NCBI GenBank assembly: GCA_003220265.1
Contig: QHRW01000115.1
Location: forward strand, 1,391 to 65,390
Length of the DNA: 64,000 nucleotides
Direction of reading: 5' to 3'
From: Candidatus Rokuibacteriota bacterium
GTDB lineage: Bacteria; Methylomirabilota; Methylomirabilia; Rokubacteriales; CSP1-6
Shown: positions 1 through 64,000 of the stretch, one piece after another
How the letters are laid out: each line of letters starts with the position of its first letter
How positions within the stretch are numbered: position 1 is the first letter of the stretch
Translations under genes and position numbers: made by a program
Notes under the pieces: model-generated
Told to the model about the DNA's origin: nothing
Database searches by the model: none
The model's input: only the letters and a program-made list of their open reading frames with translations

Positions 1-643
1 CGATGGCGGCCGCTTCGTAGAGGTCGGGCGAGATCGTCTGCAGGCCGGCCAGCAGCGTGATGCCGTAGAAGGGCGTGCCGCGCCACGTGTTGACGACGAT
101 CAGCGACCACATGGCCAGCGAGGCGTTGCCGAGCCAGGAGTAGCCGCTGCTGATGATCCCGCCGTGCACCAGCAGCCAGTTCACGACGCTGAAGGTGGGA
201 TCGAGGATCCACATCCAGGCCACCGTCGAGAGCGCCGTCGGCACGATGAACGGCAGCAGCAGGAAGGCCCGGGCCAGGTTGCGGCCGCGGAACTGCTGGT
301 TGATGACCAGCGCCATCGCCAGGCCGCCGGCCAGCTTCAAGATCGTGGTGACGCACACGTACATGAAGGTGTTGCGGACCACCTGCCAGAACACGGCGTC
401 GTTGGCCAGCGTGCGGAAGTTGGCGAGGCCGACGAACACGCCCTCGCTGGCGACCCGGCGGTCTTCCAGGCTCAGGAAGATGCCGTAGAAGAATGGATAG
501 GCGACGAACGCGAGCAGGAACAGCACGCCGGGCGCCAGCATGAGCCAGCTGAAAACGCCCTCGCGCTCGATGAGTCCGCGCATCGTCGCCGGCCGGCCCG
601 CGACGGGGGCCGGCCGGGCGATCGATGCGGGGCCGACAGCCAT
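1..643 (-). CDS. ABC transporter permease (MalF/UgpA-type sugar permease); C-terminal part lies beyond the window edge
   Basis: Own translation of the minus strand from ATG 643..641: MAVGPASIARP...MRGLIEREGVFSWLMLAPGVLFLLAFVAYPFFYGIFLSLEDRR..., a multi-TM hydrophobic pattern. It starts 5 nt after the binding-protein stop. It is absent from the ORF track because no stop falls in the window. Confidence 0.8.
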   Translation of the reverse strand, partial: MAVGPASIARPAPVAGRPATMRGLIEREGVFSWLMLAPGVLFLLAFVAYPFFYGIFLSLEDRRVASEGVFVGLANFRTLANDAVFWQVVRNTFMYVCVTTILKLAGGLAMALVINQQFRGRNLARAFLLLPFIVPTALSTVAWMWILDPTFSVVNWLLVHGGIISSGYSWLGNASLAMWSLIVVNTWRGTPFYGITLLAGLQTISPDLYEAAAI

Positions 644-648
644 GTCGC

Positions 649-1920
649 TTACTTGGCTTTGTAGATCTGCTTGAGCTGGGCGGCCGCGGTGGCGATGACG
701 TCCTTCGTCGCGTCGCCGCGGCAGGCCTTGGCGAACATGTCCACCAGCACGTACTTGGCCACGCTCTCCGAGGCCGCCGGTCCCTGCGGCCCCGGCCACG
801 TGTGCGGCCGCGTGGTCTTGAGCGACTCCTTGTAGGGCAGGTAGCGCGGCTCCGGCTTCCACATCGGGTGATCGTCGTAGCCGTGCAGGAACGGCGCATA
901 GTAGGCGTCGGCGGAGGTCAGCCAGCGCGAGAGCTGCTTGTCGTCGTAGAGCCACTTGAGGAACGCCTTGGCGGCCGCCTGGTCGGGCGCGTGCGTGAGC
1001 AGCGCGTGGGAGACCGCGTTCATGACGTGGAAGCGGCCCTTCGGTCCGGCCGGGTTCAGCGCGTGATCGGTCACCTTGGCGATCTCGGGGAAGTCACGCT
1101 TGCCGACGACGAGGATCGAGGAGGCATTGTTGGTGCACGAGATCTGCTCGCCGAAGAACGCCTTGTTGTTGTTGACGTCGGTCCAGCCCAGCACGTCCTC
1201 GAACATCGTCTCCTGGTAGAACTTCCGGCAGAAGTCGAGGGCCTTGGCCGTCTCCGCCGAGTCGATGACGACCGTCTTGCCGTCGCGGTCCACCTCGCGC
1301 CCGCCGTACGACCAGAACAGCGGGTAGAGCCAGCCGTGGTTGTCGCCGAAGCCGTGGCCGAGCTCGAAGCCGAACGGATGGCCCTTCTTCTTGAGCAGTC
1401 GGCCGGCGGCGAGCAGGTCCTCCCACGTCTCCGGGAACTTGGTCACGCCGACTTCCTTGAACCAGTCGGTGCGGTAGACCTCGAGCTGGCCGATGTTGCC
1501 CCACGGCAGCGCCTTCCACTTGCCCTTCGAGACGACGACTTCGAGGACGTTCTCGTGCCAGCCGCCGAGCTGCTTGCCGATGCCGTTGGCGACGTCGGTG
1601 ACGTCCACCAGGCTGTTGTCGAACAGGAGGGCCTGGTTGAGGCCGGTCATCGCGATCTCGGGCCCCGACTTCGTCTCGGCGATGGTGGTGAGGCGCGTCA
1701 GCATGCCGCCCACGCTGGTGGCCTCGTAGGACATCTTGATCCCGGTCAGCTTCTCGTATTCCGGCAGCAGCGTCTTGGAAAAGTAGTCGTCGAACGGCTT
1801 GATGAAGGAGCTCTCCCGGACGACGGACATCGCCTTGGGGGCGGCGCTGGCCCCCCGAGGGACGAGGGCGCCGGCCACGGCGCCGCCGGTCACTTTCAGA
1901 AAGTCGCGGCGCGTCGTCAT
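649..1920 (-). CDS. ABC transporter extracellular solute-binding protein (sugar type) with twin-arginine signal
   Basis: The real start is an internal Met of ORF 649..2772: MTTRRDFLKVTGGAVAGALVP (Tat motif RRDFLK). The upstream 284 aa of that ORF are read-through. Family 1 SBP-like sequence sits next to the permease. Confidence 0.85.
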   Translation of the reverse strand: MTTRRDFLKVTGGAVAGALVPRGASAAPKAMSVVRESSFIKPFDDYFSKTLLPEYEKLTGIKMSYEATSVGGMLTRLTTIAETKSGPEIAMTGLNQALLFDNSLVDVTDVANGIGKQLGGWHENVLEVVVSKGKWKALPWGNIGQLEVYRTDWFKEVGVTKFPETWEDLLAAGRLLKKKGHPFGFELGHGFGDNHGWLYPLFWSYGGREVDRDGKTVVIDSAETAKALDFCRKFYQETMFEDVLGWTDVNNNKAFFGEQISCTNNASSILVVGKRDFPEIAKVTDHALNPAGPKGRFHVMNAVSHALLTHAPDQAAAKAFLKWLYDDKQLSRWLTSADAYYAPFLHGYDDHPMWKPEPRYLPYKESLKTTRPHTWPGPQGPAASESVAKYVLVDMFAKACRGDATKDVIATAAAQLKQIYKAK

Positions 1921-2050
1921 GCCATCCTCCACGTTGGACGTGAGCTGCTGGACGAGGTTGCCGGACAGTAGGCCACCGATCCCGCGCGTGTCAAGGCCCG
2001 GCCGACGGTTGCGCGGCGTCCGCCCGGAGCATACCCTACGCGCACGACCG

Positions 2051-2494
2051 ATGAGCCTCACACTGTCGCAGGCGACGACGATCGTGGACGCCGCGCTGAA
2101 GAAGGGGCGCGAGCTGAGCCTGGCGCCGTTGACCGTCGCCGTGCTGGACGCGGGCGGCCATCTCAAGGCGCTCGCGCGCGAGGACGGCAGCGGCATCGTG
2201 CGGCCACAGATCGCCATCGGCAAGGCGTGGGGCGCGCTCGGCATGGGGCTCGGCTCGCGCACCCTGGCCAAGCGCGTGGCCGAGCAGGGACCCCAGCAGC
2301 AAGCCTTCTTCTCGGCGCTCAACGCCATGTCGGAAGGTCGCGTGGTGCCGGCGGCGGGCGGCGTGCTCATCAAGGACGGCGGCGGCGCGGTCATCGGCGC
2401 CGTCGGCATCTCGGGGGACGTCTCGGACAAGGACGAGGCGTGCGCGCTGGCGGGAATCGCCGCCGCCAAGCTCGTGGCCGATCCGGGCGCGTGA
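2051..2494 (+). CDS. GlcG/HbpS-like heme-binding protein (DUF336)
   Basis: MSLTLSQATTIVDAALKKGRELSLAPLTVAVLDAGGHLKAL...IGAVGISGDVSDKDEACA, the typical DUF336 pattern. Start taken at the internal ATG of ORF 1799..2494. Confidence 0.75.
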   Translation: MSLTLSQATTIVDAALKKGRELSLAPLTVAVLDAGGHLKALAREDGSGIVRPQIAIGKAWGALGMGLGSRTLAKRVAEQGPQQQAFFSALNAMSEGRVVPAAGGVLIKDGGGAVIGAVGISGDVSDKDEACALAGIAAAKLVADPGA

Positions 2495-2553
2495 TAGGCT
2501 GGGCGATCTCGGAGCCAACGGCGATGTTCCCACCGGCCGGGGAGGAGGAAGCC

Positions 2554-2715
2554 ATGCCTCTCTACGAGTTCTTCTGCGACACGTGTCAGAAGGAAGTCAG
2601 CGTGACCCAATCCATGAGCGAGCACGCCAACGGAGCGGCCTGTCCGGAGTGCGGCGGCCGGAACATGCGCCCGCTCGTCGGCCCGTTCTTCTCCAAGACC
2701 TCGCGCAAATCCTGA
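2554..2715 (+). CDS. FmdB-family zinc-ribbon putative regulatory protein
   Basis: MPLYEFFCDTCQ...CPECGG (CxxC...CxxC). GGAGGAGGA lies just upstream of ATG 2554. This is the tail of ORF 2227..2715. Confidence 0.8.
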   Translation: MPLYEFFCDTCQKEVSVTQSMSEHANGAACPECGGRNMRPLVGPFFSKTSRKS

Positions 2716-2728
2716 GAGGGAGGTGTTC

Positions 2729-3253
2729 ATGAAGCTGCAAGGCAAGCGGATCGCGATCCTCGCGGAGAACATGTACCAGGAGATGGAGCTGTGGGTTCCG
2801 TACTACCGCTTCAAGGAAGAGGGCGCCGAGGTGAAGGTGGTGGGCGCCGGCGGGGCCAAGTCCTACACGTCCAAGCATGGCTATCCGGTCAGCGTGGATG
2901 TCCAGGCCGACCAGGTGAAGGCCGTGGAGTTCGACGCGGTCATCGTCCCCGGCGGCTACGCGCCCGACATGATGCGGCGCCACGACGCCATGGTGGGCCT
3001 CGTGCGCGAGGCGGCGCAGCAGGGCAAGGTCGTGGCCGCCATCTGCCACGCCGGCTGGATGCTGGTCTCGGCCGGTATCCTGAAGGGCCGCAAGGCCACC
3101 TCGTTCTTCTCGATCAAGGACGACCTGAAGGCGGCCGGCGCCGACTGGCAGGACGCCGAGGTCGTCGTCGACGGCAACCTCATCACGTCGCGCAAGCCCG
3201 ACGATCTGCCCGCCTTCTGCCGGGCGATCATCACCTCGCTCTCCAAGTCATAA
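2729..3253 (+). CDS. DJ-1/PfpI family protein (type 1 glutamine amidotransferase-like)
   Basis: MKLQGKRIAILAE...VIVPGGYAP...AAICHAGW (nucleophile-elbow Cys-His). GAGGGAGG lies upstream of ATG 2729. Confidence 0.85.
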   Translation: MKLQGKRIAILAENMYQEMELWVPYYRFKEEGAEVKVVGAGGAKSYTSKHGYPVSVDVQADQVKAVEFDAVIVPGGYAPDMMRRHDAMVGLVREAAQQGKVVAAICHAGWMLVSAGILKGRKATSFFSIKDDLKAAGADWQDAEVVVDGNLITSRKPDDLPAFCRAIITSLSKS

Positions 3254-3269
3254 CTCGCAATCCGGAGGG

Positions 3270-3300
3270 GAAGGGGGAACCCTCCCAGGGTTCCCCCTTC
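3270..3300. repeat. 31-nt perfect GC-rich palindrome (14-bp stem, 3-nt loop), a possible terminator or REP-like element
   Basis: GAAGGGGGAACCCT-CCC-AGGGTTCCCCCTTC, paired position by position by hand. It sits 17 nt after the pfpI-like stop and 15 nt before the next ATG, with no T-tract. Confidence 0.6.
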
Positions 3301-3315
3301 AATCAGGACGCGCTG

Positions 3316-3584
3316 ATGCCCACCGCGCTGTTCACGGTCAAGGCCACGATCACGCCTGACCGCGAGAAGGCGTTCAACGAGTGGTACAACCATGAGCACA
3401 TCCCCGACGTCTTCAAGTTCAAGGGCGTCGTCAGCGCGCGGCGCTACAAGGCCACCCAGCCCGAGGATCGCTGCAGCGCTTTCTCGCCTCCGACCACATG
3501 ACCTTCCTGCGCCAGGAGTACGACAAGCACTTCGGCGGCGTCTCCGAGCGCCAGCGCGCCACCTACGTGCAGGTCTGGCCATAG
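3316..3584 (+). pseudogene. Small dimeric alpha/beta-barrel (EthD/ABM/DUF4286-like) protein gene disrupted by an internal deletion and frameshift
   Basis: Frame 1 reads MPTALFTVKATITPDREKAFNEWYNHEHIPDVFKFKGVVSARRYKATQPEDR and then runs into a stop at 3499-3501. The plausible C-terminus LQRFLASDHMTFLRQEYDKHFGGVSERQRATYVQVWP* continues in another frame from about 3471 to 3584. Confidence 0.6.
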
Positions 3585-3621
3585 CCGTCTCTGCGCGGTC
3601 GTCTGCTAAGATCGGTTTTCG

Positions 3622-5379
3622 ATGATCGTGCTCGGTATCTCGGAGACTCACTGCGCGACCGCCGCCATCCTGCGCGACGGCGCGATCGTCGGCTGCGCCT
3701 CGGAAGAGCGCTTCACCCGCCTGAAGAACGACGCGGGCTATCCCCGGCTGGCCGTCGAGGCGCTCCTGCGCGACGCGGGGCTCGAGGCCTCGCAGATCGA
3801 CCTGGTGGCGCTGGCCGGCCGGCGGGCCTACGCGCGCGAGTGGATGAATCGCGTGCTGCACGACGGCGAGTACGCGCGCCAGTACTACGGCGTGCGCCTC
3901 GACGAGCCGCGCGCCGGGCTCGGCCGGCGGGCACGAAAGCTGGGCGCGCGCCTGGGCCTCACCGACCCGGCGCAGGGCAAGTTCACGCTGAGCGAGAGCG
4001 AGCGGCTCGGCCTCGTGACGGACCACCTGCGGATCGGGACCGAGCGCATCGTGACGCTCGACCACCACGCCTGTCACGCCGCCGCCGCCTACTTCGGCGC
4101 GCCCTTCGACGGCGCCCCCGCGCTGGTGCTCACCAACGACAACTCCGGCGACGGCCTCTGCGCCACCGCCTCCAGCGCCGGCGGCACCGCGCTCGAGCGG
4201 CGCGAGGCGGCGCCGAGCGCGCCGGGGTCGCTGGGCTCCTTCTACTCGTTCGTCACGCTCCTGCTCGGCATGAAGTTCGGCGAGCACGAGTACAAGGTGA
4301 TGGGCCTGGCGCCCTACGCGCCGGCGCGCGCGGTCGAGCGCGCGGCCGCCGCGCTCGGAGACATCTTCGGGCTCGACGAGGCGACGCCCGCGCGCTTCGC
4401 CTGGCGCCGGCGAGGCGCGCGCTATCGCGTGCTGGCCGAGGCCACGCTGGGCGCGCGCTTCGACGCGATCGCCGGCGGCGCCCAGCAGGTCGTCGAGGAG
4501 ACGCTGCTGCGCTGGGCGCGCCTCATGCGCCAGCGCTACGGCGGCGATCGGCTGGCCCTGGGCGGCGGCGTCTTCATGAACGTCAAGGCCAACATGCTGC
4601 TGGCCGGCGAGGACTGGGTGCGCGAGCTGTTCGTCTTCCCGTCGTGCGGCGACGAGTCCAACGCGATCGGCGCCGCCTACCTCGCGTACGTCGACCTGTG
4701 CGCGCGGGCGGGGGTGCCGGCCAAGCCGGCGCCGCTGGGCCCCGCCTATCTCGGGCCGTCCATCGACGACGCCGAGGTGGAGGCGCTGATCCGCACGCGC
4801 GACCTCGCCGCGCGGCATCGCGTGAGCGAGCCCGGGCGCATCGAGGACCGCATCGCCGAGCTGCTCGTCTCCGACGGCGTGGTCGCGCGCTGCGCGGGCC
4901 GCATGGAGTTCGGCGCCCGCGCGCTCGGCAACCGCTCGATCCTCGCCAACCCGTCCGACCATCGCGTCGTGCGCGTGATCAACCACATGATCAAGAATCG
5001 CGACTTCTGGATGCCCTTCGCGCCCAGCGTGCTGGGCGAGCGGGAGGGGGAGTACCTGCAGAACCCCAAGGGGCTGGCGTCGCCCTATATGATGTTGGCC
5101 TTCCCGACGAATCCCAAGCGTCGTGACGAGATCGTGGCGGCCGTGCACCCTCAAGACTTCACCGCTCGCGCCCACATCGTGGACGAGGGGTGGAATCCGG
5201 GCTACCACCGGGTGATCCGCGAGTTCGAGGGCCGCACCGGCATCGGCGCGGTCCTCAACACGTCCTTCAACCTGCACGGCGAGCCGCTGGTCGGCTCGCC
5301 CGCCGACGCGGTCGATACCTTCGAGCGCTCCGGCTTGCCGCACCTGGCCCTCGGCCGCTTCCTCATCTCGAAGCGATAG
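3622..5379 (+). CDS. Carbamoyltransferase (NodU/CmcH family)
   Basis: 585 aa: MIVLGISETHCATAAIL..., HHACHAA, SCGDESNAIGAA, FWMPFAPS, LNTSFNLHGEP, which are typical family motifs. Confidence 0.85.
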   Translation: MIVLGISETHCATAAILRDGAIVGCASEERFTRLKNDAGYPRLAVEALLRDAGLEASQIDLVALAGRRAYAREWMNRVLHDGEYARQYYGVRLDEPRAGLGRRARKLGARLGLTDPAQGKFTLSESERLGLVTDHLRIGTERIVTLDHHACHAAAAYFGAPFDGAPALVLTNDNSGDGLCATASSAGGTALERREAAPSAPGSLGSFYSFVTLLLGMKFGEHEYKVMGLAPYAPARAVERAAAALGDIFGLDEATPARFAWRRRGARYRVLAEATLGARFDAIAGGAQQVVEETLLRWARLMRQRYGGDRLALGGGVFMNVKANMLLAGEDWVRELFVFPSCGDESNAIGAAYLAYVDLCARAGVPAKPAPLGPAYLGPSIDDAEVEALIRTRDLAARHRVSEPGRIEDRIAELLVSDGVVARCAGRMEFGARALGNRSILANPSDHRVVRVINHMIKNRDFWMPFAPSVLGEREGEYLQNPKGLASPYMMLAFPTNPKRRDEIVAAVHPQDFTARAHIVDEGWNPGYHRVIREFEGRTGIGAVLNTSFNLHGEPLVGSPADAVDTFERSGLPHLALGRFLISKR

Positions 5380-5390
5380 GCGGCAGAGCG

Positions 5391-5819
5391 ATGCTCCGCG
5401 AGTTCAAGGCCTTCGTGATCAGGGGCAACGTCGTCGAGCTCGCGGTGGCCGTCGTGCTGGGCGTCGCCTTCGGCGCCATCGTCACCTCGTTCGTGAACGA
5501 CCTGCTGATGCCGCCGGTCGGGCTGTTGCTCGGCCGCGTGAGCTTCAGCGACCTCTTCATCAGCCTCTCGGGGCGGTCGTATCCCACGCTGGCCGCCGCC
5601 AAGGCCGCGGGCGCGCCGACGCTGAACTACGGCGTGTTCCTCAACAGCGTCGTGAACTTCGTGATCGTGGCCTTCGCGGTCTTCCTCCTCGTGCGCCAGG
5701 TCAACCGCCTCAAGGCGCCGCTTGCGCCCGCGCGCGAGTGCCCGTACTGCGCAACGGCGATTCCGATGACCGCGCGGCGCTGTCCACACTGCACGTCGGA
5801 TCTCGCCGCGCGCCCGTAA
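5391..5819 (+). CDS. mscL: Large-conductance mechanosensitive channel MscL with C-terminal CxxC...CxxC zinc-ribbon tail
   Basis: MLREFKAFVIRGNVVELAVAVVLGVAFGAIVTSFVNDLLMPP..., a canonical MscL N-terminus and TM1/TM2. The tail is ECPYCATAIPMTARRCPHCTSDL. Confidence 0.9.
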   Translation: MLREFKAFVIRGNVVELAVAVVLGVAFGAIVTSFVNDLLMPPVGLLLGRVSFSDLFISLSGRSYPTLAAAKAAGAPTLNYGVFLNSVVNFVIVAFAVFLLVRQVNRLKAPLAPARECPYCATAIPMTARRCPHCTSDLAARP

Positions 5820-6031
5820 TTTCGACGACGTAATCTCTACACCCGACGTGCCACGCGGACTGCCATCGAGCGTCAGTCTGCGACGATCTGGCATGCCAGG
5901 CTGGATGGCACTGACCTAAAGGCCGAAGAATTAATGCTGCATTTTCGGCCCGCCTGTGGCATCGCCGTTGCTGCTTTTCGTCCCGCCGGGCCGCTCAGGA
6001 ACGCACGGGCCGCCCTTCAGGGGGACGATCG

Positions 6032-7063
6032 ATGCGTACGCTCCGTCGCGCCATCTGGCTTCTGCTGCCGCTGCTGGTCGTCGGCACCTCGCTGGTGCTG
6101 ACCGCATCATCCGAGGAGCTGCGCGCCGGCATCGTGACCGGCCTGCACGGAACCGCCAGCGTCAGCCGTGCGGCGCTCCGCGAACCGCAAGCGCTGCGCT
6201 TCAAGGACGACGTCTATCTGCGCGACCAGATCGTCACGGGCGACGCCTCGATGGCGCGCATTCTTCTCGGCGGCAAGGCCCTGCTGACCGTCCGCGAGCG
6301 GTCGATGGTGCGGATCACGGAAGCGCCGGGCGTGTCCACGGTGGCCGTGAGCAGCGGCCGCGCGGCCGTCAACGTGCTCAAGGAGCGGATGCAGCCCGGC
6401 GACTCGGTCGAGATCGTCACGCCCAACGCGACGGCCGCCATCCGCGGCACGATCGTCGTCGCCGAGGTGGAGAGCGACGACGCCGGCACGCGCTCGACGA
6501 TCACCGTGCTGCGGGGCCTCATCGACGTGACCCAGCACGACGCCTCCGGCCGGGCCTTCGGCCGGCCGGTGAGCGTCAGCGCGCTGCAGCAGGTGACCGC
6601 CAGCGGGCCGCGGCTGTCGCCGGTCCGCCCGATCACGCGGCAGGCGGCCGACCGCCTTGCGAACGACTTCACGATGGGCCTGCGCGCCGCGCCGGTCATG
6701 GCGCCGCCGGTGACCCAGGCGGAGGTGGATCGCGCGGTGCTGCAAGTCGCGCGCGAGACCGGCGGGAAAAACACTGGCGACAGGACCGCCGACAGCAAGG
6801 GCAACGACGACAAGGACAGCAAGGCCTCCGACAGCGGCAATGGCGGCGACAGCGCCAAGGGGGGCGACGCCAAGGGCGGGGACAAGACCGCCGGTGGCAG
6901 CAGGGACAACAACGGCGGTGGCAACGATCGCGTCGTGAGCGGCGGCAGTGGACCCGGTAACGGTAGCCCCGGCAGCAAGGGTGACCGCGGCGATCGCGGC
7001 GATCGGGGCGACCGGGGCGATCGCGGCGACCGCGGCAACAAGGGCGGCGGCAAGAAGCCCTAG
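6032..7063 (+). CDS. Secreted FecR-domain protein with disordered G/D/K/N-rich tail
   Basis: Signal peptide MRTLRRAIWLLLPLLVVGTSLVLTA. The motif G.V.G..G.A...R......L...D.V...D.I.TG..S.A.+.L is FecR-like. The C-terminal roughly 100 aa are low complexity. Confidence 0.7.
   Translation: MRTLRRAIWLLLPLLVVGTSLVLTASSEELRAGIVTGLHGTASVSRAALREPQALRFKDDVYLRDQIVTGDASMARILLGGKALLTVRERSMVRITEAPGVSTVAVSSGRAAVNVLKERMQPGDSVEIVTPNATAAIRGTIVVAEVESDDAGTRSTITVLRGLIDVTQHDASGRAFGRPVSVSALQQVTASGPRLSPVRPITRQAADRLANDFTMGLRAAPVMAPPVTQAEVDRAVLQVARETGGKNTGDRTADSKGNDDKDSKASDSGNGGDSAKGGDAKGGDKTAGGSRDNNGGGNDRVVSGGSGPGNGSPGSKGDRGDRGDRGDRGDRGDRGNKGGGKKP
6980..7033 (+). repeat. In-frame 9-nt tandem repeat encoding (Gly-Asp-Arg)n, six copies by my count of the DNA
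   Basis: ggtgaccgc ggcgatcgc ggcgatcgg ggcgaccgg ggcgatcgc ggcgaccgc, at the 3' end of the FecR-domain gene. Confidence 0.85.
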
Positions 7064-7085
7064 CCGCGCTCCAGGCTTCGCTAGA

Positions 7086-7838
7086 ATGCGCGTCGTGGAC
7101 ACCGTCCTCGACGCCATGGTGGCGGCGGCCCGCGCCGGCGGCGCCGTCGCGCTCGCGCATTTCCGACGCGGCGTCGACGTCACTCTCAAGGCCGATCGCT
7201 CACCCGTCACCATCGCGGATCGCGACGCCGAGCAGACCATCCTGACCTCGCTGGCGCGCGCCTGCCCCGACCACGGGATCCTCGCCGAGGAATCCGGCGG
7301 CAGCGGGCCCGGCGCGCGCCGCTTCATCGTGGATCCCATCGACGGCACGCGAAACTTCGCCCGCGGCATCCCGTACTGGGCCGTGCTCGTCGCGCAGGAA
7401 GAGGACGGCGTGATCCACCAGCCGGCGAGCGGCGAGGTCTATACGGCGCGCCGGGGACGGGGCGCGCAGCTCGACGGCGCGCCCATCCACGTCTCGCCGG
7501 TGGCGACGCTCGGCGAGGCCACCGTCGCACACGGCACGCTGCGCATCCTGCGCCGGCGCGGGCGGTGGGAGGGCTTCGAGCGGCTCGTGGACGCCACGCG
7601 CAGCCAGCGTGGCTTCGGCGACTTCCTCTGCTATGCGTGGCTGGCGGCCGGCCGCGTGGACGTGGCGCTCGGCCTCAACCTCAAGATCTGGGACGTGGCC
7701 GCCCCGAAGATCATCGTGGAAGAGGCGGGCGGCCGGCTGACGGACCTGGACGGCCACGACTCGCTGACCTCCGGCACCGCCCTCGCCAGCAACGGCCGCC
7801 TGCACGCGGCCGCGCTGAAGGCTCTCGCCGCCTCCTAG
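7086..7838 (+). CDS. Inositol monophosphatase family protein (IMPase / histidinol-phosphatase-like)
   Basis: MRVVDTVLDAMV...SPVTIADRDAE...DPIDGTRNF...WDVAAPKIIVEEAGG. Start is the internal ATG of ORF 6948..7838. Confidence 0.85.
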   Translation: MRVVDTVLDAMVAAARAGGAVALAHFRRGVDVTLKADRSPVTIADRDAEQTILTSLARACPDHGILAEESGGSGPGARRFIVDPIDGTRNFARGIPYWAVLVAQEEDGVIHQPASGEVYTARRGRGAQLDGAPIHVSPVATLGEATVAHGTLRILRRRGRWEGFERLVDATRSQRGFGDFLCYAWLAAGRVDVALGLNLKIWDVAAPKIIVEEAGGRLTDLDGHDSLTSGTALASNGRLHAAALKALAAS

Positions 7839-8791
7839 TAGCCCTTGCGCCGGTCGACGATGTGGTGGAGCGGCTGATCGGAGAGCCAGCGCGCGAGGTT
7901 GTCGTTGAAGATGGGGGCGATCTCCCCGGCGGTGCTCGGCCCCGCGACGTGCGGCGTGATCACAGCATTGTCGAGCCTCCACAGCGGATGCTCGGGCGGC
8001 AGCGGCTCGCTGGGGAAGACGTCGAGGATCGCGCCGGCGATCCGCCGCGCCCGCAGTGCCTCCACCAGGGCGGCGTCGTCCACCACCGCGCCGCGGCCGA
8101 TGTTGAGCAGCCACGCATCCGGCCGCATGGCTGCCAGCGCGGTGGCGTCGATGAGCCCGCGCGTGGCCGGCGTCAACGGCACCACGACGACGACGAAGTC
8201 GGCGGCGCTGAGCGCGCGGTGCAGGTGCACGGTGCGGTGCACGCGGTCGACGTGGGGCACGCGGCGCCCCGAGCGGCTGACGCCCACCACGCGCATGCCG
8301 ACGGCCCGCGCCACGCGCGCGATCTCGCCGCCGATGTCGCCGATGCCGACCAGCGTGAGCGTGCGGCCGCGCAGCCGCTCGGGCAGCACGTCGCCGATCC
8401 AGCGCCGCTCGCGCTGCGCCGCGCGGTACGTCTCCATCCGCTGGCTGACCCACGAGCACCAGCCGATGACGTACTCGCTCATCCACGAGCCGAACACGCC
8501 GGGCGCGCGCGTGACGATCACGCGGCGGCGCAGGTCCGGCACCAGCGCCCACTCCACGCCGGCGCCCATCGCCTGCAGCCAGCGCAACCGCCTGGCTTTA
8601 CCGTAAAGCGCCGGCGGCAACTTCCACGCGTAGATGACCTCGACCTCGCCGATGTGAGCCGCCGCGTCCGCCTCCGTCGCGGCGACGTGGATGGCCACGT
8701 CGCGCCCGCGCGGGACGTTGATCAGCCGCGCGTAGGCGTCCACCTCGTCGGGATGGTAGACGAGGATCCCGGGACGGCGGCGCTTCCTCAT
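7835..8791 (-). CDS. D-2-hydroxyacid dehydrogenase family (NAD-binding)
   Basis: 318 aa: GRTLTLVGIGDIGGEIA (GxGxxG), NIGRGAVVD, ITPHVAG. Confidence 0.8.
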   Translation of the reverse strand: MRKRRRPGILVYHPDEVDAYARLINVPRGRDVAIHVAATEADAAAHIGEVEVIYAWKLPPALYGKARRLRWLQAMGAGVEWALVPDLRRRVIVTRAPGVFGSWMSEYVIGWCSWVSQRMETYRAAQRERRWIGDVLPERLRGRTLTLVGIGDIGGEIARVARAVGMRVVGVSRSGRRVPHVDRVHRTVHLHRALSAADFVVVVVPLTPATRGLIDATALAAMRPDAWLLNIGRGAVVDDAALVEALRARRIAGAILDVFPSEPLPPEHPLWRLDNAVITPHVAGPSTAGEIAPIFNDNLARWLSDQPLHHIVDRRKGY

Positions 8792-9747
8792 CGCGCGCCG
8801 AGCGAGCGCAGCAGCGCGTCCTCGGCGCCGAAGTCCACGTCGCGCTTGTCGAGGCCCTCGCGCGTGTACCAGGCGAGCGTGTGGGCGAGGCCGGCGCCCA
8901 GCGTGTAGCGCGGGCGCAGCCCCAGCTCGGCGCGCACGCGCGTGGTCGTGTGCACGGCGTGGCAGTCGTAGGCGAGGTTCTGGCCGAACGGCGCCGCCTT
9001 GCCTCCGGCCGGAGTGGGCGCGGACACGACAGTGAGCGGCCGCTTCATGACCTCCGCGATGAGCTCGACGAAGCCCACCTGGGTGATCGTCTCCTCGCCC
9101 ATGACGTTGTAGGCGCGCCCGGAGGCGGCCGGGTTGCCGAGCATCGCCGCCATGGCGTCGGCCAGGTCCTCCACGTGGCCGAACTGGCGCAGCCAGCCGC
9201 CGGCGTCCGGCACCAGCACCGGGCGGCCGCGCGCCAGCCGGTCGAAGAAGAACGTCTCGTTGTTCCGCGTGTTCAGCGGGCCGTAGACGTGGGTGGGGCG
9301 CACGATCGTCACCGGCAGTCCGCGGTCGCGATGCCGCGCGAGCAGCACGTCCTCGCCCGCGATCTTGTGCTTCGCGTACTCGCCCCAGTAGAGGCTGCGC
9401 GGCGTGTCCTCGTCGTAGGGGATCGGCCGCGCGTGGTCGTACACGCGCGCAGTGGACACGAAGATCACGTGGCCGACCGCGGCGGGCGCGTCCAGCATCG
9501 CGGCCACGTCCTCGCCGGTGGTCGGCGCGTACGTCACGTCCACCAGCCCGTCGAAGCGCTGGCCGCCGAGCGCCGCGCGCAGCGCCGCCGGGTCCTTGCG
9601 GTCGGCGACCAGCCGCTCGACGCCGGAGGGCAAGCGCTCGGAGCGGCGCCCGCGGTTGAGCACGGCCACCCGGTGGCCGTCGCGCTGGAGCGCGCGCACC
9701 AGGTGCAGGCTGATGAACTCGGTGCCGCCGACGACGAGGACGCGCAC
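8788..9747 (-). CDS. NAD-dependent epimerase/dehydratase family protein
   Basis: MRVLVVGGTEFISLHLVRAL (Rossmann fold), Y..AK catalytic pair YAKHK. GTG start, with a 4-nt overlap onto the downstream gene. Confidence 0.8.
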   Translation of the reverse strand: MRVLVVGGTEFISLHLVRALQRDGHRVAVLNRGRRSERLPSGVERLVADRKDPAALRAALGGQRFDGLVDVTYAPTTGEDVAAMLDAPAAVGHVIFVSTARVYDHARPIPYDEDTPRSLYWGEYAKHKIAGEDVLLARHRDRGLPVTIVRPTHVYGPLNTRNNETFFFDRLARGRPVLVPDAGGWLRQFGHVEDLADAMAAMLGNPAASGRAYNVMGEETITQVGFVELIAEVMKRPLTVVSAPTPAGGKAAPFGQNLAYDCHAVHTTTRVRAELGLRPRYTLGAGLAHTLAWYTREGLDKRDVDFGAEDALLRSLGAR

Positions 9748-9748
9748 G

Positions 9749-10024
9749 TCAGCCGATGGCGACCGCGACGCACGTGGTGGTGCGCGTCACGCCGTCGATG
9801 GCGCCGATCTCGTCGGTGACCAGCCGCCCGATGGCGTCGAGGGTGGGCCCCTCGACCTGGGCGATGAAGTCGTACGGCCCGGTGACCGCGTCCAGGTGGG
9901 CCAGCGTGGAGTTGCTGCCGGTGATCCGGCTCAGCTCCTTCTTGACGTTCTTCGTCTTGCCGGGAGCCGTCTCGATGAGGACGTAGGCCTTCATGCCGCG
10001 GCGGGCGGCGGCCTTGGTAGGCAT
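9749..10024 (-). CDS. Small Lrp/AsnC ligand-binding (RAM) domain protein
   Basis: MKAYVLIETAPGKTKNVKKELSRI...VTGPYDFIAQVEGPTLDAIGRLVTDEI. AGGAGG lies 7 nt upstream of ATG 10024. Confidence 0.7.
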   Translation of the reverse strand: MPTKAAARRGMKAYVLIETAPGKTKNVKKELSRITGSNSTLAHLDAVTGPYDFIAQVEGPTLDAIGRLVTDEIGAIDGVTRTTTCVAVAIG

Positions 10025-10043
10025 GGTCAGCCTCCTGATCGGC

Positions 10044-10463
10044 TCAGCGCCGGCTGGTGGCGCCGAGGAAGTTGGCGAGCGTGGACCGGAACCAGGCCGG
10101 CCGCTCGACGACGCGGCCGCCCTCGAGATCGACGCGGGTGCCCCGCTCGTCGGTGTGGTTGGCGCGCTCGAAGCGGACGGTGAGCCGGGTGTTGAGGGGC
10201 CCCTGCCGCAGCGTCAGCGCCTCGCCCGCGCTCTCGTCGCCCAGCCGGGCCACCAGCACGAAGAAGCCGTCGGCGTCGGTCTCGGCGAGATAGGAGAAGC
10301 CCGTCTTGTTGCGGATCAGCTCGACCGTCTGGTTCGGCCGGGGCTTGCCGGTCGCGTCCTTCACGTAGCCCAGGACCGTGTAGCGGTAGTAGACCTCGTG
10401 CTCGGCTCGCGCGGGCGTCGCCGCCACCAGGACGAGCAGCGGCAGCAGCAGGACGGTGCGCAT
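10044..10463 (-). CDS. Secreted hypothetical protein (carboxypeptidase-regulatory-like beta domain?)
   Basis: Internal start of ORF 10044..10886: MRTVLLLPLLVLVAATPARA signal peptide, then GYVKDATGKPRPNQTVELI...TDADGFF. Confidence 0.6.
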   Translation of the reverse strand: MRTVLLLPLLVLVAATPARAEHEVYYRYTVLGYVKDATGKPRPNQTVELIRNKTGFSYLAETDADGFFVLVARLGDESAGEALTLRQGPLNTRLTVRFERANHTDERGTRVDLEGGRVVERPAWFRSTLANFLGATSRR

Positions 10464-10831
10464 CACTCGGCAGAGTCTAACAGATGCTTCCGCAGCAGCG
10501 TGCGGTGGCAGCGCCGTGGATCGGCGCACCCGCAGAGCAGGGTGACGGGCCCCTGCCGGGCCAGGGCCCGCAGCTCGGCCAGGGCCGCCTGCGCCTCGGG
10601 CCGGCGCAGACCTGCGAAGTACCGCGGGCGGTACTGCGCCCACGTGATGTCGCCGTCCAGGAAGGCGCGCAGCAGCGGGATCACGGGCGCCAGCTCGCGC
10701 AGCCACACGTCCACCCGCTCTTTCCGGATCCCCCTCGGCCAGTACCGCATGATGAGCACGCGGGTGCCGTCCTGGGGCGCGGCCGGCTCGTACACGCGCT
10801 TCGTGCTCACGGCTGTCCGGCGTCTCTTCAT
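10463..10831 (-). CDS. DUF488 family protein
   Basis: RVLIMRYWPRGIRKERVDVWLRELAP...LLCGCADPRRCHR. Confidence 0.75.
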   Translation of the reverse strand: MKRRRTAVSTKRVYEPAAPQDGTRVLIMRYWPRGIRKERVDVWLRELAPVIPLLRAFLDGDITWAQYRPRYFAGLRRPEAQAALAELRALARQGPVTLLCGCADPRRCHRTLLRKHLLDSAE

Positions 10832-10921
10832 CGCTCCGCATTTGACTACAGTGGCCGCGCGAAGTCATTCCGTGAGTCGCTGGCACGATCGGTGCTTTCC
10901 ACGCTCCGTGGAGGACTAGTC

Positions 10922-11488
10922 ATGAACGAGTCCAGCCGCGCCAATGTCTGGAAACTGACCGCGATCGGCGTCGTCGTCGCCGTGGCATCCGCCCTCGTCA
11001 CCGGCCTTGTCGTCGCCAATCGCGCATCAGCCCCCACGCAGGACGCGCGGGTCGAGGCCCCGTCGGCTGCGCCGACCGCCGTCGTGACGCCTCCCGCCGC
11101 GACGCCCCCCGCGGCCGTGGCGCAGGCACCGGCAACACCGCCGGCCGCCGCCGAGGCGACCAACCCTGGGGTGCCGACACGCGAGGCCATCAACGCCTGT
11201 AACCGGCATGCGGCCAACCAGGCCGGCAGCGCGCCGAAAGAAGGCAAGGACAAGTACATCGACATCGCCAAGGACGCCGGCATCGGCGCCGTCGGCGGTG
11301 CCGCGGTGGGCGCCCTGGGAGGTGCGGCGGTCAAGGGTGGCAAGGGCGCAGGCAAGGGAGCGTTGCTCGGTGGCGCACTGGGCGCCGGCGGCGGCACGCT
11401 CTATGGCATCTGGGACAACAAGAAGGACGACGAGCGGTACCGCGCGGCCTACGGCTCCTGCATGAAGTCACGCGGCTACACGGGATGA
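10922..11488 (+). CDS. Membrane-anchored glycine-zipper protein
   Basis: MNESSRANVWKLTAIGVVVAVASALVTGLVV (TM), an Ala/Pro linker, then GIGAVGGAAVGALGGAAVKGGKGAGKGALLGGALGAGGG. GGAGGA lies upstream of ATG 10922. Confidence 0.65.
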   Translation: MNESSRANVWKLTAIGVVVAVASALVTGLVVANRASAPTQDARVEAPSAAPTAVVTPPAATPPAAVAQAPATPPAAAEATNPGVPTREAINACNRHAANQAGSAPKEGKDKYIDIAKDAGIGAVGGAAVGALGGAAVKGGKGAGKGALLGGALGAGGGTLYGIWDNKKDDERYRAAYGSCMKSRGYTG

Positions 11489-11841
11489 GGACGATGCGAG
11501 CTTTCAGCACCTTCAGGATTTTTGTGGCGATGCTCCTGGTCGTGGCATTTCTGCCGGCGTGCCAGTCGATGAGCGGCCGGAGCGCCGGTCGGGTCATCGA
11601 TGACAAGGCGATCTCGGCTCAGGTCAAGACGAAGCTGGCCGCGGACAAGGCCTCGAGCCTCACGCGCATCGGCGTGACGACCGTCAACGGTGTCGTGCAC
11701 CTCGACGGCGTCGTCGACAACGTCGACGACAGGGCCCGCGCGGTGGACATCGCGCGGCGGGTGGCCGGTGCCAACAAGGTCGTGGACAACATCCAGGTCA
11801 ACCCGACACCGGCGGCGTCGCCGTCGGGGTCAACGAAGTAG
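11485..11841 (+). CDS. BON-domain lipoprotein (OsmY-like)
   Basis: Lipobox FLPAC, then DDKAISAQVKTKLAAD...VTTVNGVVHLDGVVDNVDDRARAVDIARRVAGANKVVDNIQV. Confidence 0.8.
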   Translation: MRTMRAFSTFRIFVAMLLVVAFLPACQSMSGRSAGRVIDDKAISAQVKTKLAADKASSLTRIGVTTVNGVVHLDGVVDNVDDRARAVDIARRVAGANKVVDNIQVNPTPAASPSGSTK

Positions 11842-14800
11842 CCGCGGGCCGGGATAGCCGTCCCAGGTCAGTCGCGCGCCGTCGGCGCTGAAGCCGGCCT
11901 CGATGAAGGCGGCGAACGCCTCGGTCTCGCGAATGGGACGGCTATCCCAGCCAACGATCTCCAGCCGGCGCACGGGCCGCAGCGTCAGCGGCCGCTCCAT
12001 CAGCGTCTGCAGTGCGCGCACCGTGCCCGGCAGATCCACCGGCTCGAATGCCGCCAGCGGCGTCAGCTCACGCCCGTAATTTTCGGCGACGACCACCGGT
12101 CGCCCCGCGCGCACGATCAGCCAGGCGTGCGGCAGCCGCGCCACGCCGAGCCGGCCACCGTCCCGCCGTGACAGCGGCCACGCGCGGCCCCAGAGGTTGG
12201 CCGGATCCGCGAGGTTGACGAGGACGTGTGGCTCAGCACGACGCGGACTTGCAGCCAGGTTGGTCAGGGAATCCTCGAGGGCGTATTGCTCGCCGGAGAG
12301 CCCCTCGACGAAGTAGCCGCGGACGACTTCGCCGCCGTATTCCATCCGCAGCAGCGTGTGGCGCAGGGTCGCCCAGTCGCCCCGCGCCAGCTCGCGGGTC
12401 ACCACTGCGTAGCGCGCCAGCAAGAGCTGAGCGCGGGCTTCTTCGCGTTCCTCGGGCGAGAGCCGCTCCTCTTCGGCGAGCGCACTCCACCGTCCGATCG
12501 GCGGCAGGTGAGCGAGCAAACCCCGGGCCTGACCGCGACGCGGCCGCCGCCGGCGCGCTGATCCGGTCTCCGCGCCACGCGGTGAGGCAGCGGCGGCCAC
12601 GATCGCGCTGAACGTGTCCGGCGTCGCCAGGCCGGCGCGGAACAGATCCCAGAGCGCCGCCTCGACCTGCGGCGGCTCGAGGCCGGCGCCGCGGGCGAGA
12701 TCGCGCGCGAACGAGGCACCGCGGAGCTGCAGGTGCAACAGGACGTTCTTGGTTTTCGGATCGAGCTCCGGCCGCTCGCCGGTCTCCCGCAGCCAGCCCA
12801 CGTTGTCGCGCAGGGCGACGCCGACGCGCCCCGCGGCGGGCTCGAAGACCGTCCACACGATCTCGCCGGCCAGCCCGAGGCGATCGAGCCACTCGCGCTG
12901 GTAGTCCTCCACGCGGGCGGACAGCAGGTCCTGCTCCCAGACCTTGACGGGAAAGTCCTCGCCCTGCAGCAGCTCGAGGGCGGCCAGTACGCCGGGCGGG
13001 CCGACCAGGCGGTGCTCGGGGTGCAGGTGATGACGGCGCAGCAGGAAGGCCGCGAACTGCTCGGCCGTGGCGACCGGGCGGGGCACGCGTCGCGCGTGCA
13101 CCTGGCGCCGCTGGATCTCGTCGAGCACTGCGATGTGGAGATACCTCTCCAGCTTGAGGGGGGCGCTGCCCCCCTCAAGCTCCTCCCGCATGAAGTCGCC
13201 ACGGCGCACGACCCCCCGGGCGACCAGCCGCTCCAGCGCCGGCTGGATATCGTCCGGGGTGAGCCCGTAGCGTTCGGCGAGTGACTGAGCGGTGACGGGG
13301 CCGCGGGTGCGGAGCGCGCGCAGGGCGATGCGCTCGAGCCCGGCCTCCGTGGCCAGCCCCGCGTAGAGCGGCGCGTCGGTGGCGGGAATCCAGGCGTGCC
13401 GCGCGCCGAACTCGACGAGCGTGATCCGGCGCTCGGCGAGCAGCGCGGCGATCAGCGCGTCGGCGTCGCTCACCACGCGCTCGCCGATCTCGGCGCGGGT
13501 GAGGTCGCCCAGGTCGTCGAGAATCGCGGCCAGCTCGTTGGCGTCGCGCGCGCGGCGCTCGGGCGTCGTCCGTTGCAGCTCGGCCTCGACGGCGGCGATG
13601 ATCTCCGGACGCAGCGGGCCGGGCGCCACGCTCCAGTTCTTGCGCATGGCCACCGTGTCGGAGCGCCGCTCCTCGGCGTGGCCGGTGTCGAGATACGCCC
13701 AGTCCCAGGCCAGCAGCAGCGGGTAGACGAACGGCGAGGGCACCGGCGTGTCCACGTGCCGCGTCCACATCTCGCCGTCGTGCAGCCGCTCCAGGACGCG
13801 CTTGAGCCGCGGGACGTCGTAGGCGTCGTTGAAGCACTCGCGCAGCGTCTCGGCGACCACGGGGAAATCGGGCTGGCCCTTGACGGCCTCCAGCAGCGCA
13901 TCCGCCTTCAGCCGCTGCAGGTAGGCGGGCGTGCGTTGCCCGCGCGTCATGCGGGGGATGAAGAGCGCGCGCACGGCGGCGTGGCGGAAGCGCGTGCCGA
14001 ACAACGGCGAGCCGATCAGCGCCTCGCCGAGCAGATTGTCGAGCTCCTCGGGCGCCACCAGCGTCACCAGGCGCTCGGGCGCCGGCGGCACCTGGCCCGG
14101 CGCGAACGACAGGAGGATGCCGTCGTCCACGTGGCTAACTTCGGCCTGCAGGCCGAAGCGGCGGCGCACCTGCTCGCGCAGCGCCATGCCCCAGGCGCCG
14201 TTGATGCGCATGCCGAAGACCGAGTGGATCATGGCGTGGCGGCCGCCCATCTCGTCGGAGAACGACTCGACGACGATGCCCTGGTCGTCCGCCACGCCCT
14301 GCAGCACCTCGCCGGCCTTCACGAGCCACGCGTGCATCGCGGCGGTGGCCCGCGCGTCCAGGCCGCACTCGCGGGCGGCCCAGGCGGCGAAGTCGGGGGC
14401 ATCCAGGCGCTCGGCCGCGTCGCGGCGCAGCCGGCCGACGGCGACGCCGAGGTCCCACGAGCGCGAGGGGTGCTCGCCCTTCCAGAACGGGATGGTCGGC
14501 GACATGCCCTGGGCGTCCTCTACCAGCACGCGGTCGGCGCGGACCTTGGCGATCTTCCACGCGTGCGAGCCCAGCAGGAACACGTCGCCCGGCAGGCTCT
14601 CGGTGACGAACTCCTCGTCGAGCGTGCCCACCTTGAGGTCCGTCTCGGCCACGTAGACGTCGTAGAGCCCGGCGTCGGGGATGGTGCCGCCCGCCGTCAG
14701 CGCCAGGAACCGGCTGCCGCGCCGCGCGTGCAGGCGATCGTTCACGCGGTCCCACAGGATCCGCGGCGCCACGCCTTTCACCTCGGCCGGCAGCGGCTCC

Positions 14801-16245
14801 GCCTCCGAGCGCACGACCTCGCGGAAGGTCTCGCGCGCCAGCGTGCGGTAGGGGAACGCGCTCACGAACCGCTCGTAGAGCGCATCCACGCCGATCGACT
14901 CGGCGGCCACGGCCGCGACGACCTGCTGGGCCAGCACGTCCAGCGGCGCCTCCGGCATCGCGATGCGATCGAGGCGATGCTCGCGGATCGTGCGCACGAC
15001 GGCCGCGGCCTCCAGCAGCTCCTCGCCTTTCGTGACGAGAATGCGCCCCTTCGAGGTGCGCGACAGCAGATGGCCGGCGCGCCCCACGCGCTGCAGCGCG
15101 GCCGCCACGTTGCGCGGCGACTGCACCTGGATCACGAGGTCGATCGCGCCCACGTCGATGCCGAGCTCGAGCGACGAGGTGGCGACGAGCGCCCGCAGCT
15201 CGCCCGCCTTGAGCCGGTTCTCGGCCTCCAGCCGCGCGCGCCGCGAGAGTGACCCATGATGGGCCGCCACTTTGTTGCCGAAGGGGGCTACGCCCCCCTC
15301 GCTCTCCCCTTTGTTGGCGAAGGGGGCTACGCCCCCCTCGCTCTCCCCCGGTCCATCGGGGATCCGATCGTTGAGGTCCCGCGCCAGCCGCTCGGCCGCC
15401 CGCCGGCTCTGCGCGAACACCAGCGTCGTGCGGTGGGCCAGCACCAGCTCGGCGATCTGCTGGAGCGCCGCGTCCCACACGGTGTCGCTGGTCGCCGTGA
15501 GGAAGTCGTCCACCGGCGAGACGACCTGCACGTCGAGGTCGCGCGAGAAGCCGGCGTCCACAACCAACGGTTCGCGCCCGGTGGCGCCCGTCAGAAAGGC
15601 CAGCGCATCCTCGATGGGGCTCACCGTCGCCGAGCAGCCGATGCGCTGCGGGCGCGCGCCCGGCTCACGCTCGGCCACCAGCGCCTGCAGCCGCTCCAGC
15701 GAGAGCGCGAGGTGAGAGCCGCGCTTGCTGCCCATGAGCGCGTGGACCTCGTCCACGATGACGAAGCGGGCCTGGGCCAGCGCCGGCCGGAAGCCCGCGC
15801 TCGTGAGCAGGATGTAGAGCGACTCGGGCGTGGTGATCAGCACGTGAGGCGGCCGTCGGGTCATCGCCTGGCGCGCGGCCGCCAGCGTGTCGCCGGTGCG
15901 GACGGCCACGCGGACCTCGGGGACGTCGAGGCCGTCGGCCTCGGCCGCGGCGCGGATGCCGGCCAGTGGCTCGCGCAGGTTCTTCTCGATGTCGTTGTTC
16001 AGCGCGCGCAGCGGCGAGACGTAGACCACGTAGACGCGGTCCTCGAGACGTCCCTCGAGCCCCAGCCGGTGCAGGTGGTCCAGCGCCCACAGAAACGACG
16101 CCAGCGTCTTGCCGGACCCCGTCGGCGCCACGATGAGCGTGTCGCGGCCGGAGGCGATCGCGTCCCAGCCCTCACGCTGCGGGCGGGTGGCCTCGGTGAA
16201 CGTCGCCTCGAACCAGCGACGGACGAAGGGGAGGAACTGCGGCAT
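11830..16245 (-). CDS. lhr: ATP-dependent helicase Lhr (large helicase-related, DEAD/DEAH superfamily 2)
   Basis: 1471 aa: APTGSGKT (Walker A), VIVDEVH, CSATV, HHGSLSRRAR, TSSLELGIDVG, QRVGRAGH, plus a long Lhr-type C-terminal domain. Confidence 0.9.
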   Translation of the reverse strand: MPQFLPFVRRWFEATFTEATRPQREGWDAIASGRDTLIVAPTGSGKTLASFLWALDHLHRLGLEGRLEDRVYVVYVSPLRALNNDIEKNLREPLAGIRAAAEADGLDVPEVRVAVRTGDTLAAARQAMTRRPPHVLITTPESLYILLTSAGFRPALAQARFVIVDEVHALMGSKRGSHLALSLERLQALVAEREPGARPQRIGCSATVSPIEDALAFLTGATGREPLVVDAGFSRDLDVQVVSPVDDFLTATSDTVWDAALQQIAELVLAHRTTLVFAQSRRAAERLARDLNDRIPDGPGESEGGVAPFANKGESEGGVAPFGNKVAAHHGSLSRRARLEAENRLKAGELRALVATSSLELGIDVGAIDLVIQVQSPRNVAAALQRVGRAGHLLSRTSKGRILVTKGEELLEAAAVVRTIREHRLDRIAMPEAPLDVLAQQVVAAVAAESIGVDALYERFVSAFPYRTLARETFREVVRSEAEPLPAEVKGVAPRILWDRVNDRLHARRGSRFLALTAGGTIPDAGLYDVYVAETDLKVGTLDEEFVTESLPGDVFLLGSHAWKIAKVRADRVLVEDAQGMSPTIPFWKGEHPSRSWDLGVAVGRLRRDAAERLDAPDFAAWAARECGLDARATAAMHAWLVKAGEVLQGVADDQGIVVESFSDEMGGRHAMIHSVFGMRINGAWGMALREQVRRRFGLQAEVSHVDDGILLSFAPGQVPPAPERLVTLVAPEELDNLLGEALIGSPLFGTRFRHAAVRALFIPRMTRGQRTPAYLQRLKADALLEAVKGQPDFPVVAETLRECFNDAYDVPRLKRVLERLHDGEMWTRHVDTPVPSPFVYPLLLAWDWAYLDTGHAEERRSDTVAMRKNWSVAPGPLRPEIIAAVEAELQRTTPERRARDANELAAILDDLGDLTRAEIGERVVSDADALIAALLAERRITLVEFGARHAWIPATDAPLYAGLATEAGLERIALRALRTRGPVTAQSLAERYGLTPDDIQPALERLVARGVVRRGDFMREELEGGSAPLKLERYLHIAVLDEIQRRQVHARRVPRPVATAEQFAAFLLRRHHLHPEHRLVGPPGVLAALELLQGEDFPVKVWEQDLLSARVEDYQREWLDRLGLAGEIVWTVFEPAAGRVGVALRDNVGWLRETGERPELDPKTKNVLLHLQLRGASFARDLARGAGLEPPQVEAALWDLFRAGLATPDTFSAIVAAAASPRGAETGSARRRRPRRGQARGLLAHLPPIGRWSALAEEERLSPEEREEARAQLLLARYAVVTRELARGDWATLRHTLLRMEYGGEVVRGYFVEGLSGEQYALEDSLTNLAASPRRAEPHVLVNLADPANLWGRAWPLSRRDGGRLGVARLPHAWLIVRAGRPVVVAENYGRELTPLAAFEPVDLPGTVRALQTLMERPLTLRPVRRLEIVGWDSRPIRETEAFAAFIEAGFSADGARLTWDGYPGPRLLR
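13151..13181. repeat. 31-nt palindrome (14-bp stem, 3-nt loop) embedded in frame in lhr
   Basis: AGCTTGAGGGGGGC-GCT-GCCCCCCTCAAGCT, paired by hand. On the gene strand it encodes ELEGGSAPLKL. Confidence 0.75.
15271..15348. repeat. 2 x 39-nt in-frame tandem duplication inside lhr, each copy carrying a GC hairpin
   Basis: 15271-15309 and 15310-15348 differ at 1 of 39 positions. The core is CGAAGGGGGC-TAC-GCCCCCCTCG. They encode GESEGGVAPFANK and GESEGGVAPFGNK. Confidence 0.85.
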
Positions 16246-16265
16246 ACCCGATCATTGTAACGACT

Positions 16266-17576
16266 ATGGCGAGAGCCGTCAGGCTGGCCGCCTGTTACTC
16301 TCGGGCGGTGAAGCGGGACGCGGACGTCATCGTGGTGGGCGGCGGACCGGCCGGTGCGCTGGCGGCGCTCGCGCTCGCCCGGCGCGGCGTGGACGTGCTC
16401 GTCCTCGACAAGAAGCGCTTTCCGCGCGACAAGCCCTGCGGCGGCGGCATCCGCCACGGCGTCTACGCGCGCTTTCCCGACCTGGCGGCCACGCTGCGGA
16501 ACAAGGTCGGCATCCACGAGATCCGTCGCGTGCTGATGGAGTCGCCCGGCGGGCACGCGGTTCTCGCCTCGCGGGACACGCCGCTCTACCTGACGATGCG
16601 CCGCACGGAGCTCGACGCCGCGCTCCTGGCCGAGGCGCGCGCGGCCGGCGCGCGGGTCGGCGAGAGCGCGCGAGTGACCGAGGTCGAGCGCGGGCACGAG
16701 GGCGTCGTCGTGCGCTGCGTGAACGGCGACGCGCTGACGGCGCGCCTGGTGATCGGCGCCGACGGCGTCAACAGCGTGGTCGCGCGCGCGGCCGGGCTCA
16801 CCCGCGGCTTCACCGACGACGCGCTGGCGATCGACACGATGGAAGAGACGCCGCTCGCCGAGCTCTCGATGGCCGATCCCGAGACGATGTACGTCGCGTA
16901 CGGCTACAAGGGCCGGCCCGGCTACGGCTACGTGTTCCCGAAGGCCGACTGCGTGGACTTCGGCGTGGGCTACATGCTGCCGTACTACAAGCGTGCGCTG
17001 GCGGGACCACCGTATCCGCACCACGCGCGCTTCCTCGAAGAGGTCGCCGCGCGCGGCATCGTGCGGGGGCGCTCGAATCCCGACAACTTCAAGGCCTACC
17101 GGCTGCCGCTCGGCGGCCCGCTGGCGCGCACGGTCGCCGACCGGGTGCTCGTGTGCGGCGACGCCGGCGGCTTCGTTAACGCGTACACGGGCGAAGGGAT
17201 CTACTACGCCATGGTGACCGGTCGCCACGCCGGCGAGGTGGCGGCCGCGGCGATCGCGTCCGGCGACGCCTCGGCGTCGCGGCTAGGGGAGTACGAGCAG
17301 CGCTGGCGCGCCGAGATCGGCGACGAGCTGGCCGACTCGGTGCGAATCCAGCGGCGGCTCTTCGCCAGCCCCGCGCTGGCGGATGCCATCATCCGCGCGG
17401 CGGCCCTCGACGCGCGGCTCTGCCGGCTCTTCGCGCTGGTCGCGCTCGGCGAGGCGAGCTTGCGACGCCACCGCTTCGAGATGGCGTGGCGGTTCTTCGC
17501 CGCGCGAGTGAAGGGACGCTGGCGTTGGGCGCGCTCGCTGGGTCAGCGCGGCCAGCCGGACAGTCCGCGGCCGTAG
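16266..17576 (+). CDS. Geranylgeranyl reductase family FAD-dependent oxidoreductase
   Basis: DVIVVGGGPAGALAALALARRG, PCGGGI, GADGVNSVVAR, CGDAGGFVN. Confidence 0.8.
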   Translation: MARAVRLAACYSRAVKRDADVIVVGGGPAGALAALALARRGVDVLVLDKKRFPRDKPCGGGIRHGVYARFPDLAATLRNKVGIHEIRRVLMESPGGHAVLASRDTPLYLTMRRTELDAALLAEARAAGARVGESARVTEVERGHEGVVVRCVNGDALTARLVIGADGVNSVVARAAGLTRGFTDDALAIDTMEETPLAELSMADPETMYVAYGYKGRPGYGYVFPKADCVDFGVGYMLPYYKRALAGPPYPHHARFLEEVAARGIVRGRSNPDNFKAYRLPLGGPLARTVADRVLVCGDAGGFVNAYTGEGIYYAMVTGRHAGEVAAAAIASGDASASRLGEYEQRWRAEIGDELADSVRIQRRLFASPALADAIIRAAALDARLCRLFALVALGEASLRRHRFEMAWRFFAARVKGRWRWARSLGQRGQPDSPRP

Positions 17577-17896
17577 CGGTCGGTGCCGGGCGCGCTGCGC
17601 CAGTCGCGCTGCGAATCGCGTGAGTCGTCGCGCCGCTGCTCCTGCCGCTTCGCCGTGGACTCCTCCGTCCCGCCGTCGGTGCCCTTCGCGCGGTAGTCGG
17701 CATGATAGTCGGCCTGGTAGTTCGCCTGGCCCGACGACGAGCCGGACCCGCTGACCGGCCCAGGCATCGCGTACGGCGAGTCGGCGGTGCCACCCGCACG
17801 CCGATCGGCCGCCGCGGCCCGCTCGGTTGAAGCCAGGGCGCCGAGCGACGCAAGCCACAGTGCAGCCAAGGTCACCCGCACGAACCTTCTCTTCAT
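17543..17896 (-). CDS. Secreted hypothetical protein (low complexity)
   Basis: MKRRFVRVTLAALWLASLGALAS signal peptide. GGAGGAG lies upstream of the ATG. Confidence 0.5.
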   Translation of the reverse strand: MKRRFVRVTLAALWLASLGALASTERAAAADRRAGGTADSPYAMPGPVSGSGSSSGQANYQADYHADYRAKGTDGGTEESTAKRQEQRRDDSRDSQRDWRSAPGTDRYGRGLSGWPR

Positions 17897-17994
17897 GGGT
17901 CTCCTCCACGGCCACCGCGATTCCGGCGGCTTCCCGGCTCAGCCGCCTCTGGACATGCACGTTTCGCACCGGCGACGTCCGGTAGAATGAACGC

Positions 17995-20250
17995 GTGAAG
18001 ATCGTCTCGGTCGGCGGCGGACCGGCGGGGTTGTACTTCGCGATCCTCATGAAGAAGGCCGACCCCGCGCACGAGATCACCGTGCTGGAGCGCAACCGGC
18101 CCGACGACACCTTCGGCTTCGGCGTGGTGTTCTCCGATGCCACGCTCGACAACTTCCGCGAGGCCGATCCCGAGACTCATGCGGCCATCACCCAGGCCTT
18201 CGCGCACTGGGACGACATCGACATCCATTACCAGGATCAGGTGCTGACCTCCACCGGCCACGGCTTTTCCGGCATGTCGCGCCAGGCCCTGCTCGACATC
18301 CTGCAGGCGCGGGCGAAGGATCTCGGGGTCGTCCTGCAGTTCTCCAGCGAGGTGACCGACCCCGCGGCGTGGGCCGGCGCCGATCTCGTCCTGGCCGCCG
18401 ACGGCGTGAACTCCGCGCTGCGCCTGCGCTACGCCGCGCACTTCCAGCCGGCCATCGACTGGCGGCGCAACCGCTTCGTGTGGCTCGGCACGACGTTTCC
18501 GTTTCCCGCCTTCACGTTCATGTTCAAGGAGAGCGAGCACGGGCTCTGGCGCGTGCACGCCTACCGCTACGACGCGCGCTCCTCGACCTTCATCCTGGAG
18601 GCGACGGAGGCCACGTGGCGCCGCGCGGGGCTCGACGAGGCCAGCGAGGACGAGACGGTCGCGTTCGTGGCGCGCCTGTTCGCGCGCGAGCTCGACGGCC
18701 ATCCGGTGCTCAAGAACCGCTCGCTCTGGCGCAGCTTCCCGACCGTGCGCAACGGGCGATGGCATCACGACAACATCGTCCTCGTCGGCGACGCCGCCCA
18801 CACCGCCCACTTCTCGATCGGCTCCGGCACCAAGCTCGCGATGGAAGACGCCATCGCGCTCTGCCGCGCGCTGGGCGAGCACCGCGACGTGACGCCGGCG
18901 CTGGCCGCCTACGAGGCGGAGCGGCGGCCCCAGGTGGAGACGCTCCAGCGGGCCGCGCAGACGAGCCTCGAATGGTTCGAGCACACCGAGCGCTATCACG
19001 GCCGGCTCGAGCCCGCACAGTTCGCCTTCAGCCTGCTCACGCGCAGCCTGCGCGTGACCCACGAGAACCTCAAGGCGCGCGACGCCAAGTTCGTGGCCAC
19101 CGTCGATGGCTGGCTCGCGGACAAGGCCTCGCGGCAGAGCGGTGTGGCCGTGCCGGCGGCCCCGCCGCCTCCGCCGATGTTCACGCCGTTCCGCCTGCGC
19201 GAGCTCGTGCTGTCCAATCGCGTCGTCGTCTCGCCGATGTGCCAATATTCGGCCGAGGACGGCACGCCGGGCGACTGGCACCTCGTCCACCTCGGCAGCC
19301 GCGCCGTCGGTGGCGCCGGCCTGGTGATGACCGAGATGACCGACGTGAGCCGCGAGGGCCGCATCAGCCCCGGCTGCACGGGCATGTACAAGCCTGAGCA
19401 CGTGACGGCGTGGAAGCGCATCGTCGATTTCGTCCACGCCACCAGCGCTGCGAAGATCGGGCTGCAGCTCGCGCACGCGGGCCGCAAGGGCTCGACGCGC
19501 CGGCTGTGGGAGGGCATCGACGAGCCGCTGCCGGAGGGGAACTGGCCGCTGATCTCGGCCTCGCCGCTGCCGTACTTTTCGCACAGCCAGACGCCGCGCG
19601 AGATGGACCGTCGCGACATGGACGGTGTGCGCGACGCGTTCGCGCGCGCCGCCGGGATGGCCGTGCGGGCAGGCTTCGATCTCATCGAGCTGCACTTCGC
19701 CCACGGCTACCTGCTGGCGTCTTTCATCTCGCCGCTGACCAACCAGCGCAAGGACGCCTACGGCGGCTCGCTGGCCAACCGCCTGCGCTTTCCGCTGGAA
19801 GTCTTCGACGCCGTGCGCGCGGTCTGGCCCGCGAGCAAGCCGATGTCCGTGCGCATCTCGGCCACGGACTGGAAAGAGAGCGGCCTCGAGCCGGCGGAGG
19901 CCGTGCAGCTCGCGCGCGAGCTGAAGGCCCACGGCTGCGACATCGTCGACGTGTCGGCGGGGAACACCGTGGCCGACCAGGAGCCCGCGCACGGCCGGCT
20001 CTTCCAGACGCCCTTCAGCGATCGCATCCGCCTCGAGGCCGACATCCCCACGATGACGGTCGGCGCCGTCGCCTCCTACGCCGACGTCAACTCCATCATC
20101 GCCGCGGGCCGCGCCGACCTCTGCGTCCTCGCCCGCGCGCATCTCTACGATCCGTACTGGACGCGCCACGCGGCGCAGGAGCAGGGGATCGAGCTGCCGT
20201 GGCCGCCTCAGTACGTGTCGGTCAAGACCTTCACGCCACGCGATCGCTGA
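17995..20250 (+). CDS. Bifunctional FAD monooxygenase / OYE-like FMN oxidoreductase (salicylyl-CoA 5-hydroxylase / 2-aminobenzoyl-CoA monooxygenase-reductase type)
   Basis: 751 aa, GTG start. The N-terminal half has [11 protein letters not shown]...[22 protein letters not shown]. The C-terminal half has SPMCQYSA..., [13 protein letters not shown]..., LAHAGRK..., HFAHGYLL (OYE motifs). Confidence 0.8.
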
Positions 20251-20335
20251 ATCACACGCCGTCCAAGCTGACCGGCACGGGCACAATCACGACGGATAAT
20301 GCCCGGGCGCACCCTGTCGTCCGAGCACTGGCGGG

Positions 20336-20509
20336 ATGTCGGCGACGGTTCCCACCCTGGGGAGCGCCGTCAAGGCGGCGGCCCGACCAACGGACCGCAC
20401 GGTGTCGCTGCGTAAGGCGGGCGACATTCGGATCACCATCGAGGACGAGGGGCAGATCACCTACGACCCCGCCAGCGTCGCGCAGCACTGGAAGCCGAAG
20501 AAAGACTGA
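20336..20509 (+). CDS. Possible small ORF (57 aa) in the low-GC islet
   Basis: Own translation: MSATVPTLGSAVKAAARPTDRTVSLRKAGDIRITIEDEGQITYDPASVAQHWKPKKD*. It is below the ORF-track size cutoff and no motif was recognised. Confidence 0.25.
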   Translation: MSATVPTLGSAVKAAARPTDRTVSLRKAGDIRITIEDEGQITYDPASVAQHWKPKKD

Positions 20510-20634
20510 GCGCCGGCGATTATCGGCTTCGTTATTGCCCGACCCGCTAGCGACGCCCAGGCCAGGGGCTGGACCATTATCGATTCCGATACGCGCTGGA
20601 CTCTGCGCCGGACGACCGCTGTAGCGGGTGATCC

Positions 20635-21093
20635 TCAGGCGGCTCGCGCGCGGTCGAGCAGCTCAGCGACCTGGCGGTCGCTCAGCGAAAAACGGATTAC
20701 GTGCCTGGAGCCGCCGGCCGCGTAGCAGAGCGCCACTGCTGACCAAGCGCCGAAACCGAAGCGCGTGCCTACGGCGACCTGCGCCGCGGCCGCCGCCGCC
20801 CAGTCCAGCCCACTGTGCTCAACGAGCCAGCGGCGGGCGGCGAGCTCGGCGTCCTCAGCGGTCGGGGTATCCGTTGGCTCGCTCCGTCTTGGGATGAGGT
20901 TCGCGGCTTGGCTGGCGGCCCGGCTGCGCTGTCCCTCAATCCGGTCCCAGCACCACGAGTGATAGACCCTACCGTTCAGCCCGATCCGGTCCTCGTAGCT
21001 GCCCACCTGAAGCCTGCAGTGCTGGCAGATGATCTCCTGCATGGAGCAAGTAAGGGCACGGGGCTTCCCTCGGCGCTGTTCAAAACGAGACAT
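20635..21093 (-). CDS. Hypothetical protein with N-terminal Cys/His cluster
   Basis: MSRFEQRRGKPRALTCSMQEIICQHCRLQVGSYEDRIGLNGRVYHSWCW... The start is uncertain (21093 or 21042). Local GC is lower than in the flanks. Confidence 0.45.
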   Translation of the reverse strand: MSRFEQRRGKPRALTCSMQEIICQHCRLQVGSYEDRIGLNGRVYHSWCWDRIEGQRSRAASQAANLIPRRSEPTDTPTAEDAELAARRWLVEHSGLDWAAAAAAQVAVGTRFGFGAWSAVALCYAAGGSRHVIRFSLSDRQVAELLDRARAA

Positions 21094-21108
21094 GGTCAAA
21101 ACGAGACA
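21081..21108. promoter_or_regulatory. Two exact 12-nt direct repeats (CAAAACGAGACA) with a 16-nt period in a divergent region
   Basis: 21081-21092 and 21097-21108 are identical. They lie between, or overlap, the 5' ends of the divergent ORFs 20635..21093(-) and 21167..21409(+). Confidence 0.35.
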
Positions 21109-21166
21109 CCTTGTGCACGCGGTTGCCGTCAGAATAGGAGGACAACCTTCGAATGAGGTGATGCAT

Positions 21167-21409
21167 ATGCCATGGCAAGTTGTCGCGGAACGCGAATGGG
21201 GCAGGACCGCGAGCTGGATCAAGGGCAACGGTCAATTTGCGGTTCTGCACCCGTGCGGTGGGGAGTTGACGGTGACCCTTTGTGCGACGCCTATGGAAGC
21301 GAAGACGGCGAAGGGGTATCGCTGCGGTGGTCGCTGTAGTCGGTCTCAGCACACGGTCACTGATCTCGATAAGGCATTCCCAGGGACAGCGCACGTCGAT
21401 TCGCACTGA
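21167..21409 (+). CDS. Hypothetical small protein (80 aa)
   Basis: MPWQVVAEREWGRTASWIKGNGQFAVLHPCGGELTVTLCATPMEAKTAKGYRCGGRCSRSQ... GAGGTG lies 6 nt upstream of ATG 21167. The region is low GC. Confidence 0.45.
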   Translation: MPWQVVAEREWGRTASWIKGNGQFAVLHPCGGELTVTLCATPMEAKTAKGYRCGGRCSRSQHTVTDLDKAFPGTAHVDSH

Positions 21410-21504
21410 GTCGTCGTAGGTCGTGCTTCCCGCTCCGTCTGTGAGTCAAGCGCCCGTGCCGTTCCCGACCGACGAGCGGGACGGCGCGTTTCGGCTGCGA
21501 GACG

Positions 21505-22866
21505 TCAGCGCGAAGGTGTCGGAGGCGGTGAGCTCGCCCCGCGGCCGGTGCGCAGCAGCCAGGCATGCAGGCGGGCGAGCAGGACGCTGGGCTTGAAGGG
21601 CTTCGTCAAGTAGTCGGTCACGCCGGCGTCGAAGCCGGCCGCCGTGTCGGTGGCGTCGCTGCGGCCGGTGATGAGGACCACGGGCACCTCGGCCAGGCGC
21701 GAATCGGGGTCGGCACGCAGCGCGCGGCAGACCTGCAGGCCGTCGAGGCCCGGCATCATCCAGTCCAGCACGATGACGTCGGGATGCTCGGTCCGGGCGA
21801 TGGCCAGCGCCGCGTCGCCGTTGTTGGCCGAGAGTACCCGGAAGCCCTCCGGCTCGAGCGTGTCGAGCAGCACGGCCATCACGTCGGGATCGTCGTCGGC
21901 CACCAGGATCGTCGCCTCGGGGCTCGACGTCATCGGATCGTCCGCGGTGGGACGCCCACTGCCCGCGAGACTGGGCGTCTCGGCGCCCGGCCGGACCACG
22001 ACGAGGTACTGGCCCTCGGCGGCGGCGAAGATCTCGGGCGGATCCGCCTGCGTCGCGGCGCGCTGGCGACAGCGCGTCAGCAGCGACTCGACGGCGCGGT
22101 CGGTACGGCTGGGATCGTGATGGTAGAGCGCCAGCCGCTTGGCCTTCGCCGCGACCGCGAAGTCGACGGCCCACTCCGCCGGGCAGTGGCCCCACGACAG
22201 GTGCTCGGGGTACTCCTCCAGCGTGTATTGCGCGTCGTGGATGACGAGGTCGGCGCCGGCCAGGAAGGCGATGTGGCGCTTGTCCTCGGCGTGCACCGGC
22301 GCGCCGTCGGCCGGGCGCTTCTCCGTGTGATGGCGCGAGTACGGCTCGTGATCGGTCGCGTACACGACCGACACGCCGCCCGCCTCGAGCCGGTAGCCGA
22401 GCACGGGCGCTGGGTGATTCAGGTAGCGCGTGGTCACCCGCACGTTGCCCAGCTCGAACTCGCCCTCCGTCAGCTCGTGATAGCGGATCGTGGCGGCCAG
22501 CTCGCCCAGCGGCACCGGGAAGTACGTGTAGTTCATCTGGCCGCCCAGGATCTCCTGCAGCGAGCGCCCACGCTGGCGGGGCGCGTACACGTCCCACTCG
22601 CTGCCCGCGCGGAAGAGCGGCGCGAAGAACGGAAAGCCCTGGATGTGGTCCCAGTGCGTGTGCGAGATCAGAAGGTGGCCGCGGACGGGCTCGGGGTTGG
22701 CGGCCACGATCTGCTGGCCGAGCTCGTGAGCGCCGGTGCCGCAGTCGAGCACGATGAGCGTGTCCTCCGCGCGCACCTCGACGCAGGAGGTGTTGCCGCC
22801 ATAGCGCACCGTGCTCGGGCCGGGCTTGGCGATCGAGCCGCGCGTGCCCCAGAACCGGATCCGCAT
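21505..22866 (-). CDS. MBL-fold metallo-hydrolase fused to a C-terminal response-regulator receiver domain
   Basis: The N-terminal part has LISHTHWDHIQG (HxHxDH). The C-terminal part has ILVADDDPDV...VIVLDWMMPGLDG...TKPF. Confidence 0.85.
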   Translation of the reverse strand: MRIRFWGTRGSIAKPGPSTVRYGGNTSCVEVRAEDTLIVLDCGTGAHELGQQIVAANPEPVRGHLLISHTHWDHIQGFPFFAPLFRAGSEWDVYAPRQRGRSLQEILGGQMNYTYFPVPLGELAATIRYHELTEGEFELGNVRVTTRYLNHPAPVLGYRLEAGGVSVVYATDHEPYSRHHTEKRPADGAPVHAEDKRHIAFLAGADLVIHDAQYTLEEYPEHLSWGHCPAEWAVDFAVAAKAKRLALYHHDPSRTDRAVESLLTRCRQRAATQADPPEIFAAAEGQYLVVVRPGAETPSLAGSGRPTADDPMTSSPEATILVADDDPDVMAVLLDTLEPEGFRVLSANNGDAALAIARTEHPDVIVLDWMMPGLDGLQVCRALRADPDSRLAEVPVVLITGRSDATDTAAGFDAGVTDYLTKPFKPSVLLARLHAWLLRTGRGASSPPPTPSR

Positions 22867-23004
22867 GTCGCCCCTCCCAAGGGCTGCCCGCCGTTGCGGT
22901 CCCTATGGTATGCCAGCCGCCCCGGGCCGTGCGCAGATTTGGGCCGCCGCCCGCTGGAGCCGGTGGCACATCGTCTGCACCCATCGCCCGAGGAGGCCTG
23001 CGCG

Positions 23005-24759
23005 ATGGCAGAGACGGCGGCCGACATTCTCATCGAGACCCTGCAGGACTGGGGCGTCGAGGTCGTGTTCGGAATCCCGGGCGACGGCATCAACGCGATC
23101 ATGGAGGCGCTGCGGCGGCGCCAGGACCGCATCCGGTTCGTCCAGGTCCGGCACGAGGAATCGGCGGCCTTCATGGCCTGCGGCTACGCGAAGTTCACCG
23201 GGCGCCTGGGCGTGTGCCTGGCCACCTCGGGACCGGGCGGCATCCACCTCCTGAACGGGCTCTACGACGCCAAGCTCGACGGCCAGCCGGTGCTGGCCAT
23301 CACCGGCATGGCCTACCACGACCTCGTCGGCACCCACACGCAGCAAGACGTCGAGCTCGACCGCCTCTTCGTGGACGTCGCCAAGTACAACGCGCGCGTG
23401 ATGGGGCCCACGCACGTCGAGAACGTCGTCGATCTCGCGTGTCGGACCGCGCTCGCCTATCGCGGCGTGGCCCACGTGACCATCCCGGTCGACGTCCAGG
23501 AGATGCCGGCCACGCGCCGGCAGCGCTCCAAGCGCAACATCCCCGGCCACACCTCCGACGTGATGGCCCGCAGCGCGCGGCTGCCGGCGGAGGACGACCT
23601 GCGCCGTGCCGCCGAGGTGCTCAACGCCGGGCGTCGCGTGGCGATCCTGGCCGGCGCCGGCGCGCTGGGCGCAGGCGAGGCGCTGGAGGCCGCCGCCGAC
23701 GCTCTGGCGGCGCCCGTCGTGAAGGCGCTGCTGGGCAAGGCCGCGGTGCCCGACGACAGCCCGTACACGACGGGCGCCATCGGGCTGCTCGGCACGCGCC
23801 CCTCGCAGGAGGCCCTGGAGACGTGCGACACGCTGCTCATCGTCGGCACGTCGTTCCCGTACATCGAGTACTACCCCAAGCCGGGCCAGGCGCGCGGCGT
23901 GCAGATCGAGCTCGATCCCATGCGCATCGGATTGCGCTATCCGGTCGAGGTCGGCCTCGTCGGCGACAGCCGCCGCACGCTGGAGGCGCTGCTGCCCCGG
24001 CTCGAGCGTCGCAAGGACCGTGAGTTTCTCGAGGCTGCCCAGCGCGGGATGCGCGAGTGGGACGACCTCATGCGCGAGCGCGCAGAGCGGCGCGACACGC
24101 CGATGAAGCCGCAGGTGATCGCGCACGAGCTGGGCCGGCGGCTGGCCGACGACGCGATCGTGGCGTGCGACAGCGGCACGATCACCACCTGGTGGGCGCG
24201 TCACATTCCGGCCCGCCGCGGCCAGATGCACTCGGTGTCCGGCAACCTGGCCAGCATGGCGTGCGCCGTGCCGTACGCCATCGCCGCCCAGCTCGCCTAT
24301 CCCGAGCGCCAGGTTGTGGCGTTCGTGGGCGACGGCGGCTTCGCGATGCTGATGGCCGAGCTGGCGACGTGCGTGAAGTACCGGCTGCCGGTCAAGATCT
24401 TCGTCGTCAAGAACAACACGCTCGGCCAGATCAAGTGGGAGCAGATGGTCTTCCTGGGCAACCCCGAGTACGGGTGCGAGCTGCAGCCGATCGACTTCGC
24501 GGCCGTCGCGCGCGCGTGCGGCGCGCAGGGCTTCACCGTGGAGGATCCCGCGCGCTGCGGCGCCGTCGTGGAGCAGGCGCTGGCGACGCCGGGGCCGGTG
24601 GTGGTGGAGGCGCTCGTGGATCCCTTCGAGCCGCCGCTGCCGGCCAAGATCACGCTGGACCAGGCCAGGAAATTCGCGACCTCGCTGGTGCGCGGCGAGC
24701 CCAATCGCGAGAAGATCGCGCTCACCGTCCTCGGTGACCGCGTCAGGGAGCTCGTGTGA
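23005..24759 (+). CDS. Thiamine-pyrophosphate enzyme, pyruvate oxidase / pyruvate dehydrogenase (quinone) PoxB-like
   Basis: MAETAADILIETLQDWGVEVVFGIPGDGIN...HEESAAFMACGYAK...GDGGFAMLMAEL. AGGAGG lies upstream of ATG 23005. The first roughly 480 aa of ORF 21565..24759 are an antisense shadow. Confidence 0.85.
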   Translation: MAETAADILIETLQDWGVEVVFGIPGDGINAIMEALRRRQDRIRFVQVRHEESAAFMACGYAKFTGRLGVCLATSGPGGIHLLNGLYDAKLDGQPVLAITGMAYHDLVGTHTQQDVELDRLFVDVAKYNARVMGPTHVENVVDLACRTALAYRGVAHVTIPVDVQEMPATRRQRSKRNIPGHTSDVMARSARLPAEDDLRRAAEVLNAGRRVAILAGAGALGAGEALEAAADALAAPVVKALLGKAAVPDDSPYTTGAIGLLGTRPSQEALETCDTLLIVGTSFPYIEYYPKPGQARGVQIELDPMRIGLRYPVEVGLVGDSRRTLEALLPRLERRKDREFLEAAQRGMREWDDLMRERAERRDTPMKPQVIAHELGRRLADDAIVACDSGTITTWWARHIPARRGQMHSVSGNLASMACAVPYAIAAQLAYPERQVVAFVGDGGFAMLMAELATCVKYRLPVKIFVVKNNTLGQIKWEQMVFLGNPEYGCELQPIDFAAVARACGAQGFTVEDPARCGAVVEQALATPGPVVVEALVDPFEPPLPAKITLDQARKFATSLVRGEPNREKIALTVLGDRVRELV

Positions 24760-25601
24760 TGCGGTGGACGGGTGGACGTCGCAGCGACAACATCGAGGAC
24801 CGGCGGGGGATGGGCGGCGGCACGCTGATCGCGGGTGGCGGCATCGGCAGCATCGTGCTGGTGCTGCTGGCACTCTTCTTCGGCTTCGACCCGGGCTCGA
24901 TCTTGCAGACCGACCAGCCGAGCGTGCCGAGCGCGCAGGCGCCGGCCGGCTCGCCCGCACAGGACGACCTGCGCGAGTTCGTCTCCGTCGTGCTCGCCGA
25001 CACGGAAGATACCTGGCGCGAACTGTTCGAGCGAATGGGCCGGCAGTACCGCGAGCCGAAGCTCGTGCTCTTCACCAGCGCGGTGGAGTCGGCGTGCGGC
25101 ATGGCGGGCGCCGCGGTGGGCCCCTTCTACTGCCCCTCCGACCAGAAGCTCTACCTCGACCTCAGCTTCTTCCGCGCGCTTCGCGATCGTTTCCGCGCGC
25201 CCGGTGACTTCGCGCAGGCCTACGTCATCGCCCACGAGGTCGGCCATCACGTGCAGACGCTGCTCGGCATCACCGAGAAGGTCGCGCCCTCGCGGCAGCG
25301 CGGCGGCGCGCAGGGCAACGCGGCGTCCGTCCGCGTCGAGCTGCAGGCCGACTGCCTGGCCGGCATCTGGGCGCACCACGCCAAGCAGGCGCGCGACATC
25401 CTCGAGGAGGGCGATCTGGAGGAGGCGCTCAACGCCGCCTCGGCGATCGGGGACGACCGGCTGCAGCGTCAGGCCCAGGGCCGCGTGGCGCCGGAGACCT
25501 TCACGCACGGCTCGTCCAGGCAGCGCGTGCACTGGTTCGGCCGGGGCTTCGAGACCGGCGAGCTGCGGCAGTGCGACACGTTCCGCGCGACCGAGCTCTG
25601 A
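24759..25601 (+). CDS. Neutral zinc metallopeptidase (YpfJ family)
   Basis: MRWTGGRRSDNIEDRRG, one TM segment, FYCPSDQKLYLD, AHEVGHHVQ (HExxH). The ATG overlaps the upstream TGA. Confidence 0.85.
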   Translation: MRWTGGRRSDNIEDRRGMGGGTLIAGGGIGSIVLVLLALFFGFDPGSILQTDQPSVPSAQAPAGSPAQDDLREFVSVVLADTEDTWRELFERMGRQYREPKLVLFTSAVESACGMAGAAVGPFYCPSDQKLYLDLSFFRALRDRFRAPGDFAQAYVIAHEVGHHVQTLLGITEKVAPSRQRGGAQGNAASVRVELQADCLAGIWAHHAKQARDILEEGDLEEALNAASAIGDDRLQRQAQGRVAPETFTHGSSRQRVHWFGRGFETGELRQCDTFRATEL

Positions 25602-25620
25602 GCGCCGCGGTCGCGCCGAC

Positions 25621-26001
25621 CTAGGCCGCTTCGGCCACCGCCCGCTGCAGCGTGCTGCAGACCTGGAAGATGTCGGTCGAGCCCAGCAGCCGCACGCGGC
25701 TCGCCCGCAGCCGGGCAGCCGCGCCCGCCGGGTCGTCGTGGCGAAACAGGAACGCCACCACCGGAATTTTCAATCGCTCGGCGCCCAGGGGCACCAGGTC
25801 GACCGCGTCGATCATCCCCACGTCGAGCAGCAGCACGTGCGGGTGCGGGTCGCGCTCCAGGCTGTGGAATGTCGCGGTCGCGGTGCTGGCCCGCTCCACG
25901 GACGCGCCGCACACGGTGACGATGGTGGTGAAGAGAGTCCCGACCTCGGCGTCGTCCGACGCCACCAGGACCCGCAAACCGGTGAGGCTCTCCCCAAACA
26001 T
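25621..26001 (-). CDS. Stand-alone receiver-like (CheY-like) domain protein
   Basis: MFGESLTGLRVLVASDDAEVGTLF...HVLLLDVGM... Internal start of ORF 25621..26328. Confidence 0.5.
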   Translation of the reverse strand: MFGESLTGLRVLVASDDAEVGTLFTTIVTVCGASVERASTATATFHSLERDPHPHVLLLDVGMIDAVDLVPLGAERLKIPVVAFLFRHDDPAGAAARLRASRVRLLGSTDIFQVCSTLQRAVAEAA

Positions 26002-26072
26002 CGTGGTTCGCGCGTGCAGCCGGGATGCCAGGGAGATGCCGAGCCGGCCGCGAAGGTCAGTCCACGGCGTGA

Positions 26073-27437
26073 CTATCCGCGCCGGGCGAGGAGCTCGATG
26101 ACCCGGCGAAGCGAGCCATCGCGATCGGGATCGCGGGCAACGGACTCTGCCCCGGCATCGCCGGTGAGGTCGATGTCGGGCTCGAGCCCCTCGTCCACCG
26201 AGCGGTCCTTCGAGGTGAGCCAGCGGCTCGTCGTGAGCTTCAGCGCCCCGCCGTTGGCCAGTGGAAAGATGCTCATGATCCTCGTGTGGCCCGCCGTCCG
26301 CGTGCCCACGATCGTGGCCCGTCCCCAATCCTGAAGCGCGCTCGCCACGATCTCCGAGCCCGCGGCAGTCCCGTCGTTGACGAGGACCGCCAGAGGCAAG
26401 TCGAGAATCGGCCAGCGACCCTGCGCGGAGGCCCGGGTGCGCAGGCGAACATTCTGCGCAGGCGATCGGCCCACCGTGGATGTGACGAGCCGGCCTTCGG
26501 GCAGAAAGAGCTCGCTGACCTCGACGGCCGCCGTGAGCAGTCCTCCCGGACTGTTGCGCAGGTCGAGGACGAGCGCCGTGGCGCCTTCCGCCCGCAGCAC
26601 GTCCACGGCGCTGCCGAGCTGTCGCGCCGTTTGCTCGCCGAGCGAGCTGATCCTGACGTAGCCGACACCACCAAACATTTTTCGCTGCAGCGTCGGAACG
26701 CGGATCCGCTCACGGATCAACACGATTTCCCGCGGCTGATCCCACTCCCGCCGGGCCACGAGCAGCGCGGCGCGGCTTCCCGCCGCGCCACGCAACAGTC
26801 GACCGGCGTCGGTGTTCTGCAGGGCGGCGCCGGAGACACCGTCGATGACAAGGATGCGGTCTCCGGCGCGAAGTCCAGCGCGCTCCGCCGGTCCACCTTC
26901 GATCGGCGAGAGGACCACGAGCGCCCCGTCACGCATACGAATCTCGAGTCCCACGCCCGCGGTCGCATCGCCCAGGTCCGCGGGTAGGTACGCGCCATTG
27001 ACGTCGACGCGTGCCAGGCCTCGCAGGAGCGTATCGGCGACGGACTCCGGGTTGGTCCCGAGACGCCCGATCACGAATCGCCCGGCCTCGGTGAGGGCAC
27101 GACCCACGTCGGCGGCCGTGGCGTCCGCCGGCCACGCCACGGTCACCGTGGCGGCGGCCGAGCCGGACTCGCCGTGCGTGAGGACAGCCTCGTTGTCGCG
27201 GACGAGCACGCGAATCGCGCCCGCTGGTGGCACGCTCTCCAATTCCCGCAGCGCGCGGTCAGCGAGCTGTGTGGCGCTCACCGGCTCGACGTGCTGTCGC
27301 TGGATCGTGGCGACAGCCCTGGTGAAGAACTCCGCCGGGGACATCGGTGCTCGAGCCGGCGTGGGCCGCGCACCCGCACAGGCGGCGAGCAACGGAGCGA
27401 CGAGGAGCCACGGGACTGGACGGAGTCGCTGGCGCAT
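26073..27437 (-). CDS. S41 family C-terminal processing peptidase with PDZ domain (lipoprotein)
   Basis: MRQRLRPVPWLLVAPLLAAC lipobox, PDZ (GLRAGDRILVIDG), LDLRNSPGG, VLVNDGTAAGSEIV. Confidence 0.85.
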   Translation of the reverse strand: MRQRLRPVPWLLVAPLLAACAGARPTPARAPMSPAEFFTRAVATIQRQHVEPVSATQLADRALRELESVPPAGAIRVLVRDNEAVLTHGESGSAAATVTVAWPADATAADVGRALTEAGRFVIGRLGTNPESVADTLLRGLARVDVNGAYLPADLGDATAGVGLEIRMRDGALVVLSPIEGGPAERAGLRAGDRILVIDGVSGAALQNTDAGRLLRGAAGSRAALLVARREWDQPREIVLIRERIRVPTLQRKMFGGVGYVRISSLGEQTARQLGSAVDVLRAEGATALVLDLRNSPGGLLTAAVEVSELFLPEGRLVTSTVGRSPAQNVRLRTRASAQGRWPILDLPLAVLVNDGTAAGSEIVASALQDWGRATIVGTRTAGHTRIMSIFPLANGGALKLTTSRWLTSKDRSVDEGLEPDIDLTGDAGAESVARDPDRDGSLRRVIELLARRG

Positions 27438-27442
27438 GGCGG

Positions 27443-28561
27443 TCACGGCCGTGAGCGCTTCACGCGGCGGCCGCCGGCTTCGCCCTCGAGCTCCACGCGT
27501 CGGAGGCCCGGCCGCGCGAAGGCGTCGAGGAAGGTGTCGACGTCCGGCTCGGCGGCGAATGTCAACCCTTCGAACTTGAGGCGCGCGCGGCCGGCGGAGT
27601 TGCGCTCGAGCTTGGCCTGGAATCGTCGCCCGTCCAGCGTGCCGTCGAGCTTCAGCTCCGACTCGCCGGGGCCGGTCATCGACTCGCGGAACAGGCGCTG
27701 AAGCGTCACGAGATCCGGATTGGTCAGCGCGAGCTCGCTGAAGCGGGCCTCGAACCGTCCGGCGGCGAGGCCGGGCGTCTCGCGGGTGCCGAGCATCACC
27801 GCTTCGATGTCGCCGAGGCTCTTCCCGGTCACCTTGACCTCGACCTTGCCCGGCTCGCGTGGCTCCGGTGCGGCCCGGCCCAGGAAACGCGCGGTGAGCT
27901 CGTCCGCGCAAACCTCCAGCGCGCGCGTGATGACGTCGCGTAGCCGCCCGTTGTTGTTGGCGCCGAGCTCGGCCAGCGTATGCAGCGGCGAGGTGGCGTG
28001 TTCCCGCCGTGTCTCGCACTCGCCGTGCCACAGTCGCTCACTGTCCTTGACCAGCGTCGCGGTCACGGCCACCACGGGTAAGAAGGCGTCGGAATCGCTC
28101 TTGTCCGCGCGCAGACCCCACTTGTCCAGCCTCAGCGTCAGAACGCGCCCCGGCGCCTCCTTGACCGGGGCACCGTCGATCCACCGCGCTCCCGCCAGCG
28201 TCGCTTCGGCTTCGAGGTTCCGGATGATTCTGGGCCGCAGCCACGCCAATGCGTCTTGGGGCGCAAGCGTCAACGCCCGATCGTTGTCCTTGTCCGTCGC
28301 CTTCGTGATGGCATAGACGACGCCCCACACGATGAGCCCGCCGATCACGCCGCCCACTGCGCCAGCTGCCGCGCCCGCGCCTCCTGCGACGGGGTCCGGT
28401 TTGGTGACCTTGAACTCCGGCGTTCCCTCACTGATCACGTAGACCAGGCCGTCGGTCCTGTCAGGGGCAATGCCGGCCTTGCCGGTCGTGGACGCGCACC
28501 CGGCGGTGAACAGGCACAGAAGAAGGGCCGCACTTGCGCGGCGTGGGCGATGCTGGAGCAT
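27443..28561 (-). CDS. Hypothetical lipoprotein
   Basis: MLQHRPRRASAALLLCLFTAGCAS lipobox. No family recognised. Confidence 0.6.
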   Translation of the reverse strand: MLQHRPRRASAALLLCLFTAGCASTTGKAGIAPDRTDGLVYVISEGTPEFKVTKPDPVAGGAGAAAGAVGGVIGGLIVWGVVYAITKATDKDNDRALTLAPQDALAWLRPRIIRNLEAEATLAGARWIDGAPVKEAPGRVLTLRLDKWGLRADKSDSDAFLPVVAVTATLVKDSERLWHGECETRREHATSPLHTLAELGANNNGRLRDVITRALEVCADELTARFLGRAAPEPREPGKVEVKVTGKSLGDIEAVMLGTRETPGLAAGRFEARFSELALTNPDLVTLQRLFRESMTGPGESELKLDGTLDGRRFQAKLERNSAGRARLKFEGLTFAAEPDVDTFLDAFARPGLRRVELEGEAGGRRVKRSRP

Positions 28562-28741
28562 GGCTGACTCCTTGCGGGCGTGTGGGTCGGGCGGCGAGTG
28601 ATCACCCTACAATCGGAATGCCATGGCTCCAAGGCGCGGCGAGGGCATGATCAGGCACTATGGGTGGGGCCCGCCCGCGGACCACGCAACGGGTTGTGAT
28701 GGGACTGTGAAACGCTCTTGCGCCGCTGCGAAGCAGCTGCG

Positions 28742-29494
28742 CTAGAGCGCGAGAAGCTCGTGCCGCAGCGCCTGGTCGTCGCGCAGGCGGGCGGCGGGGC
28801 CGCTGAAGCGAATCGAGCCCTTCTCCAGCACGTAGACGCGGTCGGCCAGGGCCAGCGAGAACTCGGTGTTCTGCTCGGCGAGCAGAATGGTCAGTCCCTC
28901 GTGCTTGAGCCGCGCGATCTGCTCGCGCAGGTGATCGACGACGAGCGGCGCCAGGCCTTCGGAGGGCTCGTCGAGGAGCAGCAGCTCGGGGTTGCCCATG
29001 AGCGTCCGCGCGATGGTCAGCATCTGCTGCTCGCCACCCGAGAGATAGCCGCCGTTGCGCCCGGTCAGCTCGCGCAGCTTGGGGAAGAGATCGAAGACTC
29101 GCTCCACGGTCCATTGGAGCGGGTGCCGGGAGTCCGGATCGCTCCGAGGGTGGCCTGGTCTAGATGCGGCGTGGCTCCGTTTACTGGCGACGTCCAGGTT
29201 CTCCCAGACCGTGAGGTCGGCGAAGATGCGCCGGTCTTCGGGGACGAAGCCGATGCCGGCCTGGGCGACTCGGTACGGCGGCCAGCCGGTGATGTCGACG
29301 GACTTCCACGTGATGCGGCCCGCCTGCGGCGGCGTGAGGCCCATGATCGAGCGCATCGTCGTCGACTTGCCCACACCGTTGCGGCCGAGCAGGCACACGC
29401 ACTCGCCGGCCGCCACCTCCAGCGACACGCCGAACAGCACGCGTGAGAGCCCGTAGGCCGTGTGCACGTCGTGCGCCTCCAGGACGACACTCAT
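28742..29494 (-). CDS. livF: Branched-chain amino acid ABC transporter ATP-binding protein LivF
   Basis: MSVVLEAHDVHTAYG...GRNGVGKSTT (Walker A), LSGGEQQML, LLLLDEPSEGL. The real start is ATG 29494; the 373-aa ORF extension reads through the repeats. Confidence 0.9.
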   Translation of the reverse strand: MSVVLEAHDVHTAYGLSRVLFGVSLEVAAGECVCLLGRNGVGKSTTMRSIMGLTPPQAGRITWKSVDITGWPPYRVAQAGIGFVPEDRRIFADLTVWENLDVASKRSHAASRPGHPRSDPDSRHPLQWTVERVFDLFPKLRELTGRNGGYLSGGEQQMLTIARTLMGNPELLLLDEPSEGLAPLVVDHLREQIARLKHEGLTILLAEQNTEFSLALADRVYVLEKGSIRFSGPAARLRDDQALRHELLAL

Positions 29495-29948
29495 CTCTCG
29501 ACGTGGGGGGCCCCGACATGGCCCCCCACACCCCCCAACGCTCGGAGTGCCCCGGGGAACCCGTGGCACTCCTCGATTTCCCGCGTGCTCATCTCTCGAC
29601 GTGGGGGGGCCCCGACATGGCCCCCCACACCCCCCAACGCTCGGAGTGCCCCGGGGAGCCCGTGGCACTCCTCGAGTTCCCGCGTGCTCATCCTCTCGAC
29701 GTGGGGGGCCCCGACATGGCCCCCCACACCCCCCAACGCTCGGAGTGCCCCGGGGAACCCGTCGCACTCCTCGAGTTCCCGCGTGCTCATCTCTCGACGG
29801 GGGGCCCCGACATGGCCCCCCACCCCCGCCAACGCTCGGAGTGCCCCGGGGAACCCGTGGCACTCCTCAAGTTCCCGCGTGCTCATCTCTCGACGGGGGG
29901 CCCCGACATGGCCCAACCCGTCGTACTCCTCGATTCCCCGCGTGCTCA
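29491..29948. repeat. Tandem array 1 of the two-hairpin GC-rich repeat family (5 units: 98, 99, 99, 96, 63 nt)
   Basis: On the plus strand, units start at 29491, 29589, 29688, 29787 and 29883, each beginning TCATC(C)TCTCGACG. Hairpin 1 is at 29503-29529 and hairpin 2 at 29544-29572. Confidence 0.9.
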
Positions 29949-30683
29949 TCGGCGCTCGCCCAGGTAGACGCGGCGGACCTCGGCGTCGGCGCGGACGTCG
30001 GCGGGCGCGCCCTCGGCGATCACGCGGCCCTGGTGGAGCACGGTGATCTTCTGCGCGATCGAGAAGACGACCTCCATGTCGTGCTCGGTGAACAGGAGCG
30101 TGAGGCCCCGCTCGCGCGCGATGCGCTCGACGAGACGGATCGTCTCGCGCGTCTCGGAGACGGACATGCCCGCCGTCGGCTCGTCGAGCAGGAGCAGCGA
30201 CGGCTCGCTGGCCAGCGCGATGCCGAGCTCGAGCTGCTTCTGGGCGCCGTGGGAGAGGAAGCCGCTCACCTCGCCGGCGCGCTCGCGCAGGCCCAGCGAC
30301 GCCAGCAGCGCCTCGGTCTCGCCCCGGTAGAGCTCGTCCACGCGGCTCCAGAGATCGAGCCCGCGCCCCCGGTGCGACAGGAACGCGGCCTGCACGTTCT
30401 GGTAGACCGTCAGCCGGGGAAAGATGTTCGTGCGCTGGAAGGAGCGCCCCATGCCGAGGCGGCAGACGTCGTGCGGGGGCAGCCCGGTGATGTCGCGGCC
30501 CTCGAGCACGACGGCGCCCGCCTCCGGCCGGAGGTGGCCGGTGATCAGGTTGAACAGCGTCGTCTTGCCGGCGCCGTTCGGGCCGATGATCGCCGCGATC
30601 TGCCCGCGGGCCACGCTGACGCTGGCGTCGTTGACGGCCACGAAGCCGTCGAACGACTTGCGCACGCCACGCACCTCGAGCAT
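29946..30683 (-). CDS. livG: Branched-chain amino acid ABC transporter ATP-binding protein LivG
   Basis: MLEVRGVRKSFDGFVAVNDASV...GPNGAGKTTLFN, LSHGAQKQLE, LLLLDEPTAGM. Internal start of ORF 29946..31283. Confidence 0.9.
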   Translation of the reverse strand: MLEVRGVRKSFDGFVAVNDASVSVARGQIAAIIGPNGAGKTTLFNLITGHLRPEAGAVVLEGRDITGLPPHDVCRLGMGRSFQRTNIFPRLTVYQNVQAAFLSHRGRGLDLWSRVDELYRGETEALLASLGLRERAGEVSGFLSHGAQKQLELGIALASEPSLLLLDEPTAGMSVSETRETIRLVERIARERGLTLLFTEHDMEVVFSIAQKITVLHQGRVIAEGAPADVRADAEVRRVYLGERR

Positions 30684-31636
30684 CAGGCGGGCCGCCGCAG
30701 CCAGCGCAGCGCGGTGCCGGCGGCGCCGGCGAGACCGCCGGGGAAGACGAACAGCAGCACGATCAAAATGGTGCCGAGCACGAACGGCCAGTACTCCGTG
30801 TACGAGACGATCTGCTGGTTGAGCAGGATCAGCGCGAGGGCGCCCAGCGCGGGGCCGTAGAACGTCCCCATGCCGCCCAGCAGCGTCATGATGAGCACCT
30901 CGGACGACTTCGTCCAGTAGGCGAAATCGGGAAAGACGCCGCGGTTGAAGATGCCGAAGAGACCGCCGGCGAGCCCCGCGAAGGCGCCGGCCAGCACGAA
31001 GGCGGCCAGCTCGTAGCGCCGCACGTTGACGCCGATGAACTCTGCGCGCTCGGCGTTCTCGCGGATCGTGGTCAGCATCCGCCCGAACGGCGAGCCGACC
31101 ACGCGCCGCAGCACCCACAGGCAGAGCGCCACCAGCACGACGGTGACCAGGTAGAAGTGGTCGCTCGTCCGGAGCCCACCCACCAGCGGCAGCCGGCCCA
31201 TCCAGTCCAGGCTCGGATAGGGGATCTCCGGCATGCCCTGCTCGCCGCCGGTCACCTCGTTCCACTTGAAGCAGATGGCCCACACGATCTGCGCGAAGGC
31301 CAGCGTGAGCATGGCGAAGTAGATGCGCGTGAGGCGCACGCAGAAGAAGCCGAAGAGCAGCGCGAACCCGCCGGCCAGCACGCCGGCGGCGGGGAAGGCG
31401 ATCAGGAACGGCAGCGAGAGCTTCTTCATGAGCAGGCCGGTCGTGTAGGCCCCGATGCCGAAGTAGGCGGCGTGGCCGAACGAGACGAGCCCGGTGTAGC
31501 CGACGAGCAGGTTGAGGCTGGTGGCGAAGAGCGCCCAGATCAGCACGTCGTTGGCCAGGAACGTGTAGAAGCGCGAGCCCAGCGCCGGCACCAGCAGCGC
31601 CGCCGCCAGCAGCGCGAGCTCCCAGGGCGCGCGCAT
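30683..31636 (-). CDS. livM: Branched-chain amino acid ABC transporter permease LivM
   Basis: MRAPWELALLAAALLVPAL...LLVGYTGLVSFGHAAYFGIGAY. Internal start of ORF 30683..32356. Confidence 0.85.
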   Translation of the reverse strand: MRAPWELALLAAALLVPALGSRFYTFLANDVLIWALFATSLNLLVGYTGLVSFGHAAYFGIGAYTTGLLMKKLSLPFLIAFPAAGVLAGGFALLFGFFCVRLTRIYFAMLTLAFAQIVWAICFKWNEVTGGEQGMPEIPYPSLDWMGRLPLVGGLRTSDHFYLVTVVLVALCLWVLRRVVGSPFGRMLTTIRENAERAEFIGVNVRRYELAAFVLAGAFAGLAGGLFGIFNRGVFPDFAYWTKSSEVLIMTLLGGMGTFYGPALGALALILLNQQIVSYTEYWPFVLGTILIVLLFVFPGGLAGAAGTALRWLRRPA

Positions 31637-31641
31637 CGACC

Positions 31642-32529
31642 TCACTTGAGCGGGCGCCCCAGCAGGCCCCACGGCCGCAGGATCAGCACCGCCGCCATGA
31701 GCGCGAAGACCGCGAAGATCGAGAAGCGCGGGAAGAACAGGATGCCGAACGACAGCACCTGACCGTAGATGAGCGCGCCGAAGAAGGTGCCCCAGAAGGA
31801 GCCGAGGCCGCCGATGACGACCACCACGAACGCCTCCACGATGATCTCGGTGTCCATGCCCGGCGTGGTGGCGCGCATGGGGCTGATGAGCGCGCCGCCC
31901 AGCCCGCCCAGGAAGGAGGCCAGCACGAACACCCACGTGTAGAGCGCGTCCACGTTGACGCCGAGGGCGCCGAGCGTCTCGCGGTCGAGCGCGGCCGCGC
32001 GGATGAAGCGCCCGGCGCGCGTGCGCTGCAGCGTGAGCCAGAAGCCCAGCGCGATGACGGGGCCGAGCAGGATGATGAACAGGTTGTAGTAGGGGATCGT
32101 GGCGCCGAACAGCGAGAGCGCCTTGCCGCCCAGCTCGGGCGGCGCGCTCACCGACTTCTGCTGCGTGCCCCACAGCATCTTGGCCGCGTCGCCCAGCACG
32201 AGCACGAGCGCGTAGGTGAACAGGAGCTGGTAGAGCTCCTCGGCGCCGTACAGATGGCGGAACAGGAAGCGCTCGACGAGGCCGCCCAGCAGCGCGATGG
32301 CGGCGGCGGCGCCGAGCGCGGCCAGCCAGAAGCGGCCGCGCCCGGGGCCGAGCCACTGCATGAACTGGAAGGCCGCGTACGCCCCCAGCATGTAGAAGGT
32401 GCCGTGGGCGAAATTGAGGACGCGCAGCACGCCGAAGATCAGCGACAACCCCGCGGCGATGAGGAACAGGAACATCGCCGCGGTGAGGCCGCTGATCGAC
32501 TGCGCGAAGATGAACGAAAAGTCGGGCAC
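31642..32529 (-). CDS. livH: Branched-chain amino acid ABC transporter permease LivH
   Basis: 295 aa: ...LRVLNFAHGTFYMLGAY... Confidence 0.85.
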   Translation of the reverse strand: MPDFSFIFAQSISGLTAAMFLFLIAAGLSLIFGVLRVLNFAHGTFYMLGAYAAFQFMQWLGPGRGRFWLAALGAAAAIALLGGLVERFLFRHLYGAEELYQLLFTYALVLVLGDAAKMLWGTQQKSVSAPPELGGKALSLFGATIPYYNLFIILLGPVIALGFWLTLQRTRAGRFIRAAALDRETLGALGVNVDALYTWVFVLASFLGGLGGALISPMRATTPGMDTEIIVEAFVVVVIGGLGSFWGTFFGALIYGQVLSFGILFFPRFSIFAVFALMAAVLILRPWGLLGRPLK

Positions 32530-33713
32530 TAATCCATGAACTTCGTCGGGTCCACGTACGTGACGGGCTTCATGATCGCGAATGGGTACTTCGCGTCCTT
32601 CACCGTCTTGCCGTAGAGCTGGCCGCGGTTGGCCTGGTGATCCTTCTCACGGATCGTCAGCGGCCCCACCGGCGTCTCCACGGTGAGGTTCAGGAGGGCC
32701 TTGGCCACCTTGTCCGAGTCGGTGCTGTTGGCCTTCTTGATGGCCTCGGCCAGGAACTGCATGCCGATGTAGCCCTGGATCGCCCACGACGAGGGGTACT
32801 CGTCCTTCAAGTACTTGGACAACCGCGCCACGTAGTCCTTGTGGGCCGCCGTCTCGCCCCAGTAGAAGGCGTCGTAGGAGTTGCCCCAGATCCCGACGGG
32901 ATAGTCGGCGCCCATCGACTTCGTCGTCTCCGGCGTGGCCGCCTCGCCCACGCCGATGAAGTGGTACTTGATCGCGTCGAAGACGCCGAGCGCCTTGGCC
33001 TGCTTGGAGTACGTCACGAAGAACCCGCCCCAGATCGAGGAGAAGATGGCTTCCGGCTTCTTGGCCATCTGGGCGTTGATGAACGGGTTGTAGTCCTGCT
33101 CGCCGAGCTTGGGCCACTGCTGGTCCACGATCTCCACGCCCGGCTTCACCTTCTTCAGGTGCTCGACGAACGCCTTGGTGACGTCCTGGCCGTAGGCGTA
33201 GTCGAAGCTCATGGTGGCCACGCGCGTCACCGGCCACTTGGCCACGATCTCGGCGGCGCTGCGCCCCTCGATCGTCGTGTTGGAGGCCACGCGGAAGATG
33301 TACGGATGCAGCTTGTCGGGCGCCGTGAGCTGATCGGTCTTCGGGATCGGCGCGATGAAGACGATCTTGTTCTCCTTGGCGACGACGGAGACGGCGGGGC
33401 CCTCGGCGGAGGTGAGCGTGCCGACGAGGAACTCGACGTTGTCCTTCAGGATGAGCTCGCGCGCCTGCCGCACGGCCTCGTTGGCGTCCGCCTTGGAGTC
33501 GCGCACCAGCAGCTCGAGCTTGCGGCCGAGGACGCCGCCCTTGGCGTTGATCTCCTCCACGTACATCTGGGCGCCCTTGGACGCCGGGTCGCCGAACAGC
33601 GCGGGCGGGCCGGACAGCGGCATCGGCATGCCGACCTTGATCGGCTTCTGGGCCTCGGCCGCCAGCGGCAGCAGCAGCACGAGGGCGAGGATCAGGAGCG
33701 TGCGACGGTGCAT
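32529..33713 (-). CDS. Branched-chain amino acid ABC transporter substrate-binding protein (LivK/LivJ-like)
   Basis: MHRRTLLILALVLLLPLAAEA signal peptide, then IKVGMPMPLSGPPALFGDPASKGAQMYVEEINAKGGVLGRKLELLVRD. GGAGGAG lies upstream. Confidence 0.85.
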   Translation of the reverse strand: MHRRTLLILALVLLLPLAAEAQKPIKVGMPMPLSGPPALFGDPASKGAQMYVEEINAKGGVLGRKLELLVRDSKADANEAVRQARELILKDNVEFLVGTLTSAEGPAVSVVAKENKIVFIAPIPKTDQLTAPDKLHPYIFRVASNTTIEGRSAAEIVAKWPVTRVATMSFDYAYGQDVTKAFVEHLKKVKPGVEIVDQQWPKLGEQDYNPFINAQMAKKPEAIFSSIWGGFFVTYSKQAKALGVFDAIKYHFIGVGEAATPETTKSMGADYPVGIWGNSYDAFYWGETAAHKDYVARLSKYLKDEYPSSWAIQGYIGMQFLAEAIKKANSTDSDKVAKALLNLTVETPVGPLTIREKDHQANRGQLYGKTVKDAKYPFAIMKPVTYVDPTKFMD

Positions 33714-33739
33714 GGAAATCTCCTCCTTGTCGGTGGGCC

Positions 33740-34582
33740 TCAGAACACCGGCAGCCCGGCCACGGGCCGGCGCAGCCGGTAGAGCGACGTCGAGGCGGTG
33801 ACGAACAGCGAGCGGAAATCGTCGTCGCCCCACGCGAAGTTGGCGGTGTACTCGGGCGTCTCGATGATCTCGAGCAGCCTCGCGTCGGGATCGAAGACGT
33901 GGATCCCGCCGGGACCGCAGCAGTAGACGTTGCCCGCCGAGTCGAGCTTCATGCCGTCGGGGGCGCCGGGCTTGTCCCCCTTCGTCTCCGCCCACACGCG
34001 GCCGCCGGCGAGGCCGCCGTCAGCCGTGACGTCGAACACGCGGATGTGCTTGCGCGCGGTGTCGTTGACAAAGAGCCGGCGCTCGTCGAGCGAGAAGCAG
34101 AGGCCGTTGGGACGCTCGAAATCGTCGACGAGCAAGCGAGGCGACTTCGGATCGGGCCCGACGCGAAACACGCCCTGAAAGCTCAGCTCCTGGGGCCGCT
34201 CGACGCCGTAGAACTTCGCGCGGCCGTACGGGGGATCGGAGAAATAGACGCCGCCGTCCGACTTGCAGACGATGTCGTTGGGGCTGTTGAGCTGCTTGCC
34301 GGCATGGTGCGTGGCGATCGGGACGATGCGGCCGTCGGTCTCGGTGCGCGTGACCTGGCTGGAGGCGTGCTCGCAGGCGAGCAGCCGGCCCTGGCGATCG
34401 TAGGTGAGGCCGTTGGACATGTTGCACGGCTTGCGGAACGTCGTCACGCCGTCGCGCGCCGACCACCGGCGCAGGTGATCGCCCGGCATGTCGCTCCAGA
34501 GCAGGAACTTGCCCGTCGGATGCCACAGCGGCCCCTCGGTGAAGAGGAAGCCGGTGCCGAGCTTCTCGAACGTCGCGCTCAC
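33740..34582 (-). CDS. SMP-30/gluconolactonase/LRE family protein
   Basis: The GTG start sits in a GTGA overlap with the upstream stop. Sequence: SATFEKLGTGFLFTEGPLWHP...NSPNDIVCKSDGGVYFSDP...PDGMKLDSAGNVY. Confidence 0.8.
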   Translation of the reverse strand: MSATFEKLGTGFLFTEGPLWHPTGKFLLWSDMPGDHLRRWSARDGVTTFRKPCNMSNGLTYDRQGRLLACEHASSQVTRTETDGRIVPIATHHAGKQLNSPNDIVCKSDGGVYFSDPPYGRAKFYGVERPQELSFQGVFRVGPDPKSPRLLVDDFERPNGLCFSLDERRLFVNDTARKHIRVFDVTADGGLAGGRVWAETKGDKPGAPDGMKLDSAGNVYCCGPGGIHVFDPDARLLEIIETPEYTANFAWGDDDFRSLFVTASTSLYRLRRPVAGLPVF

Positions 34583-34761
34583 TTCTTGCCGGGGTTGGCG
34601 CCCACGTACCAGTCCGGCGGCGTCACCTCGTTGAAGACCACCCAGATGGCCTCGCGCGGCACCTTGCACACGTCGGAGATCGCCTCGGTCACCCGCTTGG
34701 CCACCTCGTCCTTGCGCTGCTTGTCGTGGCCCTCGTAGATCGTGATGTTCACGAATGGCAT
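34579..34761 (-). CDS. 4-oxalocrotonate tautomerase family protein
   Basis: MPFVNITIYEGHDKQRKDEVAKRVTEAISDV (Pro-1 after Met). GGAGGAGG lies upstream. Confidence 0.8.
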   Translation of the reverse strand: MPFVNITIYEGHDKQRKDEVAKRVTEAISDVCKVPREAIWVVFNEVTPPDWYVGANPGKK

Positions 34762-34829
34762 GGATGCCTCCTCCGTCCTGCGGCCGGTCCCGTGGTCGCG
34801 GATTGTAACAGAAGGCCTCCGCGGCCGGC

Positions 34830-35690
34830 TCAGGCGAGCCCCATCTGGCGCTGGATGGCCCGCGCCAGCGGGCTGAACGGATTTTCGAGCTCGCTGACGA
34901 TCGAGAAGTGATCGTGGCCGGCCATGTCCATGACGTCGCCGGGCGTCACGCGCCAGGCCGTCGCCAGCTCGGCGGTCTGGCGATGGTACTCGGGGCCCTC
35001 CTCGCCGCCCACGGCCAGGACGAGCGCGCCCGCGCGCGGCGCCGGCAGCGTCACCGGGCTGTTGCGCCGGGCGCTCTCCGGGGTCAGCGCCAGCACGTCG
35101 TTGAGATAGCAGAGGCGGATCGGCTCCAGGTCGTAGAGCCCGCTGATGGCGACCCCGCCCTTCACGACGTCGGCGGGCCGGCCGAGCGTGGTCCAGTCGG
35201 TGGCCAGCAGCATCGCGGTCAGGTGCCCGCCGGCCGAGTGGCCGGAGACGAAGATGCGCGCCGGGTCGCCCCCGATCTCGGCCGCGTGCGCGTGCACCCA
35301 GGCGACGGCCGTGCGGCACTGGCGCACCAGCGTGTCCATGTCGATGGCGGGGATGAGGCCGTAGTTCACGACGACGGTGACGGCGCCCGCGGGCCGCAGC
35401 CCGCGCACGACGAAGCTGAAGTCGGCCTTGTCGAGCCGGTGCCAGTAGCCGCCGTGCACGAAGACGTGGATCGGCGCCGGCGCCGCGCCCGCCGCCGGGA
35501 AGACGTCGAGCCGCTCGGCGTGATGGGCGCCGTAGGGGACGTCGAAGCGCATCGGCAGCTCGGCCCGCGCGCGGGCGCTCTCGGCGCCGTAGCGCGCGAT
35601 CCAGTCCATCGCGTCCTTGACCTTCACGCGGTTGTTGTACTCGGCGTCGAGGGCCGCCCGATCGTACGTGCGAAAGACCGGTGTCGCCAT
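34830..35690 (-). CDS. Alpha/beta hydrolase (arylformamidase/esterase-like)
   Basis: MATPVFRTYDRAALDAEYNN..., HVFVHGGYW, VSGHSAGGHL (GxSxG). Confidence 0.75.
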   Translation of the reverse strand: MATPVFRTYDRAALDAEYNNRVKVKDAMDWIARYGAESARARAELPMRFDVPYGAHHAERLDVFPAAGAAPAPIHVFVHGGYWHRLDKADFSFVVRGLRPAGAVTVVVNYGLIPAIDMDTLVRQCRTAVAWVHAHAAEIGGDPARIFVSGHSAGGHLTAMLLATDWTTLGRPADVVKGGVAISGLYDLEPIRLCYLNDVLALTPESARRNSPVTLPAPRAGALVLAVGGEEGPEYHRQTAELATAWRVTPGDVMDMAGHDHFSIVSELENPFSPLARAIQRQMGLA

Positions 35691-36364
35691 CAGAGGAGCC
35701 TCCTCAAGAACTGCGCCTTGTCCATGCGCCGCCGCACCGCCTCGGCGTGGCGGCGGTAGGCCTTGCTCGTCGAGCCCGGATGCCAGGTGGAGGGCTTCGG
35801 CAGCGAGGCCGCCAGCAGCGCCGCCTCGTCGTCGCTGACCTCCGCGGCCGGCTTGCCGAAATAGCGCCGGCTGGCGCTCTCCACACCCCACACGCCCGGC
35901 CCGAATTCTACGACGTTCAGGTAGAGCTCGAGGATCCGCCGCTTGCCGAGCGTGCGCTCGAGCTGCCAGGTGAGCACGGCTTCGCGCAGCTTGCGCAGCG
36001 GGTCGCGCGAGGGCGAGAGCCAGAGATTCCGCGCGAGCTGCTGGCTGATGGTGGATGCGCCGCGCGGCAGCTCGCCCTCGCCGAGGGCCTTGCTCAGCGC
36101 CTCGCGGATCTCGCCGGTGTCGAAGCCGCGATGCGAGAAGAAGTTGACGTCCTCGGCCACGAGCACCGCCAGCTTGAGCGAGGGGGCGATGGCCGGGGCG
36201 GCGACCCACGCGCGGTCCACGCGGCCGCTGCGCCCGGCCGTGCGCTCGCGCGTGCGCCAGCGCTCGATGAAGGCGGTGGTCTGCGGCGGCCGGCGGCCCA
36301 CGGCCGCCACGTCGGGCCAGTGCCACGCCTCCCAGGCGATCCAGGCGGCGGCGGCCAGCAGCAC
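35690..36364 (-). CDS. mtgA: Monofunctional biosynthetic peptidoglycan transglycosylase
   Basis: LAVLVAEDVNFFSHRGFD, GASTISQQLARNL, RILELYLNVVEFG (GT51 motifs). The start (GTG 36364) is uncertain. Confidence 0.8.
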   Translation of the reverse strand: MLLAAAAWIAWEAWHWPDVAAVGRRPPQTTAFIERWRTRERTAGRSGRVDRAWVAAPAIAPSLKLAVLVAEDVNFFSHRGFDTGEIREALSKALGEGELPRGASTISQQLARNLWLSPSRDPLRKLREAVLTWQLERTLGKRRILELYLNVVEFGPGVWGVESASRRYFGKPAAEVSDDEAALLAASLPKPSTWHPGSTSKAYRRHAEAVRRRMDKAQFLRRLL

Positions 36365-36414
36365 GACGAGCGCGAGGCGCTTCAGTCCCGTTGACGTGCG
36401 GCGATTGTACCGGC

Positions 36415-36813
36415 TCAGCCTCCGGCGGCGAGCGCGAAGCTTGCCAGGAGCATCGCGAGCACGACCCCGGCGATCAAGGCATAGTCCCGGTCGCCCACCC
36501 GCAGGAAGCCGACGACGGCGGCGGCCACCCCGAGCACCGGCGTGACGAGGAGGCAGACGAGGCCCAGTGCGGTGACGGCGAGGGGATCGGGCGGCCGTTG
36601 CGCGAGGGCGCGGCGCACGTCGCCGAGCGACGTGAAGACGTCGACCGCGCGGCCCGCCTCCCGGTTGTGGATGACCCGAACGATCTCGCGCGCCTGGGGA
36701 TGCCCGTGCGCGGCGTAGATCAGGAGCCCGGCCAGCATGAGCGCGATGCTGACCAGGCCGCCGACCATGAGGATGCGTCCGATCCGGCGGTCGACGGTCC
36801 TCGTCGCCGTCAT
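36415..36813 (-). CDS. DUF1634 domain membrane protein
   Basis: MTATRTVDRRIGRILMVGGLVSIALMLAGLLIY... ATGA overlap with the upstream TauE-like gene. Confidence 0.65.
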   Translation of the reverse strand: MTATRTVDRRIGRILMVGGLVSIALMLAGLLIYAAHGHPQAREIVRVIHNREAGRAVDVFTSLGDVRRALAQRPPDPLAVTALGLVCLLVTPVLGVAAAVVGFLRVGDRDYALIAGVVLAMLLASFALAAGG

Positions 36814-37658
36814 GGCAGCCACAGCCCCAGGCCGCGCAGGATCATCGACACGGCCAGCCAGCCGAGGATCGGCAGGAACGCCTTGCGGATGGTGGTGTTG
36901 CGCAGCCGGGCCATCAGCCGCGTGCCGGCGGCGGCGCCGACGAGGACGCCGATGGCCACGGGCGCGGCCAGCAGCGGATGGATGTCGCCGCGCGCGAAAT
37001 AGATGCCGGCGCTGGCCGCCGACGTGATGCCGATCATGAAGTTGCTGGTGGCCGTGGAGACCTTCATGGGCAACCGCATGAAGTGGTCCATGGCCAGGAC
37101 CTTGAACGCGCCGCTGCCGATGCCGAGCAGCCCCGACAGCAATCCCGCCCCGAGCATGGCCGCGAAGCCCTGGGCCACGCGCATTGCGCGGTACTTCACG
37201 TCGCGATCGAGCACGGCGTCGTAGTAGACGCCCTCCAGGCCGAAGCGGAGGGCGAGCGGATCGGCCTCGGTGGGCTCCGGCAGCTCGATGCGAATCTGTC
37301 GCAGCGTCGCCACCGTCGAGTAGGCCAGCGCGACTCCGAGCAGCAATTGCAACAGCCGGGTCGGCACGACGCCGGCCAGGGCGGCGCCCACCAGCGCGCC
37401 CGCGACGGTGGCCAGCGCCAGGAACAGCCCGATGCGGACGTTGCTCAGGCTCGTCTTGAGGTACGCGGCGGCCGCCCCGCTGGACGTGGCGATCACCGAG
37501 ACGATGCTGGCGCCCATCGCGTAGTGCAGGTCCACGCCGAAGACGAGCGTGAGCACGGGGATCAGCAGGATGCCGCCGCCCAGGCCGAGGAGCGCGCCGG
37601 CGCCGCCGGCCAGCACCGAGGTCGCGAAGATCGCAGCCACGAACGCCAGTGGACTCAC
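36810..37658 (-). CDS. TauE/SafE family sulfite exporter-like membrane protein
   Basis: The GTG start sits in a GTGA overlap. Sequence: SPLAFVAAIFATSVLAGGAGALLGLGGGILLIPVL...GLLGIGSGAFKV. Confidence 0.75.
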   Translation of the reverse strand: MSPLAFVAAIFATSVLAGGAGALLGLGGGILLIPVLTLVFGVDLHYAMGASIVSVIATSSGAAAAYLKTSLSNVRIGLFLALATVAGALVGAALAGVVPTRLLQLLLGVALAYSTVATLRQIRIELPEPTEADPLALRFGLEGVYYDAVLDRDVKYRAMRVAQGFAAMLGAGLLSGLLGIGSGAFKVLAMDHFMRLPMKVSTATSNFMIGITSAASAGIYFARGDIHPLLAAPVAIGVLVGAAAGTRLMARLRNTTIRKAFLPILGWLAVSMILRGLGLWLP

Positions 37659-37966
37659 GAGGTGACCCCACCGCCGATGCGCAGCCGCGTGCCATCGAGT
37701 GCGGCCACGAGTGCGCGGGCGTGGGCCAGGTAGAACGGCTGGAAGAAACCGATGTCGGCGACGGCGCCGAGCGAGTCGAGATCGCGCCGGAACAGGCGCT
37801 CGCCGACACGGTCGACGAGCGCGGCATAGGTGGCGACGCCTTCGCGGGTGACCGTCTGCCAGACCATCCGCGCGTCTTCGTCGTCGGGCGGGCTGCCGAT
37901 CCACGTGATCGGCGCGTCCGCCGGCACAGGAGCACGGGGCGATGCGATCGCTGACTGTCGGTGCAT
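37655..37966 (-). CDS. Hypothetical protein
   Basis: 103-aa ORF coupled by a GTGA overlap to the TauE-like gene. No motif recognised and the start is uncertain. Confidence 0.4.
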   Translation of the reverse strand: MHRQSAIASPRAPVPADAPITWIGSPPDDEDARMVWQTVTREGVATYAALVDRVGERLFRRDLDSLGAVADIGFFQPFYLAHARALVAALDGTRLRIGGGVTS

Positions 37967-38035
37967 GCACGCCTCCCCTGGCGATGCGAGTGCGCTCCGC
38001 CGTCGTGACGGAGCGTGGGAGCGGACGGGAAGGCG

Positions 38036-38317
38036 CTAGCCGCGCGGAGGGACGAACGGCAGACGCACGAGCAGCGGAAGCGCGAGCGTCGTGTCGAGCA
38101 GGCCGAGGCGCGTGAGCGGGCGGACGGACGGGATGCTCGGCGGCGAGGGCAGCGCGCTGGGCGCCGTGCGCCAGCCGCGATCGGGTTGATGCTGCACACG
38201 GGCCGCGTGGTGCTTGCCGCTCGGTGTGGCCGACAGGTCGTCGGCGGCGAAGCCGAGCGCCGGCACGAGCGCCAGCGAAATGATCACCAGGGCGACGATC
38301 AGACGGCCCGCGTTCAT
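38036..38317 (-). CDS. Small secreted hypothetical protein
   Basis: MNAGRLIVALVIISLALVPALGFAA signal peptide. Confidence 0.45.
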   Translation of the reverse strand: MNAGRLIVALVIISLALVPALGFAADDLSATPSGKHHAARVQHQPDRGWRTAPSALPSPPSIPSVRPLTRLGLLDTTLALPLLVRLPFVPPRG

Positions 38318-38327
38318 CGCCTCCAGT

Positions 38328-39815
<1,488 letters not shown>

Positions 39816-39830
<15 letters not shown>

Positions 39831-40110
39831 CGCGCCGCTGATCGCGGAGCGCCACGGCCTGGCCGGGGCGCTCCGAGCGCGGGGGGGCGTGGGGGGCCAT
39901 TTCGGGGCCCCCCACGACGGGCGGTGAAGCGGGTCATCGCGCCGGTGATCGCGGAGCCCCCCGGCGTGGCCGGGGCGCTCCGAGCGCCGGGGGGCATGGG
40001 GGCCATTTCGGGGCCCCCCACGACGGGCGGTGAAGCGGGTCATCGCGCCGGTGATCGAGGAGCGCCGCGGCTTGGCCGGGGCGCTCCGAGGGCCGGGGGG
40101 GCGTGGGCAT
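39816..40110. repeat. Tandem array 2 of the two-hairpin repeat family (107 + 106 nt units plus one 5'-truncated unit), in opposite orientation to arrays 1 and 3
   Basis: On the plus strand, units start with GGTGAAGCGG(C/G)TCATCGCGCC at 39816, 39923 and 40029. Hairpin 2 is at 39846-39874. Hairpin 1 is GTGGGGGGCC-ATTTCGG-GGCCCCCCAC. Confidence 0.9.
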
Positions 40111-40326
40111 CTCGCCGCCGGCCGCGCTCATCACGGCCTGGATGTTGGCGCACACCTGGCGGAACTGGGCCACGACGTCGCCCTTGCCCACCACGACGTT
40201 GTTGCCGTCGCGCGCGACCTGGCCGGCGATGAACACGAGGCGGCCGTGCTTGACCTCGAAGCCGTACGAGAAGCCCTGCGGCTTCGGCAGCGTGCGGGGC
40301 AGCACCGACGAGATGTGGTCCTTCAT
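39934..40326 (-). pseudogene. ridA: RidA/YjgF family gene truncated after about residue 73 and fused in frame to repeat-derived sequence
   Basis: MKDHISSVLPRTLPKPQGFSYGFEVKHGRLVFIAGQVARDG...QFRQVCANIQAVMSAAGGEM is RidA-like. From 40107 downward the ORF reads through repeats as PTPPRPSERPGQAAALLDHRRDDPLHRPSWGAPKWPP... Confidence 0.7.
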
Positions 40327-40327
40327 G

Positions 40328-41125
40328 TCATGTTCCCCTCCATTGGGGCGAGCCGTCGAGCACGACGGTCTCGCCGTTGAGCGTGGCGTCGCGCAGCAGC
40401 CTCAGCGCGGCGTCGGCGACTTCCTGGGGCTCGATGAGCCGGCCGCCCGGGTTCATCTGCGCGAGCGAGGCCACCGCGTCGTCGAACGAGCGGCCCGTCT
40501 TGGCCACGATGTTGCGCGCGCCGTTCCACACCATGTCGGTCGCGACGAAGCCCGGACAGATCGCATTGACGGTGACGCCCTTGCCGCTGACCTCGGTGGC
40601 GAGCGCGCGCGTGAGGCCGACCAGCGCGTGCTTGGAGGCCGTGTAGGCCGCAACGTACGGCGAGCCGACGAGCCCGGCCAGCGAGGCCACGTTGATGACG
40701 CGCCCCCAGCCGCGCTCCAGCATGCCGCCGAGCACCGCACGCGTGGCCAGGTACGGCCCGGTGACGTTGACGCGCAGGTGCCGCTCCCACATCTCGGGCG
40801 TCGTCCGGGCGAAGGGCGCCGACTCCGCGACGCCGGCGTTGTTGACGAGCACGTCGATCGGCCCCAGCTTGGCCACCGCCTGGGCGACGCCGGCCTCCAG
40901 CGAGGCGGCGTCGGCGACGTCGAGCGCGACGGCGACCGCGGAGGCGCCGGCTCCGCGGATCTCTGCCGCCGCCGCCTCCGCCTCTTCGAGGCCGCGGGCC
41001 GCCACCGCGAGCGCGAGCCCCTCGCGGGCCAGGACGCGCGCGATGGCGCGGCCGATGCCCCGACTGCCGCCGGTCACGAGCGCGACGCGTGCCGTCACGG
41101 CCTCACGGTAACACGCGGCGCGCAC
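40328..41125 (-). CDS. SDR family oxidoreductase (FabG-like)
   Basis: ALVTGGSRGIGRAIA, NNAGV, YAAYTASKHAL (YxxxK). The start is either GTG 41125 or an internal GTG. Confidence 0.85.
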   Translation of the reverse strand: MRAACYREAVTARVALVTGGSRGIGRAIARVLAREGLALAVAARGLEEAEAAAAEIRGAGASAVAVALDVADAASLEAGVAQAVAKLGPIDVLVNNAGVAESAPFARTTPEMWERHLRVNVTGPYLATRAVLGGMLERGWGRVINVASLAGLVGSPYVAAYTASKHALVGLTRALATEVSGKGVTVNAICPGFVATDMVWNGARNIVAKTGRSFDDAVASLAQMNPGGRLIEPQEVADAALRLLRDATLNGETVVLDGSPQWRGT

Positions 41126-41126
41126 G

Positions 41127-41555
41127 TCACCTCCGCGTGAGGGTCACCGGCTGGCAAGGCGTCAGGCGGCTCGGCGGAACGCTCGGCGCCAGCGTCTCCC
41201 GCATCGCATCGCAGAGCGCCGCCGTCGGCATGACGACGCCCCAGGCGTCCTCCGCTTCCACGGCCCAGGCGTAGCCGCCGGCGGCCATGGCGGCCGCATA
41301 GCAGTCGGTCAGGACCCTGGTGCGCGTGAAGGGCTGGCGCTCGGGCGCCGTGGAGGTCTCGGCCGCGCGCTCGGCCGAGCGGCGCTCGCGGCACGTCGCT
41401 TCCGTCGTCGCGTAGACGAAGTAGCGCCGCCCGAGGTACGTCGCGACGTCGAAGGCGTACACCGAACGCGAGCCCGGCGGCAGCGGAGCGGGGGAGGCAC
41501 AGCCGACCAGCCACGCCAGCAGCGCGACGGCGGCGCCGCGCGCGGCGCGCGTCAG
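41127..41555 (-). CDS. Hypothetical lipoprotein, probably initiated at CTG
   Basis: The frame of ORF 41127..41462 stays open upstream and encodes (M)TRAARGAAVALLAWLVGCASP, a perfect lipoprotein signal. No ATG or GTG is available. CTG 41555 forms a CTGA overlap with the upstream stop. Confidence 0.5.
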   Translation of the reverse strand: MTRAARGAAVALLAWLVGCASPAPLPPGSRSVYAFDVATYLGRRYFVYATTEATCRERRSAERAAETSTAPERQPFTRTRVLTDCYAAAMAAGGYAWAVEAEDAWGVVMPTAALCDAMRETLAPSVPPSRLTPCQPVTLTRR

Positions 41556-41737
41556 GGACTCTCCACGCAGAAGAGGAAGAACAGCGGGCGCGTGCTGCCC
41601 TCGTTGGGATCGCTGAGACAGCGCGTGCGCGGCGCCCGGCTCTGGCGCGGCGGCGGTTGCAAGCCGCTCGCGCAGCCGGTGACGGCGGCGAGGAGGACCA
41701 GAAGGAGCAACCGCCGCGTCCAGCTCACGCGCGGCAT
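41552..41737 (-). CDS. Small lipoprotein (61 aa)
   Basis: MPRVSWTRRLLLLVLLAAVTGCAS lipobox. This is the tail of the spurious 487-aa ORF 41552..43015. Confidence 0.55.
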   Translation of the reverse strand: MPRVSWTRRLLLLVLLAAVTGCASGLQPPPRQSRAPRTRCLSDPNEGSTRPLFFLFCVESP

Positions 41738-41785
41738 TTTATCGCCCGCCGGGGCTGGTCGGAAGGTGTATATAGCGGGCCAGCC

Positions 41786-43063
41786 ATGGCGCGGGGATTC
41801 GTGACGACGTCGCCGAGCGAGGCCGTGCAGCGGCTCGCGCCGGGCATGAAGGTGCTGCTGCCACCCGGCTGCGGCGAGCCGCGCGCGCTCGTCGCCGAGG
41901 TGTGTCGGCAATCCGAGCGGCTGCGGGATCTCACGCTGATCGGCGGTATCCACCTCGGCGATTTTCCATGGGCGCGGCCCGAGCACGCCGCGCTCCGCTA
42001 CGCCACGTGGCACATGTCGCCGCGGCTCGAGGACGCGCGGCGCCGCGGGCGCGTCGACTTCGTGCCGCTGCGCTACTTCGATCTCGTCACCGAGTTCGCG
42101 CGCGGCGGCCGCTGGGCGCCCGACGCCGTCCTCGTGCAGACCGCGCCGCCCGACGCGCGCGGCTACCTGAGCCTGGGCGTGTCGGTGAGCGTCGCGCTGC
42201 CCGCCGCGCGCACGGCGCCGCTGGTGATCGCGCAGGTCAATCCGCGTATGCCCCGCGCGCGCGGCAACGGCGTCCTGCACACGAGCCAGGTGGACGTGTG
42301 CGTGGAGGTGGACGAGGCCCTCGCGGAGTATCCGCCGCCCGTCGTTGGCGACGTCGAGCGCGCCATCGGCGGCCACGTCGCCGCGCTCGTGCCCGACGGG
42401 GCCGTCGTCCAGGTCGGCGTCGGCGCCATCCCGCAGGCGGTGCTCGAAGGCCTGGGCGGTCACCGCGATCTCGCCCTGCACTCGCTGCTGGTGGACGCCG
42501 GCGTGGCGCTCGTCGAGCGCGGCGTGGTGACGGCGGCGCGCAAGAGATTCCATCGCGGCCGCCTGGACCTGGCCGAGGCCATGGGCACGCGGCGTACGTT
42601 CGACTTCCTGCACGACAACGTCGCCGTCAACATGGAGTCCTCGGCCTTCACCCACGATCCGGAGGTGGTGGCGCGACTCGACCGCTTCGTGGCGATCAAC
42701 TCCGCGCTGGAGATCGATCTCACGGGCCAGGTCACCGCGGAGAGCCTGGGCGCGCGGCAGGTGGCGGGCATCGGCGGCCAGTTCGACTTCGTCCTGGGCG
42801 CCTCGCGCTCGGCCGGCGGGGCCTCGATCATCGCGCTGCCCTCGACGGGTGGCCGCGACGGCGCGCTGTCGCGCATCGTTCCGCGCTTGACGACCGGCGC
42901 GGCGGTGACGACGCCGCGGTTCCTGGCGGACTGGGTGGTGACGGAGCACGGGGCGGCGCGGGTGCGGGGATTGTCGGATCGCGCGAGAGCCACGGCACTG
43001 ATCGCCGTGGCCCATCCGCGATTCCAGGGAGAGCTGGAGCGTGCGCTCGCTACTTCTTCTTAG
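41786..43063 (+). CDS. Acetyl-CoA hydrolase/transferase family protein (4-hydroxybutyrate CoA-transferase-like)
   Basis: MARGFVTTSPSEAVQRLAPGMKVLLPPGCGEP..., INSALEIDLTGQV, GIGGQFDF. Internal ATG of ORF 41657..43063. Confidence 0.8.
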   Translation: MARGFVTTSPSEAVQRLAPGMKVLLPPGCGEPRALVAEVCRQSERLRDLTLIGGIHLGDFPWARPEHAALRYATWHMSPRLEDARRRGRVDFVPLRYFDLVTEFARGGRWAPDAVLVQTAPPDARGYLSLGVSVSVALPAARTAPLVIAQVNPRMPRARGNGVLHTSQVDVCVEVDEALAEYPPPVVGDVERAIGGHVAALVPDGAVVQVGVGAIPQAVLEGLGGHRDLALHSLLVDAGVALVERGVVTAARKRFHRGRLDLAEAMGTRRTFDFLHDNVAVNMESSAFTHDPEVVARLDRFVAINSALEIDLTGQVTAESLGARQVAGIGGQFDFVLGASRSAGGASIIALPSTGGRDGALSRIVPRLTTGAAVTTPRFLADWVVTEHGAARVRGLSDRARATALIAVAHPRFQGELERALATSS

Positions 43064-43280
43064 CGAGGTCGATCTGCTCGAAGATCTCCTCGTCGGTCGG
43101 GAAGCGGTAGTTGTCCTTGTTCGTGTAGGCGGTCCGGCCGTCGATGAAGACCTCGAAGATCCCGCCCACGCCTTCCTTCAGGCGAGCGGTGATGCCGTAC
43201 TTGTCCTTGATGGAGGCCTGCAGACTGGAGGCCTGGGGGAGGTAGTTTCACTCCCCGCAATACAGGATCTCGATGTCCAT
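43050..43280 (-). CDS. SelW/Rdx-family selenoprotein (76 aa) with in-frame TGA (Sec) at 43248-43250
   Basis: Own translation: MDIEILYCGE-U-NYLPQASSLQASIKDKYGITARLKEGVGGIFEVFIDGRTAYTNKDNYRFPTDEEIFEQIDLAKKK*. It has a CxxU redox motif, and GGGAGGG lies 6 nt upstream of the ATG. The ORF track misses it because of the TGA. Confidence 0.75.
43215..43233 (-). other. Putative bacterial SECIS stem-loop downstream of the UGA
   Basis: The mRNA GGCCUCCAGUCUGCAGGCC starts 16 nt after the UGA. It forms GGCCU/AGGCC plus a C-G pair, with an apical loop containing GU. Confidence 0.4.
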
Positions 43281-43331
43281 GCTCAGCCCTCCCGCGGATG
43301 ATGTGGTAACGCCATTGTATATGACGGTTCC

Positions 43332-44197
43332 ATGACAAAAGGGGATTCCGTGCTCGCCCTGATCGACACCGACCCGGGCATCGACGACGCCCTGGCCCTG
43401 CTGTACGCCTGGGGCTCGCCCGGGTGCCGCCTGGCCGGCCTCACCACCGTGGCCGGCAACGTGGAGGTGGCCGACGCCACCCGTAACCTCTTTCGCCTGC
43501 TGGCGCTGCGGCGGCCGGCGCCCATCCCCGTGGTCGCCCAGGGTGCGGCCCGGCCGCTGGCGCGCGCGCTGGTGACGGCTAAGGGCTACCACGGCGACGA
43601 CGGCCTCGGCGGCCTCCTCGACTGGCCGCCGGTCGAGACGACGCTGTCGGACCTCGATGGCGCCGACTTCATCCTCGACGCCCTGCGTCGTGCGCGCGAG
43701 CCACTGACCCTCATTGCGCTGGGCCCGCTCACCAACGTCGCGCTCGCGCTGGCGCGCGACCGCGTCACGCTCGGGCGCGTCAGTCGCCTCGTCATCATGT
43801 CGATCCCGAGGCGGCGGCCCAGGTGCTGGAGGCCGGGCTTCCGATCGACCTCGTGTCGCTCGATGCCACGCGCCAGGCCCTGCTGCCGCGCGGGGACCTC
43901 GAGGCGACGCTGGCGCGGCGCCCCGGGCCGTTCGCGACCCGCTGCGCGGCCTTCACGCTGCGCGGCTTCAGCATGGACGCGGCGCGCGGCACGCCGGGCA
44001 TGGTGCTGCACGATCCGCTCGCCGTCGCCGTCGCGCTCGATCCGACGCTGGTCACGTGGGACGAGGCGCGCATCGCCGTCGCCGCCGACGGCACCAGCCG
44101 CCGCGCGCCGGGCGCCCCGAACTGTCGCGTGGCCGGCGTCGTCGACGTCAAGCGCGTGGTCGGCAATCTGCTGGAGCGCCTGTGCCCCGCGTCCTGA
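43332..44197 (+). pseudogene. Nucleoside hydrolase (IunH/RihA family) disrupted by an internal deletion and frameshift near 43799
   Basis: The N-terminal part reads LALIDTDPGIDDALALLYA...LTLIALGPLTNVALAL...RLVIM. The conserved GG...AEFN segment is missing. The sequence then continues in another frame as VDPEAAAQVLEAGLPIDLVSLDAT...VLHDPLAVA... to the stop at 44197. Confidence 0.7.
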
Positions 44198-45102
44198 TCG
44201 TCGGCTCGGCCAACGTGGATTTCACCGTCGCGCTGCCGCGGCTGCCACGGGCGGGCGAGACGGTCAGCGAGGGCACGCTGCTCGTCGCCCGCGGCGGCAA
44301 GGGCGCCAACCAGGCGGTGGCAGCGCGACGGCTCGGCGGCGAGGTGCGGCTGATCGCCTGCGTGGGTGACGACGCCTCCGGCCGCGAGGTGAAGACGGCG
44401 CTGGCCGGCGAGGGGATCGCCGTGGAGGCGATCGCCACGACGTCGAGCGCGGCCACCGGCACGGCGCTGATCGTGGTGGACGCCGAGGGCCGCAACCAGA
44501 TCGCCGTCGCCCCCGGCGCCAACCGCGCGCTGACGCCGGCCGACGTGGACGCGCGCGCCGCCGACTTCGCCTGGGCCGAGGTGGTCGTCTGCTCGCTCGA
44601 GGTGGAGCTGGGCTGCGCGCGGCGCGCGTTCGAGCACGCGCGCCGCCACGGCGCGCTCACGATCCTGAATCCGGCGCCGCTGCCCGACCGCGGTCTCGAC
44701 TTCCTCGATCTCGCCGACTACGTCACGCCCAACGAGAGCGAGGCCGCGCGGCTGACCAGCCTGCCCGTGCAGGACGCGGACAGCGCGGCGAAGGCCGCCG
44801 CGGCCATCCGCGCCCTCGGCGCCATGCGCGTGATCGTCACCCTCGGCGCGGCGGGCGCGCTTGCCGACGGACCCGAAGGTCGCGTGCACGCGCCGGCGCC
44901 GCGCGTCACCGCGGTGGACACCACGGGCGCCGGCGACGCGTTCAACGGCGCGCTGGCCGTGGCGCTGGCCGAGCGCCGCTCGCTGGGCGCCGCGCTCGCG
45001 TTCGCCAACACGGCGGCTGCGCTCGCCTGCACCAAGCGCGGCGCCCAGCCCTCGATGCCGGTGCGCGCGGAGGTCGAGCGGAGCCTCGCCCGCTCGTCCT
45101 GA
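44182..45102 (+). CDS. rbsK: Ribokinase
   Basis: GTG start. VPRVLIVGSANVDF...GGKGANQAVAA...PNESEA...DTTGAGDAFNGALA. Confidence 0.85.
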   Translation: MPRVLIVGSANVDFTVALPRLPRAGETVSEGTLLVARGGKGANQAVAARRLGGEVRLIACVGDDASGREVKTALAGEGIAVEAIATTSSAATGTALIVVDAEGRNQIAVAPGANRALTPADVDARAADFAWAEVVVCSLEVELGCARRAFEHARRHGALTILNPAPLPDRGLDFLDLADYVTPNESEAARLTSLPVQDADSAAKAAAAIRALGAMRVIVTLGAAGALADGPEGRVHAPAPRVTAVDTTGAGDAFNGALAVALAERRSLGAALAFANTAAALACTKRGAQPSMPVRAEVERSLARSS

Positions 45103-45111
45103 TTTTTCGGG

Positions 45112-46293
45112 TCAGCGGGTCGCGCGGGCGCGCAGCGCGTCGATCCGCGAGAGCGCGGCGTCGACCACGGCGGGCGACAGCCGGCCCTCTTCCAGTGCGC
45201 GGCGCAGCGCGTCCAGCGTCACGCGCGCGGCCGAGCGGCCGTCGGGCAAGCGGTCGTCGGCGATCAGCAGCACGTCCACGCCCGCCTCCAGCGCCAGTAC
45301 CGCGGCGTCGTCCAGGCCGTAGTGCTGCTCGATGGCGCCCATGCGCAGGTCGTCGCTGACGACCACGCCGCGCCAGCCCAGCTCGCCACGCAGGAGGCCG
45401 CCAATCGTCGCGCGCGACAGTGTGGCGGGATAGCGGCCGTCGAGGTGGCGATTGAAGACGTGCGCCGTCATCACGCTGTCGACCACGCCCTCGGCCATCA
45501 GCGCCTGGTACGGTGCCAGCTCGACGGCGGCATTGGCCGTGTCCGTCACATCCACGAATCCGAGATGCGAATCCGTGAAGCTGCCGCCGTGCCCGGGGAA
45601 ATGCTTGAGCGCGGTGAGGACGCCGGCGGCATGCATGCCGGCCAGGTAGGCGCGGGCGTGGGCGACGACGGCGGCCGCCTCGGCGCCGAAGCTGCGGTTG
45701 GCACCGACGATGACCGGGTTGGCCGCGTTGTAGCCGACGTCGACGACTGGCGCGAGATTCCACTGGATGCCCGCGCGACGCAGCCGGCCACCGATGCGGC
45801 GGGCTTCCAGCTCCGTCGCGACGAGGTCGCCGGCGTCGCCGAGCTCCCGGTGCGAGAGCGTGTCCGTGTAGCCGGCGCTCGTGCCCAGGCGCATCACGCG
45901 GCCGCCCTCGGCGTCGACGCCGATGAGCAGCGGCCGGCCGGCGCAGGCTTGCGCGCGCGCGGCCATCCAGCCGGTGAGGCCGGCCACCTGCTCGGGTGTG
46001 CGCACGTTCCGCCCGAAGAGCAGCACGCCGCCCGCGCGCGTCTCGCAGAGCAACCGCTCGAGCTCGGCGTCGCCTTCGCCGGCGGTGCCGTGGAATCCCA
46101 CGAGCAGCAGGTTGCCCAGGCGCGGGATCAGCGGCGCGACGGCGGCGGGCTCGGGCGGCGGCGCGAGCGTGCGGCAAGCGGCGGCGGCGAGGACGAGCGA
46201 GACGAGCAGCGCGCGGCAGGTCCGGCTAATTGCCCACCGCGGCGACGAGCCGGCGCACCCGGTCGGGATCGACCGGTGCGTTGACGTCGCCAT
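45112..46293 (-). CDS. nagZ: Beta-N-acetylhexosaminidase (GH3, NagZ-like), probably exported
   Basis: LLLVGFHG, IGVDAEGGRV, KHFPGHGGSFTDSH. The start is uncertain: there is no canonical start next to the hydrophobic segment RALLVSLVLAAAAC, and ATG 46293 overlaps the upstream gene by 68 nt. Confidence 0.75.
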   Translation of the reverse strand: MATSTHRSIPTGCAGSSPRWAISRTCRALLVSLVLAAAACRTLAPPPEPAAVAPLIPRLGNLLLVGFHGTAGEGDAELERLLCETRAGGVLLFGRNVRTPEQVAGLTGWMAARAQACAGRPLLIGVDAEGGRVMRLGTSAGYTDTLSHRELGDAGDLVATELEARRIGGRLRRAGIQWNLAPVVDVGYNAANPVIVGANRSFGAEAAAVVAHARAYLAGMHAAGVLTALKHFPGHGGSFTDSHLGFVDVTDTANAAVELAPYQALMAEGVVDSVMTAHVFNRHLDGRYPATLSRATIGGLLRGELGWRGVVVSDDLRMGAIEQHYGLDDAAVLALEAGVDVLLIADDRLPDGRSAARVTLDALRRALEEGRLSPAVVDAALSRIDALRARATR

Positions 46294-46993
46294 CCTTCTT
46301 GAGCGCGGTGCCGACGATGAGCCCATCGGCGACCGAGAGCAGCTCGGCGGCCGTCTCCGGTGTGGCACCGCTGCCGACGAGCAGCGGCACGTCGGGCACC
46401 GCGCCGCGCACGCGCTTGAGATCATCGATCGGGGTGGCGGCGCCGGTGGCCTGGCCGGAGACGACGAGGCCGTCGGCGAGGCCGCGGTGCCTCAAGTCGC
46501 GCGCGTGCTGCTCGAGATCGACGGGGGCCAACGGCACCGCGTGCTTGCCGCCCACGTCGGCGAAGATCTTGATGTCGACGCCGAGCAGCCGGCGATCGCG
46601 CAGCGTGTTGTAGGCGTCGGAGTGCACGAGGCCTTGATCGGCCAGCACGGTGCCGGCGTGGACATTGACGCGGATGAAGCGGGCGCCCACCGCGCACGCG
46701 ATGGCCAGCGCCGCGCGGGCGTCGTTCTTCAGGACATTGATGCCGAGCGTCGCCTGCGGCAGCGCGTGGCGGATCTCACGCGCGACCACGGCGAGGGCGG
46801 CCACCGTGGCCGGCTCCACGCGGCCGGGAGTGAACGGCGCGTCGCCGTAGTTCTCGACGAGGATCGCGTCCATGCCGTGCTCGACGAGGGCGCGCGCGTC
46901 GGCGACGGCGGCGGCGATGAGGCGCTCCATGGCGCCGTCCCAGCGCGGACTGCCGGGCAACGGCGCGACGTGGACCATGCCGATGAGGCGCAT
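46226..46993 (-). CDS. BtpA/SgcQ family TIM-barrel protein
   Basis: MRLIGMVHVAPLPGSPRW...ILVENYGDAPF...GINVLKNDARAALAIA. Confidence 0.8.
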   Translation of the reverse strand: MRLIGMVHVAPLPGSPRWDGAMERLIAAAVADARALVEHGMDAILVENYGDAPFTPGRVEPATVAALAVVAREIRHALPQATLGINVLKNDARAALAIACAVGARFIRVNVHAGTVLADQGLVHSDAYNTLRDRRLLGVDIKIFADVGGKHAVPLAPVDLEQHARDLRHRGLADGLVVSGQATGAATPIDDLKRVRGAVPDVPLLVGSGATPETAAELLSVADGLIVGTALKKDGDVNAPVDPDRVRRLVAAVGN

Positions 46994-47090
46994 GCGAGGC
47001 AGGATTGTAGCACGCGGCGATGGGTGGACAGCCTCACGACGGCACGGCTATAGTGCGCGCACGTTCGTTTCGCCACAGGGAGCCCAAGCG

Positions 47091-47876
47091 ATGGGATATG
47101 AAACGCTGATCGTCGAGCGCACCGGCGCGCTGGCCACCATCACCATGAACCGTCCGGAGGCGCGCAACGCGATCGATCTCGCGATGCGCCACGAGCTGCT
47201 GGCCGCGCTCGACGAGGTGGAGGCGGACGCGGCCGTGCGCGTGCTGATCCTCAGCGGCGCCGGCGAGCACTTCTGCGCGGGCGGCGACGTCAAGTCGATG
47301 CGCGCGCGGCGCTCCACCGCCGCCGAGGGCCGCGAGCGCGTGCAGATGCTCAACCGGATGGTGCTGCGCCTCGTCGACTTTCCGCGGCCGACCATCGCCA
47401 TGGTGGACGGCTTCGCCGTGGGCGCCGGCACCAACCTCGCGCTCTGCTGCGACCTCGTCGTCGCCTCCGACCGCGCGCGGTTCGGCGAGCTGTTCAACAA
47501 GATCGGCCTCGCGCCCGACGGCGGCGGCACCTGGCTCCTCTCGCGCCTCGTCGGCCTCGCCCGCGCCAAGGAGCTGATCTTCACGGGCGACGTGTTCGAC
47601 GCCGCCGAGGCGGCGCGGCTCGGCCTCGTCAACCGCGTCGTCCCGGCCGCCGAGCTGCGCGCGGTGACGCGCGCCCTGGCCGAGAAGATCGCGGCGGGCC
47701 CGCCCGGCGTCCTGCGCATGGCCAAGCACATGGTCAACCGCGCCGCCACCACCGACCTCGCCGCCGCCCTCGACCTCGAGGCCTACTCCCAGGGCCTCGC
47801 CATCGCCAGCGACGACCACCAGGAGGGCCTCGCCGCCTTCTTCGACAAGCGCCCCCCCAAGTTCACCGGCAGCTAA
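47091..47876 (+). CDS. Enoyl-CoA hydratase/isomerase family protein
   Basis: MGYETLIVERTGALATITMNRPEARNAI...FCAGGDV...VDGFAVGAG. Confidence 0.85.
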   Translation: MGYETLIVERTGALATITMNRPEARNAIDLAMRHELLAALDEVEADAAVRVLILSGAGEHFCAGGDVKSMRARRSTAAEGRERVQMLNRMVLRLVDFPRPTIAMVDGFAVGAGTNLALCCDLVVASDRARFGELFNKIGLAPDGGGTWLLSRLVGLARAKELIFTGDVFDAAEAARLGLVNRVVPAAELRAVTRALAEKIAAGPPGVLRMAKHMVNRAATTDLAAALDLEAYSQGLAIASDDHQEGLAAFFDKRPPKFTGS

Positions 47877-47879
47877 GAC

Positions 47880-47900
47880 GTAGCTCTGACGGAGAGCTAC
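47880..47900 (+). terminator. Stem-loop (8-bp stem, 5-nt loop) 4 nt after the enoyl-CoA hydratase stop
   Basis: GTAGCTCT-GACGG-AGAGCTAC. No T-tract follows. Confidence 0.4.
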
Positions 47901-47927
47901 GCACCAGGATCTCGGACAGGTTAACGA

Positions 47928-48010
47928 GGGCCGCCCCGGCTGCGCCGGGGCGGCCCGAGCGTCGGGGGGGTTGGGGCCATCTCGGGGGAACGTCCATAGG
48001 GACCCCCCAC
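47928..48010. repeat. Solo degenerate copy of the two-hairpin repeat (same orientation as array 2)
   Basis: A perfect 29-nt palindrome GGGCCGCCCCGGC-TGC-GCCGGGGCGGCCC lies at 47928-47956. It is followed by GAGCGTCGGGGGGGTTGGGGCCATCTCGGGGG...CCCCCCAC, which aligns with array 2 except for an insertion of about 13 nt in hairpin 1. Confidence 0.7.
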
Positions 48011-48084
48011 TGCCGCCCACGTTGAGCGACGCGCCACCCTCGCCCGTGCGTTGGCAGTTTATCCATCACGCGCTCGCTCCAACG

Positions 48085-49395
48085 CGTTGTTAGGCGCCGG
48101 GCAGGTACAAACCGGGTACATAGGTAACACATCAAACCGGGAACATGGGTGACACCACTAAGGTCGTCGGTCAACGGGAGGTTGGCCGATGGCCTGGCTG
48201 GAGACATCACCCGTGGAGCAGCGAGAGCGGTTCATCCGCGATCACCGAATCGGGTTGTACACGATGGCGGAACTCTGTGCCCGTTACGACGTCAGTCGGA
48301 AGACCGGCTACAAATGGCTCGCGCGCTTCGACGCCGCGGGTCGCGCCGGTCTCCAGGACCGCAGCCGCGCGCCGCACCACTGCCCGCACCGGATCACTCC
48401 GGATGTCGCCGCGGTGATCTGTGCCGCGCGCCGGCAGCATCCGAGCTGGGGACCCGCGAAGCTCTTGGCGTGGCTGGAGCGTCGGCAACCGGCGCTGGAG
48501 CTGCCCGCGATCAGCACCGCCGGCGATCTCTTGGCGCGCCGCGGGCTAGTGAAGACACGACGGCGCCGCCGCCACTACGAGCATCCTGGTGTCGTTCCGA
48601 TCAGGACGACGGCGCCCAACGATCTCTGGACCGCGGACTTCAAGGGCCATTTTCGAACACGTGATGGGCTCTATTGCTATCCGCTCACCGTCGCCGACCA
48701 GCACACGCGCTATCTCTTGGCGTGCCATGGCCTGCTCTCGACCAAAGGCGGCGGCGTGCGCCCGGTCTTCGATCGACTGTTCCGCGAGTATGGGCTCCCC
48801 CAGGCCATTCGGACCGACAACGGCGTGCCGTTCGCCACGACGGGCATTCACGGCCTCTCCCAGTTGAACGTGTGGTGGCTGCGTCTGGGCATTCAGCACC
48901 AGCGGATCCGCCCGGCCTCGCCGCAGGAGAACGCCGCCCACGAGCGCATGCACAAAACGCTCAAGGGCGAGGCGATTCGGCCGCCCCGGTCAACGTGCGT
49001 CACTCAGCAGCGCGCCTTTAACGGCTTTCGCCACCTGTACAACGACGAGCGACCCCACGAAGCGTTGCAGGGGCGCACGCCGGTGTCGCTCTACCGTCCC
49101 TCGCGGCGGGAGTACACCGGGGCGGTACCGCCCGTCGAGTACCCCGGACACTTCATCGTCAAGCGGGTGACCAATGCCGGCACGATCCGGCTGAACAAGC
49201 GCCTACTCTTCATTGCGAATGCGCTGAAGCAGCACCCGGTCGGGCTCGAGGAGGTCGACGACGGCATCTGGTCCATTCATTTCTGCCGCGTGCTATTGGG
49301 GCGCGTGGACGAACGGGACTACATCATCAGAACGTGAACGGTTACCCATGTTCCCGGTTTACGGTGTTACCTATCTTCCCGGTTGCTCAGCACAA
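48085..49395 (+). mobile_element. IS481-family insertion sequence (ends approximate)
   Basis: A single DDE transposase ORF is flanked by imperfect inverted ends: left ...AACCGGGTACATAGGTAACAC..AAACCGGGAACATGGGT, and the reverse complement on the right. Termini are near TGTTAGGC (48088) and GCTCAGCACA (49394). Confidence 0.75.
48189..49337 (+). CDS. IS481-family transposase (HTH + rve/DDE integrase core)
   Basis: 382 aa: MAWLETSPVEQRERFI..., LWTADFKG, IRTDNGVPF, PQENAAHERMHKTLK, YNDERPHEAL. Confidence 0.85.
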   Translation: MAWLETSPVEQRERFIRDHRIGLYTMAELCARYDVSRKTGYKWLARFDAAGRAGLQDRSRAPHHCPHRITPDVAAVICAARRQHPSWGPAKLLAWLERRQPALELPAISTAGDLLARRGLVKTRRRRRHYEHPGVVPIRTTAPNDLWTADFKGHFRTRDGLYCYPLTVADQHTRYLLACHGLLSTKGGGVRPVFDRLFREYGLPQAIRTDNGVPFATTGIHGLSQLNVWWLRLGIQHQRIRPASPQENAAHERMHKTLKGEAIRPPRSTCVTQQRAFNGFRHLYNDERPHEALQGRTPVSLYRPSRREYTGAVPPVEYPGHFIVKRVTNAGTIRLNKRLLFIANALKQHPVGLEEVDDGIWSIHFCRVLLGRVDERDYIIRT

Positions 49396-49930
49396 CGTTC
49401 AGTACAAGTACGTCTTCAGGACCATCCACTTCGTCCACATGTGCGCCCACGCGCACGAAACCCAATCCAGCCGCAAGCGCACGCGACGCCTCGTTGCCAG
49501 GGCTGATGGTCACGACAAAACTGCTGACTCCATGAGAGTCGCGAGCCCATTGCATCAGCGCCAACGACGCTTCCCGAGCGTAACCGTTGCGGCGATATGG
49601 CGGAAAGATTGTGAATCCAAATTCAACTCCGCCCGGGCTCCATCGCCGAAGGTAATCCGCTCCGGGCGAAGTGTGAAAACCGATATGGCCGACCATGTCG
49701 CGGGCGGCGCGAAGACCAATCGCGCGAAGCAACCACGGCTGTAGCGTCGAGCTCGACTCGAGCTGCTCAAGCCGAAGGGCGAGAACGGATCGAATGTCAG
49801 GCCATGTCGTGGGCAAGCTGAGACCGATATGTCCTTCGGCTTTGGCGATGTCGCCGCTGAGCGATGCGCGCAGAAAAGCTGGAGTCATCGGGATAAGGTC
49901 GAGTCGGTTGGTTTGAATGGTGGCTGCCAC
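49367..49930 (-). CDS. GNAT family N-acetyltransferase; the last ~8 codons and the stop are supplied by the IS end
   Basis: TNRLDLIPMTPAFL..., RRNGYAREASLALMQWA. The stop at 49367 lies inside the IS right end. GC is lower than in the surroundings. Confidence 0.7.
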   Translation of the reverse strand: MAATIQTNRLDLIPMTPAFLRASLSGDIAKAEGHIGLSLPTTWPDIRSVLALRLEQLESSSTLQPWLLRAIGLRAARDMVGHIGFHTSPGADYLRRWSPGGVEFGFTIFPPYRRNGYAREASLALMQWARDSHGVSSFVVTISPGNEASRALAAGLGFVRVGAHVDEVDGPEDVLVLNVVLSNREDR

Positions 49931-50022
49931 GGTGGCGCCTAACTAGTAGTCGCTCGAACGATCTATTTGGAGCGCGGTCTCAACGGCGCGGCTTCGAAGG
50001 CTCTCCCTCGGGGCCCCAATGT

Positions 50023-53010
50023 TCAATTGGGCGGAACGGCTGCCGGCGGCGGCGCGGACTCGTCAGGCCTCGGCGGCGGCGCGACCGGGGGCGGCGGCAC
50101 GAGCGGCGGACGCGGGCGGATCGGCGGTCCGATGCGCGGCGGACGCGCCGGCGCCGTCGGCCGCGCGGTATCCGGCGGTCCGGGCGGCGGCGCCGGAGCC
50201 ACGACTCCCGGACTCGGCGCGCTGTCGCTCGGCGACGTGACCCCGGGCGCCGGCGTAATCACGGGAGCCGGCGCGACGGCGGATGGTGGCGTGACGACCG
50301 CCGGCGGCGCAATGCTCGGCGCTGGTGCGAGGTCGGGAGCCGGTGTGATGACAGGTGCCGGCCCGATGACCGGCGCGGGTGCCGGCGTCTCGGGCGGAAC
50401 GGGCGGCACCACGGGGGTCGGCGGCAGGCCGCTCGAGGGACCGGGCGCCGTCGTCGGCGGCACCGACGGAATCGGCGGCACGCCGCTCGGCGCGGGCGTC
50501 AGGGGCGGCGGCGCGACCGGCGCGGGTGTGACCGGCACCGGCTCGATCGGCGGCGGCGCGACGGACGGCGTGACCGGCGCCACACCGACCGGCACCGCGG
50601 GCGTCATCTCCGGCGCGGGAAGCGGCAGTGGCACGTCCAGTGGCGGCACGCCCGAGCGCGGGCTGCGCGGCGCCGAGCGGATCGCCTCGTTCAGCTCGGG
50701 CGTCGTCTTGCGCATCTCGTCGGTGATGCGCGCGGCGTCGAGCGCGGTGCCGATCACGCGCGGCGTGATCACCAGCAGCAGCTCGGTCTTCTGCACCGAG
50801 ACGTCCTTGGACTTGAAGAACCAGCCGAGGATCGGAATATTCTTGAGGCCTGGAATCCCGGTCTCGCCACGGGTGATCTTGTCCTGGATGAGGCCGCCGA
50901 GCACCAGCGTCTGGTTGTTCAGGAGCACGACGGACGTCTCCGCCTCGCGCTTCGTGAACGACGGCGAGCCTGTCGGCGGCACCCCCGGCCCCACCGAGTT
51001 GACTTCCTGCTTGACGTCGAGCGCGACCGTGCCGCGCTCGCCGATGCGCGGCGTCACCGTGAGCACGACGCCGGCGTCCTTGTACTCGACGGTCTGGTTC
51101 AGGGTGCCCAGCACGTTGGCTTGATTGGTGGGGGTCACGGTGCCGTTGGTGGGCGTCGTCGAGGCGACGGTGGTGCCCGCCTGCTGGCCGGTCACGACGG
51201 GCACCGACGTGGAGACATTGATGACGGCTTTCTTGTTCTCGGACGTCATCACGTGGGGGTTCGAGATGATGTTGATGCGGCTCTCCGACGCCAGCACGTT
51301 GATCATGGCGAGGAACCGGTCCGTCTCGAACGCGATCGCCGTGAGCCCCGCGCCCACGGGGCCGAACAGCGTCGGCAGGCGGGAGATGTTGGGCCCCGAG
51401 AAGCTTCCTCCAGTGGCCGACGGCGCCCCCGGCAGCGCGGTGGTGCCGGCGGCGGTGTTGGCGGTGGCGTTGGCGATGCCGAACTTGCCGGCGCGCACGG
51501 CCCAGTCCAGCCCGAGCCGCGTGTCGTCGTTGAGCGTGATCTCGGCGACGAGCACCTCGATCAGCACCTGGCGCGGCATCCGGTCGAGCTGGCGGATGGT
51601 GACCTCGATGTCCGCCCACTGCCGCGGCGTCGTGGTCACGATGATGGCGTTCGTCGTCTCGTCGGCGATGAAGCGGATCTGGCCCTCGACCAGCGGCGCG
51701 TCGGCGGTGCCCGTCAGCGACGGCCCCGGCGCCACCGAGGGCGGGGGCGGCGTGGCCGGGGGCGTGAGGCCGGTCGGGCGCGCGGCCTGGCTGCCCCCGG
51801 TCTGCGTCGGCGTCGGGCTCGTCTGCACGGTCTCGCGGCCGGTGTAGATGGCGTTGAGCGTGGCGGCCAGGTCCTTGGATTTGGCGTTCTCCGCGTAGTA
51901 GATGAAGACACGCCGGCCGCCCGACACGTTGATGTCGAGCTTCTCGATCACTCGGCGAATCGTCTCCAGCTCGCCCCGGCGCGCGTTGACGATGAGCGAG
52001 TTCGAGCGGCGCTCGGCCACGATCAGCGGCGGACGATCGGCCCCGCCGGTGGCGCCGGCCGCCGCAGGCGCCCCGGGCGGGGCCGGGGCCGGCGGCGGTG
52101 CTCCGCCCACGCTGGTCGTGCGCAGCCGCCCGGCCTGAAAGAGCTGGTTCAGCAGATTGGCCATCTCGGCCGCGTCCGCGTACGAGAGCGGGATGATCTG
52201 CAGCTCGTCGAGGGAGACCTCGACGTCCACGAGCTTGATGATGTCGAGCAGCCGCGCGATGTTCGACGCCGAGTCCGTGATGATCAGCACGCCGGTCTCG
52301 CGGTTGGCGATCAGCGTGCCCCTGGCCGAGATGAGCGGCCGCAGCAGCGTGCCCAGCTCGGCCACGGCGGCGAAGCGGACGGGCACGATCTGGGTGACGA
52401 TCTCGTCACCCGTGCGCGTGGGATCGGGGGTGGCGCCGACGATGGTCGGCACCGCGCGCTCGCGGGCGCCCTCGACGGGGACGATCTTGTAGAGGTTCCC
52501 CGACCGCACCGCCGTCACCCCGTGCACCTCGAGGATGGCCAGCAGGACGCCGAAGACGTCTTCCTGCGGGATGCGACCCGACGTCTGCACGGTGACCTTC
52601 TTGCCCGACACGCCCGGTCCGATCACGTAGTTGAACCCGACGATCTCGCTGGCCGCGTGCACGACCGTCTCGATGTCGGCGTTGTCGAAGTTCAGCACGA
52701 TGAAACGCCCGCGCTGGCCCGGCGGCACCGGCGGCGCCGTCGGGGGCGCGGCGGGCACGAACGGCGGCGCCTGGGCGGCGATGCGCGGGGCCTCCGGCTT
52801 CGGAACGTCGGTGCGAGGGCCAACCGAGAGCGGCGGCGTGCTGGGACCTTGCGGCGGCGCGCCGGTGGCGGGCGGCGGCGCCACGAGCGGCGGCGGGACG
52901 GGGGGCATGGCGGCGGTGCGCGGCGGTTTCGATACGGGGGCGCACCCGCTCACGAGGGCGACCGCAACGACGACGGCGATGCTGCTCCTTACCCTACTGC
53001 TGCGGGGCAT
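50023..53010 (-). CDS. gspD: Type II secretion system secretin GspD with a roughly 230-aa Pro-rich C-terminal tail
   Basis: 995 aa with lipobox VSGC. N0/N1-type repeats (VLNFDNADIETVV..., IIPLSYADAAEMANLL), secretin core (VLIEVLVAEITL..., GIPGLKNIPILGWFF). Confidence 0.85.
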   Translation of the reverse strand: MPRSSRVRSSIAVVVAVALVSGCAPVSKPPRTAAMPPVPPPLVAPPPATGAPPQGPSTPPLSVGPRTDVPKPEAPRIAAQAPPFVPAAPPTAPPVPPGQRGRFIVLNFDNADIETVVHAASEIVGFNYVIGPGVSGKKVTVQTSGRIPQEDVFGVLLAILEVHGVTAVRSGNLYKIVPVEGARERAVPTIVGATPDPTRTGDEIVTQIVPVRFAAVAELGTLLRPLISARGTLIANRETGVLIITDSASNIARLLDIIKLVDVEVSLDELQIIPLSYADAAEMANLLNQLFQAGRLRTTSVGGAPPPAPAPPGAPAAAGATGGADRPPLIVAERRSNSLIVNARRGELETIRRVIEKLDINVSGGRRVFIYYAENAKSKDLAATLNAIYTGRETVQTSPTPTQTGGSQAARPTGLTPPATPPPPSVAPGPSLTGTADAPLVEGQIRFIADETTNAIIVTTTPRQWADIEVTIRQLDRMPRQVLIEVLVAEITLNDDTRLGLDWAVRAGKFGIANATANTAAGTTALPGAPSATGGSFSGPNISRLPTLFGPVGAGLTAIAFETDRFLAMINVLASESRINIISNPHVMTSENKKAVINVSTSVPVVTGQQAGTTVASTTPTNGTVTPTNQANVLGTLNQTVEYKDAGVVLTVTPRIGERGTVALDVKQEVNSVGPGVPPTGSPSFTKREAETSVVLLNNQTLVLGGLIQDKITRGETGIPGLKNIPILGWFFKSKDVSVQKTELLLVITPRVIGTALDAARITDEMRKTTPELNEAIRSAPRSPRSGVPPLDVPLPLPAPEMTPAVPVGVAPVTPSVAPPPIEPVPVTPAPVAPPPLTPAPSGVPPIPSVPPTTAPGPSSGLPPTPVVPPVPPETPAPAPVIGPAPVITPAPDLAPAPSIAPPAVVTPPSAVAPAPVITPAPGVTSPSDSAPSPGVVAPAPPPGPPDTARPTAPARPPRIGPPIRPRPPLVPPPPVAPPPRPDESAPPPAAVPPN

Positions 53011-53740
53011 CAGCAGGGGGCGCTTGCGGGAGGCGACGCAGAAGATTCGGTGGCAGCGGACGGCGCCCCGGAATGATCGGCGGTCCGACTTGCCCCGGCT
53101 GGGGAACGACGCCGGGTTGTCCGGCTACCGCGGGGGGTTGCGCGGGCGTGGGCAGCGCCGGCGCCGGGGTTGGCAGGGACGCGGCCGGTGGAATCACGCC
53201 GGGCAACGGCTGGTTGATGGCCGGCTGCGCGCCGGGTATCGCCGCCGCCGTCGGCTGGCTCACCGGGCGGGGCTTGTTGGGATCGCGCAGGCGCACGTCC
53301 ATCTTGCCGTCCGGCCGGTTGATCGACACGCCGTCGGCGGTGATAGCCTGCACGGTGCCGCCGGCCACGGCGTCGCCGATGCGATAGCCGGACACGCGCT
53401 TGGTCGCCGGGTCTTCCAGGTACGCGATCGGCGCGCCCTCGCGCAACACGACGCCGAAGAGATTCGGCTTCGGCAGGTTGGAGCCCACCGAGGCGCTGGC
53501 CGTCACCGGCGCCTCGGTACGGGTGGGGCTGAACAGGTTCTTGGCGGCGACGCTGCCATACGTGCCGGCGAGCGGGCGCGCGCTGTCCGGCTGCTGGCCG
53601 GCCGTCGTCCCGGCGGGCGCAGCGCGGCCGCGGGGCACCGGCATGGGCATCGGCGCCATCAGCTGGCGGACGATGAACACGACGCTGCCGGCGGCGATCG
53701 CCAGCAAGATCAGGTTGATGATCAGTAGCTTCTTCGGCAT
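52994..53740 (-). CDS. GspC/PilP-like T2SS inner-membrane component (TM + beta domain, no PDZ, Pro-rich tail)
   Basis: MPKKLLIINLILLAIAAGSVVFIV, NLFSPTR, YRIGDAVAGGTVQAITADGVSI. It sits between gspM and gspD. Confidence 0.5.
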   Translation of the reverse strand: MPKKLLIINLILLAIAAGSVVFIVRQLMAPMPMPVPRGRAAPAGTTAGQQPDSARPLAGTYGSVAAKNLFSPTRTEAPVTASASVGSNLPKPNLFGVVLREGAPIAYLEDPATKRVSGYRIGDAVAGGTVQAITADGVSINRPDGKMDVRLRDPNKPRPVSQPTAAAIPGAQPAINQPLPGVIPPAASLPTPAPALPTPAQPPAVAGQPGVVPQPGQVGPPIIPGRRPLPPNLLRRLPQAPPADAPQQ

Positions 53741-54309
53741 CAGGTCTTCGACTTCCCGGGCAGGATGTACCCGGAGATGGTCAGCGTCGCCAGCAACTCC
53801 TTGGGCTGGCTAACGTTGACTACTCTGACGCGTAAGTCCTGAACAGTCAAGAGTTTTTGCGCTCCGTCGAGCCTGGCGAGCAGGTCCACGAACTGGCGGA
53901 TCTCGCCGGAGACGGCAATCTCGACGGGGATCTCGAGCACCTCGCTCCGCTCCACGGGCGGCAGGATGCGCTCGCTGCGGACCTCGGTGCTGGCCTGCGC
54001 GGCCATGTCCTTGACGAGCTTCTGGAGCTCGGAGGCCGCCACCGCGGGCGCCGCCTCGGTCAGGAAACGGCCGGCAGCGCGCTCGATCTCGGTGTTCGTC
54101 GCTTTGAGCTCGTTGACAATCGCGTCCCTGCGGGCCAGCAGGTCGAGCCGCCGGGCGAGCACCTGCGAGCGGCTGGGCACGAGGTCGGCGGTATCGCGCA
54201 TGCGCTCCACGATGGGCTCGACCACGAAGATCCAGCCGAGGACGAGCACGAGCCCCACGCCGCCGATCAGGACGATCGTCCGCTCGCGCCGGGAGAGCAT
54301 GCTGAACAC
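53740..54309 (-). CDS. gspM: Type II secretion system protein M (GspM/PilO-like)
   Basis: 189 aa with a single TM (TIVLIGGVGLVLVLGWIFVV), a coiled coil and an operon position consistent with gspM. Confidence 0.6.
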   Translation of the reverse strand: MFSMLSRRERTIVLIGGVGLVLVLGWIFVVEPIVERMRDTADLVPSRSQVLARRLDLLARRDAIVNELKATNTEIERAAGRFLTEAAPAVAASELQKLVKDMAAQASTEVRSERILPPVERSEVLEIPVEIAVSGEIRQFVDLLARLDGAQKLLTVQDLRVRVVNVSQPKELLATLTISGYILPGKSKT

Positions 54310-54311
54310 GG

Positions 54312-55913
54312 CTAGTTCCCCGCTCGCGGCGGCATCGACGGATTGTGGAACGACGGCGGCCCCTCGATGGGCGCGGGCTGCGCGCCGCCCGGCGGGAGGG
54401 GCGCGGGCTGGACGGGCCGTGGAGGCTGAGCGCCCGACTGCGGGATCTGCGGGCGGCGCGGCGGCGTCAACGACGGCGGCGAGACGGGAGGCGGCGCGAC
54501 CGTCGGCGGCGGGGCCACGGACGGCGCCGGGGCGCTCCCGGTCGGCGTCCCCGTCGCCGAGGCGCCGTCGGCTTCCCAGGCCGCGCGGATGCGGAACTGC
54601 TCCTTGTCGCGCCCGCGCGTCACCGGCGACGAGAACTCGACGCGCTCGAGCCGCGGCGAGTTCTCGAGCAGGGGAATGAGCGCGCTGGCCGCGGCCGCCT
54701 GCCCGGTCAGCTCGACGCCCTTCGGATCGAGCGAGAGCGTCGTGAGCCAGGTGTCGCTCGGCAGCAGTTCGGTGAGGTCACGCAGCACGGGCAGCGGGCG
54801 GATCGAGTTCCGTTCCAGGTTGTTGATCGTGGCGAGCAGCTTGCGCTTGCGCTCGAGCTCGCGCAGCACGCGCTCCACCGACTTCACGTCGGGATCGATG
54901 CGCCCGATCTCGGTGTTGACGCGCCCGAGCTGGCGCTGCTCGCGCAGGCCGGGCACGAGCACGGCGGCCACGAGGAGGGCGACGGTGACGGTGGCCGTGC
55001 CGAGCGTGATCGCCTGTGCGCGGCTGAGCCGGCGCGGCCGCAGCGGCACCGGCAGCAGGTCGAGCGCGCGCCCCGCGCGCGCCATCGCCGTCGCCAGGGC
55101 CAGCGTGTGCGCGCCGCGCTCCTCGGGCGCCAGCGACTCCACGCGGCCCCGCGCGCGCGGACCGTAGTCCGGCTCGCTGACCGGCACGCCGATCGCGGCG
55201 AGCGCGGGCGAATCGGGATCGAGGTCGCCGGAGACCCACACGGCGTCGCAGGTGCGCCAGCGCACCGCCGCCATCGAGCGGCGGACCTCCTCGGCCAGCG
55301 TCGCCTCGTCGCCGCCCGGCACGGTGCGGCTCATCACGGGGATCGGCCCGTGCAGGCACAGCAGGTCGGCCGCGAGACCCGCGCGATGCACCCAGATCAC
55401 GCGCTCACCGCGGGCGGGGCGCGCGAGGGCGAGCAGGTCGTGGGCGGCGACCGTGAGCGAGACGGGACGCAGCCGCGCCTCCTCGGCGATGCGCAGGGCG
55501 GCCTCCACCACGCGCGGCTCGGCGGCGACGACCAGCACGCGGCGCAGCGTCTCGTCGCGCCGCGCGCCGTCGCCGTCGATGGGCAGGGGCGCCCAGTCGA
55601 AGGCGGCGTCGTCGGCGGCGAACGGCACGTGGCCGTCGAGGTTGAGGCGGACCATCTCGCGCATGTCGCCGCCGATCATCGGCAGCTCGATCGGCTTCAC
55701 GAAGGCGGCCGCGCGCGAGAGGCCGAGCGCCACCGAGCGCGGGGCGAGCTGCCGCGCGGCAAGCTCGTCGCGCAGCACGGCGGCCGGGTTCTCGGCCGCG
55801 ATGCTGAACGTCTCCACGCGCTCGCCGGAGACCGCGGCGACCGCGAGGCGGTCGCTCAGGAAGACCACGGCGAGCCGTACCGAGCTCAGCTTCAGCGGGT
55901 TCGTCAACTTCAT
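54312..55913 (-). CDS. gspL: GspL-like T2SS protein (PilM-like cytoplasmic domain + TM + PilN-like domain + Pro-rich tail)
   Basis: 533 aa with a central TM AITLGTATVTVALLVAAVLV. Call rests on its position between gspK and gspM. Confidence 0.6.
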   Translation of the reverse strand: MKLTNPLKLSSVRLAVVFLSDRLAVAAVSGERVETFSIAAENPAAVLRDELAARQLAPRSVALGLSRAAAFVKPIELPMIGGDMREMVRLNLDGHVPFAADDAAFDWAPLPIDGDGARRDETLRRVLVVAAEPRVVEAALRIAEEARLRPVSLTVAAHDLLALARPARGERVIWVHRAGLAADLLCLHGPIPVMSRTVPGGDEATLAEEVRRSMAAVRWRTCDAVWVSGDLDPDSPALAAIGVPVSEPDYGPRARGRVESLAPEERGAHTLALATAMARAGRALDLLPVPLRPRRLSRAQAITLGTATVTVALLVAAVLVPGLREQRQLGRVNTEIGRIDPDVKSVERVLRELERKRKLLATINNLERNSIRPLPVLRDLTELLPSDTWLTTLSLDPKGVELTGQAAAASALIPLLENSPRLERVEFSSPVTRGRDKEQFRIRAAWEADGASATGTPTGSAPAPSVAPPPTVAPPPVSPPSLTPPRRPQIPQSGAQPPRPVQPAPLPPGGAQPAPIEGPPSFHNPSMPPRAGN

Positions 55914-55963
55914 GAGACGAGATTAAACGCTACGCCTCGGGGGCAGCAGGGAAAAACCGCCGC

Positions 55964-56929
55964 TCAGCGGACGCCCGTCCACTCCAGCACGACGATTCCC
56001 TGGCCGTTCGCGTCCGTCCGCTTCTGGACGACCGCGGTCAGCCGGGCCCGGACCTGGCCGTCGATGATCCCCTGAGCCTCGATCCGGAAGATGTCGCTTC
56101 GCACCACGTTGATCCCCAGGCCACCGTACGGGCTGCTGAGGAGGGGCCCACCCCGGCGCCCCTGCTCGGTCGCCGAGAACTCGGCCTCCGAGACCTTCAG
56201 CCCGCGCGCGAGCAGCTTGCCGACCGTGTTGATGTTGATCTGGCCGGTCCCGGCCACGGTCACCAGCGAGAGCAGGCCGGGCCGACCCTCGGCGCCTTCG
56301 AGCAGCTTGGGCGTGATCCCCTTGATCTGGGCCAGCTCGCCCGTCGAGAAGAGGTTACCGTTCTTCGACCGGTAGGGGACGGCCAGCTTCAGGTACGTGT
56401 CCTCGCTCTCCGCGCCGTTGAGGCGGTGGTCCTCGTTCGCGTCGCGCCAGTCCTGCCAGCTGTCCACGATCACGTCGCGGTCGGACTTCTCGAGGCCGAG
56501 CGCCTGCAGGAGCCCATCGAAGCGGGCCGGCGTCGTGAAGTTCACGTTCAGCCGCGCCTGCTCGTCCGTGATGCAGTAGGAGAACTGCCCGGCGCCGAGC
56601 GGGACGTTCTTGTGGGGCAGCCGCTTGAGCGCGAGCTTGTCGCGGCCCCAGAACACCAGCGGGCAATCCGGCTCCTCCTCCTGCTCCTTGAGGTCCCCCA
56701 GCGTGACCCAGCCGTAGTCGGCGGCGATCTCGCGGATCGCCTGCTCGAGGCCCGCCTCGGCCAGGTGGCCGGCGATGAGGTTCTCCTTGTAGACGCGCGC
56801 GGCGGTGGCCTCGAGACGCATCGAGTACGCGAACTCGGCGCCGATGATGCCGACGAAGGCCAGCACCAGCAGCACCGCGACGAGGGCGAAGCCGCGCTGC
56901 GAGGACGGCGCGCGCTCGAGCCCGCTCAT
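55964..56929 (-). CDS. gspK: Type II secretion system minor pseudopilin GspK
   Basis: SSQRGFALVAVLLVLAFVGIIGAEFAYSMRLE..., DEQARLNVN, INTVGKLL. Confidence 0.75.
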   Translation of the reverse strand: MSGLERAPSSQRGFALVAVLLVLAFVGIIGAEFAYSMRLEATAARVYKENLIAGHLAEAGLEQAIREIAADYGWVTLGDLKEQEEEPDCPLVFWGRDKLALKRLPHKNVPLGAGQFSYCITDEQARLNVNFTTPARFDGLLQALGLEKSDRDVIVDSWQDWRDANEDHRLNGAESEDTYLKLAVPYRSKNGNLFSTGELAQIKGITPKLLEGAEGRPGLLSLVTVAGTGQININTVGKLLARGLKVSEAEFSATEQGRRGGPLLSSPYGGLGINVVRSDIFRIEAQGIIDGQVRARLTAVVQKRTDANGQGIVVLEWTGVR

Positions 56930-57537
56930 TGCGGCGGCGCGATCCGGAGCGACACCGTGATGGGCGGCAGCTCCTCGGTGCGCCCGTTGAGGCTCGTGCC
57001 GACGGTGATCTTCACCGCCTTCGGCGTGGCCTTGCTCTCGGCCCCGTCCCAGGTGTCCTTCCAGCCGCCGTCGTCGAGGTACCCGAACTTCAGCCCGACC
57101 ACGGTGGGATCGCGATAGACGATCTCCGCCTTGTCGAACGGGTCCTGGTTAGGGAGCGCGCGCTGGCGCACGACCAGGCCCGGCTCGCCGGCCTCGTCGA
57201 GCGAGAGGATCACGGCGGTGAACGCGATGGGGATCGCGAAGGCAAACGGCGGCGTCTGGCTCACGAACTCCACGCGCTTGTCGGTGCCGGCGAACAGCAC
57301 GACGGGATCCGGGCCCGAGCTGCGCGAGGCCCGGTACGGGTAGGCAGCGGAGACCGCGCGCGCCAGCGTGAGCGCGACGCTGCGCACGTGCTGGTGCGCC
57401 TCCGCGCGGTCCTCCCCGCGCTGCCAGGCGCTCACCGCCACGCGCAGGCCGCCGAAGGCGATGGCCAGGAGCGCGCCCACGATGGCCAGGGCCAGGAGCA
57501 GCTCGATGAGCGTGAAGCCGCGCTGGCGCCGGCTCAT
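56926..57537 (-). CDS. gspJ: Type II secretion system minor pseudopilin GspJ
   Basis: MSRRQRGFTLIELLLALAIVGALLAIAF. ATGA overlap with gspI. Confidence 0.7.
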   Translation of the reverse strand: MSRRQRGFTLIELLLALAIVGALLAIAFGGLRVAVSAWQRGEDRAEAHQHVRSVALTLARAVSAAYPYRASRSSGPDPVVLFAGTDKRVEFVSQTPPFAFAIPIAFTAVILSLDEAGEPGLVVRQRALPNQDPFDKAEIVYRDPTVVGLKFGYLDDGGWKDTWDGAESKATPKAVKITVGTSLNGRTEELPPITVSLRIAPPQ

Positions 57538-57938
57538 CGGCGGTTCTCCGCCGCCTTCTGATCGGCCTCCGACACGGTGCGCAGCGTGGTCACGCCGACG
57601 CCGCGCTTGCCCTCGCCCCACGCGACCTGCACGTTGATCTCGTACACGTGCCACTTGGGGACCTGGCCGCTCGGCGTCAGCTCGGGCGCCGGAATCTCCT
57701 TGATCACCCGCTCCCAGGTGAACGTGCCCTCGGTGCCGCCCTCGCGGCCCTCCTTGGGCAGCACGATCTCGCGCGTCTTCTGGTCGGCCAGGAGCGCGGC
57801 CTGCTGGTGATCGCCGGAGAGCTTCAGCAGCCGCAGGCCCTGGGCGAAGCCCTGCACGGCCACGACGATGGTGAGGCTGAGGATGGCGAACGCCACCAGC
57901 ACCTCGATCAGCGTGAAGCCGGCCTCGCGACGTCTCAC
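57534..57938 (-). CDS. gspI: Type II secretion system minor pseudopilin GspI
   Basis: The GTG start sits in a GTGA overlap. RRREAGFTLIEVLVAFAILSLTIVV. Confidence 0.7.
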   Translation of the reverse strand: MRRREAGFTLIEVLVAFAILSLTIVVAVQGFAQGLRLLKLSGDHQQAALLADQKTREIVLPKEGREGGTEGTFTWERVIKEIPAPELTPSGQVPKWHVYEINVQVAWGEGKRGVGVTTLRTVSEADQKAAENRR

Positions 57939-58390
57939 TGCCGCGCAGCCTTCACGCGTCCGGTGAGCGCATCCACCGTGACGCGGTAGGTGATGGCGCC
58001 CGAGGACAGCCGGAAGTCGCCGCCGCTCGAGCCGCCCTGGGGCTCGAACCGCACGGTGAGCGCGGGCGGCGGCGTCGCTTCCACGGTGAGCCGATCGGAC
58101 AGCGCGCGCGACTCGCGCACCTCGCCGTCCGGTCCTCCCACGCGCACGCTCACGCGCTGGGCGGCGACGTCGATGACGACCGCCTGCGGCTTCTGGCTCA
58201 CGATGGCCCGCTCGCGCGCGTGGCGCAGCAGCGCCGAGAAGCCGGCCACCTCCGCCCGCATGCGGACCGCCTCCGTCCCGCGCCCGATGGACGGCGTGAC
58301 GAGGGCCACCACCACGGCCAGGATGGCCAGCGTGACGATCAGCTCGAGCAGCGTGAAGCCGCCGGCGCGGAGGCCGGCGCCCCGCGTCAC
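57935..58390 (-). CDS. gspH: Type II secretion system minor pseudopilin GspH
   Basis: The GTG start sits in a GTGA overlap. TRGAGLRAGGFTLLELIVTLAILAVVVAL. Confidence 0.7.
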   Translation of the reverse strand: MTRGAGLRAGGFTLLELIVTLAILAVVVALVTPSIGRGTEAVRMRAEVAGFSALLRHARERAIVSQKPQAVVIDVAAQRVSVRVGGPDGEVRESRALSDRLTVEATPPPALTVRFEPQGGSSGGDFRLSSGAITYRVTVDALTGRVKAARQ

Positions 58391-58833
58391 TGCGTGCGCT
58401 TCTTGGCGAGTTCCCATGACGCGACGTCGGCGTTCTCCCCGTCGCCACCCGGCGCGCCATCCGCGCCCTCCGACCACAGGTCGTAATCGTCGTGCTGTCC
58501 CGGACAGCAGCTGTACTTGTAGGCGTGATCCCACGGATCGGCCGGGACGTCCTTCTTCTTGAGGTAGGGGCCGTTCCAGTTGGCCGCGCCCGGGTTCTTC
58601 ACCAGCGCGCTCAGGCCCTGCGACGTGTTGGGATAGGTGCCGACGTCGAGCCGGTAGGCGTCGAGCGCGCCACCGAAGATCTCGATCTGCGCGCGGGCGG
58701 CCGCCTGCTTGGACTTGCCGACGTGCCCGAACAGGCGCGGGCCGACCAGGCCCACAAGCAGGCTCAAGATGATGATGACCACGAGCAGCTCCACGAGGGT
58801 GAAGCCGGACTGGTCACGCAGCCGCCGCCTCAT
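58387..58833 (-). CDS. gspG: Type II secretion system major pseudopilin GspG
   Basis: MRRRLRDQSGFTLVELLVVIIILSLLVGLVGPR..., DPWDHAYKY. Confidence 0.85.
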   Translation of the reverse strand: MRRRLRDQSGFTLVELLVVIIILSLLVGLVGPRLFGHVGKSKQAAARAQIEIFGGALDAYRLDVGTYPNTSQGLSALVKNPGAANWNGPYLKKKDVPADPWDHAYKYSCCPGQHDDYDLWSEGADGAPGGDGENADVASWELAKKRTQ

Positions 58834-60044
58834 AGCGGCATCTCGTTGATCGAAAAGATCGCCAGTAGCATCGCCACGACGATGAACGCCACGATGACCC
58901 CCATGCCGAGAATGATGATCGGCTCCAGCATCCCGAGCACCCGCTTCATCTCCGTGCGGACGTCGGTCTCGAACGTGTCGGCCGTCTTCAACAACATCTC
59001 CTCCAGCCGCCCGGTTTCCTCACCCACGCGAACCATGTGCACAGCCAGCGCGGGGAAGGTCGTGTGCTCCTTCATGCCGGCCGCGATGGTGCCACCGCGC
59101 TTGACGCCCTCGGCCAGCCGCGTGACGGCGCCGCCGATGGCCTGGTTCGACATCATGTCGCCGACCACGGCCATGGCGCCCAGCACCGGCACGCCGCTCT
59201 TGAGCATCGTGCCCAGCGTGCGCGTGAAGCGCGCCGTCTCCACCTTGAGCGTGAGCTGCCCTACCAGCGGGAGGCGCAGGATGAGCTGGTCCCAGGACAG
59301 CCGCCCCTCGGCGCTGCTCGTCCACACCCGCCAGGCGAGGACGATGGCGAGACCGCCCAGCAGGCCGACCCACCAGTAGTCGTGCACGGCGCCGCTGATC
59401 TCCAGCAAGATCTGCGTCGGCAGCGGAATCGCCTGGCCCAGGTCCTTGAAGATGACGGCGAACCGCGGGATGACGAACGTCATCAAGAAGATGATGGCGC
59501 CGGTGCCCACGGTCAAGATGACGGCCGGGTAGGCCAAGGCTGACACCACGGCCTCGTTGAACGCGGCGCGCGCCTCCAGGAACTCGGCCAGCCGCCGCAG
59601 GGAGATCTCCAGCACGCCGCCCTTCTCGCCCGCCCGCACCATGTTGATGTACAGGCGCGAGAACGGCCGCGGGTGGTGCTTGGCCATCGCCTCGCTCAGC
59701 GAGGAGCCGCCGCGCACGCTGCGCAGCAGGTCGCTGATGATCGTGCGCACCCGCGCGCTCGGGGCCAGCTCCTCCAGGATGCCGAGCGCGCGGTCGAGCG
59801 GCAGGCCGGCCTCGAAGAGCGTGGCCAGCATCTGCGTCATGGCCATGAGGTCGCGCTGGCGGACGCGCGAGGAGCCGCCGCCCAGCGAGAGCAGGCTGGA
59901 GCGCTCGCTCTGCGGCGCGACCTTGATGGGAAAGTAGGAGTCCTTGCGCAGCTGCTCGGCCACCGCGCGCGCGTCCACCGCTTCCATGACACCGTCGATG
60001 GTCTGGCCGCGCCGGTCGGCCGCCCGGTAGGTGAAAACGGGCAT
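58830..60044 (-). CDS. gspF: Type II secretion system inner-membrane platform protein GspF
   Basis: MPVFTYRAADRRGQTIDGVMEA..., two T2SSF repeats (LATLFEAGLPLDRAL, LGTMLKSGVPVLGAM). Confidence 0.85.
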   Translation of the reverse strand: MPVFTYRAADRRGQTIDGVMEAVDARAVAEQLRKDSYFPIKVAPQSERSSLLSLGGGSSRVRQRDLMAMTQMLATLFEAGLPLDRALGILEELAPSARVRTIISDLLRSVRGGSSLSEAMAKHHPRPFSRLYINMVRAGEKGGVLEISLRRLAEFLEARAAFNEAVVSALAYPAVILTVGTGAIIFLMTFVIPRFAVIFKDLGQAIPLPTQILLEISGAVHDYWWVGLLGGLAIVLAWRVWTSSAEGRLSWDQLILRLPLVGQLTLKVETARFTRTLGTMLKSGVPVLGAMAVVGDMMSNQAIGGAVTRLAEGVKRGGTIAAGMKEHTTFPALAVHMVRVGEETGRLEEMLLKTADTFETDVRTEMKRVLGMLEPIIILGMGVIVAFIVVAMLLAIFSINEMPL

Positions 60045-60049
60045 AAGTG

Positions 60050-61762
60050 TCAGGCGTCTTCCTGCGTGACTCTCAGGATCTCCTCGACCGTGGTGGCCCC
60101 CTCGCACGCGCGCTTCCAGCCGTCCATGCGCAGGGTCGCCATGCCGCGCTGGATGGCGTGCTGGCGGATGTCGCGCGTGGAGGCGCGGCGCAGGATGAGG
60201 CTACGCGCGTCCTCATCGAGGACGAACAGCTCGTAGATGCCGGAGCGGCCGCGATAGCCGGTGCCGCGGCACTCCTCGCAGCCCTTGCCGCGGAAGAGCG
60301 TGACGTCGGGGGGAGCGTCGATGCCGAGCGCGTCGAGGTCGGCCTTGGACGGCGTATCGGGCACGCGGCAGCTCGGGCAGATGCGGCGGACGAGGCGCTG
60401 GGCCAGCACGGCCTCGAGCACCGAGGCGACCAGGTAGCCTTCCACGCCCATGTCTTGCAGGCGCGTGATGGCGCCGGGCGCGTCATTGGTGTGCAGCGTC
60501 GAGAAAACCAGGTGGCCGGTGAGAGAGGCCTGGATGGCCACCTCGGCCGTCTCCAGGTCGCGGATCTCGCCGACCAGGATGACGTCGGGGTCCTGCCGGA
60601 CGATGTGGCGCAGGCCGTTGGCGAAGCTGAGCCCGATCTTCGGCTTCACCGGGATCTGGTTCACACCCTTGAGCTGGTACTCGACGGGATCCTCGACCGT
60701 GATGATCTTCACGCCAGGCGAGTTGATCTTGTCGAGCGCGGCATAGAGTGTCGTCGTCTTGCCGGAGCCCGTGGGTCCGGTGACCAGCACGATGCCGTGC
60801 GGCCGCTTGATCAGCCCCTCGAACCGCTTGAGGGTGTCGGTCGGGAACCCGAGCTTTTCGAGCGGGTGGAAGACGCTCGAGCGCTGCAGCAGCCGCATGA
60901 CGATCGACTCGCCGTGGACGGTCGGGATGGTGGACACGCGGATGTCCACGCGCTGGCCGTGGAGCGTCACGCGGATGCGGCCGTCCTGGGGCAGCCGCCG
61001 CTCGGCGATGTTCAGCTCGGCCATGATCTTGATGCGCGAGGTGACGGCCGCCTGCAGCCGGCGCGGCGGCGCTTCCTGCTCGTACAGAATGCCGTCGATG
61101 CGGTACCGGATGCGCAGCGTGTCCTCGAACGGCTCGATGTGGATGTCGGAGGCCTCGCTGCTGATGGCGCCCTCGATGAGCAGGTTCACCAGCCGCACGA
61201 CGGGCGCCTCGAACGCCATGTCGCGCAGGTGATTGACGTCCTCGTCGTCGCCGGCGCCCCCCTCGTCGTCCATGCCCTCCACGATCCGCTGCAGCGGTGT
61301 GGCGGCGCCGTCGTAGGTGCGGTCGATCGCCTGGGTGATGGCGTCGGCCGGGCACACGACGATCTTGATGTTGAGCCCTGTCGACTGGCGCAGGTCGTCC
61401 ACGATGATCGGGTTCAGGGGATCGGCGGTGGCCACCGTCAGCAGGCCGCCCTCCACGCTCACCGGGCAGACCGCGTTCTGCCGGAGATACTTCGGCGAGA
61501 GGTTCTTGAGCACGGGCAGCGCCGAGGGCAGCTCGTCGGCCGTGACGAAGGCCAGGTTTTGCTGGCGAGCCAGCGCGCGCAGCACGTCCTCGGCGGTGAC
61601 AGCGCCGAGCGCGACCAGCGCTTCGCCGATCAGCTCACCGGTCGTCTGCGCGCGGGCGAGGCCCCGCTCGATGACGTCCGGGGTGGTGAGGCCCTCCTGG
61701 ACGAGAATCTCGCCCAGAAGGCGGGGGGAGGCGGCGATGACCATGTTATTCTTCCGCAACAT
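60050..61762 (-). CDS. gspE: Type II secretion system ATPase GspE
   Basis: N-terminal MshEN-type domain (LGEILVQEGLTTPDVIERGL), GPTGSGKTTT (Walker A), DPDVILVGEIRD, tetracysteine CPSC...CEEC. The start is ATG 61762 or 61744. Confidence 0.9.
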   Translation of the reverse strand: MLRKNNMVIAASPRLLGEILVQEGLTTPDVIERGLARAQTTGELIGEALVALGAVTAEDVLRALARQQNLAFVTADELPSALPVLKNLSPKYLRQNAVCPVSVEGGLLTVATADPLNPIIVDDLRQSTGLNIKIVVCPADAITQAIDRTYDGAATPLQRIVEGMDDEGGAGDDEDVNHLRDMAFEAPVVRLVNLLIEGAISSEASDIHIEPFEDTLRIRYRIDGILYEQEAPPRRLQAAVTSRIKIMAELNIAERRLPQDGRIRVTLHGQRVDIRVSTIPTVHGESIVMRLLQRSSVFHPLEKLGFPTDTLKRFEGLIKRPHGIVLVTGPTGSGKTTTLYAALDKINSPGVKIITVEDPVEYQLKGVNQIPVKPKIGLSFANGLRHIVRQDPDVILVGEIRDLETAEVAIQASLTGHLVFSTLHTNDAPGAITRLQDMGVEGYLVASVLEAVLAQRLVRRICPSCRVPDTPSKADLDALGIDAPPDVTLFRGKGCEECRGTGYRGRSGIYELFVLDEDARSLILRRASTRDIRQHAIQRGMATLRMDGWKRACEGATTVEEILRVTQEDA

Positions 61763-62492
61763 GCTAGCATACCTGGCTTTTGCGGCCGTCGCGGCTGTCG
61801 CGGACGTGGCCGGAGCCGTGATCGTCACGACCGCCCACAAGCGCCGCCACGCCCCCCTCAGGTACTTCGTCGCCGCCGGGGCCGGGTTCATGCTGGCCGC
61901 CGCCTTCGTGCGCATGCTGCCGGAGGCGACCCAGGTCCCCCACGCCTTTCTTTACGTGCTGATCGGCTACTTCGGGGTTCACCTGTTCGAGCACACCTTC
62001 GCGCCGCACTTCCACTTCGGCGAGGAGACCCACACGGACGCCATGCTCAAGCGCTCGTCGGGCTGGCTGGCGGCCATCGGTCTGGGCGTGCACACGCTCT
62101 TCGACGGGGTGGCCATCGCGGCCGGCTTCATGGTGAGTCCCACCCTGGGCGGCCTGCTGTTCCTGGCGGTTGTCATCCACAAGATTCCCGAGGGCTTCAC
62201 GATCGCCTCGATCATGCTGGCGGCCGGCTACGCGCGCGGCGCGGCCGTGGCCGCCGGCGGCGCGCTTGGTGTGCTGACGCTCGGCGGCGCGCTCCTCACC
62301 GGCCTGGTCGCGCATCAGCACGTGGGGGCGGCGCTCGCGCTCTCGGCCGGCGTCACGATCTACGTCGCCGCGTCCGACCTCATCCCCGAGGTCAATCGCG
62401 AGGGCGGGCCCGCCCTGGCGTGGACGGTCTTCGGGGGGCTCGTCTTCTTCATCGTGGCCGACTGGCTGCTCTCGGAGTTCGTCAGCCATTGA
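61761..62492 (+). CDS. ZIP family metal transporter (ZupT-like)
   Basis: MLAYLAFAAVAAVADVAGAVIV..., HTLFDGVAIAAGF, VVIHKIPEGFTIAS. The start is ATG 61761; alternatives are 61737 and 61743. Confidence 0.8.
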   Translation: MLAYLAFAAVAAVADVAGAVIVTTAHKRRHAPLRYFVAAGAGFMLAAAFVRMLPEATQVPHAFLYVLIGYFGVHLFEHTFAPHFHFGEETHTDAMLKRSSGWLAAIGLGVHTLFDGVAIAAGFMVSPTLGGLLFLAVVIHKIPEGFTIASIMLAAGYARGAAVAAGGALGVLTLGGALLTGLVAHQHVGAALALSAGVTIYVAASDLIPEVNREGGPALAWTVFGGLVFFIVADWLLSEFVSH

Positions 62493-62825
62493 TCATGGGG
62501 GCCACGAAATGGCCCCCAAACCCCCCGACGTTCGAAGCGCCCCGGCGGAGCCGTGGCGCTTCTCTGGAATGGTCCAGCGTCATGGGGGCCTCGACATGGC
62601 GCCCCCAAACCCCCCGACGTTCGAAGCGCCCCGGCGGAGCCGTGGCGCTTCTCTGGAATGGTCAGCGTCATGGGGGCCTCGACATGGCGCCCCCAAACCC
62701 CCCGACGTTCGAAGCGCCCCGGCGGAGCCGTGGCGCTTCTCTGGAATGGTCAGCGTCATGGGGGCCCCGAGATGGCCGCCAAGCCCCCACACGTTCGTCG
62801 CGCCCCGGCGCTTCTCTGGAAGCTG
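62493..62825. repeat. Tandem array 3 of the two-hairpin repeat family (87, 88, 88 nt plus one degenerate unit)
   Basis: Units start with TCATGGGGGCC at 62493, 62580, 62668 and 62756. Hairpin 2 of unit 1 is at 62534-62562. The last unit has lost the hairpin-2 loop. Confidence 0.9.
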
Positions 62826-62853
62826 TCGGGGCAGTGCTATCCTGAGCGCGATC

Positions 62854-63336
62854 ATGCGCGCCGCGCTCGTCCTGCACGGCCCTAATCTCAATCTGCTCGG
62901 CACTCGCGAGCCGGGAGTGTATGGCCGCGCGTCGCTGGCCGAGGTGGATCGCCTCGTGCAGGCGCAGGGCAAGCGGCGCGGGCTGCGCGTGGAGTGCCGC
63001 CAGTCGAACGTGGAGGGTGAGCTGATCAACTGGCTGCAGGGGGCGGCGCGCGAGGGCTTCGACGGCGTCGTGTTCAACCCGGGCGCGTTCACCCACTATT
63101 CGATCGCGCTGCGCGACGCGGTGGCGGCCATCACGCTGCCCGTGGTCGAGGTCCACCTCTCCAACATCCACGGCCGCGAGGAGTTCCGCCAACACTCGGT
63201 GATCGCCGCGGTAGCGCGCGGCCAGATCGCCGGCTTCGGCGCCCACAGCTACGTGCTCGCGCTCGACGCCTTGCTGGCGCTGCGCGACGGCCGCGCGCCC
63301 GCGCGCGTGAATTCCCGCCGTCGTCGCGGCGTCTAA
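62854..63336 (+). CDS. aroQ: Type II 3-dehydroquinate dehydratase
   Basis: MRAALVLHGPNLNLLGTREPGVYG..., NPGAFTHYSIALRDA, EVHLSNIHGREEFR. Internal ATG of ORF 62509..63336. Confidence 0.9.
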   Translation: MRAALVLHGPNLNLLGTREPGVYGRASLAEVDRLVQAQGKRRGLRVECRQSNVEGELINWLQGAAREGFDGVVFNPGAFTHYSIALRDAVAAITLPVVEVHLSNIHGREEFRQHSVIAAVARGQIAGFGAHSYVLALDALLALRDGRAPARVNSRRRRGV

Positions 63337-63339
63337 CCG

Positions 63340-64000
63340 GTGACGGGCGGGGAGTCTGCGTTCGTGGACATCGATGACGCTGCGCTCGTCGAGCGATGTC
63401 GCGCGGGGGACGTGGCGGCCTTCGAGCCCCTCGTCGAGAAGTACCGGCAACGGGTGTGGCGCCTGGCCTACAACATCCTGCGCGATCGCGAGGAGGCGTG
63501 GGACGTGGCGCAGGAAGCGTTCATCAAGGCCTTCCAGGCGTTGCCGTCTTTCCGGGGACAGTCAGCCTTCTACACGTGGCTGTACCGGATCGCCATGAAC
63601 GTCGCCGCCGATCGCGGGCGCTCGCGCGGCGCCCAGGGTCGCGCCTTCGGAACCGAGCGGGTGCCCGAGGAGGACTGGGAGCGCGTGCTGCCCGACCAGA
63701 ACCCTGGCGACGAGTCACCGGATGCCGCCGCCGCGCGGACGGAGGAGCGCGCCAAGATCATGAAGGCGCTCGACACGCTGTCCGAGGATCACCGCCGCAT
63801 CGTCATGCTGAGCGATCTCGAGGGCCTGTCGTACCGGGAGATCGCCGAAACGCTCGACATCCCGATGGGAACCGTCATGTCGCGTCTACACAATGCTCGC
63901 AAGCGGCTCCGCGACGCGCTGGGGCCACTACTGCTGATCCTGCTCGCCGTGGGCACGGCCTTCGCGCTGATGGCGGCGCCGTCGATCCACGCCCAGGCGC
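63340..64000 (+). CDS. ECF-type RNA polymerase sigma-70 factor, open to the window end
   Basis: Own translation from GTG 63340: ...LVERCRAGDVAAFEPLVEKYRQRVWRLAYNILRDREEAWDVAQEAFIKAF (region 2) ...LSYREIAETLDIPMGTVMSRLHNARKRLRDAL (region 4). It then continues GPLLLILLAVGTAFALMAAPSIHAQA with no stop before 64000. Confidence 0.8.
   Translation, partial: MTGGESAFVDIDDAALVERCRAGDVAAFEPLVEKYRQRVWRLAYNILRDREEAWDVAQEAFIKAFQALPSFRGQSAFYTWLYRIAMNVAADRGRSRGAQGRAFGTERVPEEDWERVLPDQNPGDESPDAAAARTEERAKIMKALDTLSEDHRRIVMLSDLEGLSYREIAETLDIPMGTVMSRLHNARKRLRDALGPLLLILLAVGTAFALMAAPSIHAQA

Follow-up and report, generated by a model that had tools for sequence, protein, structure and literature searches.

REP clusters are tandem reiterations that take flanking DNA with them and lie downstream of genes (PMC3733652). 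Compensatory changes have been reported in the hairpins of REPINs (PMC3116915), in a paper whose discussion is also part of the basis for a resemblance to IS200/IS605 hairpins that we draw below. MIRUs insert at start codons and carry an ORF coupled at -4 (PMC12548453), and for them both unoccupied sites and occupied ones with direct repeats have been described (PMC3184786). The Bacillus repeat bcr1 is dispersed and non-coding, keeps its fold through compensatory base changes and is flanked by direct repeats (PMC3184786). Here we analysed the repeats in a 64 kb stretch of DNA (the window), and found that they belong to a seemingly undescribed family, of a kind already familiar from REPs and MIRUs in other bacteria. 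A search of the literature on intergenic or palindromic repeats of Rokubacteria found no description of this family, and Rfam 15 gave no match at gathering thresholds anywhere in the window. A permissive Rfam scan of array 1 returned chance-level matches only, at 14-24 bits against thresholds of 40-60.

The repeat unit is about 88-106 nt long and consists, in order, of a hairpin (H1), a C-rich linker, the motif CGCTCG, a second hairpin (H2), the motif CTCGA and a subfamily-specific tail (Table 1). H1 has the form G5-6CC, a 7-nt loop and GGC5-6, while H2 has a stem of 12-13 bp and a triloop. The window contains 11 intact copies of H2 and one deleted remnant, distributed over three arrays and a solo copy. 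An H2 covariance model gave strong matches (31-61 bits) at these four loci only, and at most 19 bits in the rest of the window; the four copies in array 1 scored 61.3, 57.7, 56.6 and 54.0 bits. TRF reported array 1 with a period of 99, 4.4 copies and 95% matches over 29490-29914. Its last unit (about 29885-29945) has an internal deletion, and this shortened unit adjoins livG. The H2 copy at 29742-29770 carries one uncompensated G-to-C change.

Table 1. Repeat features and neighbouring genes in the 64 kb window
Feature	Position	Strand	Sequence	Basis or remark
Array 1	29490..29949	+ (antisense to flanking genes)		4.4 head-to-tail units of 99 nt
H1, array 1 unit 1	29503..29529	+	GTGGGGGGCC-CCGACAT-GGCCCCCCAC	pattern match; predicted 10-bp stem
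C-rich linker and unpaired motif into H2, array 1 unit 1	29530..29543	+	ACCCCCCAACGCTC-G	
H2, array 1 unit 1	29544-29572	+	GGAGTGCCCCGGGGAACCCGTGGCACTCC	
Conserved CTCGA after H2, array 1 unit 1	29572-29576			
Further H1, array 1	29602-29626, 29701-29725, 29798-29821; truncated at 29894-29914			
Further H2, array 1	29643-29671, 29742-29770, 29838-29866			
livF-like ABC ATPase gene, downstream of array 1	28742..29494	-		Pfam ABC_tran, E = 2.4e-30
livG-like ABC ATPase ORF, upstream of array 1	29946..31283	-		Pfam ABC_tran, BCA_ABC_TP_C
152-codon ORF through array 1, gene strand	29491..29949	-		
Array 2	39809..40107	- (sense to genes)		2.8 units of 106 nt; TRF, covariance model
H2, array 2, copy compared between loci	39846-39874	read on +	GGAGCGCCACGGCCTGGCCGGGGCGCTCC	
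H2, array 2, all copies	39846-39874, 39953-39981, 40059-40087			
H1, array 2	39891-39915, 39998-40021			
NADH:flavin oxidoreductase gene, downstream of array 2	38328..39830	-		Pfam Oxidored_FMN
RidA/L-PSP-like ORF	39934..40326	-		reads into array 2
Solo copy	47924..48011	-		covariance-model match, 52.2 bits
H2, solo copy	47928-47956	read on +	GGGCCGCCCCGGCTGCGCCGGGGCGGCCC	
Array 3	62493..62818	+ (sense)		3.6 units of 88 nt; TRF, covariance model
H2, array 3, copy compared between loci	62534-62562		GAAGCGCCCCGGCGGAGCCGTGGCGCTTC	
H2, array 3, all copies	62534-62562, 62623-62651, 62711-62739; deleted remnant 62792-62818			
H1, array 3	62496-62517, 62583-62606, 62671-62694, 62760-62780			

A first-pass annotation of the window had paired the 29-nt H2 by hand in one copy from each locus, and had claimed that every stem difference between loci is matched on the opposite arm. 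The sequences and coordinates of all four 29-mers were verified. In a common orientation, the four loci differ at five stem pairs, namely outer positions 2-5 and the pair that closes the loop, and all five are compensated. Each of the 29-mers folds as the proposed hairpin in DNA folding, with z of -3.7 to -4.8 (-12.1 kcal/mol and z = -4.6 for unit 1 of array 1); DNA fold energies of the hairpins range from -12 to -20 kcal/mol, and RNA folding of whole units gives the same two hairpins on both strands. The annotation had also described the triloop and the internal mismatch as freely varying. This was an artefact of orientation, as array 2 and the solo copy had been read on the opposite strand. 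When all copies are read in the same direction, arrays 1-3 have C opposite T at the internal position, and the solo copy, in which all H2 pairs are formed, has a C-G pair there. At this position about 95% of 117 copies have C as the 5' base, and the 3' base is T in 52 and G in 53. The last base of the triloop is A in 90% of copies or more.

The first-pass annotation had proposed gathering further copies, aligning them and testing for covariation, and covariation was found by shuffle tests, which ignore shared descent, in both alignments that we made; the underlying sample was drawn through the conserved H1 pattern, with many loci from few MAGs. Alignment A1 holds 55 distinct copies without gaps, gathered blind to pairing through the unpaired anchors CG[CT]TCG and CTC, which are invariant in A1 by construction; the full CGCTCG and CTCGA motifs reappear in copies gathered on H1 alone. 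Alignment A2 holds 117 distinct copies from matches to the H2 covariance model. In A1, 91.2% of cells were paired against 80.3% after shuffling, the covariation score was 0.267 against 0.090 (0/500 shuffles), and double changes occurred at 10 of the 12 pairs (0/500 shuffles). Register-slid controls of A1 gave pairing of only 38-53%. In A2, 93.8% of cells were paired and all 12 pairs showed double changes, with 0/500 shuffles for every measure; among these 117 copies there were 19 different fully paired H2 stem haplotypes. Copies extracted with the anchors from related genomes formed 7-12 of 12 Watson-Crick pairs in 72 of 73 cases, and anchor matches with no link to H1 mostly formed 0-6 pairs, with 8-11 pairs in 9 of 54. 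Non-pairs were frequent at the outer three H2 pairs. Between loci, 100 compensated double changes were counted against 64 broken pairs, whereas changes private to single units within arrays were compensated in 3 cases and uncompensated in 9 (Fisher p = 0.03 for this contrast). H2 pairing is thus kept through matched changes on both arms.

This supports the earlier view that it is the structure that is conserved, since the pairing is evident in A1, in A2 and in the contrast between loci and arrays. The view needs a qualification, in that the primary sequence is strongly conserved as well, namely in the unpaired motifs CGCTCG and CTCGA, in the inner stem, and at the loop A and the internal C. 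The element is therefore oriented and is not a plain palindrome. H1 covaries as well, both in length and in sequence. Its G-run and C-run were 5/5 in 41 copies, 6/6 in 55 and mixed in 10 (p = 3e-18), and its outer pair occurs as all four Watson-Crick types; it was formed in 67 of 99 cases, where 24 would be expected (0/20000 shuffles).

A scan with H1 plus the linker detected more than 112 stretches, and 105 of the 112 fetched were labelled Rokubacteria or Methylomirabilota, so that the family was found almost only in assemblies of these groups. Neither the unit nor the H1-linker pattern was matched in plasmids, phages or viral contigs. There are four loci in the 64 kb of the window, and 145 H2 matches in 0.77 Mb of related loci. 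Several contigs start or end within an array.

Orthologous sites in related genomes are empty, which indicates that the copies are inserted DNA. At the livG/livF junction, three orthologues have an uninterrupted TTGA or GTGA overlap, and the filled site is flanked by ATGAG[C/T]. A further locus considered as an empty site was rejected, because its contig begins inside the array and a gene had been called through the array. In assemblies with identical LivF, the number of units at this locus was 3, 4.4 and 5. On the gene strand, the 152-codon ORF through array 1 shares an ATGA with each neighbour, its ATG overlapping the stop of the livG-like ORF and its TGA the start of the livF-like gene. This stop/start-coupled chain is intact in five of five loci (the window, L114, L115, L078 and L060), which have 1-5 units. 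The subfamily of array 1 thus sits exactly at ATGA stop/start junctions, with a mini-ORF that is predicted from these overlaps to be translationally coupled.

Arrays 2 and 3 do not have this coupled-ORF design. Some arrays contain copies of sequence from a flanking gene: in array 2, every unit carries a repeat of the downstream gene's initial ~23 nt. Local duplication, and not transposition, therefore accounts for part of the spread. The RidA/L-PSP-like ORF that reads into this array departs from its 121-position profile at position 63, and Pfam Ribonuc_L-PSP covers its residues 21-73 only. Array 3 lies between a ZIP transporter gene and aroQ, in a spacer that measures 357-363 nt with the array and 5-26 nt in five orthologous loci. 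One of these empty sites comes from a MAG that bears the element elsewhere, and no direct repeat was evident at the filled ZIP-aroQ site. In the solo copy, H2 is followed by a linker and then by an H1 split by ~16 nt; the copy is placed after an enoyl-CoA hydratase gene and adjoins an IS481-family transposase gene (Pfam). At the insertion sites inspected, flanking direct repeats were irregular, ranging from 5 to 14 nt at varying distances, and apart from the internal hairpins no inverted repeat was recognised at the termini. The irregular direct repeats are therefore a poor fit to a single clean transposition mechanism.

The placement of the element relative to genes is strongly biased. Using the codon-position G+C phase over 300 nt on each side of the clusters to assign gene direction, we found the element in 26 convergent spacers against 1 divergent spacer (p = 4e-7). 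A further 58 copies lay in co-directional spacers, 28 in sense and 30 in antisense. Orientation was single in 132 of 135 clusters and mixed in 3, and H1 often starts a few bases 3' of the stop codon of the upstream gene.

Several other identities for the element, and candidates for its mobiliser, were considered. An intrinsic terminator does not fit, as H2 is followed by CTCGA with no T run and, on the opposite strand, H1 is followed by ACGTCGAGAG. Nor is this a CRISPR array: whole units, including the stretches between hairpins, repeat at 91-95% identity, and there are no unique spacers. A gene lying between inverted element pairs was considered as a mobiliser, but the genes so flanked are ordinary ones (pgeF in an ftsZ-yggS cluster, atpC and a methyltransferase gene). 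The IS481-family transposase was set aside because it is a DDE enzyme and is present at one locus only. A tblastn search with E. coli RayT in ~0.9 Mb around elements returned only noise (E about 4).

We consider it probable, at roughly 0.6, that the element is a modular, oriented, non-coding repeat of Rokubacteria in which folding-competent lineages have been spread or retained, and that its single-stranded DNA is what folds. Inserted copies would then amplify head-to-tail into small arrays, with unit number varying among close relatives, and would persist only where at least one gene ends. In one subfamily, the position on ATGA overlaps and the coupled mini-ORF of its own would leave the operon undisturbed. 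Both hairpins would stay paired because only element lineages able to fold keep spreading or being retained, and a unit once in place would undergo neutral decay. What folds would most likely be the element as single-stranded DNA, while it is being mobilised or amplified in connection with replication, and this is the weakest step of the explanation. Folding of single-stranded DNA is favoured because the asymmetric features (the unpaired flanks, the C opposite T/G and the loop A) are conserved in either orientation relative to transcription. Covariation, orientation, insertion polymorphism, variable array size, biased placement and the coupled ORF are shown directly, whereas we infer mobility as the mechanism, DNA as the folded species and the involvement of an enzyme. 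Several observations count against the explanation: no mobilising enzyme was found by tblastn with RayT in ~0.9 Mb of element-bearing loci, the genes between inverted element pairs are ordinary, the flanking direct repeats are irregular, and part of the spread is local duplication. Selection may also act on RNA, or on both nucleic acids. A rather unlikely possibility is that the hairpins and unpaired flanks are recognition signals of a phylum-specific, non-RAYT system that mobilises single-stranded DNA and makes head-to-tail copies, and that one lineage came independently to the MIRU-like trick of inserting at ATGA junctions together with a coupled mini-ORF. If so, the family would be a second independent example of insertion that spares operon expression, and an entry to a novel transposition or amplification mechanism in an uncultured phylum.

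The same hairpins could instead be selected by the host as RNA, with stem-loops that are transcribed inside operons or at their ends and benefit the host by protecting mRNA 3' ends, by marking processing sites, by terminating transcription without a U-tract or by regulating translational coupling. The placement of elements only where a gene ends, the frequent start of H1 just past the upstream stop codon and the ability of either strand to form both hairpins as RNA would all suit such a role. The mini-ORF chain shows in addition that array 1 is constrained by gene expression, and REPs are reported mostly downstream of coding regions, where they are plausibly active as RNA (PMC3733652). However, purifying selection against harmful insertions would equally avoid promoter-only spacers, and orthologous operons exist that lack the element. 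There is no orientation bias, yet the asymmetric motifs (CGCTCG, CTCGA, the C opposite T/G, the loop A) are as well conserved in sense as in antisense copies, so that half of the transcripts would carry their complement. Neither hairpin has a T run 3' of it. The first-pass annotation had suggested that G-U pairs tolerated on one strand only would separate an RNA role from a DNA role; the mismatches in H2 bear no such RNA signature, with 14 of G:T type and 28 of A:C type on the element strand, and no G-U-compatible excess on the transcribed strand (10 of G:T type versus 9 of A:C type). The ratio of C:T to C:G was likewise equal in sense and antisense copies. We regard host-selected RNA as rather unlikely.

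Matched changes would also arise, with no function and no selection on structure, if one arm of an extruded hairpin or cruciform templated the correction of the other by intra-element gene conversion or template switching. In favour of this reading, the hairpins have high stability in DNA form and the arrays clearly undergo frequent replication-linked rearrangement, yet efficient correction would erase the mid-stem C:T mismatch, which is kept in about half of the 117 copies on many haplotypes. Together with the mostly uncompensated private changes within arrays, the outer three pairs that are often unpaired and the covariation of H1 length, which simple mismatch correction does not explain, this makes arm-to-arm correction improbable. 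We consider it very improbable that the element is a palindromic double-stranded site for a dimeric nucleoid or regulatory protein. Its inner stem (CCGG..CCGG-like) and flanks are conserved in sequence, and Nunvar et al. 2010 describe binding of host proteins by enterobacterial REP/BIME, but a protein that reads bases would conserve half-sites and not permit 19 fully paired haplotypes, four of them in one genome, and a conserved asymmetric mismatch is impossible in duplex DNA. Least credible of all is a protein-coding repeat, a peptide module constrained at the level of amino acids. An ORF of 152 codons does span array 1, and ORFs reach into arrays 2 and 3; however, neither 106 nor 88 nt, the periods of those two arrays, is divisible by 3, the element is found facing either way and in spacers that do not code, its changes are paired across the stem and are not synonymous, and the segment is missing from orthologues.

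Small structured repeats shape operon expression and genome plasticity, and they break metagenome assemblies. The present family, which is seemingly undescribed, is a dense marker of Rokubacteria genomes, and its variable-number loci are ready for use in strain typing in soil and groundwater metagenomes. It leaves the known categories of repeats unchanged.

The element shares several features with the REP, BIME and REPIN sequences of Proteobacteria. It has a G+C-rich stem-loop of ~30 nt in many extragenic copies, sited downstream of genes and inside operons, and as in REPs the stem is imperfect, with a conserved mismatch and conserved unpaired bases beside it. The hairpin is kept by compensatory changes, and clusters arise from tandem reiteration that includes flanking DNA. 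A stem of 5-13 bp repeated in extragenic positions, by which REPs are recognised (Di Nocera et al. 2013), is found here. Unlike REPs, the element has no GTAG/CGTC tag, and its stem lies instead between a 5' CG[CT]TCG and a 3' CTCGA; CGTC appears on the opposite strand only in copies whose linker reads GACG. The units are head-to-tail, whereas REP dimers are typically head-to-head or tail-to-tail and only rarely head-to-tail (Di Nocera et al. 2013). Each unit also joins two different hairpins by a C-rich linker, the host phylum is different, and no gene for a RAYT (Y1 transposase), which in REP systems is flanked by the repeats, was found nearby by tblastn in ~0.9 Mb of element-bearing loci.

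The two hairpins also resemble the subterminal hairpins of IS200/IS605 elements and of their miniature derivatives in being different and imperfect, in having conserved unpaired bases and in being read on one strand, and this is a resemblance only. Such hairpins are recognised in single-stranded DNA by a Y1/HUH transposase (IS608), and HUH/Y1 transposases make no target duplications. Unlike in IS200/IS605, no tnpA or tnpB was found next to the hairpins or between them, and the direct repeats at the livG/livF site would be unexpected for that mechanism. The family shares with Bacillus bcr1 a dispersed and non-conserved genomic distribution, a non-coding nature, direct repeats and a compensated fold. 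It differs from bcr1 and similar structured MITE-like repeats in its much shorter units and tandem arrays, and neither inverted repeats at the termini nor a target duplication of fixed length were seen.

MIRUs (mycobacterial interspersed repetitive units) are by description tandem units of 40-100 bp in a number that varies between strains, and the periods here are 99, 106 and 88 nt. As in MIRUs, the units lie between operon genes of a high-G+C genome, empty and filled sites exist with direct repeats at the filled livG/livF site, and in the five loci of the array 1 subfamily the ORF inside the repeat has a 4-nt overlap both with the stop before it and with the start after it. In contrast to MIRUs, the coupled ORF is found in one subfamily only, the element occurs in both orientations relative to genes, and its units are dominated by two strong covarying hairpins. 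The family thus combines covarying hairpins like those of REPs with coupled mini-ORFs like those of MIRUs, and comparison with it is useful for the old question whether repeats of this sort are retained for the host or for themselves.

The four 29-nt hairpins (H2) lie where the first-pass annotation had placed them, and the differences between loci are compensatory as it had described: five stem pairs vary among the four loci and every difference is compensated. Each 29-mer is predicted to form a hairpin as DNA, with z-scores of -3.7 to -4.8, in agreement with the proposed fold. Fold prediction gives two hairpins for whole units as RNA from either strand, and two for an array 1 unit as DNA also. 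Three of the four H2 loci are tandem arrays, detected independently by Tandem Repeats Finder, and the fourth is a solo copy. The internal position had been described as varying freely, but among 117 copies it carries C on the 5' arm in ~95%, and T (52) or G (53) on the 3' arm. The apparent freedom arose because array 2 and the solo copy had been read on the opposite strand.

Features of the repeat and its surroundings in the window (array parameters from Tandem Repeats Finder; H2 in a common orientation)
Feature	Position	Period, copies, identity	Sequence or description
Array 1	29490-29914	99 nt, 4.4, 95%	GGAGTGCC-C-CGGG-GAA-CCCG-T-GGCACTCC
Array 2	39809-40107	106 nt, 2.8, 91%	GGAGCGCC-C-CGGC-CAG-GCCG-T-GGCGCTCC
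Array 3	62493-62810	88 nt, 3.6, 93%	GAAGCGCC-C-CGGC-GGA-GCCG-T-GGCGCTTC
Solo copy			GGGCCGCC-C-CGGC-GCA-GCCG-G-GGCGGCCC
H1 consensus			N-T-G5-6-CC / CCGANAT / GG-C5-6-A-N'
Unit tail			~20-35 nt, 3' of CTCGA; sequence varies by subfamily
Second C6 run	29530-29536		3' of H1
RidA/L-PSP-like gene	39934-40326 (-)		
IS481-family DDE transposase gene	48060-49337		HTH_32, rve, LZ_Tnp_IS481
Tandem repeat	48108-48155		25-nt units, in a low-G+C stretch
Other hairpin module	15270-15348	39 nt, two tandem units	each with another G/C hairpin (GAAGGGGGC-TAC-GCCCCCCTC)

Every unit shares one oriented layout: hairpin 1 (H1), a second C-run, CG[CT]TCG, H2, CTCGA and a tail. A covariance model built on H2 and its flanks found 11 intact copies and one deleted remnant in the window, all within the four loci, and nothing above 19 bits elsewhere in the window. 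The model discriminated between strands (31-61 bits forward versus 15-27 bits reverse). The element is oriented, and other than a plain palindrome. The second C6 run occurs in nearly every copy, and could in principle replace the H1 3' arm as partner of the G-run, or provide the opposite strand with three G-runs. An A/T-rich TGATTGA-like motif with stop codons in two frames recurs a few bases 5' of H1 in sense copies at unrelated loci fetched from related genomes (for example L005, L008, L030, L059, L061, L068, L087 and L099); the motif may belong to the repeat itself and provide the upstream gene's stop.

H2 copies were extracted from the loci matched by an H1-plus-linker scan, by their unpaired anchors only (CG[CT]TCG, 27 nt, CTC). 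Anchor matches linked to H1 had 7-12 of 12 Watson-Crick pairs in 72/73 cases, whereas those without this link mostly had 0-6 (9/54 had 8-11). The resulting gapless alignment of 55 distinct sequences was paired in 91.2% of cells versus 80.3% in shuffles, with 10/12 pairs changed on both sides (4.3 ± 1.0 expected) and a covariation score of 0.267 versus 0.090. These values were reached in 0/500 shuffles, and sliding the register reduced pairing to 38-53%. Conservation in this alignment covers both flanks (CGCTCG and CTCGA), the inner stem and loop position 3, where at least 90% have A. A second set, fitted to the structure and including two reverse-strand duplicates, comprised 145 model matches (117 distinct) and was 93.8% paired, with double changes in 12/12 pairs and 25 extra pair types (0/500 shuffles). 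Copies in both sets are related by descent and many loci come from few assemblies; both pair-count measures exceed every shuffle, and in the tool's own trials are rarely inflated by kinship. Nineteen different fully paired H2 stems were found. The pairs that switch most strongly are the loop-closing one (C-G in 70 copies, G-C in 43) and outer pair 3 (A-U in 46, C-G in 32, G-C in 15). H1 behaves alike: its G-run and C-run match in length (5/5 in 41 copies, 6/6 in 55, mixed in 10; p = 3e-18), and all four Watson-Crick forms occur at its outermost pair, with 67/99 paired versus 24 expected. Covariation in this larger sample of copies, which the first-pass annotation had proposed testing, is significant by shuffling in both alignments. 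The compensatory pairing is real and statistically solid. The first-pass inference that pairing itself is maintained is supported.

Tolerance of G-U pairs on one strand only had been suggested as a mark of an RNA role. It was not seen: on the element strand, G:T-type mismatches numbered 14 and A:C-type 28, and with the strand transcribed along with co-directional neighbours as reference the counts were 10 and 9. For 135 clusters, the direction of the neighbouring genes was read from the G+C phase of codon positions, which gave 28 sense, 30 antisense, 26 convergent and 1 divergent context relative to the element. Because any chromosome alternates between convergent and divergent spacers, the count of 26 versus 1 reflects a real avoidance of promoter-only spacers (p = 4e-7); between co-directional genes no orientation preference was found. 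The ratio of C:T to C:G is equal in sense and antisense copies, and asymmetric motifs are equally conserved where a transcript would carry their complement. This equal conservation argues against a sense-strand RNA function and points, short of proof, to a constraint that lies in the DNA of the element itself.

At the livG/livF site, loci with LivF identical to that of the window hold 5 units (L114), 3 (L115) and 4.4 (window). In orthologues with 83-89% identical LivF the array is absent and the livG stop and livF start overlap directly (TTGA or GTGA); the filled site in the window has ATGAGC at one boundary and ATGAGT at the other. Similarly, the ZIP-aroQ spacer measures 5-26 nt in five orthologous loci versus 357-363 nt with the array, and one empty site comes from a MAG bearing the element at other loci. 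Solo copies elsewhere often lie between direct repeats of 6-14 nt at variable distances; in L091 a 14-nt direct repeat is consistent with insertion in a gene 3' end. Array 2 units contain a copy of the downstream gene's first ~23 nt. The upstream RidA/L-PSP-like gene follows its Pfam profile no further than position 63 of 121 before running into array 2, and appears truncated by the array or an array-linked deletion. Local duplication that takes in flanking DNA, as described for REP clusters (PMC3733652), therefore accounts for part of the dynamics. The repeats break metagenome assemblies and cause spurious ORF calls: three further contigs (L113, L116, L117) start within array 1, and a gene on L113 is called straight across it.

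Unit-private stem changes within arrays were uncompensated in 9 cases and compensated in 3, whereas between loci compensated doubles outnumbered broken pairs, 100 to 64 (Fisher p = 0.03). This contrast is expected if a filter on pairing acts while lineages spread, and would not act once a unit has landed.

Array 1 is antisense to its flanking genes. Read in the direction of those genes, every unit starts with ATG and its terminal TGA overlaps the next ATG, such that a 152-codon ORF bridges the livG stop and livF start with an ATGA overlap at each end. The chain is kept in L114 (163 codons) and L115 (33 + 66 codons), and also at two unrelated loci, L078 and L060, where a single unit supplies 33 codons; an internally deleted array 1 unit leaves the frame intact. 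Arrays 2 and 3, both sense-oriented and with periods not divisible by 3, are without the coupled-ORF design.

We scanned one genome per species with an H1-plus-linker pattern containing nothing of H2, and at least 112 stretches matched. Among the 112 matches listed, 105 came from assemblies labelled Rokubacteria, Rokuibacteriota or Methylomirabilota, and the remainder from soil bins with other labels. No matches were found in 2.9 million viral contigs, a plasmid collection or a phage collection, Rfam had no matching family, and our search of the literature on this phylum found no description of such repeats. These small structured intergenic repeats thus form a family not described before, which on the evidence of the scan is specific to Rokubacteria.

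Hairpin modules are exchangeable within the family, which amounts to a kit. H1 is joined to alternative 3' partners at several loci (L001, L010, L031, L085, L096, L101; L066, L067, L069, L083; L011:1540-1600): in one combination the variant CTGCGGGGGCCnAGAnATGGCCCCCGCACTCCCCCC precedes unrelated sequence, in another H1 is followed by a palindrome other than H2 (GCGATCGAGCC..GGCTCGATCGC), and in a third H1 itself has another loop, GGGGGGACTATCGAAGCCCCCC. Extra linker-plus-H2 modules lacking H1 lie directly 3' of a complete element in L027, L034, L058, L065, L068, L095 and L104, indicating that H2 can be reiterated alone. The other hairpin module in the window recurs in L003, L082 and L090, so that these genomes seem to hold a second family of small hairpin repeats.

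Neither RAYT nor any other Y1 transposase was found; an E. coli RayT query run by tblastn against every fetched locus produced only noise, and genes between oppositely oriented elements were ordinary. The IS481-family gene, preceded by the low-G+C stretch, immediately adjoins the solo copy; this DDE transposase has no evident link to the repeat. The H2 flanks carry no GTAG or CGTC tag, there are no inverted dimers, and no T-run follows the hairpins. Compensatory change is already documented for REPINs (PMC3116915) and bcr1 (PMC3184786), so the kind of repeat is known. Like REP/REPIN elements, the Rokubacteria repeat has imperfect hairpins that covary, lies downstream of genes and occurs in clusters, but it is without the tag and dimer features that define the REP superfamilies. 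A design matching the array 1 mini-ORF chain has been described for mycobacterial MIRUs (PMC12548453; PMC3184786), which this subfamily resembles in its variable arrays at operon junctions and coupled mini-ORF. In these respects the repeat works like REP/REPIN elements, and one subfamily like MIRUs.

Follow-up and report, generated by a model that had tools for sequence, protein, structure and literature searches.

The window, that is, the whole 64-kb stretch of DNA that was analysed, has a GC content of 71% and comes from the Rokubacteria, large-genome uncultured soil bacteria that are known solely through metagenomes. It holds four loci of one repeated element: three tandem arrays, numbered along the plus strand, and a solo copy (Table 1). 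Array 2 is sited within a minus-strand operon, between what is left of a ridA gene and the start codon of a gene of the OYE family. The Pfam L-PSP (RidA) match of the frame upstream of OYE is confined to profile positions 11-63 of 121, and for this reason the frame is read as a truncated ridA that, to judge from its sequence, stays open into the array. It stops in an ATGA at 39934-39937, whose ATG (39937-39935) opens a 36-codon frame, and the TGA of the latter (39829-39827) overlaps in turn the OYE ATG (39830-39828). The OYE frame can also be read from an upstream ATG at 40043, as an ORF of 571 aa (38328..40043). These three relations had been proposed by a first-pass annotation of the same DNA, and all of them agree with the list of open reading frames. 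No promoter-like or terminator-like sites were found in 39600-40500, and exact-protein look-ups with the SDR (265 aa) and OYE (500 aa and 571 aa) products of the window gave no match.

Table 1. Genes, reading frames and repeat units at array 2, and the other loci of the element in the window
Feature	Position	Strand	Remarks
Array 1	29490..29950	plus	between livG and livF, antisense to the genes; 4 full units and one internally deleted unit
OYE-family (Oxidored_FMN) gene	38328..39830	minus	Pfam PF00724, E = 6e-35; downstream of array 2
OYE 5' end as part of the repeat unit	39809..39830	minus	22 nt; from the array start (Tandem Repeats Finder) and the L197 duplication model
Bridging ORF, 36 codons	39827..39937	minus	from the stop ATGA of the ridA-derived ORF up to that of the OYE start
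Array 2, unit 1	39831-39937	minus	107 nt; core element 39840-39916
Array 2, unit 2	39938-40043	minus	106 nt; core element 39947-40022
Array 2, unit 3, 5'-truncated	40044-40107	minus	64 nt; joined to ridA codon 73
ridA-derived ORF	39934..40326	minus	continues through the array to TGA 39936-39934
ridA remnant	40108..40326	minus	codons 1-73 of 137
SDR gene	40328..41098	minus	within ORF 40328..41125; upstream of ridA; member of the conserved operon SDR-ridA-(ligase)-OYE
Solo copy, degenerate hairpin 1	47922..47999	minus	downstream of an enoyl-CoA hydratase gene; covariance model 58.5 bits
Array 3	62493..62820	plus	sense, between a ZIP-family gene and aroQ

Tandem Repeats Finder delimits array 2 at 39809-40107, with a period of 106, 2.8 copies, 91% matches and a score of 498. 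This result and the reading of the units on the minus strand confirm the earlier description of two full units (107 and 106 nt) followed by one that is truncated at its 5' end. Unit 1 consists, in this order, of ATGA, a copy of the OYE 5' end, hairpin 1, a run of C, hairpin 2 and the tail GCGATCAGCGGCGCG. Hairpin 2 of unit 2 contains a G.G mismatch, and unit 3 is devoid of the linker and of most of hairpin 1. Units 1 and 2 are 93.5% identical, and 7 positions differ among the units of the array. A covariance model of the family, described below, matches the minus strand at 39840-39916 (76.8 bits), 39947-40022 (71.1 bits) and 40053-40120 (39.3 bits). Throughout the window, the hairpin-1 pattern has 11 matches where 0.11 are expected, and the hairpin-2 pattern has 12 where 0.00 are expected. 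These copies lie on the minus strand in array 2 and on the plus strand in arrays 1 and 3, which bears out that the core of array 2 is the reverse complement of the other two, being sense to its flanking genes here and antisense in array 1. The linker ATGACCCGCTTCACCGCCCGTCGT is indeed similar to the start of OYE, ATGAGCCGCTTCACCGTCCGTCAC, as had been noticed for the first 15 nt of the gene, but the repeat reaches further than that, 22 nt into OYE, as far as 39809; this segment contains the OYE start codon and a TCCGTC motif (39814-39809). The difference between 106 and 107 nt, as well as the frame relations, hinges on the lengths of C/G homopolymer runs, which are error-prone if the assembly is nanopore-based. 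A CRISPR array was ruled out, since the linkers between the cores are themselves repeated and there are no unique spacers.

The core of these units is a 77-nt interspersed repeat with two hairpins, apparently undescribed, that is found between genes throughout the Rokubacteria. In a scan that covered one genome per species, the hairpin-1 pattern occurred in more than 115 stretches among the matches listed, nearly all of them from metagenome-assembled genomes (MAGs) labelled Rokubacteria, Rokuibacteriota or Methylomirabilota; the first 80 loci come from at least 37 assemblies. The consensus of 100 aligned copies has a hairpin-1 part, N-T-G(5-6)CCCCGANATGGC(5-6)-A-N', then A, C(5-6) and AACGCTCGG, and a hairpin-2 part with a 13-bp stem, AGCGCCCCGGC-GRA-GCCGKGGCGCT, followed by CCTCGAT. 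The two hairpins are unrelated in sequence, they always come in the same order, and folding of either strand predicts both of them, with z-scores of -2.1 to -3.7. The sequence of hairpin 1 hardly varies, whereas hairpin 2 keeps its structure only: its pairing is maintained through 125 double changes as against 39 in shuffles, and its covariation score is 0.157, compared with 0.046 in shuffles and no more than 0.04 once the partner columns are displaced by 1-3 positions. Covariation extends to the base pair that flanks hairpin 1 at its foot (AT/AT 22, GT/AC 20, CT/AG 12, TT/AA 8). The invariance of hairpin 1 is partly imposed by the pattern used in the search. Covariance model R1, built from 100 members of the family, recovers every unit of the three arrays and the degenerate solo copy at 47922-47999, and finds 160 further copies in the loci fetched. 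Rfam 15 gave no match at the gathering score in the whole window, and a literature search found no description of a repeat family of Rokubacteria or Methylomirabilota.

The first-pass annotation had called for a survey of orientation relative to transcription. It was carried out on 126 solo copies or arrays from Rokubacteria MAGs, using nhmmer matches and gene calls from the author's own GC3-based caller, which were checked against Pfam. The element shows no strand preference, and the strict single orientation that the annotation had named as a counter-result did not occur: 34 of the 126 loci are sense, 34 antisense and 32 lie between convergent genes, while 12 are at a contig edge and 5 inside a called gene. 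A further 9 were scored as lying between divergent genes, a count that is too high, given that array 3 falls into this class owing to a missed small gene. Tandem arrays of 2-5 units make up 25 of the 126 loci, each with a linker of its own. On the side of hairpin 1, the median distance to the end of the neighbouring gene is 5-13 nt, at stops and starts alike, and the neighbours themselves include livG/livF, aroQ, atpD/atpC and ftsZ/pgeF/yggS. The unbiased orientation, together with the covariation of the hairpins, supports the earlier proposal that what is conserved is the palindromic structure, and not a coding or strand-specific signal. The same observations bear on the possibility that array 2 serves the ridA-OYE operon as a cis-regulatory or terminator RNA element specific to one strand. 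Its place inside the operon, where a start codon follows immediately, and its predicted stable RNA fold are what such an element would have. This reading is nevertheless strongly disfavoured, because both orientations are equal in number and many copies sit between convergent genes; the same element accompanies unrelated genes (liv, aroQ, atpC, ftsZ), hairpin 1 is followed by ACACCCCCC, with no U-tract and no terminator-like site, and 39780-40130 has no Rfam match even at E<=1.

The number of units varies between strains. In contigs that encode an identical LivF, array 1 has 5 units (L203) or 3 units (L204), as compared with the 4 + 1 of the window, and units 2-5 of the former are near-identical to the four full units of the latter. 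Array 3, in contigs with an identical AroQ, consists of 2 or 3 full units plus a partial one, with unit variants that are missing from the window, and array 2 has a single unit in the conspecific contig L197, versus 2.8 here. Tandem Repeats Finder places array 1 at 29490-29914 with a period of 99, and array 3 at 62493-62810 with a period of 88. A number of contigs begin or stop within an array, and short-read assembly can collapse the number of copies; one contig that had looked like an empty livG-livF site (L202) was discarded as such, since it begins inside the array. Taken together, the sequences indicate that the arrays are real variable-number tandem repeats (VNTRs) that differ at the level of the strain.

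The origin of array 2 can be followed through its relatives. Among 80 orthologous OYE loci fetched from metagenomes, the element occupies the same place only in the two closest, L116 (96%) and L117 (87%), and both contigs break inside it; in L140 a copy in the opposite orientation abuts the OYE start codon. One further candidate for a filled/empty pair with the window (L052) has an extra gene and was unusable. The operon takes one of two forms in the relatives, SDR-ridA-OYE or SDR-ridA-AMP-ligase-OYE, with ATGA overlaps joining the genes; the closest relatives by ridA/SDR identity (L201 and L120) have the AMP-ligase form, and the empty sites of relatives devoid of the element show the ATGA overlap. 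The OYE N-terminus, M-S/T-x-A-R-F-x-V/I/L-R-H-R, is conserved with or without the element. As repeat-free orthologues share this motif, the gene copy ATGAGCCGCTTCACC is the original and the linker copies are derived from it. The conserved N-termini also rule out that the linker of array 2 belongs to a tail module common to the family, such as the GATTCGTTCAC module found elsewhere.

A homologue search with the SDR reached contigs of the same species, one of which, L197, carries the progenitor allele of array 2. It is 99.8% identical to window positions 42219-40105, where the identity stops, and 99.5% identical to 39920-38774. Between these stretches it has an intact ridA of 137 aa, one 107-nt unit and OYE; an equivalent of the 36-codon bridging frame is also present. 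The ridA of L200, from another sample, is intact as well. In L197, the left flank of the element, ATGATCCCGGACGTC, agrees over ~15 nt with the beginning of the ligase coding sequence in the relatives, and the right flank, GCGCGATGA, matches over ~9 nt the last ligase codons, which overlap the OYE start. These two matches show that the AMP-ligase gene was lost in the lineage of the window and that the element now occupies its place. The left flank had also been considered as a long duplication of the OYE start, a possibility ruled out because only the TCCGTC hexamer is shared and the remainder is the 5' remnant of the ligase.

Relative to L197, the window allele has gained units and lost 205 nt. 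Two TCCGTC hexamers in L197 are exactly 107 nt apart (2320-2325 and 2427-2432), the first immediately before hairpin 1 on its 5' side, the second in OYE codons 6-7. Duplication of the 107 nt between them predicts the junction ...GCGCGATGAGCCGCTTCACCGTCCGTC|GTGGGGGGCCCC, from which the internal junction observed in the window departs by two substitutions only, both of them common to the two internal linkers; the same duplication explains why the array ends at 39809. The core of unit 1 differs from that of L197 at just two positions, in the 3' arm of hairpin 1 and in the tail. The suggestion, made from the linker, that the OYE 5' end was part of what was duplicated is thus supported both by the start motif of the repeat-free orthologues and by the linker predicted from L197. 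The first duplication would have been an illegitimate, microhomology-mediated event between the two hexamers, placing a copy of the OYE start, with its ATGA, into each unit, and later units may have arisen by unequal exchange or replication slippage. The 205 nt that are missing cover ridA codons 74-137 and the left flank. At the junction, GAGATG|CCCACG, the GAGATG of ridA meets the GAAATG of the hairpin-1 loop, and a second microhomology event between these sequences probably removed the 3' half of ridA and the first hairpin. This join is not a clean one, as ~4 nt of the C-run are missing too. Stalling of replication by the stable GC-rich hairpins is the probable trigger of such rearrangements.

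The allele with several units and a truncated ridA is found in this window only, and no independent contig runs across its junction. It could be argued that it is a chimera, or a single unit mis-expanded during assembly, seeing that the one conspecific contig that spans the locus, L197, has one unit and an intact ridA, and that the contigs of the two closest relatives break inside the element. Such an artefact is very improbable. The 7 differing positions of the units, and the two substitutions that the linkers share and the gene copy lacks, are what a real duplication followed by divergence predicts, and arrays 1 and 3 have several units in a number of independent assemblies. Moreover, three conspecific contigs from three other samples end at window positions 40251-40282, ~146-177 nt before the junction, and the two ending at 40251 fit a branch in a k=141 assembly graph. 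The multi-unit allele is argued to be real on the strength of this internal consistency and of these contig breaks. Array 2 is probably a minisatellite or VNTR, formed when a single copy of an interspersed, palindromic, non-coding repeat with two hairpins was amplified locally in tandem, and variable between strains. The family to which it belongs inhabits the short intergenic spaces of the Rokubacteria and represents a type of junk or structural DNA that is familiar from bacteria.

The first-pass annotation noticed that ATGA junctions chain the arrays to their neighbours. This chaining is real in arrays 1 and 2: an ORF of 152 codons crosses array 1, from an ATG that overlaps the stop of livG to a TGA that overlaps the livF ATG, and in both array 2 and L197 the gap from ridA to OYE is bridged by short ORFs. 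It does not hold across the family, given that an unbroken chain of overlapping ORFs exists in ~10 of 68 co-directional loci (~15%), among them L009, L038, L060, L066, L070, L081 and L093. The near-absence of stop triplets in the element helps the chaining: on both strands together there are 0.46 per copy, compared with 1.81 in shuffles, and 64% of the copies have none at all (17% in shuffles), a depletion that is descriptive only because the copies share ancestry. One explanation would be that the element is a mobile insert comparable to the mycobacterial MIRUs, which targets and duplicates ATGA stop/start overlaps and carries an open frame. The bridging ORFs, the similar chains at those seven other loci, GATGAG/CTCATC direct repeats beside several copies, the depletion of stops in all six frames, and the MIRU precedent (PMC12548453, PMC3184786) are in keeping with it. 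However, most of the co-directional loci have no unbroken chain, coupling is irrelevant at the 32 loci between convergent genes, and open frames come cheaply in GC-rich DNA, which, along with the shared ancestry, makes stop depletion weak evidence. Besides, the ATGAs that flank the element in L197 are the pre-existing ridA/ligase and ligase/OYE overlaps, and not a duplicated target. An insert of this kind is thus unlikely, as is its corollary, that the bridging ORF passes ribosomes downstream and so makes the insertion nearly harmless. Chaining arises locally, because the element lies in an ATGA stop/start overlap that was already there.

How the element spreads was addressed by looking for the hallmarks of transposition. 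No consistent target-site duplication was seen; direct repeats of at least 6 nt flank 42% of the solo copies, as compared with 28% of permuted controls. On the 5' side of hairpin 1, T at -1, which pairs with A at +1, is alone conserved, and positions -2 to -16 are variable. No transposase was found near the element in the DNA sampled (the fetched loci and the window), and among the ORFs of ~1.5 Mb of fetched loci and of the window there was no RayT-like one by phmmer at E<=10 or by jackhmmer with E. coli RayT. Nor is a transposase encoded between the inverted copies of L085 and L070: the gene there is pgeF, downstream of ftsZ, in L085 and atpC in L070. These results are to be weighed against the idea that the element is of the REPIN/REP type, its hairpins being single-stranded DNA sites for a domesticated HUH tyrosine transposase, a RAYT or a relative of the IS200/IS605 TnpA, present once per genome. 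The high copy number, the extragenic position, the GC-rich imperfect palindromes and the indifference to orientation all fit this idea. So does the contrast between a near-invariant hairpin 1 and a hairpin 2 conserved only in structure, as expected of a protein recognition site, even if that invariance is partly an effect of the search pattern, and so do the independent insertions of opposite orientation upstream of the same OYE gene, in the window, L116 and L117 on the one hand and in L140 on the other. Against it, the hairpins are unrelated and fixed in order and form no inverted doublet, no GTAG-like tetranucleotide is conserved 5' of the hairpin, a RayT-like ORF is absent from the ~1.5 Mb of Rokubacteria DNA around the elements, and the genes between inverted copies are the housekeeping genes pgeF and atpC. 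It is conceivable, though on the whole rather doubtful, that such a transposase acts on these hairpins; that it copies the element to new intergenic sites, with the arrays as a side effect, is to be regarded with the same reserve.

A bolder proposal combines elements of the two preceding ones. The element might be a hitherto unrecognised kind of non-autonomous mobile DNA that homes, in either orientation, to stop codons and ATGA overlaps, which we regard as improbable. With comparable caution, it can be imagined to be built for harmlessness, stop-free in six frames and with a bridging ORF that would preserve coupling, while hairpin 1 would be the putative site of an enzyme for single-stranded DNA specific to the Rokubacteria. 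If this were true, the element would be an independently evolved structural analogue of the MIRUs, and could reveal how such elements move.

Returning to the preferred reading, a tandem amplification of a resident palindromic repeat, the element probably has no dedicated host function. By analogy with REP sequences only, it would be co-transcribed within the operon, and its hairpins would form in either orientation. Since it contains almost no stop triplets, bridging ORFs may keep ribosomes coupled to the downstream gene. Its likeliest effects, again by analogy, would then be on mRNA decay and translational coupling.

An abundant hairpin repeat in arrays of variable length explains why short-read contigs break at gene junctions (L116, L117, L202 and L205). 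Gene callers will yield spurious or extended ORFs across the arrays, such as the 571-aa 'OYE' and the 152-aa ORF of array 1. The arrays are also a natural marker for strain typing in the Rokubacteria, in the way that MIRU-VNTRs are in tuberculosis. Repeats of this kind remodel operons: at this locus, comparison with relatives shows the AMP-ligase lost, ridA truncated and the OYE 5' end duplicated, and the progenitor and its derived allele provide a worked example of microhomology-mediated duplication and deletion beside a hairpin element.

Among the known systems, the closest are palindromic repeats of the REP/BIME type and the mycobacterial MIRU-VNTRs. MIRUs are described (PMC12548453, PMC3184786) as units of 40-100 bp in mycobacterial operons, tandem and variable in copy number between strains, with internal ORFs that overlap the stop and start codons of their neighbours at -4 (ATGA) spacing, and with short direct repeats at filled sites in GC-rich genomes. 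The Rokubacteria element shares with them the unit size, the VNTR behaviour, the position at operon junctions and, locally, the chaining of ORFs, as well as the short direct repeats at filled sites and the GC-rich genomes. It belongs to a distinct phylum, and the likeness is one of description. MIRU orientation is reportedly fixed and co-directional with the flanking genes, as Supply et al. are said to have described in 1997; the Rokubacteria element, in contrast, consists of two strong covarying hairpins, is unbiased in orientation and often lies between convergent genes. Furthermore, ORF chaining is found at a minority of its loci, and its array linkers are pieces of flanking genes specific to each locus.

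The REP, BIME and REPIN sequences of Proteobacteria are abundant, extragenic, GC-rich imperfect palindromes, often located at gene 3' ends and inside operons, independent of orientation, often clustered, vertically inherited and lineage-specific, and they have been reported to shield upstream mRNA from decay (PMC3116915, PMC3337134, PMC3184786). A REP is one hairpin of 21-65 bp that has a conserved tetranucleotide on its 5' side; REPs occur as inverted pairs and are linked to a RAYT gene (PMC3116915, PMC3337134, PMC3184786), and REP/REPIN elements are mobilised by RAYT transposases (PMC3116915, PMC3337134). The Rokubacteria element is also palindromic, abundant and orientation-independent, but its unit joins two unrelated hairpins in a fixed order within 77 nt, and its clusters, instead of being inverted doublets, are tandem repeats in direct orientation that take in sequence of the flanking genes. 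The 5' tetranucleotide is absent, and so is a RAYT in the DNA sampled (~1.5 Mb and the window).

The RIME-type mosaic elements of rhizobia are modular intergenic repeats with several hairpin modules in variable number, for which we know of no transposase and effects on RNA have been proposed. The BOX element of Streptococcus pneumoniae is a modular intergenic hairpin repeat as well, with a variable number of modules, no known transposase and proposed effects at the RNA level (PMC3184786). The element described here resembles both in being multi-hairpin, modular and intergenic, but it differs from them in sequence and in the architecture of its modules; in BOX it is the inner module alone that is reiterated, and no relation to overlapping gene stops and starts has been described for BOX or RIME. 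It is, therefore, a new family of a known general kind, a member neither of the MIRUs nor of the REPINs.

In the nearest relatives of the window's species, ridA and the old-yellow-enzyme-family (OYE) gene are separated by an AMP-dependent ligase gene of about 1.6 kb, as revealed by comparing L197, a conspecific contig that carries the single-unit allele, with the loci L201, L120, L119, L123, L132 and L167 (L-numbers denote loci and contigs fetched from MAGs and metagenomes). The window's species lacks this gene, and only its first ~15 nt and last ~9 nt remain, one on either side of the repeat element (Table). The 5′ and 3′ ends of the ligase gene have the motif GACGTC in common, which may mark the deletion. 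The OYE orthologue in L140 is more distant; the element there (L140 1-68) has the opposite orientation, and the ATG start codon takes its first bases from the foot of hairpin 1 (..GGCCCCCCAT). Here, an element has inserted independently at this same boundary of the gene.

L196, L198 and L199, three contigs of the window's species that come from different samples, end at window positions 40251, 40282 and 40251, respectively, about 146-177 nt short of the junction between the ridA remnant and array 2. The two ends at 40251 fit the behaviour of a k=141 assembly graph at a branch. This hints that those soils harbour both intact and truncated ridA alleles.

The window also contains a different small hairpin repeat (Table), whose sequence, GAAGGGGGCTnACrCCCCCCTCG, recurs between hairpins 1 and 2 of the elements in L006 (6032-6054) and L018 (7801-7823), where it constitutes an optional additional module; this recurrence suggests that the repeat system is modular. 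A conserved tail, GCGATTCGTTCACGGGCTCTGA, follows hairpin 2 by 5-12 nt in L005, L006, L015, L029, L036, L044, L077 and L113; it is found in several MAGs, is missing from the window's arrays, and may indicate that a longer subfamily exists or that the element has a third module. In L001, L021 and L115, the sequence after hairpin 1 differs (..GCACTCCCCC..GCGGAC..). These may form a second family with hairpin 1 in common, or reflect a mis-binned contig; one of the three comes from a MAG labelled Verrucomicrobiia. The complementary strand of the family consensus has four G-runs (G4, G6, G6, G4), with matching C-runs on the given strand, making formation of a G-quadruplex or i-motif conceivable.

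After a degenerate solo element (47922-47999) comes a stretch of low GC that contains a short tandem repeat and an integrase-core fragment (Table), the whole region spanning 47922-49337. What follows this copy may be a decayed insertion sequence.

Table. Additional sequence features
Feature	Location	Remarks
Small hairpin repeat CTTTGTTGCCGAAGGGGGCTACGCCCCCCTCGCTCTCCC	window 15270-15348	2 tandem copies of 39 nt; adjoins ATGA at 15256-15259
25-nt tandem repeat	window 48108-48155	in low-GC stretch after solo element
Integrase-core (rve_3) fragment	window 48717-49337	after solo element
Ligase remnants	L197 2304-2325 and 2403-2414	flank the element

Five element copies (L004, L040, L071, L086 and L089) lie within ORFs predicted by our own gene caller. 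These copies may have inserted into genes in frame, as the Rickettsia palindromic elements do, or may be artefacts of gene calling.

Follow-up and report, generated by a model that had tools for sequence, protein, structure and literature searches.

A probable SelW-like selenoprotein gene with an in-frame UGA codon and a candidate SECIS hairpin in Rokubacteria

When an in-frame TGA lies only ten codons behind the start of a short bacterial frame, does it end translation, or does it specify selenocysteine (Sec) inside a longer protein? This question is raised by a locus on the minus strand of a 64,000-nucleotide stretch of Candidatus Rokuibacteriota DNA, the whole of which is called the window here. 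A first-pass annotation had proposed at this place a hidden selenoprotein gene with an ATG at 43280, a GGGAGGG 6 nt upstream of it and a TGA at 43250-43248, and all three lie on the minus strand exactly where it had put them. Sequence and translation give ATG 43280-43278 as codon 1, preceded by the Shine-Dalgarno-like GGGAGGG (43293-43287, minus strand), and TGA 43250-43248 as codon 11, after which the frame stays open for 65 codons up to a TAG at 43052-43050. The coding sequence (43280..43050, minus strand) thus has 76 residues, namely 75 sense codons and one putative Sec codon, and its product reads MDIEILYCGE-U-NYLPQ…AKKK; the peptide that had been predicted past the TGA is identical to the translation of this interval. 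The TGA closes a redox-type motif, C8-G-E-U11 (43248..43259, minus strand; TGC GGG GAG TGA). In orthologues, purine-rich motifs of the GGAGG type occupy the same place as GGGAGGG, and an ATG stands at codon 1 in 88 of 93 distinct sequences. At the 3' end, the 14-nt overlap with a convergent CoA-transferase gene was also found, the plus-strand ORF ending at 43063 (TAG) and the minus-strand gene at 43050. The interval 43280..43050 is a real gene, and the earlier observation is confirmed. We propose that it is very probably a functional gene for a 76-aa thioredoxin-fold protein of the Rdx/SelT-SelW-SelH group ('SelW-like' hereafter), in which UGA11 is read as Sec by means of a SECIS element and whose product is most likely a thiol-dependent oxidoreductase.

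The conservation of the UGA codon bears most directly on this proposal. A search of 40 related genomes gave 34 strong matches, each of which (34/34) holds exactly one in-frame TGA, and a scan of GTDB species genomes added 80 more loci, nearly all of them labelled Candidatus Rokubacteria, Rokuibacteriota or Methylomirabilota. The codon that follows YC-x-E is TGA in 110 of 110 orthologous loci and TGC or TGT in none. These loci represent 96 distinct gene sequences from Rokubacteria/Methylomirabilota MAGs, with protein identities reaching down to ~51%. Among 61 aligned orthologues C8, E10 and position 11 are invariant, and within the ten codons upstream of the TGA the invariant residues are M1, Y7, C8 and E10. 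The TGA pattern at codon 11 is far beyond chance. Orthologues of the Cys form were sought inside the clade and none was found among the 110 loci, Cys forms occurring only in distant homologues. One might suppose that the TGA is a nonsense mutation of a former Cys codon, either in a pseudogene or through an assembly or sequencing error, as TGC becomes TGA by a single-base change and the source is a MAG of 200 contigs. However, since the same TGA stands at the same codon in 110 of 110 independent assemblies from an order-level clade, we regard this explanation as hardly credible and in practice excluded; the frame downstream of the TGA is, moreover, open and under purifying selection, and synteny is preserved.

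Do the two sides of the TGA belong to one protein? For the profile searches the Sec (U) of the product was written as C. The product matches the Pfam Rdx family PF10262, as had been claimed, with 52.4 bits against a curated cut-off of 22.6 (E 6e-14), and the NCBIfam model TIGR02174 (CXXU_selWTH, SelT/SelW/SelH) with 49.8 bits against a cut-off of 34.2 (E 3e-13). Both matches cover residues 3-71 and therefore span the TGA; in PF10262 these residues fall on profile positions 2-73 of 74. The equivalog cut-off of NF041051 (SelTWH_Campy), which is 88 bits, is not reached by the product (73.6 bits); the SelW-like protein is a relative that lies outside this equivalog group. An AlphaFold2 model, built on the 61 orthologues, has a pLDDT of 95.6 and a pTM of 0.83, and shows the order b1-a1-b2-b3-b4-a2, that is a strand (3-8), the CxxU loop, a helix (14-28), three strands and a C-terminal helix. 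In this model C8-G-E-U11 is part of the loop that joins strand 3-8 to helix 14-28.

When the model was compared with the PDB by Foldseek, the best 23 matches were all SelW-related/Rdx structures, including 2fa8, 2oka, 2obk, 2ojl, 2p0g, 3dex, MIEN1 (2ljk) and mouse SelW (2npb). Query-normalised TM-scores for the Rdx structures run from 0.68 (mouse SelW, 2npb) to 0.90, and thioredoxins rank after them with TM-scores of 0.37-0.54. A sequence search of the PDB likewise finds only Rdx proteins, namely MIEN1, Atu0228, SAV_2001, the V. cholerae SelW-related protein and mouse SelW. The CxxC cysteines of these homologues align with C8 and U11 (YCTQC in Atu0228, YCEPC in MIEN1), so that solved Cys-containing relatives place a Cys opposite the U, a comparison that the first-pass annotation had asked for. 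As the profile matches and the fold span both parts, the ten codons that precede the TGA form one domain with the 65 that follow. The concern that the two halves might be unrelated is not borne out either, as neither a frame shift nor a pair of unrelated halves is seen in any orthologue.

Public gene calls present a different picture of this gene. In them the orthologues are fragments of 47-64 aa that start at Leu14 to Leu20 (e.g. LQASIK…, LPQASS…), and these entries are what favours an explanation in which the true gene starts only past the TGA (~39-64 aa) and the upstream ten codons are an untranslated leader. However, the 'start' chosen by the gene callers is a UUG that lies within the loop of the candidate SECIS hairpin, often at SECIS loop positions 28-30 (codon 20; window 43223-43221 here), and it is a C/U polymorphism of that loop which creates this false start codon in orthologues. 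At the present locus, where codon 20 reads CTG, the stretch from the TGA up to Val38 offers no ATG, GTG or TTG. The first canonical start past the TGA is the GTG at Val38, and for this reason a stop-to-stop caller gets a remnant of at most 39 codons. The upstream ten codons are, on the other hand, preceded by a conserved Shine-Dalgarno motif and ATG, conserved as protein in the four invariant residues given above, and matched to the Rdx profiles from positions 1-2 onward. They also make up strand b1 of the confidently predicted fold, and a protein that lacked them would have neither the sheet nor the redox motif. A gene confined to the part after the TGA is thus extremely unlikely, and we retain the reading of a single 76-residue protein. 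Some sources already name the orthologues 'selT/selW/selH-like putative selenoprotein' or 'Rdx family protein'. The chief value of the present finding concerns annotation quality, as standard callers either miss the gene or leave a fragment devoid of the redox centre. Counts of the SelW-like protein are therefore too low in an uncultured soil phylum that has been reported as unusually rich in selenoproteins (PMC13188914).

Decoding of UGA as Sec depends on a dedicated machinery, and the presence of its genes in the genome had been named as a check of the proposal. All were found, each with a profile score above the curated cut-off. On one contig, selA (587 bits), selB (380 bits) and tRNA-Sec (66.6 bits) form a minus-strand cluster within ~5 kb (C45:19390-24186), and ARAGORN reports the tRNA as tRNA-SeC with the anticodon tca (UCA). 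The gene selD (345 bits) is on another contig (C87:57985-58938, plus strand). This selenophosphate synthetase gene is itself a selenoprotein gene, with one in-frame TGA at the active site (…SYAACAGU-ASKM…). The genome accordingly holds selA, selB, a tRNA-Sec(UCA) and a Sec-containing selD. Separately, a crude search across the window for other redox-type frames interrupted by TGA returned only junk-like contexts in shadow frames, and its limit on the number of TGA codons made it miss the SelW-like gene itself.

Could the UGA be read as another amino acid, such as Trp, Cys or Gly, by near-cognate or suppressor decoding, or under a reassigned code? One JGI entry, a 75-aa orthologue with W at the TGA, points in this direction, since it implies a code-4 call for the contig concerned. 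Within the window, however, TGA is the commonest stop codon and ends 21 of 31 long ORFs, including that of the adjacent nucleoside hydrolase, from which it follows that there is no global recoding of TGA. A complete Sec machinery and a hairpin of the SECIS type further argue against it. In CxxC homologues the redox Cys stands at the place of the UGA, where either Trp or Gly would destroy the motif; were Cys inserted, TGC or TGT would be expected in some of the 110 orthologues and is seen in none (0). We consider these readings very unlikely, and Sec at codon 11 is preferred.

The remaining element is the RNA signal. A stem-loop, AGGCCUCCA-GUC-UGCAGGCCU, lies at 43234..43214 on the minus strand, inside the coding region of helix alpha-1 (QASSLQA), and consists of 8 pairs and one C.C mismatch. 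The full stretch that the first-pass annotation quoted, GGCCUCCAGUCUGCAGGCC, is present downstream of the UGA and does carry GU in its apical loop, but it begins at an offset of 14 nt (counted from the UGA, its first G is base 15) and not of 16. The apical loop GUC (43225-43223) has 3 nt and is of the GUY type, with G then U at positions 1-2; the spacing from UGA to loop is 22 nt and the predicted MFE is -8.7 to -9.3 kcal/mol. The published bSECIS model describes a loop of 3-9 nt, a stem of 4-16 bp, a UGA-to-loop distance of 16-37 nt and an MFE <= -7.5 kcal/mol; it also places a G among the first two loop bases, the next base usually being G or U (PMC13188914). The hairpin falls within all of these published limits, and it also shows constraint at the RNA level, both of which uphold the SECIS proposed for this place.

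This constraint is strong. The pairs of the stem are kept in 91-96 of the 96 distinct sequences. The stem codons Ala17 GCC, Ser18 TCC, Ser19 AGT and Ala22 GCC have a mean synonymous entropy of 0.02 bits across the same 96 sequences, against a mean of 1.19 bits for 17 codons of like degeneracy (four- or six-fold) in the rest of the gene (Mann-Whitney p=0.0013). The AGT that supplies the G-U of the loop accounts for only ~4% of Ser codons in the window. Within the whole element, free variation is confined to loop position 28, which is C or U. In Cys-containing homologues the sequence of helix a1 is unrelated to PQASSLQ, which indicates that the invariance of this peptide is imposed by the RNA and not by the protein.

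The rare variants of the hairpin keep or strengthen its pairing. One sequence with C31G converts the C.C mismatch into a C-G pair (-12.1 kcal/mol); four variants form a perfect 7-bp stem through a 3'-shifted GGAGGCC arm (-15.3 kcal/mol) and keep the G-U near the 5' side of the loop; and one sequence with A25G changes an A-U pair into G.U. True compensatory covariation is scarce, the element being nearly invariant. When compared with shuffled sequences, the 66 nt after the UGA have a z-score of 0.01, meaning that the stability of the hairpin is not exceptional in a context of 71% GC. As stability alone is unremarkable in such DNA, the SECIS call was based on geometry and on conservation, and the evolutionary evidence is the decisive part. 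An Rfam scan of 43000-43350 at E<=10 gave no model that matches the hairpin and two chance snoRNA matches far below their gathering scores. A second hairpin, GGGAG-UGAAACUAC-CUCCC (43237-43255, minus strand; -9.6 kcal/mol), encloses the UGA in this genome only; it is not conserved in orthologues and was set aside as probably due to chance. The highly conserved hairpin offers a clean example of a Rokubacteria bSECIS, and it could seed searches for further selenoprotein genes in Rokubacteria genomes.

The surroundings of the gene are also well conserved. The convergent plus-strand ORF ending at 43063 is an acetyl-CoA hydrolase/transferase (PF13336, 1.5e-53), and on the other side a divergent gene at 43332-44369 encodes an inosine-uridine nucleoside hydrolase (PF01156, 1.5e-40). 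Among 109 related loci, the CoA-transferase is convergent in 108 and the nucleoside hydrolase divergent in 96, and the full order CoA-transferase / SelW-like / nucleoside hydrolase (window 41657-44369) is kept in 95. Since neither neighbour is co-oriented with the SelW-like gene, its position gives no operon-based clue to function. A promoter scan at the locus returned no promoter-like site, and a single terminator-like match on the opposite strand inside the gene was treated as chance. Opposite the CoA-transferase gene, a 487-codon frame (41552-43015, minus strand) has no Pfam match and looks like a shadow ORF of high-GC DNA. Loci with the same synteny and 70-74% GC occur in MAGs labelled Nitrosotalea, Verrucomicrobiia, Dormiibacterota, Limnocylindria, Acidoferrum and Binatia; Nitrosotalea is an archaeon whose genomes are low in GC. 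Composition and synteny suggest that these contigs are mis-binned or mislabelled Rokubacteria rather than cases of horizontal transfer.

The selenoprotein interpretation is supported by these data, and a mechanism may be pictured along established lines. According to this model, the hairpin that extends from 14 to 34 nt past the UGA, with its apical G-U-Y, would act as a bacterial SECIS. Its apex would be bound by SelB-GTP-Sec-tRNA(Sec), which would deliver Sec to the ribosome at UGA11 in competition with RF2. Actual insertion of Sec at this codon is what the established bacterial Sec pathway would lead one to expect. In the finished protein the C8-x-x-U11 centre would lie at the N-terminal end of helix alpha-1, and the product would most likely cycle, as a small oxidoreductase, between a form with a Cys8 thiol and a Sec11 selenol and a selenenylsulfide form. 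Such a thiol/selenol oxidoreductase activity is suggested by analogy with the chemistry of the Rdx family.

Methylomirabilota have been reported as the phylum with the largest bacterial selenoproteomes, one MAG being predicted to have 63 selenoprotein genes (PMC13188914). With this in mind, one may speculate further that the SelW-like protein of Rokubacteria/Methylomirabilota is an obligate selenoprotein, and that the conserved gene arrangement, tail-to-tail with the acetyl-CoA hydrolase/transferase and head-to-head with the inosine-uridine nucleoside hydrolase, could mean a specific, lineage-wide physiological role. We arrive at this idea because no Cys form appears in the 110 genomes and because hardly any change is seen in the 21-nt SECIS throughout an order-level clade; as a whole we rate it as rather unlikely. 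If it were true, the SECIS may provide a usable signature of SelB-SECIS specificity in Methylomirabilota.

How does this locus relate to known systems? The bacterial SelW-like (SELENOW-like) selenoprotein was reportedly described by Zhang and Gladyshev and co-workers, and the present locus belongs to this long-known family; it is a correction of annotation and not a discovery, and it changes nothing that is known about Sec decoding or the Rdx family. With 48 genes, SelW-like CxxU proteins outnumbered every other selenoprotein family in the Sargasso Sea data set, and the function of the protein is called unclear in the literature (PMC1088965). SelW-like proteins with PF10262 also count among the high-confidence prokaryotic selenoprotein families (PMC13188914). 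The Rokubacteria protein shares with other bacterial SelW-like selenoproteins the domain, the CxxU at the b1-a1 junction and approximately the size, as well as a UGA that would encode Sec, a putative bSECIS directly downstream within the coding region and a presumed redox role. It differs from them as an orthologue group specific to Rokubacteria/Methylomirabilota, with the motif C-G-E-U (C-[GTMA]-E-U across the clade), an almost invariant SECIS, no Cys forms in 110 loci and a score below the cut-off of the Campylobacter-type NF041051.

Among proteins of solved structure, the nearest comparison is with the Cys-containing SelW-related proteins A. tumefaciens Atu0228 (2fa8), V. cholerae 2p0g, B. 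parapertussis 2ojl, P. fluorescens 2obk and S. avermitilis SAV_2001 (3dex). These have the same fold (TM-score 0.75-0.90, rmsd 1.2-2.4 A) at 21-31% identity and the motif in the same place, but the motif is CxxC instead of CxxU in proteins of ~80-105 aa, and their genes have neither an in-frame UGA nor a SECIS. Mammalian selenoprotein W (2npb) and MIEN1 (2ljk) likewise belong to the Rdx family, have a CxxU/CxxC motif and adopt a thioredoxin-like fold. They differ in that the eukaryotic SECIS, which has another architecture, is found in the 3' UTR, and sequence identity is ~19-25%. The known partners of mammalian SelW/MIEN1, glutathione and 14-3-3, cannot be assumed for the Rokubacteria protein. 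Finally, the putative Rokubacteria SECIS resembles that of E. coli fdhF, and bSECIS elements in general, in being a stem-loop immediately 3' of the UGA within the ORF and in its apical G followed by U, exposed where SelB would bind, whereas it differs from the fdhF element in its sequence, its minimal 3-nt loop and its internal C.C mismatch.

Follow-up and report, generated by a model that had tools for sequence, protein, structure and literature searches.

Between the gene for a ZIP-family metal transporter and aroQ, a contig from Candidatus Rokuibacteriota carries a run of hairpin-forming units arranged head to tail, which raises the questions of whether this array is a true feature of the genome, whether it is read as protein or as structured RNA, and how it came to lie at this junction. 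We refer to it as array 3, and to the whole 64,000-nucleotide stretch of DNA that was analysed as the window. Related arrays lie at positions 29490-29914 and 39809-40107 of the same window (Tandem Repeats Finder).

The array and its flanking genes

The ZIP gene occupies positions 61761..62492 of the forward strand, with its TGA stop codon at 62490-62492, and its product matches the Zip family of Pfam (PF02535, E = 5.8e-21). The start given here, 61761, agrees with the gene calls of other assemblies, the 243-aa protein is also encoded on independent contigs, and the gene has a GC3 of 0.92. On the same strand, aroQ (62854..63336) encodes a type II 3-dehydroquinate dehydratase (PF01220, DHquinase_II, E = 9.5e-58), and a gene for an ECF sigma factor begins 3 nt past its end. 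In the space between ZIP and aroQ, Tandem Repeats Finder reports a repeat at 62493-62810 with a period of 88, 3.6 copies and 93% matches.

A first-pass annotation, made from the sequence alone, had described three near-identical units of 87, 88 and 88 nt and one decayed unit, beginning 1 nt past the ZIP TGA and ending 28 nt short of the aroQ ATG. The coordinates agree with this description and alignment of the units bears it out, including the extra G that had been reported for units 2 and 3 and, in the last unit, the mismatched arms and the loss of the 11-nt apex of hairpin 2. Unit 1 (type A, 62493..62579, 87 nt), which like all of the units is on the forward strand, is the best preserved and forms two hairpins (hairpin 1, 62496-62518; hairpin 2, 62534-62562) followed by a third, smaller stem (62564-62577). 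Units 2 (62580..62667) and 3 (62668..62755) are both of type B, 88 nt long and identical to each other, with the extra G (GGCGCCCCC) bulging the right arm of hairpin 1. Unit 4 (type D, 62756..62834) has a mismatched hairpin 1, and the apex of its hairpin 2 is shorter by 11 nt (GAGCCGTGGCG), where a GGCG direct repeat on either side of the missing stretch points to a slippage deletion. After hairpin 2 the units end in tails (TCTCTGGAA), and types A and B share a locus-specific tail, GGTCAGCG, with a third type, C, that is found in other strains.

RNA folding of unit 1 predicts two hairpins with a free energy of -46.3 kcal/mol (z = -4.39). The fold of units 2 and 3 is less clean (z = -1.85) owing to the bulged G, and the entire gap between ZIP and aroQ folds better than shuffled sequences (z = -3.7). 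With an nhmmer score of 75, unit 1 is 0.91 identical in its core to the consensus of the repeat family described below; for unit D the corresponding identity is 0.65.

Downstream of unit 4, an extended -10-like box, TGCTATCCT, lies at 62835..62843 of the forward strand, 10 nt before the aroQ ATG. The sole forward-strand stop triplet of the gap (TGA, 62843-62845) overlaps this box, and no Shine-Dalgarno sequence is present between the box and the ATG. A TGnTATCCT box is kept 5-10 nt before the aroQ ATG in 12 species from 6 genera, including species that are free of the repeat. Of 215 TATCCT hexamers in the genome, 29 have a strongly coding ORF that starts 6-10 nt further on, compared with 31 of 959 permuted hexamers (p = 4e-8). 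A scan of 61600-63500 with the sigma-70 consensus promoter gave no match, so the interpretation of the box as a -10 element stands on its conservation and on the genome-wide spacing test. From its conserved position, aroQ probably has its own leaderless promoter, in which case the array would most likely lie within the 3' tail of the ZIP transcript, upstream of that promoter and not inside a coupling junction.

Strain alleles, relatives and open frames

Other metagenome assemblies include 13 contigs that encode an identical 160-aa AroQ protein and 9 that encode an identical ZIP protein, and three independent contigs span the junction with flanks that are 99.9-100% identical. As assembled, the window has the unit order A-B-B-D (361 nt). 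One spanning contig reads A-B-C-D (357 nt), and an A-C-D allele of 269 nt is present, with identical sequence, in two different samples. Partial contigs add an allele with an intact last unit that retains the complete hairpin 2 (L117/L119) and an allele with a variant of B that contains a TGA. Unit A is constant in all of the strain alleles, unit 3 is replaced by variant C or is absent in the other strains, and present-day variation consists of the gain and loss of internal units. The window's variant of A (GGTCCAGCG), its A-B junction and its B-D junction are each found in other assemblies. With at least four alleles between identical flanks in independent assemblies, array 3 is real and is a variable-number tandem repeat (VNTR) rather than a misassembly. 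The ZIP-aroQ junction offers a natural VNTR marker for this uncultured soil lineage.

The same gene neighbours occur in 17 related genomes. In the outgroup genera, the junction has no two-hairpin repeat and the TGnTATCCT box lies 5-9 nt before the aroQ ATG in all cases. Of the 12 species in the genus, 6 have the repeat directly past the ZIP stop: the species of the window (G000, 3.6 units), G005 (2 units), G013 (1 unit and a remnant), G007 (~5 units), and G001 and G009 (1-2 units). The six empty sites comprise G008, which has the box, and G004 (the sister of G000), G003, G010 and the pair G006/G012, which do not; in these last five species the genes are joined by TGAC-ATG, TGATG or a similar sequence, TGAC-ATG being the junction in the sister species. 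A comparison of this junction in close relatives had been proposed along with the original description, and it favours a genuine feature: five species besides that of the window carry the repeat here, and independent assemblies reproduce the array. On a tree of the ZIP and AroQ proteins the presence of the repeat is patchy, indicating several gains or losses, and the final His codon of ZIP is the same with or without the repeat, which indicates insertion past the native stop codon. In G000 the spacer has the word TCATG at both ends (TGA-TCATG...GCGA-TCATG-CGC), and a single deletion between the two words would produce almost exactly the junction of G004. Unit D is of another sub-type and is 0.89 identical to the single unit of G013, compared with 0.75-0.79 for units A to C.

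Several frames are open across the array. The first-pass annotation had pointed to a 116-codon frame from the ATG at 62495, which ends at the TGA at 62843-62845, 8 nt short of the aroQ ATG, and to a second frame from the ATG at 62509, which is in frame with aroQ and yields a 275-aa ORF. Both are found, and its judgement that they are expected by chance is upheld by several observations. The frame that starts just past the ZIP stop has a different relation to aroQ in each allele, ending at -8 from the aroQ ATG in the window (361 nt), fusing in frame to aroQ in the 269-nt allele, and ending at +32, inside aroQ, in the 357-nt allele. GC3 is 0.68-0.74 for the three frames through the array, compared with 0.91-0.92 in ZIP and aroQ, and a Pfam search with the array ORFs gave no match. 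The repeat core is stop-poor, 82-86% of copies being free of stop triplets on both strands regardless of their orientation to transcription, and the equal stop-triplet counts in the two orientations give no sign of selection for open frames on the transcribed strand. When the gap was shuffled with its repeats taken into account, 46% of trials left one or more frames open from end to end. All three forward frames are open here, an outcome seen in only 4% of these shuffles, and there may be a weak constraint against stops in the array frames. Among arrays genome-wide, periods are spread evenly modulo 3 (25/23/25). ATGA chains, in which a stop codon overlaps the next start codon, are an exception and not a property of the family: of 27 co-directional arrays, the only 2 that have them are the window's own arrays 1 and 2 (5 and 4 links), and array 3 has 0 such links. 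The data support the conclusion that the open frames of array 3 are not meaningful and are a by-product of composition. Gene callers may nonetheless extend aroQ or invent the 116-aa ORF over the array, and an ATG in the array is in frame with aroQ in two of the alleles.

A dispersed family of two-hairpin repeats

Array 3 had been counted as the third array of one family, and a search of the whole metagenome-assembled genome (6.0 Mb, 70.6% G+C, 200 contigs) with a profile built from the units shows how large this family is, with 282 nhmmer matches at 209 loci. Thirty-nine of the loci are tandem, each with 2-6 copies that are all on the same strand and head to tail, with periods mostly of 77-107 nt. 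A typical unit of ~88 nt consists of hairpin 1 (G5C2/G2C5), a C-rich spacer, hairpin 2 and a tail of ~20 nt. Hairpin 1 is invariant in sequence across the family. Hairpin 2 covaries, with 7 of its 12 pairs changing on both sides and 63 cells changing, a score that was reached by none of 500 shuffles. Arrays at unrelated loci have in common a period of 87-88 nt and a related linker, TCTGGARTGGTnnnCGTCAT, suggesting that the units are complete elements stacked head to tail.

We placed the repeats relative to genes predicted with a codon-likelihood caller (5,858 genes, 92% coverage), for which start codons are approximate. By this measure the flanking genes are co-directional at 125 loci, convergent at 55 and divergent at 7, against a genome baseline of 76/12/12%; the convergent class makes up 29% of repeat loci compared with 12% at baseline, and the divergent class 4% compared with 12%. 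Orientation to transcription is close to even (58 sense, 67 antisense). The end of the element that bears hairpin 1 is held tightly to stop codons, with the stop ending 1-7 nt ahead of hairpin 1 in 74 of 111 cases and a mode of 4 nt, as in array 3; the hairpin-2 side is far looser. In large intergenic spaces the element stays near the upstream stop (median fractional position 0.045), and many copies sit in tight operon junctions such as livG/livF. The stops beside hairpin 1 are enriched in TAG (44%, compared with 26% genome-wide) and TAA (14%, compared with 8%; p = 7e-6). The possibility that the stop codon is part of the element was rejected: forward stops occur in the 12-nt 5' flank of 77-80% of gene-facing copies and of 39% of antisense copies, which indicates that the stop is usually the gene's own. 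The 5' flank is merely AT-rich, with no base above 0.55 at any position, and the 3' flank has the consensus TC[GT][AG]TAAC.

The decay at one end of array 3, which had been noticed from the start, is an instance of a family-wide polarity. Of 34 informative arrays, 27 have the unit nearest to the family consensus at the hairpin-1 end and 7 have it in last position (p = 8e-4), independently of gene direction. Together with the adjacency to stop codons and the enrichment of TAG, this polarity hints at something beyond plain neutrality, either a targeting mechanism or a function.

With one unit as the query, matches were found in 65 of 151 genomes sampled across the phylum, with first-look candidate counts of up to hundreds, and all but one of the 65 genomes belong to the family-level clade of the window. 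A single literature search for intergenic repeats of Rokubacteria returned no paper. Rfam gave no match at the gathering threshold anywhere in the window, and collections of plasmids and phages contained nothing similar to the array. Mobilization by a RAYT/Y1 transposase (PF01797) was considered and rejected: neither this genome, which is 92% complete, nor two others from the genus contain the domain, and across the clade it does not co-occur with the repeat, being present in 17 of 81 genomes that include G074, G110, G117, G067 and G070, all of which are without a repeat match. The elements have no terminal inverted repeats (TIRs), the ends of the consensus not being complementary. Nor is a target-site duplication (TSD) of at least 5 nt detectable, flank matches averaging 3.81 nt compared with 3.72 ± 0.07 nt for mismatched-flank controls, and a duplication of 2-4 nt may occur. 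TCAT and CTAGT flank repeats, which were seen by eye at single loci, proved not to be general in a flank-word test.

Its features make array 3 an ordinary locus of a repeat family that resembles REPs and MIRUs. As in MIRUs and MIRU-VNTRs, units of 40-100 nt stand head to tail at many intergenic operon sites in strain-variable copy number, and relatives have a junction of a few bases in their place (PMC2734929). MIRUs, however, insert at start codons, with an ORF in the direction of the gene that is coupled by a -4 overlap (PMC12548453). In contrast, the two-hairpin family occurs in both orientations and at stop codons, and array 3 has no ATGA chain, differs in frame between alleles, and is separated from the aroQ ATG by the -10 box and a further 10 nt. 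The host phylum is also different, and the likeness to MIRUs described here is one of features. The resemblance to REP, BIME and REPIN elements lies in GC-rich stem-loops present in hundreds of copies, mostly just downstream of coding regions and often no more than 15 nt from a stop codon or overlapping it, with stems kept by complementary changes and a patchy distribution among relatives (PMC3733652, PMC12306157). A REP, however, is a single palindrome of 20-40 nt, whereas the unit here combines two different hairpins and a tail in ~88 nt. The arrays here are direct and head to tail, unlike the inverted doublets of REPINs and BIMEs, and both RAYT and a family-wide GTAG or CGTC tag are missing; where CGTC does stand ahead of hairpin 1, it is confined to the internal units of certain arrays. 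MITEs such as Correia/NEMIS, ERIC and RUP are likewise short, non-autonomous, structured and dispersed between genes, and may be transcribed with their neighbours, but the two-hairpin repeat differs from them in having neither TIRs nor a TSD of at least 5 nt, and no parent insertion sequence was found. Finally, the Bradyrhizobiaceae sRNA BjrC68 (Rfam RF02353) also consists of two GC-rich hairpins in ~82 nt, and its second stem can be aligned with hairpin 2. This alignment scores 17.5 bits against a gathering threshold of 39 and the repeat has no U-tail, so the resemblance is generic.

Origin and possible effects of array 3

We favour, with a probability of roughly 75%, the interpretation that array 3 is a noncoding, strain-variable tandem VNTR built from a lineage-specific dispersed repeat of Rokubacteria, and that it is selfish or near-neutral DNA. 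A first copy would have landed directly past the ZIP stop codon, upstream of the leaderless promoter box of aroQ, at a site typical for the family, where hairpin 1 starts 1-7 nt past a stop. Unit D would be the oldest and is probably common to another species, and units A, B and C, on its stop-codon side, would be younger. The common tail of A to C points to local multiplication, and these units could have been gained and lost by replication slippage or by unequal recombination between head-to-tail copies. The array would not be translated by design, would not couple ZIP to aroQ, and would persist most likely as selfish or near-neutral DNA. Side effects on ZIP are possible by analogy with REPs: stem-loops 4 nt past the TGA could hinder termination or ribosome release on the ZIP mRNA, or could protect or punctuate its 3' end. 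In E. coli, REPs no more than 15 nt from a stop codon are described as stalling ribosomes and lowering translation of the upstream gene (Liang et al, 2015, as cited in PMC12306157), and REPs near stops affect the stability of mRNA 3' ends (PMC12306157, PMC3733652). Taken alone, array 3 is noncoding and probably has little effect on aroQ.

Other explanations would give the array a different status. It is extremely unlikely that reads from other repeat copies were mis-joined to create the array or its copy number. In other assemblies most short contigs do break within it, and an assembler with k=141 cannot safely count identical 88-nt units beyond two copies, but the junction is spanned by three independent contigs, two of which agree exactly although they come from different samples. 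The A variant and the B-D junction of the window also recur in other assemblies, and related species have the repeat at the same site. We also consider it very improbable that the array is tolerated or selected as a MIRU-like relay that keeps the two genes coupled, in which ribosomes would restart at the ATG 2 nt past the TGA, read the 116-codon frame and be handed over to aroQ. MIRUs are thought to act in this way (PMC12548453), the geometry of the window fits, from its TGA-TC-ATG start to the stop 8 nt ahead of aroQ, ATGA chains of 5 and 4 links do occur in arrays 1 and 2, and species that have no spacer couple ZIP to aroQ by TGAC-ATG or TGATG. This geometry is, however, particular to one allele, since between identical flanks the frame is fused to aroQ in a second allele and ends 32 nt inside it in a third, and a further allele has a TGA within a unit. 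Each 88-nt period shifts the frame, the array frames are without codon bias, family periods are uniform modulo 3, and 25 of 27 co-directional arrays have no ATGA chain. The elements occur equally in both orientations, aroQ owns a conserved -10 box, and a genuine ATGA-chained repeat from the same bacterial family, described below, looks quite different.

A selected regulatory or structural RNA, with a stack of hairpins that would terminate transcription, insulate ZIP from aroQ or stabilize the ZIP mRNA and with a copy number that tunes the effect, is a less remote alternative that we still judge unlikely. The enrichment of the family past stop codons and between convergent genes, its depletion between divergent genes, the compensatory changes that keep hairpin 2, the folding of the whole array (z = -3.7) and the occupation of the site in 6 of 12 species of the genus are all consistent with such a role, which has been described for REPs in E. 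coli (PMC12306157, PMC3733652). Yet the hairpins are not followed by a T-tract, a scan of 61600-63500 returned 0 terminator-like sites, and no Rfam family is matched at threshold. Many copies of the family lie in tight operon junctions such as livG/livF, at which a terminator would do harm, the sister species and five others have an empty site, and both copy number and unit sequence vary between strains with no visible constraint. In a weak test of the strand on which the structure is maintained, the non-Watson-Crick pairs were biased to A·C on the top strand of the element in both orientations, rather than to G·U on the transcribed strand. We hold it similarly doubtful that the two-hairpin family is a new kind of mobile element that homes to sites past stop codons by its hairpin-1 end and adds units on the stop side, with neither Y1/RAYT nor TIRs nor a detectable TSD. 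This idea draws on the adjacency to stops in about two-thirds of cases, the enrichment of TAG and TAA, the polarity in 27 of 34 arrays, the shared period and linker, and the distal position of unit D. If it were true, array 3 would be a record of repeated stop-proximal insertion combined with slippage.

The interpretation of array 3 as a selfish or near-neutral VNTR leaves two subjects worth further work, namely the targeting and polarity of the family and a separate 65-nt chained repeat. In two other genera (G021 and G022), the same junction contains this different repeat between the -10 box and aroQ. Each 65-nt unit is a mini-ORF of 22 codons that opens with ATG and closes with a TGA overlapping the ATG that follows, and the final overlap of the series forms the aroQ start. 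This repeat illustrates translational chaining within the clade and, unlike array 3, is a genuine MIRU architecture outside mycobacteria, offering a clean non-mycobacterial case for the idea of a ribosome relay. For the 65-nt family, G021, G022 and G018 yield at least 50 matches apiece, and the genome of the window ~10-20 weak ones. Among 16 loci fetched from G021, 12 have one to three chained units ending in an ATGA on the start codon of a long ORF. The GC3 of these ORFs is 0.88-0.99, and the 65-nt units are always on the strand of the gene.

The aroQ start and loss of the spacer upstream of it

An extended -10-like box, TGnTAT(C/T)CT, is found at 62835-62843, next to array 3 (the tandem two-hairpin repeat units at 62493-62834, between the ZIP transporter gene and aroQ), and at the equivalent position in the compared loci L003-L017. 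Across six genera the box is kept 5-10 nt 5' of the aroQ ATG, and no Shine-Dalgarno sequence is present. Throughout the genome, coding ORFs start 6-10 nt 3' of TATCCT, TATTCT, and TATACT. This spacing, together with the conserved aroQ box without a Shine-Dalgarno sequence, suggests that leaderless mRNAs are frequent in the lineage. Because an ECF sigma-factor gene begins, with GTG, 3 nt after the aroQ stop TAA (63334-63342), aroQ and the sigma-factor gene are tightly linked, with array 3 setting ZIP apart from both.

The spacer between ZIP and aroQ, including both the repeat and the -10 box, is wholly missing in five species of the genus, at L002 (contig C223 of the sister species, G004), L007, L009, L006, and L010. 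In these species ZIP abuts aroQ, with the junction reading TGAC-ATG or TGATG, and aroQ has switched from its own inferred promoter to coupling with ZIP. In the window's own genome, TCATG words bound the spacer on both sides and could mediate such a deletion.

Polarity, stop codons, and contig breaks in the two-hairpin family

Among the 39 tandem two-hairpin loci in the window's genome, arrays are polar, with the unit at the hairpin-1 end nearest to the consensus in 27 arrays versus 7, and this polarity does not depend on gene direction. In many unrelated arrays the units have a common 87-88-nt period, and the linkers, TCTGGARTGGTnnnCGTCAT, are also related. Stop codons adjoining hairpin 1 in this genome are 44% TAG, 14% TAA, and 42% TGA, compared with 26%, 8%, and 66% genome-wide (p = 7e-6); stop codons facing hairpin 2 show no significant difference from genome-wide usage. 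In other metagenome assemblies carrying an identical ZIP or aroQ gene, most contigs terminate within array 3 (L114-L120 and L127-L132 examined), and repeats of this family often break contigs in Rokubacteria MAGs.

A second, 65-nt chained repeat

A second dispersed repeat, unrelated to the two-hairpin family, has a 65-nt (3n+2) unit and occupies the ZIP-aroQ junction in two other genera, at L017:1318-1500 (G021:C179) and L015 (G022:C27), with further loci at L133-L148. It is present in at least 50 copies each in G021, G022, and G018; the window's genome contains a few solo copies (C154:14602, C171:112044, C57:14640, and C116:8045). Each unit is a 22-codon mini-ORF that begins at an ATG and encodes MSDARLSQATHGxRRPRGPRYK/Q, with its TGA overlapping the ATG of the next unit (ATGA). 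The final ATGA overlap coincides with a real gene's start codon, and the repeat is in every case on the strand of that gene. The 65-nt repeat thus shows the true MIRU architecture within Rokubacteria.
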